From Tubiluchus corallicola (lineage: Eukaryota > Animalia > Priapulida): a DNA stretch of 19,097 nt. Every line of letters begins with the position of its first letter. The stretch's first letter is position 1. The position numbers were made by a program, and so were the translations under genes. The notes beneath the pieces are model-generated. The model saw only the letters and a list, made by a program, of their open reading frames with translations, was not told the origin of the DNA and searched no databases. Of this stretch, positions 1 through 19,097 are shown piece after piece. Location of the stretch: positions 1-19,097 of the forward strand of contig JAQGDQ010000641.1 of NCBI GenBank assembly GCA_030141605.1. Reading direction: 5' to 3'.

Positions 1-734
1 CTGTAGTTGATGGTGTGTCAATGTCAATACTTACTGACTAGAGGTAGCAGTAGTTTGTGACGAGGAACTGTAGTTGATGGTGTGTCAATGTCAATACTTA
101 CTGACTAGAGGTAGCAGTAGTTTGTGACGAGGAACTGTAGTTGATGGTGTGTCAATGTCAATACTTACTGACTAGAGGTAGCAGTAGTTTGTGACGAGGA
201 ACTGTAGTTGATGGTGTGTCAATGTCAATACTTACTGACTAGAGGTAGCAGTAGTTTGTGACGAGGAACTGTAGTTGATGGTGTGTCAATGTCAATACTT
301 ACTGACTAGAGGTAGCAGTAGTTTGTGACGAGGAACTGTAGTTGATGGTGTGTCAATGTCAATACTTACTGACTAGAGGTAGCAGTAGTTTGTGACGAGG
401 AACTGTAGTTGATGGTGTGTCAATGTCAATACTTACTGACTAGAGGTAGCAGTAGTTTGTGACGAGGAACTGTAGTTGACGGTGTGTCAATGTCAATACT
501 TACTGACTAGAGGTAGCAGTAGTTTGTGAGGAGGAACTGTAGTTGATGGTGTGTCAATGTCAATACTTACTGACTAGAGGTAGCAGTAGTTTGTGACGAG
601 GAACTGTAGTTGATGGTGTGTCAATGTCAATACTTACTGACTAGAGGTAGCAGTAGTTTGTGATGAGGAACTGTAGTTGATGGTGTGTCAATGTCAATAC
701 TTACTGACTAGAGGTAGCAGTAGTTTGTGACGAG
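1..734. repeat. 67-bp tandem repeat, ~11 near-identical copies, truncated by the left edge; overlaps an exon end and 5' splice site
   Basis: Unit ctgtagttgatggtgtgtcaatgtcaatacttactgactagaggtagcagtagtttgtgacgaggaa starts at 1, 68, 135 ... 671. I see only three variant positions (480, 530, 664). Confidence 0.98.
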
Positions 735-1207
735 ATGGGCGTTGATGTCTGCTGTCCACCTCCTCCATCAGAGCCGGAAGTCACCATCCCCGGGGTTGCT
801 TTTGACCTAGATAACGACGGTTTCCGTGGCGGCGTCCTGCTTGGCGAGACGTTCTTCTTGCTGGCCGACGTTTTACGAGGCTTCTGCCGATGTTCAACCG
901 GAGGTGCCGGAGCGCCGTCCGAAGACGACGATTCTTCCTCGATGCGACTAGCCGCCTGTCTGAGAGCATCGCTGACCTCGTCTCTCTTCTCTTCGTGCTC
1001 TTCTGGCGGCTCGTTCTCCTTATTTACTAAACCTTCAGCCTGGAAGTCTGCTTCGGAATTTTCCGGAGTTGGCGGGGTGGCTTCTTTTTCGTACGGCTGT
1101 GTTTCACGGTCCGGCGAGCACTCGGTTACCAAGATTTCTATACCGGTACAATCCTTGATTGTCGGCACCGTTAACTTGGAGCCAAGCTGACCCAGATAAT
1201 CAACTAT
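705..1207 (-). CDS. Internal coding exon of an ankyrin-repeat protein: end of an ankyrin repeat (IVDYLGQLGSK) followed by an acidic, Pro/Ser/Thr-rich low-complexity region
   Basis: GC-rich open frame. Acceptor TTTATTTAG|ATA at 1208/1207 (phase 0) and donor TCA|GTAAGT at 705/704 (phase 2). Joining it to exon 3196-3330 gives AYAQGCQE|IVDYLGQLG, which matches the ankyrin consensus A..G..eiv.yL...G. Confidence 0.85.
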
Positions 1208-1532
1208 CTAAATAAATTTAATAAAACGTAATAATATGTAATATCTAATAATACGTAATTAAAAGTAGTACAGATGTACAACGCACAAAATTAACTACAC
1301 GGAAAAATAATATACGTCTGGAAATTAAAGAATTTACTGATAGCAACCTGCACTGTGACCTAGTCAGTGTCATAGATAAGATTAGTGACCAGTTTCTCAA
1401 TTATAACTCGTTCGTCTATCGGACAGTAGTCACGTGCAAAATTTCCATCTGGAAAAAGTCATCTGGGAAGCATGTCAGCCAATAATTACGAAAGTTGAAT
1501 TTCAACAGTTTCATGTAATCATGCACATTTCG

Positions 1533-1660
1533 AGATTCAGATTCAGATAGTTTATTTCCACATGTTCAAATGTCACAAATTAGCACAATACTAAGTTGTC
1601 TAAATGTGGAAATAGGGCAGTGAAATACCAAGAGAGGTCATCAAATCAAACCGTCCTCAA
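1533..1660 (-). mobile_element. Short 3'-end fragment of a non-LTR retroelement (LINE/SINE tail)
   Basis: Minus strand reads stem-loop (1614-1657), then AAATAAACTA, then a (TCTGAA)n tail. The architecture and hairpin match those at 5946-5986 and 15677-15717. Confidence 0.6.
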
Positions 1661-2579
1661 CAGTGATGTCTGGTGTCTGAATCACACTGATGTCTGGATC
1701 ATAGTGATGTCTGGTGTCTGGATCATAGTGATGTCTGGTGTCTGGATCATAGTGATGTCTGGTGTTTGGATCACTGTGATGTCTGGTGTTTGGATCATTG
1801 TGATGTCTGGTGTTTGGATCATTGTGATGTCTGGTGTTTGGATCATAGTGATGTCTGGTGTTTGGATCATAGTGATGTCTGGTGTTTGGATCATTGTGAT
1901 GTCTGGTGTTTGGATCATTGTGATGTCTGGTGTTTGGATCGTAGTGATGTCTGGTGTTTGGATCGTAGTGATGTCTGGTGTCTGGATCACAGTGATGCCT
2001 GGTGTGTGGATCACAGTGATACCTGGTGGGTGGATCACAGTGATACCTGGTGGGTGGATCACAGTGATTGATGTGTGCTGTCTGAATCACAGTGATGTCT
2101 GGTGTTTGGATCGTAGTGATGTCTGGTGTCTGGATCACAGTGATGCCTGGTGTCTGGATCACAGTGATGCCTGGTGTGTGGATCACAGTGATACCTGGTG
2201 GGTGGATCACAGTGATACCTGGTGGGTGGATCACAGTGATTGATGTGTGCTGTCTGAATCACAGTGATGTCTGGTGTTTGGATCGTAGTGATGTCTGGTG
2301 TCTGGATCACAGTGATGCCTGGTGTCTGGATCACAGTGATGCCTGGTGTGTGGATCACAGTGATACCTGGTGGGTGGATCACAGTGATACCTGGTGGGTG
2401 GATCACAGTGATTGATGTGTGCTGTCTGAATCACAGTGATGTCTGGTGTTTGGAACACAATGATGTCTGGTGTTTGGATCACAGTGATGTCTGGTGTCTG
2501 GATCACAGTGATGTCTGGTGTTTGGATCACAGTGATGTGTGGTGTCTGAATCACACTGATGTCTGGTGTCTAGATCACA
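1661..2579. repeat. 24-bp intronic minisatellite (~38 units) with a 172-bp higher-order repeat
   Basis: Unit gatcacagtgatgtctggtgtctg with variants. The marker attgatgtgtgctgtctgaatc recurs at 2067, 2239 and 2411. Confidence 0.97.
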
Positions 2580-3195
2580 CGTGTCTAGATTATCACTAAT
2601 CAGGAAGGCAAGTCACTCATTTTCATGGCAAATCATGGAAGAAGGGATAAGAATGACAAACTGCAAAAAACTCTGAAACAGTCCGGAGGTTTTGGGGCCA
2701 CCTAGGCCCCCAATGGGGTTGAGGGGCCTTGGAGTCAGTAACAAATTGCAATTTTGTGACCATGGAGAGCCTGTAAGTGGACTTAAAATATCAATTACCT
2801 TGTTTCATGCATAATTTAAAATACTCAACTATCAAGGATACATGATACCTAATTGTCTCAAAAACACCTAAGTACTGGCCGCTCCTATGCAAAAGTATAT
2901 AAAAACTGTCTGCAATTGACTCAAATAACTCTGCACAATTGACTCTACATTTTTATACAAAGAGATAAACACGTGGTTACACTGATGTACGTGATGTAAA
3001 CAAAGTGACGGCCTGCCACCTAGCGGTCAGCTTGTGAAATAATGTAATGGATCCGTAAAAATTTTCTCAACGAATTTACGAGATTTACAAAAATGGCACC
3101 ACTGGTCTTCCAAAAACTCGGAATTCCACGTATCCGCGGAAAATTCTCATCCCTGCATGGAAGACGCTCAATTGTCTAAACGGGTCATTACCTAC

Positions 3196-3330
3196 CTCTT
3201 GGCAACCCTGCGCATAGGCAATGTCGACAACCTTCAAGCCATCGTTTGCTGCAATGTTGAAGTCAGCACCCAACTCTACAAGGGTCTTAAGTGTGTTCTT
3301 GTGTCCTTTACTGGCTGCCCAGTGCAATGC
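3196..3330 (-). CDS. Internal coding exon of an ankyrin-repeat protein (ALHWAASKGHKNTLKTLVELGADFNIAANDGLKVVDIAYAQGCQE)
   Basis: Clear ankyrin motif LH.AA..GH....+.L++.GAD.N....G. Acceptor TGTTGCAG|GCA and donor GAG|GTAGGT; 135 nt, phase 0-0. Confidence 0.92.
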
Positions 3331-3861
3331 CTGCAACATTGATAATGAAGTTAACAATAGCAGTATCGTATATATTAATTCTGCGGGTAAGTTATATATA
3401 TATATATAAGATTCGAGGCTACAGCTTCGACGACGGCACCATTTGCGGCGATCTATACATCAAACGAAAGGTCTCTATCTAGTGTCGTGCCATTGGGGGT
3501 TTATTTTTCGAATCGGGCCCACCGGGAGGAACGGGCCTACACGATGATGTGGGTTATATTTTAGGACATGTCCACTGAGAGGAGTACCGACGAGTTAATT
3601 AGATGTTCTATTTTTGGCAATTTTCGCTTGGAAAACTGCTGACGCAAAGCCATTGTTCTGACGTCATCCATTATACTCTGCTTATAACCTTATAAATTTA
3701 ATTCAGTAAAAGCTACTGGCTTTGCATTACGTTAGATAAATAAACAAACACTAGGTAGGATGTTCGCGCGTTGTTGTTTATAAGTGGATTTATAAGCAAA
3801 ATTTTTTGCGGGGCCTTTGCTAGTGTTAAATAACGCTAATTCAATGAGTATTTAAATTAAC

Positions 3862-4240
3862 AAGCCTTTTCACAGTTTCGTTGTGCGCGCGCATTGCTAT
3901 AGGTCAAAGGTTAATGAAGCAGTGCAACATGTGTTAACCACAACCGTCACGTGACATGTGGGTAAAGCAAAGCCGTCTGCCACTTCAATTCAGTAGCTTC
4001 AGTTGTTTTCTGTGGATTTTACCCAATTAGTCATTAGTCTGTGCGTAGAGTGATTTACTAGCAGGATCTTGTTTGGGAACAAGAAAAAATGAACTAGGTA
4101 AGGCTCCAGCTAGCTGTCAACTGTTACTATCACAATAGCTTTGGCTGCGAGGCGTTGTCAAGTGTACACAAATGCATTGTCTGGTACACTTAACCTTTGA
4201 CCTTTTCACGATCATCATCAATCGCTGAAATTGTGAAAAG
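3862..4240 (+). mobile_element. ~380-bp MITE-like dispersed repeat (family copy 1)
   Basis: Left end AAGCCTTTTCACAGTTTC is complementary to the right end GAAATTGTGAAAAG (AACTGTGAAAAGGCTT in the copy ending at 15181). Subterminal inverted pair GGTCAAAGGTTAA / TTAACCTTTGACC. Homologous to 7037-7381 and 14815-15181. Confidence 0.75.
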
Positions 4241-4409
4241 ACTAATACATAATTAAGTAAAATCCACATAAAACCACTGAAGTTACTGAATTAAAGTGGC
4301 AGACGGCTTTGCTTTATCCACATGTCACATGGCTGTTGTAGCTAACACACATAGCTGTTTGACATAACCGGTGACATATAGCAACAGCATGTGCGCACAA
4401 TGAAACTGT
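4239..4409 (-). mobile_element. Inverted partial copy of the same MITE-like family
   Basis: Diverged reverse complement of about 3871-4040 (for example gtggcagacggctttgcttt versus aaagcaaagccgtctgccac). Confidence 0.8.
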
Positions 4410-4933
4410 CACTGAATTTGATAACAGCTATAGAAACATGAATTTGCAATGTAAATAAGCATTCCTTGTTGTATGGAGTATTCTAAGGCAGTCTAAATCA
4501 CTCTAGTGAAGAAGTTTAACTAAATCACTCCACCTCTCTGACTGACAAATTAAAGAAGCATTGCCTGACGAATCACCATCACAAAGTCAAGATTGCACAG
4601 TTTACTCCAGCTTTATTCAGAGCAGGTGCAAGCTTAAATAGCACCTGCATTTTTGTTTAGATTATTTTTAAAAGCGCAAGGGTTTTATTTGCAATTTGGA
4701 CTCAAATCTATAATTATTAGACATCGATTGCCAGTAGAAATTGATTTTTAAGATCACGGACGCGTTTGACCAACGAGCAGTTTTGCCAGCAACCCGTTGC
4801 TGTAGCAACCAGACTAAGTACGTAGGGAAAATTCCCAAGGTCGCCCTAGGGCTTGACACAGCAGTGTTTATATTTCAACCGCTGACTGGGTTTAATTGTT
4901 ATCGTAGAAGAAACCGCTATAGCTACGTATTAA

Positions 4934-5347
4934 CCCTTTCAGTCCCAATTTATTTTTTAATAAGAAAAATTTTTTTGGCTTGATACTTTTGTTCCCAATG
5001 TATCCTGTGGGATGCACAACATTCTTTGTCATATGCAAAAAACACAACAAAAGCAAAAAATGTGCTTCATTCTGTAACTGCTGATAATTTTTTAAAGTAT
5101 TTAAGACATTTAGTATGCATGCTATGCTGATCTGTACAAAGTCGTCTCTAAAGTACTGTACCTTGCACAGTTTTTTATGCTACGTAGATTTTCTAGTTTG
5201 CCATTTTATCACCATTTTTAGTCAATTGTTATTGGCTTAAATCAAAATAACTATTAACAGATCAAATAACTGTCAGTTTTAAAATTTTATTAATTTTAAA
5301 GGCAGAAATATTCTCCTATCGCACGGGATACAACGGGTATGAAAGGG
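4934..5347. mobile_element. piggyBac-like non-autonomous element (MITE), 414 bp
   Basis: TTAA|CCCTTTCA ... TGAAAGGG|TTAA, with TTAA at 4930-4933 and 5348-5351. Asymmetrically placed subterminal inverted repeats at 4994-5013 (cccaatgtatcctgtgggat) and 5318-5337 (atcgcacgggatacaacggg). No transposase ORF. Confidence 0.85.
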
Positions 5348-5351
5348 TTAA

Positions 5352-6234
5352 AGTAAAATATATAGATGGTTTCAGGCAAACAGGAAGACATTAATCAGTA
5401 GAAATATGAACAAAACTCATACTAGAATGTGTAACTTACATGATTCAAACCATACTGATTTTTATCTCTGGTACGTATCACAATTCTGTCAATGGAAGTC
5501 TTCTCTTATGATTATTTTGCTCACTGTTTCACAGTTATCATTAAGTTTTTATTATATTTTTTGAGCCATATAGTCTATTTAGTCACATAGTCAAATTTCA
5601 CTACATATTTTGTTTGCTCCATTTTTCTGCACTAGTTCTTGTGCTGCATAGTATCTTATCATTACGCTTAATTTGACACGATTGCATATCTTTGCTTCAT
5701 TATATTTTGTTTGAGTTTATCAAACGTATTTTGTTTCTTTCACTGTTTTATTATTTATGTTTTTTTTGGTTTGACGGTTAGTTAAATGCTCTACATATTT
5801 TGTCAATCATCATTTCATATTTTTCATTTTATTTCTTTATCGCATAGCATACTTAGTTATTTCGCTTTCATGTTTAATGTTTCCCCCCATAAATTCATGT
5901 TAACAGCAGCACCACAAATTTTTTACAATTTTCACTAACCTGAGAAGGGTAGCTGACTCGATGACCAATTGGTCTTTCGCTACCCTTTCTCCTGCACCCC
6001 CCCCTTAACTCTTTCCTTTATGCTTAATTTATCCTTTTTAATCAATAACTAAAAAAATAATAGTCAATTTGTATACAGGTGTAAATGAGGAGATAAATAA
6101 AAATGTCTATGTCTATGTCTATGTCTATGTCTATGTCTATGTCTATGTCTATGTCTATGTCTATGTCTATGTCTATGTCTATGTCTATGTCTATGTCTGT
6201 CTATGTCTATGTCTATGTCTATGTCTTTGTCTAT
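5352..6234 (+). mobile_element. Degenerate 3' portion of a non-LTR retrotransposon (CR1/L2-like) with a microsatellite tail; 5' limit uncertain
   Basis: T-rich 3'UTR-like sequence, stem-loop at 5946-5986, and AATAAA immediately followed by (TGTCTA)n. A weak RT-like remnant WFQANR...NKT lies near 5367-5420. Confidence 0.6.
6103..6234. repeat. (ATGTCT)n hexanucleotide microsatellite, ~22 units
   Basis: Directly visible. Confidence 0.98.
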
Positions 6235-7036
6235 CTTCATTTAACAACGTTTCACTTAAGGCTGCGTTTTATCAGAACGCTTCAGCATCGTTAAGTGAGG
6301 ACTTACTGTACTTAAAACAGACTAGTGCTGTGATAAGATCAATTGTAACAATCCCAGCGTGTGTGATGCCAGAACTTAGACAAAACTGGTTTTGTTATCT
6401 ATTATGACCTATACCTGGTATTTACCATCTTAATCTATTCTTAGCAAATCTATCAGTGGAGTAAATTATTTATTTTGTTAAGTTCAGGAAGCTGCTGTAC
6501 TAGAAGAATGCATTTTAGTGTATTCCACTGATACCTGAGGGTGAAAATTGTTTATGAAACACGTAAAAAACTTGTGCAAATCTCGTGTTATACATGATCA
6601 TAGCATCTGGTGACTTACAATTTACTCAGACGATGAAGTTTCTACTTGGAGTGAGGAATGATCACATTTAACAAGACTGAAACGTGAGTGCATTATATTC
6701 TGTACAAATTGGTAAGTAAATTAATTAACTCACTTATTAACTCAATAACTGAAAATTGGCAAAAGATGATATTGTGCTTTGAAAATTCTAAAACTAATAG
6801 TCATGAGAAACGTCCTAGTAACTCATTTTTAGTCGCATCGTCATGTGTAAATATGTAAATATTGCTTACCAAATGCTTCTCTTTGAACAAGCCTAGATCT
6901 CATTTATACCGACCCACGACGAAAATTACTGTAAAACACCCACAGTAACCTAATAACTTTGACAACTGAAAGTAAGGCTGAGACAGATTCATTTATAAAC
7001 ACATAAAAGTTGTTTATTTTGTTATAATTAGAAAAT

Positions 7037-7381
7037 TGTTGATGCATGTCAAAGATTAAGTGTCCACAGCAATGTGTCTTAACTACAACTGTCACATGAC
7101 AGTGGGTAAAGCAAAGCCGTCTGCAATTTTAATTCAGTAACTTCAGTTGGTTTATGTAGACTTTACTTAATTATGCATTAGTCTGTGCATGGAGTGATTT
7201 ACTAACAGGATCTTGCTTGGGAAAAAGAGAAAATGGACTAGGTGAGGTTCTAGTTACCTGTTAAAACTGTTACTATTACAATAGCTTGGACTGTAAGGTC
7301 TTGTCAAGTGTACGCAAATGTGTTGTCTGGTACACTTAACCTTTGACCTCAGCATCAAATGCTGGAACTGTGAAAACGCTT
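7037..7381 (+). mobile_element. MITE-like family copy 2 (left end missing)
   Basis: Homologous to about 3895-4240; ends ggaactgtgaaaacgctt. Confidence 0.75.
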
Positions 7382-7710
7382 ATCATTTTGGTATTTTTGG
7401 CAAAGAAAATTAGTGTAGCACTATGTATCGTGTCCTAAGTACAGAAATTATAACCTTTTTTGAGCATAAGGCCTTAGTCAAGCTGATTACAAAGTAAGGC
7501 TAAGACAAACACATAAAAGTTGTTTATTTTCTAATAATTATCTGATTATTAGATAGATATTAGGCATTAGATATAGATATTAGAGCAATATTTAAAACTA
7601 CATGTGCATCTTCTGTATGACTAAGCAGGAATGCACTCAATATAACAGTGAAGCATCACACACACGAACTAGTCTTAATGATTATTGGTTGGTTTTGTAA
7701 TTGAGTTTTC

Positions 7711-7977
7711 ACTTAGATATCGTGGTATACACTTAGATATCGTGGTATACACTTAGATATCGTGGTATACACTTAGATATCGTGGTATACACTTAGGTAT
7801 CGTGGTACACACTTAGATATCGTGGTATACACTTAGATATCATTGTATACACTTAGATATCGTGGTATACACTTAGATATCGTGGTATACACTTAGATAT
7901 CGTGGTAAACACTTAGATATCGTGGTATACACTTAGATATCGTGGTAAACACTTAGATATCGTGGTATACACTTAGA
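7711..7977. repeat. 20-bp minisatellite, ~13 units
   Basis: Unit acttagatatcgtggtatac, the same as in 16196-19097. Confidence 0.98.
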
Positions 7978-8148
7978 AGCCAGCAAACTGAAAAAGGTCT
8001 GTCACAGAAAAATTACGAAAAAGGGTTTTGTTTGTTTATCGTAACTAAAGTAGTACAAGAAATGACATTTTTGTTGACATAATTACTCATTATCACGCAT
8101 CCAAATTTCCGCCTAAAAATGCTGATGACATCACTGTTTTAGGTAAAA

Positions 8149-10575
8149 ATGGAAATGCTGAGTTTAATGCAAATGCTGTTTCTCAATCTCCTACTTGGAG
8201 TAACACTTGTTGGTAGTTGTGGATGGTCAACCACATCGGGCTCTCAGTTCCAGCACCGGGTCACGCAAAGCAGACGCACTGGTGGTGATGTTGCAGATAG
8301 TGGGTACAGCCATGGTGTCAGCTTGGGAGGAATGGGTGGTGATGTTGCAGGTAGTCATGGTGTCAGCTTGGGAGGAATGGGTGGTGATGTTGCAGGTAGC
8401 GGGTACAGTGGTGGACAAGGAGACTGTGCTTTTGTAGGTAGTGGATACAGTCGTGGACAAGCAGACAGCAGTTTTGTAGGTACTGGGTACAGTAGTGGAC
8501 AAGGAGACAGTGCTTTTGTAGGTAGTGGATACAATCATGGACAAGGAGACAGTGCTCTTGTAGGTAGTGGGTACAGTAGTGGACAAGGAGACAGTGCTTT
8601 TGCAGGTAGTGGATACAATCATGGACAAGGAGACAGTGCTCTTGTAGGTAGTGGATACAATCGTGGACAAGGAGACAGTGCTCTTGTAGGTAGTGGATAC
8701 AATCGTGGACAAGGAGACAGTGCTCTTGTAGGTAGTGGATACAACCGTGGACAAGCAGACAGAGCTTTTGCAGGTAGTGGATACAGTCGTGGACAAGCAG
8801 ACAGAGCTTTTGCAGGTAGTGGATACAATCGTGGACAAGGAGACAGTGCTTTTGCAGGTAGTGGATACAATCGTGGGCAAAGAGACAGTGCTCCTGCAGG
8901 TGCTGGGTACAGTAGTGGACAAGGAGACAGTGCTTCTGTAGGTAGTGGATACAATCGTGGACAAGGAGACAGTGCTTTTGCAGGTAGTGGATACAATCGT
9001 GGGCAAAGAGACAGTGCTCCTGCAGGTTGGTACATAGTGGACAAGGAGACAGTGCTTCTGTAGGTAGTGGATACAATCGTGGACAAGGAGACAGTGCTTT
9101 TGCAGGTAGTGGATACAATAGTGGACAAGGAGACAGTGCTTTTGTAGGTAGTGGGTACAATCGTGGACAAGGAGACAGTGCTTTTGCAGGTAGTGGATAC
9201 AATCGTGGCAAGAGACAGTGCTCTGAGGTTGGTACATGTGGACAAGGAGACAGTGCTTCTGTAGGTAGTGGATACAATCGTGGACAAGGAGACAGTGCTT
9301 TTGTAGGTAGTGGATACAATCGTGGACAAGGAGACAGTGCTTCTGTAGGTAGTGGATACAATCGTGGACAAGGAGACAGAGCTTTTGTAGGTAGTGGATA
9401 CAATCGTGGACAAGGAGACAGTGCTTCTGTAGGTAGTGGATACAATCGTGGACAAGGAGACAGTGCTTCTGTAGGTAGTGGATACAATCGTGGACAAGGA
9501 GACAGTGCTTTTGTAGGTAGTGGATACAATCGTGGACAAGGAGACAGAGCTTTTGTAGGTAGTGGATACAATCGTGGACAAGGAGACAGTGCTTTTGCAG
9601 GTAGTGGATACAATCGTGGACAAGGAGACAGTGCTTCTGTAGGTAGTGGATACAATCGTGGACAAGGAGACAGTGCTTTTGTAGGTAGTGGATACAATCG
9701 TGGACAAGGAGACAGTGCTTCTGTAGGTAGTGGATACAATCGTGGACAAGGAGACAGTGCTTCTGTAGGTAGTGGATACAATCGTGGACAAGGAGACAGT
9801 GCTTCTGTAGGTAGTGGATACAATCGTGGACAAGGAGACAGTGCTTCTGTAGGTAGTGGATACAATCGTGGACAAGGAGACAGTGCTTCTGTAGGTAGTG
9901 GATACAATCGTGGACAAGGAGACAGTGCTTCTGTAGGTAGTAGATACAATCGTGGACAAAGAGACAGTGCTCCTGCAGGTGCTGGGTACAGTAGTGGACA
10001 AGGAGACAGCGCTTCTGCAGGTAGTGGAAACAGAGGTGTGCATCGAAGTAATTTTCTCAATGAAGGCACCGTTAAAAATCGTAGGACGTACGTTTATAAC
10101 AAATTCAGACAAACCAAAGATCATCACAGACATGCAATCGTAGGTTTACAACCAAAAGGCACAAATGTAGGCGCTAACATAAACTCCGGGAACATGCCAA
10201 ATGATCATGCATATCCTAAAAGGTATACAGCACAAAGAAACATACGCACTCGTGCAAGTAACAAGCCATCCTCAGAATTCATTGGACAACGCACAGATCT
10301 GGAAAGGGCACTTGCAGAAATCAATGGACAACATGCAGAAATGGGAAGATCTGTTGCTCACGGGCCCGGATCCCGAGCTGGGGAATCATTATATTTTAGA
10401 GAGGACTGTAGTGTATTTTACAGACTGTTCAACCAGCTGGATAATCGATATGATCTACTTCAGCACAGAAGTTACGATCTTGACGCCAACAAACTTGTGA
10501 CCCTGGCAGAAGTGGAAGCGGTACTTGGCAGAAGGAGCGACGTAATGCAAGTCTTTGCCAGTGTCGACTGTGACG
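8149..10575 (+). CDS. First coding exon of a secreted Gly/Ser-rich tandem-repeat protein with C-terminal EF-hands; apparent frameshift near 9027-9037
   Basis: ATG lies 6 nt after an acceptor-like TGTTTTAG (AG at 8141-8142). Hydrophobic signal peptide MLFLNLLLGVTLVGSCG. ORFs 8149-9063 and 9027-10583 carry the same 14-aa repeat in different frames. EF loop DLDANKLVTLAE starts at 10476. Donor GACG|GTACGT at 10575/10576 (phase 1). Confidence 0.88.
8413..10028 (+). repeat. 42-bp coding tandem repeat (~38 units) encoding GQGDSA(S/F/L)(V/A)GSGYNR
   Basis: Unit ggacaaggagacagtgcttctgtaggtagtggatacaatcgt; most homogeneous over 9240-9940. Confidence 0.97.
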
Positions 10576-10785
10576 GTACGTGATTATGCTGTTAAAATGA
10601 GTTTACTCCCATGCATTAGCATTGATTTTGTGTATTCATTGATTTTAGGTAAAACGGCAATTCTCCATATCCATTTGCAATTTCTGTTAACAGATGATAC
10701 TAAAGTTGAAAATGTCCCCCCCCCATACACAATCAGATTTACAAGTTATACCACATAGCTGCCATACATGTATATATATGGCAGC

Positions 10786-10817
<32 letters not shown>

Positions 10818-10819
10818 TA

Positions 10820-11185
10820 CAGGGCCTAGTTCAAGGGGGGGAAAGTGGGGATACTTCCCCGGGGCCTCACCCTCCAGGGGGGCCTCGCGCCAAGGTAACA
10901 TTGTTTTTGCTTTATGCGAACATACTGCCTCCTCTCTCCCTCTCTCTTGCCGCACGTGCACCGCTTGCCAGTATTGACAAGTATTAAGGACTGGTCTTGG
11001 GAATAAAAGTTTTTCTTTCAATTGTTCTTTCCTTTAACAACTGTATAACTCCATATTTTCTTTAGAAAATGCTTCTCCGGCGTTCTAGCAGTTCAAAAAT
11101 TTTCTGGGCGCCAACCATGGTAGTGCCCGGCCCCCGGCGCTTCGCCCCACTTCCCCGGGCCTCGCCTAGGCTGAAATAGGCCATG
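10820..11185. mobile_element. hAT-like MITE (366 bp) inserted in a (TA)n tract within the intron
   Basis: TIRs CAGGGCCTAGTTCA / TGAAATAGGCCATG (12 of 14 complementary). Flanks tatatata / tacatata are compatible with an 8-bp TSD. GC-rich subterminal motif acttccccggg(g)cctc occurs near both ends. Confidence 0.7.
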
Positions 11186-11464
11186 TACATATATATATAT
11201 ATCTAAACCAACACGTGCATGCATATATGCATGTCATGTATCAGGTAGCTTGAGTTAGGTTTAAATAATAAACTAAATAAGTTTAATCTAGTACATGGAA
11301 TAATAATCAGGGTGGTATGATCATATACACACTGCAAGCTCCAGTATTAGTTGTCTATTCTGTCAGTTCAACATATTTTATTTCTATTTTTGCGTTCACA
11401 ACATTTTAATTTGGAAATTTAGCTCAATATTTCCGGGCATTTTACGCTTTTTATTAATTTACAG

Positions 11465-11544
11465 GCAACGGTTTGGTGACATGCGAGGAGTTTCTTCATG
11501 CTCCATTGTGGCCCTCAGCAATCAGAAATATGGTAACGTGTTGA
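11465..11544 (+). CDS. Last coding exon of the Gly-rich EF-hand protein (GNGLVTCEEFLHAPLWPSAIRNMVTC*)
   Basis: Acceptor TTTTTATTAATTTACAG|GC. The phase-1 join reconstitutes a canonical EF-hand loop DCDGNGLVTCEE-F. TGA at 11542-11544. Confidence 0.9.
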
Positions 11545-11770
11545 CCAGCAGGCAACTCTAACCTCAGACTGTGCTACCAGTGTTGAAAAATCTACTAAAC
11601 AGAAGTGATCGTTTACCAAGCCGGGTCAGAAAATTAATGGGTGACTGCCGGGAAAGCTGCGTCTGGTATTTTACCTCGCAGATGGAGAATGAGTAAAGTG
11701 CATCAAATTGGTCATGGCACAAACATTTCAGTATTTCAACCTAAAGTATTATTATCCCAGATGATGAGAA

Positions 11771-12403
11771 TGTTTCCACCAAGTCATGACCATCTCCTCC
11801 TATTCAGTCCTGTTTTCACCAAGTCATGACCATCTCCCCCTATTCAGTTCTGTTTTCACCAAGTCATGACCATCTCCCCCTATTCAGTTCTGTTTCCACC
11901 AAGTCATGACCATCTCCTCCTATTCAGTTCTGTTTCCACCAAGTCATGACCATCTCCTCCTATTCAGTTCTGTTTCCACCAAGTCATGACCATCTCCTCC
12001 TATTCAGTCCTGTTTCCACCAAGTCATGACCATCTCCTCCTATTCAGTTCTGTTTCCACCAAGTCATGACCATCTCCTCCTATTCAGTGCTGTTTCCACA
12101 GAGTCATGACCATCTCCTCCTACTCAGTGCTGTTTCCACCAAGTCATGACCATCTCCTCCTATTCAGTTCTGTTTCCACCAAGTCATGACCATCTCCTCC
12201 TATTCAGTTCTGTTTCCACCAAGTCATGACCATCTCCTCCTATTCAGTCCTGTTTTCACCAAGTCATGACCATCTCCCCCTATTCAGTTCTGTTTTCACC
12301 AAGTCATGACCATCTCCCCCTATTCAGTTCTGTTTCCACCAAGTCATGACCATCTCCTCCTATTCAGTTCTGTTTCCACCAAGTCATGACCATCTCCTCC
12401 TAT
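11771..12403. repeat. 40-bp minisatellite, ~16 units
   Basis: Unit tgtttccaccaagtcatgaccatctcctcctattcagttc, which contains the palindrome GTCATGAC. Confidence 0.98.
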
Positions 12404-12474
12404 ACAATTTCCGTCCGGAGCACTAAACTTAACACGGCCTACCAACTGTACAATAATTTCTTTATCCTCACAGG

Positions 12475-12757
12475 TTAACTATTTTAAAGTAATATACAGT
12501 ATAGTATAAAGTGCACAGTATATAGGCTTCATTAAGGTGATTATTTCTGTATAATATAGACCATATATTTAACTATTTTAAAGTAATATACAGTATAGTA
12601 TAAAGTGCACAGTATATAGGCTTCATTAAGGTGATTATTTCTGTATAATATAGACCATATATTTAACTATTTTAAAGTAATATACAGTATAGTATATAGT
12701 GCAATGTATATAGGCCTTACTTAAGGTGATTATTCCTGCATAATATAGACCATATAT
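12475..12757. repeat. 94-bp AT-rich tandem repeat, 3 copies
   Basis: ttaactattttaaagtaatatacagtatag... starts at 12475, 12569 and 12663; the third copy is diverged. Confidence 0.95.
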
Positions 12758-12761
12758 AGGC

Positions 12762-12838
12762 ATATCGGATAAATCGGACAATCCGCTAAATCGGACCCCC
12801 CCCCCCCCCAATTAGTCCGGTTTAACGAGGACTGACTG
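12762..12838. mobile_element. One end of a Tc1/mariner (Tigger/pogo-like) MITE
   Basis: Minus strand reads TA|CAGTCAGTCCTCGTTAAACCGGAC, with repeated subterminal aaatcggac motifs; TA at 12839-12840. I could not find the partner TIR. Confidence 0.5.
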
Positions 12839-13002
12839 TATTAAAGAGAAAAAACCAGCATCTTAACAGGGCAACCTGAAATGCAAAGAGCTATAACTCG
12901 GGCCACACACGGCGAACAAACCACACAAGAACTACAACGGACAGTTGGCTCCCTCAAGAGTGACTTCAAAAACAAAGACAGCAGAGCAACAGGCTTTAGC
13001 TG

Positions 13003-13729
13003 TCAAATTAATCAATTAGATGATTTAATTAAATTGAATATTGCAGTATTCATGTATAAATCCAATAATAGACTATTTCCTAAGTTTCTTGCAATTCCTG
13101 TCAAATTGACATCTAAGAGACATAATACAAGATATAATCAATACATTGTGCCTTTCTGTAGAACCAACATAGCTAAACATTTTATAATATATCAAGGACC
13201 AAAAGTCTGGAATGAGATTTGTCAATCCGGAAAAAATAGCAGATCTATTAGTAGATTTAAAAAAAAATGCTAAAAAATCAAATTTTATGTAAGTATCAGT
13301 GAGTAATCAAAACTACTATCAGTATCCATCCTCACAGTAGTTGCAAAACAGCGGTGTTAGCTTAATCAAGTTATCTTAATTTTACATACTATTAACAAAT
13401 AATAGTCTTTCTATCTTTTATATCATCTCATATATGAGCTTCATTCATTACATCATTCCGTTTTAAGCACTACTGTTTTTTATCACACGATTCACTTTAA
13501 ATTTTCAGATTATTTCCATTACTTTTTCTATCACTGTGTGGGACAATCTAACAAGCCCTGCTTTTTGATTGCCCGCAACACATTTACATTTGTATATAGG
13601 TGAACAGTGTTTGAGGCTTTTCCTGTGCAGTATTTCTTATTTGTATTATGTTCATTGTAGGCCCTTTCACTAGATATTGTACATGAAACTATTGTGAATG
13701 TGTAATGTGAAATAAATGACTTATGACTT
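13003..13729 (+). mobile_element. 5'-truncated LINE (CR1/L2-group): ORF2 C-terminus, 3'UTR and tail
   Basis: Peptide ...FMYK...FPK...HNTR...P.CRT...I.YQGPKVWNEI....K...SISRFKKK matches the typical post-RT C-terminus of this group. Hairpin near 13538-13576 and tail GAAATAAATGACTTATGACTT. Confidence 0.85.
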
Positions 13730-14814
13730 CTGAGAGTTGTCAAGTGTCTTGTACAGTAAGGAGTGGCGGCTCATAGCTAAAATTACTGGGGGTGCTGCTT
13801 CAGAAAAATTTTAGCTATTATTTCAATTCTGTTTAAAACATAACAAACGTGTAATTTTAATGTTGTAGTTTTATTTGAAGATCTGGTGTTGAACGACCTC
13901 TTTTATTAACTGCAACTTTCTCATAGAGAGGCAACTGTGAAAAATTAAGCTGATGCAGTCACAGAACTTATTTCTTGGGGATGGAAGGCATCCATTATTA
14001 GATAATTTATGTTTTAAGCACGCACGCTAAGTTTACACTTTTTCACATCCAAGAATATGTGTAAATGTGTAAGGTGAAATAAATGACTTATGACTTATGG
14101 CTAGTGCTGTGATAAGATCAATTGTGACTATCCCAGCGTGCATGATGCCTGACTGTAAAACTTAGCCAAAACTGGTTTTATTATATGATAAACCTGGTAT
14201 TTACCATCCTAATCTATTCTTAGCAAACCTATCAGTCGAGTAAATTATTTATTTTGTTAAGTTCCAGAAGCTGCTGTACTAGAAGACTGCATTTTAGTGT
14301 ATTCCACTGATACCTGAGGGTGAAAATTGTTTATGAAACACGTAAAAAACTTGTGCAAATCTCGTGTTATACATGATCATAGCATCTGGTGACTTAAAGT
14401 TTACTCAGACGATTAAGTTTCTACTTGGAGTGAGGAATGATCACATTTAACAAGACTGAAACGTGAGTGCATTATATTCTGTACAAATTTGTAAGTACTT
14501 TAACTCACTGGTTTTCAATAACTGAAAAATGGCAAAAGATGAGATTGTGCTTTGAAAATTCTAAAACTAATAGTCATGAGAAACGTCCTAGTAACTCATT
14601 TTTAGTCGCATCGTCATGTGTAAATATGTAAATATTGCTTACCAAATGCTTCTCTTTGAACTAGCCTAGATCTCATTTATACCAACCCACGACGAAAATT
14701 ACTTACAGTGTTCCTTAACAGATGGGCACATACCTTCTGAAGGTAGAGTCACATGACAATCACGTTTTCAATTTATTGCGAACAAACTTTATTCTGAATT
14801 GTGAACAGACTTAT

Positions 14815-15181
14815 TTTCGATGTGCGCACGTACCGTTGCTGCATATCAAAGATTTTAAGTGTCCACAGCAATGTATCTTAACTACAACCGTCACCTGACA
14901 TGTGTGTAAAGCAAAGCCATCTGCTGCTTTAAATTCAGTAACTTCAGTTGTTTTACACGAACTTTAGTTAACTATGCATTAGTCTGAGTATAGAGTGATT
15001 TAATTGCAGGATTTGTTTGGGAACAAGAAAAAATGAACTACGTAAGGCTCTAGCTAGCTGTTAAAACTGTTATTATTACAACAGCATGGGCTGAGAGGCA
15101 TTGTCAAGTGCATACAAATGTGTTGTCTGGTACACTTAACCTTTGACCTCAGCATCAATTGCTGGAACTGTGAAAAGGCTT
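14815..15181 (+). mobile_element. MITE-like family copy 3
   Basis: Homologous to about 3876-4240; ends ggaactgtgaaaaggctt. Confidence 0.75.
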
Positions 15182-15410
15182 ATTATTTTGGTATTTTAGG
15201 CAAAGAAACTTAGTGTAGCACTATGTATCGTGTCCTAAGTACAGAAATTATAACCTTTTTTGAGCAAAAGGCCTTAGTCAAGCTGATTACAAAGTAAGGT
15301 TAAGACAGATTCATTTATAAACACATAAAAGTTGTTTATTTTCTAATAATTATCTGATAGCAATATTTAAAAGTAAATGTGCATCTTCTGTATGATTAAG
15401 CAGGAGTGCA

Positions 15411-15505
15411 GTAAGTAGGTAGGTAGGTAGGTAGGTAGGTAGGTAGGTAGGTAGGTAGGTAGGTAGGTAGGTAGGTAGGTAGGTAGGTAGGTAGGTAGGT
15501 AAGTA

Positions 15506-15543
<38 letters not shown>
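15411..15543. repeat. Compound tetranucleotide microsatellite (GTAG)n-(GTAA)n-(GCAA)n
   Basis: Directly visible; it forms the tail of the retroelement. Confidence 0.97.
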
Positions 15544-16116
15544 TATCTTTATTTATCACATTTTTTTACAAGACAAACACAATGCATGGTACGATAATAT
15601 GGTAATATGATACAAAGTGACAAGGTTATTAAATGAATAAATTATCTGAGTTAATGGTGTTCAAGTGATTGGTGAAAGGGTGGCGAAAAACTAAAAGTTA
15701 CCAAAGTCAACCACCCTGTAAGTAATGTTGCTATTATTAATTAATCATATGCGCAATTATCTTGATGAAGATTTTCAGAATAGTGAATGGTGAATAGATT
15801 AATGAATAGTACTAATGGCTACATATATATATTTATACATACATATATACACATAGATACACGTGCATATATTATATACCCAAATGGATACCCATGCGCT
15901 TATTTATGCACATATACATACACACATATATATACACGTAAATATGCCTACCTAGCAGAAAAAAGTAATAAAAAAAACAAAGTTGTTAAGACTATCAGGC
16001 AATAGGGGTATAGACATAACATAATGTACAATTTCACAAGTAGCAGTGCAATTATATATATATATAAAGATGTCATTGTTACTATTTCCTTTTAACTATT
16101 TCTATAGTAAAATTCA
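15411..16116 (-). mobile_element. ~706-bp 5'-truncated non-LTR retroelement insertion
   Basis: Absent from copy A (empty site caggaatgcactcaatataac near 7626-7646) and flanked by tgca at 15407-15410 and 16117-16120. Minus strand shows a stem-loop (15677-15717), then AATAAAGATA and a microsatellite tail. Confidence 0.85.
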
Positions 16117-16195
16117 TGCACCCAATATAACAGTGAAGCGTCACACGCACGAACTAGTCTTAATGCTTATTGGTTGGTTTTGTAACTGAGTTTCT

Positions 16196-19097
16196 ACTTA
16201 GATATCGTGGTATACACTTAGATATCGTGGTATACACTTAGATATCGTGGTATACACTTAGATATCGTGGTATACACTTAGATATCGTGGTATACACTTA
16301 GATATCGTGGTATACACTTAGATATCGTGGTATACACTTAGATATCGTGGTAAACACTTAGGTATCGTGGTATACACTTAGATATCGTGGTATACACTTA
16401 GGTATCGTGGTATACACTTAGATATCGTGGTATACACTTAGATATGGTGGTATACACTTAGATATCGTGGTAAACACTTAGATATCGTGGTAAACACTTA
16501 GATATCGTGGTAAACACTTAGATATCGTGGTAAACACTTAGATATCGTGGTATACACTTAGGTATCACGTATACACTTAGGTATCGTGGTATACACTTAG
16601 ATATGGTGGTATACACTTAGATATCGTGGTATACAGTTAGGTATCGTGGTATACACTTAGATATGGTGGTATACACTTAGATATCGTGGTATACACTTAG
16701 ATATCGTGGTATACACTTAGGTATCGTGGTATACACTTAGATATCGTGGTATACACTTAGGTATCGTGGTATACACTTAGATATCGTGGTATACAGTTAG
16801 GTATCGTGGTATACACTTAGATATCGTGGTATACACTTAGATATCGTGGTATACACTTAGATATCGTGGTATACACTTAGATATCGTGGTATACACTTAG
16901 ATATCGTGGTATACACTTAGATATCGTGGTATACACTTAGGTATCGTGGTATACACTTAGATATCGTGGTATACACTTAGATATCGTGGTATACACTTAG
17001 ATATCGTGGTATACACTTAGATATCGTGGTATACACTTAGATATCGTGGTATACACTTAGATATCGTGGTATACACTTAGATATCGTGGTATACACTTAG
17101 ATATCGTGGTAAACACTTAGATATCGTGGTATACACTTTGGTAACCTTAGTATTGGTATACTGTATCGTGGTTCCTTAGATATGTGATCATGATATCGGG
17201 ATATACACTTAGATGTCGTGGTATACATTTGATGGTGGTATACCTTAGATATGGGTATCACTTAGTTATCACTTAGATATCGTGGTATACTTAGATATCG
17301 TGGTAAACACTTAGGTATCGTGGTATACAGTTAGGTATCGTGGTATACACTTAGATATGGTGGTATACACTTAGATATCGTGGTATACACTTAGATATGG
17401 TGGTATACACTTAGATATTGTGGTAAACACTTAGATATCGTGGTAAACACTTAGATATCGTGGTAAACACTTAGATATCGTGGTAAACACTTAGATATCG
17501 TGGTATACACTTAGATATCGTGGTAAACACTTAGATATCGTGGTATACACTTAGGTATCGTGGTATACACTTAGGTATCGTGGTATACACTTAGATATGG
17601 TGGTATACACTTAGATATCAGGATATACACTTAGATGTCGTGGTATACACTTAGATATCGTGGTATACACTTAGATATCGTGGTAAACACTTAGATATCG
17701 TGGTATACACTTAGGTATCGTGGTATACACTTAGGTATCGTGGTATACACTTAGATATGGTGGTATACACTTAGATATGGTGGTATACACTTAGATATCG
17801 GGATATACACTTAGATGTCGTGGTATACACTTAGATATCGTGGTATACACTTAGATATCGTGGTAAACACTTAGATATCGTGGTATACACTTAGGTATCG
17901 TGGTATACACTTAGGTATCGTGGTATACACTTAGATATGGTGGTATACACTTAGATATGGTGGTATACACTTAGATATCGTGGTATACACTTAGATATCG
18001 TGGTATACACTTAGATATCGTGGTATACACTTAGATATCGTGGTATACACTTAGATATCGTGGTATACACTTAGATATGGTGGTATACACTTAGATATCG
18101 TGGTAAACACTTAGATATCGTGGTAAACACTTAGATATGGTGGTATACACTTAGATATCGTGGTATACACTTAGATATCGTGGTATACACTTAGATATCG
18201 TGGTATACACTTAGATATCGTGGTATACACTTAGGTATCGTGGTATACACTTAGATATCGTGGTATACACTTAGGTATCGTGGTATACACTTAGATATCG
18301 TGGTATACACTTAGATATCGTGGTAAACACTTAGATATCGTGGTATACACTTAGGTATCGTGGTATACACTTAGATATCGTGGTATACACTTAGTATCGT
18401 GGTATACACTTAGATATCGTGGTATACACTTAGATATCGGGATATACACTTAGATATCGTGGTATACACTTAGATATCGTGGTATACACTTAGATATCGT
18501 GGTAAACACTTAGATATCGGGATATACACTTAGATATCGTGGTAAACACTTAGATATCGGGATATACACTTAGATATCGTGGTAAACACTTAGATATCGG
18601 GATATACACTTAGATATCGTGGTAAACACTTAGATATCGGGATATACACTTAGATATCGTGGTAAACACTTAGATATCGGGATATACACTTAGATATCGT
18701 GGTAAACACTTAGATATCGGGATATACACTTAGATATCGTGGTAAACACTTAGATATCGGGATATACACTTAGATATCGTAGTAAACACTTAGATATCGG
18801 GATATACACTTAGATATCGTGGTAAACACTTAGATATCGGGATATACACTTAGATATCGTTGTAAACACTTAGATATCGGGATATACACTTAGATATCGT
18901 GGTAAACACTTAGATATCGGGATATACACTTAGATATCGTGGTAAACACTTAGATATCGGGATATACACTTAGATATCGTGGTAAACACTTAGATATCGG
19001 GATATACACTTAGATATCGTGGTAAACACTTAGATATCGGGATATACACTTAGATATCGTGGTAAACACTTAGATATCGGGATATACACTTAGATAT
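16196..19097. repeat. 20-bp satellite array, at least ~145 units, truncated by the right edge
   Basis: Unit acttagatatcgtggtatac. Scrambled patch near 17135-17290; strict 40-bp dimer from 18491. Confidence 0.99.

What the first reader, a model, noticed from the sequence alone, without database searches (positions are those of the whole stretch)
1..734. Tandem repeat that reads as an array of in-frame 33-nt micro-exons and 34-nt GT-AG micro-introns
Seen in sequence: on the minus (sense) strand each 67-bp unit splits into GTAAGTATTGACATTGACACACCATCAACTACAG (34 nt; consensus donor, two TTGAC branch-like motifs, CAG end) and TTCCTCGTCACAAACTACTGCTACCTCTAGTCA (33 nt). The 33-mer is a phase 2-2, stop-free copy of the real exon's end and would add HSSSQTTATSS per unit. 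Both variants I see in the exon-like part (530 and 664, the same unit position) are synonymous Ser changes (TCG to TCC or TCA). Unspliced read-through hits TAA at 701-703. Inference: at minimum the gene has 11 or more tandem identical 5' splice sites; at most this is a VNTR-built cassette array that tunes the length of a Ser/Thr tract. A 34-nt intron is below the usual animal minimum and the polypyrimidine tract is poor, but skipping units gives frame-preserving introns of 101, 168 nt and so on.
Basis: partly seen in the sequence, partly recalled or inferred. Interest (0 to 1): 0.8.

Follow-up and report, generated by a model that had tools for sequence, protein, structure and literature searches.

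The report
Splice-donor minisatellite in ankyrin-gene intron
The last 30 bases of a predicted exon of an animal ankyrin-repeat gene and its splice signal are copied head-to-tail at least 11 times into the next intron, a repeat type already known from human, lancelet and chicken genes, and the cell likely splices mostly at the first copy instead of using the copies as mini-exons, which is untested in RNA here.

Summary
Bases 1-734 are 11.0 copies of a 67-bp unit (99% alike). On the minus strand they give 11 GTAAGT donors, and each unit parses as a 34-nt GT..CAG piece plus a stop-free 33-mer. The unit is the last 30 nt of a predicted coding exon (1207-705) of an ankyrin-repeat gene plus 37 nt after its donor.

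The micro-exon reading is weakly supported. Donor, frame and peptide come free with such a duplication. An in-frame YAG cassette arose in 28-32% of simulated junction units (8-9% keeping the whole tail; 2.5% for the exact 34/33 geometry). The acceptor is T-poor, and both synonymous variants hit the unit's only CpG. No RNA test was possible.

Best reading: an exon-intron-boundary minisatellite like human F7 IVS7, lancelet 'mirages' and chicken 'exon stuttering', likely spliced mainly at the first donor; downstream donors would give stop-containing messages. This scan has noted the same kind of array in other genomes. New member of a known kind; about 7% chance of a real micro-exon ladder.

The parts
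1..734 (-). 67-bp minisatellite, 11.0 copies, running off the window's first base; unit = 37 nt starting at the donor + 30 nt of exon end
705..1207 (-). predicted internal coding exon, 503 nt, phase 0-2, low-complexity E/S/P/T-rich linker (IVDYLG...TTATSS); its last 30 nt are the seed of the repeat
   Evidence: ORF; tttag|ATA acceptor and TCA|GTAAGT donor; 2 of 2 variants of run X1 in this exon are synonymous third positions
699..704 (-). first (predicted authentic) donor GTAAGT; holds the read-through TAA at 703-701
   Evidence: only 4 of 677 background stop triplets lie in this context
671..704 (-). intron-like 34-mer of unit 1 (GTAAGT...CAG); candidate branch A 10 or 16 nt from the donor G; T-poor 3' end
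638..670 (-). exon-like 33-mer of unit 1; would add HSSSQTTATSS if spliced in; variant at 664 lies in the unit's only CpG
29..637 (-). ten further identical GTAAGT pseudo-donors at 637, 570, 503, 436, 369, 302, 235, 168, 101, 34; direct use leaves the TAA at 703-701 in the message
   Evidence: donors 2-4 computed
3196..3330 (-). upstream predicted exon, 135 nt, phase 0-0, ankyrin repeat (ALHWAASKGH...GCQE), in frame with exon 1207-705 across a 1,988-nt intron
   Evidence: Pfam Ank E 4.7e-05, above cut-off; splice sites; intron length; 1 of 1 listed X1 variant synonymous

Best explanation
A 67-bp stretch spanning the end of a predicted exon and the start of the next intron of an ankyrin-repeat gene is tandemly repeated at least 11 times, likely through ordinary minisatellite expansion, and the spliceosome likely uses the first donor (704) and removes the whole array as part of one intron. 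Shown: the array, its unit anatomy, the 11 donors, the in-frame stop after each donor. Inferred: one duplication seeded the array and slippage or unequal exchange amplified and homogenised it; the ten downstream donors are mostly silent pseudo-sites; occasional use of the second or third donor would keep the TAA at 703-701 and give truncated or decay-targeted messages; the CAG that makes each unit look like intron + micro-exon is a chance intronic trinucleotide carried along with the unit.
For: The unit is exactly exon tail (30 nt identical to 734-705) plus intron start. TRF arrays cover 7,788 of 19,097 bases (41%) of the window, so this genome expands local sequence readily. Chance cassettes are common in simulated junction units: 28% (intron >=30, exon >=9) and 32%, 20,000 draws each. 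The real unit also holds a second in-frame parse, TAG with a 64-nt intron and 3-nt exon. The micro-acceptor has 20% T in the 20 nt before CAG (18th percentile of 299 background YAGs) against 45% and 60% (89th and 99.7th) at the gene's two predicted real acceptors. Variants show no intron-versus-exon contrast: 2 in the exon-like part at one CpG site and 1 in the intron-like part. A 97-nt contig of run X1 (67+30, as a looped unit gives) reads through the unit unspliced with a further variant at 684 that none of the window's 11 copies carry, consistent with array turnover; X1 behaves as genomic DNA and may be the source sample. Precedents: F7 IVS7, LMNB2 and PDGF use only the first donor; IFI6 (6-16) and CBS also use two pseudo-sites (PMC1557585); lancelet mirages do not disturb splicing (PMC3087553, PMC3902484); 236 chicken introns carry exon-end copies (PMC12954441).
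Against: The exact geometry is uncommon: 8-9% of simulated units keep the whole exon tail in a cassette and 2.5% reach at least 34/33. Total pyrimidine content of the micro-acceptor is not low (55%, 70th percentile, against 60% and 65%; 7 of 12 pyrimidines at -15..-4 in all three), and the comparison rests on two predicted acceptors. The first-donor rule was shown in mammalian cells and for lancelet genes, not in this animal. Human repeats at exon-intron boundaries can generate new introns and alternative splicing (PMC2812944), and PMC3087553 proposes that a mirage copy can become an exon. The downstream exon lies outside the window, so the intron's end is not seen.
Confidence: 0.78

Rival explanations
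1. Micro-exon ladder: the CAG in each unit works as an acceptor, so 34-nt introns (or 101, 168 nt when units are skipped) are removed and 1-10+ copies of HSSSQTTATSS are added to a disordered Ser/Thr linker; array length would set isoform length.
For: Frame, phase 2-2 and absence of stops all fit. Skipped-unit introns of 101-235 nt are of ordinary size. Each 33-mer has a full GTAAGT donor behind it. Exact geometry in only 2.5-9% of simulated units. Validated animal introns of 30-40 nt exist (PMC4675715). Exonisation of a mirage copy has been proposed (PMC3087553).
Against: T-poor acceptor. Candidate branch A only 10 or 16 nt from the donor. Synonymy rests on one CpG site, and 8 of 33 sites are fourfold degenerate anyway. 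The host gene's introns in the window are long (1,988 nt and at least 704 nt), unlike the compact parasite genomes where introns under 30 nt are usual (PMC6543705, PMC13644364). Reported analogues that were tested splice past the array.
Confidence: 0.07
2. Leaky-donor rheostat: the second and third donors are used at a sizeable rate, as in IFI6 and CBS, so copy number diverts part of the message into stop-containing forms (protein ending ...TTATSSQ*) and tunes gene output.
For: All 11 donors have the same hexamer and 30-nt exon-side context. Use of donors 2-4 keeps the stop at codon 169 of the exon frame. IFI6 and CBS use two pseudo-sites besides the authentic one (PMC1557585 introduction; originals not read).
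Against: F7, LMNB2, PDGF and the lancelet genes use only the first donor. Nothing in the sequence points to selection for such use.
Confidence: 0.1
3. Exon 1207-705 is the last exon, the protein ends at TAA 703-701 and the array is 3' UTR or downstream DNA; the GTAAGT is accidental.
For: The ORF ends at that TAA, and no downstream exon is visible because the window stops in the array.
Against: Only 4 of 677 background stop triplets sit in a GTAAGT context (0.6%), whereas any phase-2 GTAAGT donor gives this in-frame stop. No AATAAA or ATTAAA in the array's sense strand.
Confidence: 0.04
4. The copy number is inflated or set by the assembly (a looped 67-mer), so the real locus has only a few copies. 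This does not exclude the best explanation.
For: Full units 5-10 and the last partial unit are identical to the consensus, and the window ends inside the array.
Against: Units 1, 3 and 4 carry private variants, and other arrays in the window are resolved with much internal variation (e.g. 146.5 x 20 bp at 90%), which suggests reads long enough to span 734 bp. Run X1 shows at least two donors in tandem.
Confidence: 0.08

Closest known systems
Human F7 intron 7 37-bp VNTR with 5' pseudo-sites; also IFI6 (6-16) intron 2, CBS intron 13, LMNB2, PDGF intron 4 (Borensztajn et al. 2006, PMC1557585; abstract, outline and 12 of 26 passages seen; the other four genes known only from its introduction)
   Same: The first monomer spans an exon-intron boundary, so an identical donor is repeated down the intron; copy number in the same range (5-9, 10-15, 15-20, 16-18, 25 pseudo-sites).
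   Different: Here the unit carries 30 nt of exon (F7: 4 nt) and a CAG placed so that the unit parses as intron + in-frame micro-exon; donor choice is untested; the host is an invertebrate.
Lancelet 'mirages' in Adh3, globins BflGb6/BflGb9, troponin C, PGBD5 (PMC3087553, 6 of 6 passages; PMC3902484, 4 of 4 passages)
   Same: Minisatellite-like tandem copies of an exon-intron boundary in an invertebrate; many carry AG/GT signals; units 10-160 bp; length differs between haplotypes; concerted evolution; reported not to disturb splicing.
   Different: This array is more homogeneous (99%) than BflGb6 (81-100%); polymorphism and silence are not shown here.
Chicken dot-chromosome 'exon stuttering' (Hron et al. 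2026, PMC12954441; 12 of 15 passages)
   Same: The edge of a coding exon with its splice site seeds a repeat that runs into the neighbouring intron, in DNA rich in local tandem repeats (41% of this window).
   Different: Chicken copies in the example shown are imperfect (up to 20% from consensus) and mostly on dot chromosomes; here near-perfect.
Human internal tandem repeats that create new introns (De Grassi and Ciccarelli 2009, PMC2812944; 8 of 8 passages)
   Different: Those cases have transcript support and lie in segmental-duplication paralogs; the passages seen describe no ladder of one micro-exon per unit.

Membership tests
Exon-intron-boundary minisatellite (F7-type pseudo-site array / mirage / exon stuttering) | Head-to-tail repeat with a minisatellite-size unit | tested here: met
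   67 bp x 11.0, 99% matches
Exon-intron-boundary minisatellite (F7-type pseudo-site array / mirage / exon stuttering) | First monomer spans an exon-intron boundary and the splice site is reiterated in the intron | tested here: met
   30 nt of exon end + GTAAGT in every unit. The exon is predicted from ORF, splice sites, frame continuity with an ankyrin exon and synonymous variants, not from cDNA
Exon-intron-boundary minisatellite (F7-type pseudo-site array / mirage / exon stuttering) | Length or sequence variation between alleles | tested here: inconclusive
   Run X1 has a unit variant at 684 absent from the window's 11 copies; contig depth is no copy number, so length variation is not shown
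Exon-intron-boundary minisatellite (F7-type pseudo-site array / mirage / exon stuttering) | Splicing uses the first donor alone or with the nearest pseudo-sites | not testable with these tools
   Needs RNA of this species covering the gene
Functional micro-exon array | Short exons of 3n length, symmetric phase, no stop | tested here: met
   33 nt, phase 2-2, stop-free; also met by 8-32% of simulated junction units
Functional micro-exon array | Acceptor resembling the gene's real acceptors | tested here: inconclusive
   T content far lower (20% vs 45% and 60%), total pyrimidine similar (55% vs 60% and 65%); two predicted comparators only
Functional micro-exon array | Selection signature: intron parts drift while splice signals and codons are kept | tested here: inconclusive
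   Only 3 variant events in 734 bp; the 2 exon-like ones share one CpG site
Functional micro-exon array | Inclusion in mature RNA; conserved tract in orthologs | not testable with these tools
   Needs RNA and an ortholog; see Tried and rejected

The most novel reading that the evidence does not exclude
A single duplication of an exon end captured an in-frame CAG, and minisatellite expansion turned it into a ladder of 10+ identical cassette micro-exons. The spliceosome enters the ladder through 101-, 168- or even 34-nt introns, so a VNTR sets, allele by allele and transcript by transcript, the length of a Ser/Thr linker behind an ankyrin domain. That would be exon birth by mirage expansion caught in the act.
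Probability: 0.07. Interest if true: 0.7.

Novelty: new member of a known kind. Interest (0 to 1): 0.17.

Why it matters
As an ordinary splice-donor minisatellite it adds one more invertebrate case to a class known from human, lancelet and chicken, and it is a ready natural test of whether the first-donor rule holds outside chordates. If the 33-mers are spliced in, it would show a VNTR creating a graded set of protein isoforms and would confirm the proposed route from mirage repeats to new exons and introns (PMC3087553). I did not see that route demonstrated per unit in the papers returned.

Tried and rejected
No whole genome is held, so the array's far end and the next exon could not be read.

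RNA: no RNA holder listed (2 runs, X1 with 0.69 of the words, X2 with 0.00). This blank says nothing on expression. X1 behaves as genomic DNA: a 293-nt contig spans the ankyrin exon and both flanks (3129-3425), and intronic repeats are very deep. X2 laid 0 contigs on 638-1640 and 27 on 2600-6090, the listed ones in high-depth intronic repeat bins, with zero depth in the bin holding most of the ankyrin exon. No joint was seen on 638-1640, but contigs drop rare forms, and only 1.4 units of the array were in the stretch laid. X1's unit contig has depth 33 against 10-19 for exon contigs; this would fit a shorter allele, but the tool states that depth is no copy number, so I do not count it.

Orthologs: none. 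P0002 gave 0 of 982 (longer) and 0 of 67 (near) candidates. Its single hit among 1.84 billion representatives, P0004, is an unrelated repeat protein with a signal-peptide-like start and no ankyrin domain; rejected. P0001 gave only generic ankyrin matches, so the gene is unnamed. No further ankyrin exon was found in the window.

Other blanks: exon-tail 30-mer 0 matches in metagenome contigs; Rfam 0 matches in 1-3500; no unusual RNA fold over 3.5 units (z -0.46, 62 of 200 shuffles as stable); no look-alike among earlier scan windows.

Considered: that the unit's intron-like half is a decayed copy of exon sequence upstream of 734 (shared CATCAAC). Score 18, reached by 159 of 5,000 shuffles and nearly (17) elsewhere in the exon; inconclusive. 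A recursive-splicing ratchet was rejected because no YAG abuts GTAAGT directly; TAG lies 3 nt before it. Paper searches for priapulid intron sizes and minimum invertebrate intron length gave nothing on this taxon. Supplements were not read; the mirage alignments in PMC3087553 additional file 4 might show units with the same in-frame parse.

Full report
Observation. The first 734 bases are a tandem array of a 67-bp unit, 11.0 copies, 99% matches, no indels. On the minus strand each unit starts with GTAAGT (704, 637 ... 34) and divides into a 34-mer ending CAG and a 33-mer; there are 11 of the former and 10 complete copies of the latter.

Host gene. The array abuts a 168-codon ORF that begins at a tttag|ATA acceptor at 1207 and ends at TCA|GTAAGT at 705/704. 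Upstream, 3330-3196 is a 135-nt phase 0-0 exon encoding an ankyrin repeat (Pfam Ank E 4.7e-05), in frame with the second exon across 1,988 nt. All 3 of 3 exonic variants listed for public run X1 are synonymous third positions, which supports coding. The donor at 704 is likely real: 4 of 677 background stop triplets lie in a GTAAGT context. No ortholog was found, so the gene is unnamed. Unchecked notes on other pieces of this genome call the animal priapulid-like; I did not test that.

Anatomy of the unit. The last 30 nt of each unit are identical to the exon end (734-705); the other 37 nt start at the donor. Such a duplication supplies the donor, the phase and a stop-free tail automatically. 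In 20,000 simulated units per setting, built from this exon and this window's intron background, a YAG cassette with intron >=30 and exon >=9 nt arose in 28% and 32% over mixed unit sizes. With the whole tail kept it arose in 8-9%, and at >=34/>=33 in 2.5%. The exact geometry is therefore mildly uncommon but was chosen after the fact, and the real unit holds a second in-frame parse (TAG, 64-nt intron, 3-nt exon).

Quality of the signals. The 20 nt before the CAG have 20% T, the 18th percentile of 299 background YAGs, against 45% and 60% at the two predicted real acceptors. Total pyrimidine content is similar (55% vs 60% and 65%), which weakens this argument. The TTGAC motifs put a branch A 10 or 16 nt from the donor, and a YTRAY motif is found in 28% of background 28-nt windows. 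Both synonymous changes hit the G of the only CpG in the unit, and 8 of 33 sites are fourfold degenerate; 27 of 99 possible single changes are synonymous. That CpGs mutate fast is general knowledge, not tested for this genome. So there is one informative site and no selection signal. A 34-nt intron is possible in animals (floor 30 nt, validated cases at 30-40 nt, PMC4675715, 12 of 19 passages), but the shortest are typically 50-90 nt, and introns under 30 nt are usual only in two parasitic lineages (PMC13644364, 10 passages; PMC6543705, 2 passages).

Other DNA. Run X1 behaves as genomic DNA and may be the source sample. It holds a 97-nt contig, the length a looped 67-mer gives with 31-letter words, that reads through donor, CAG and 33-mer unspliced and carries a variant at 684 that the window's copies lack. 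This supports a real tandem repeat and hints at turnover. TRF arrays cover 41% of the window, so a repeat landing on an exon edge is not surprising here.

How it most likely works. One duplication of the junction (inferred) was amplified and homogenised as a minisatellite (inferred). The spliceosome likely takes the first donor and removes the array within one intron (inferred from analogues). Direct use of later donors keeps the TAA at 703-701 (shown for donors 2-4), so leakage would give truncated or degraded messages, not longer proteins. Probabilities: 0.78 for this reading, 0.10 for sizeable leaky-donor use, 0.07 for a micro-exon ladder, 0.04 for a terminal exon; inflated copy number (0.08) is compatible with the first.

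Known kinds. PMC1557585 (abstract, outline, 12 of 26 passages) describes this layout in human F7 and lists IFI6, CBS, LMNB2 and PDGF: only the first donor, or that plus two pseudo-sites, is used. Lancelet mirages (PMC3087553, PMC3902484) often contain AG/GT signals and are reported not to disturb splicing, although PMC3087553 proposes that a copy can be exonised. Chicken exon stuttering affects 236 introns in 115 genes (PMC12954441). PMC2812944 shows that human boundary repeats can form new introns. The original IFI6, CBS, LMNB2, PDGF, Adh3 and troponin C papers were not read. The structural membership criteria are met; silence and polymorphism are untested. Earlier notes of this scan report the same kind of array in mussel, snail, urchin, annelid and other genomes; they are unchecked and served only as leads to the mirage and stuttering papers. 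One of them (e1-10614089) reports possible splicing from a copy inside an array, which keeps the rival readings open.

Verdict. A real feature and a new member of a known kind. Interest 0.17; 0.7 if RNA shows the 33-nt ladder (probability about 0.07).

Noticed in passing
window 8149-10580 (+): A long coding-like stretch on the opposite strand, upstream of the ankyrin exon and possibly nested in the same gene's intron: signal-peptide-like start (MEMLSLMQMLFLNLLLGVTLVG), about 39 copies of a 42-bp repeat (GSGYNRGQGDSAFV type), then an EF-hand-like end (weak Atlas matches 0.88-0.90, no Pfam hit). The frame changes once between about 8988 and 9060, which may be an assembly slip or a real break. 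Likely a secreted Gly/Ser-rich matrix protein.
   Followed up: partly
window 6322-7977 and 14101-16462: A locally duplicated block (87-95% alike in pieces), both copies ending in the same 20-bp minisatellite (13 copies at 7710-7977, 146 at 16196-19097); parts recur at 3872-4409.
   Followed up: no
window 12845-13273 (+): 142-codon ORF that resembles the C-terminal end of a LINE reverse transcriptase (resemblance recalled; Pfam gave no hit).
   Followed up: no
window 1-734 and 16196-19097: Both ends of the window lie inside tandem arrays, which suggests the piece is a contig broken at repeats; TRF arrays cover 41% of it.
   Followed up: partly
window 2600-3160, 3400-4350, 4820-6090: Intronic stretches with contig depth in the hundreds to tens of thousands in run X1: high-copy dispersed repeat families flanking the ankyrin exon.
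   Followed up: no
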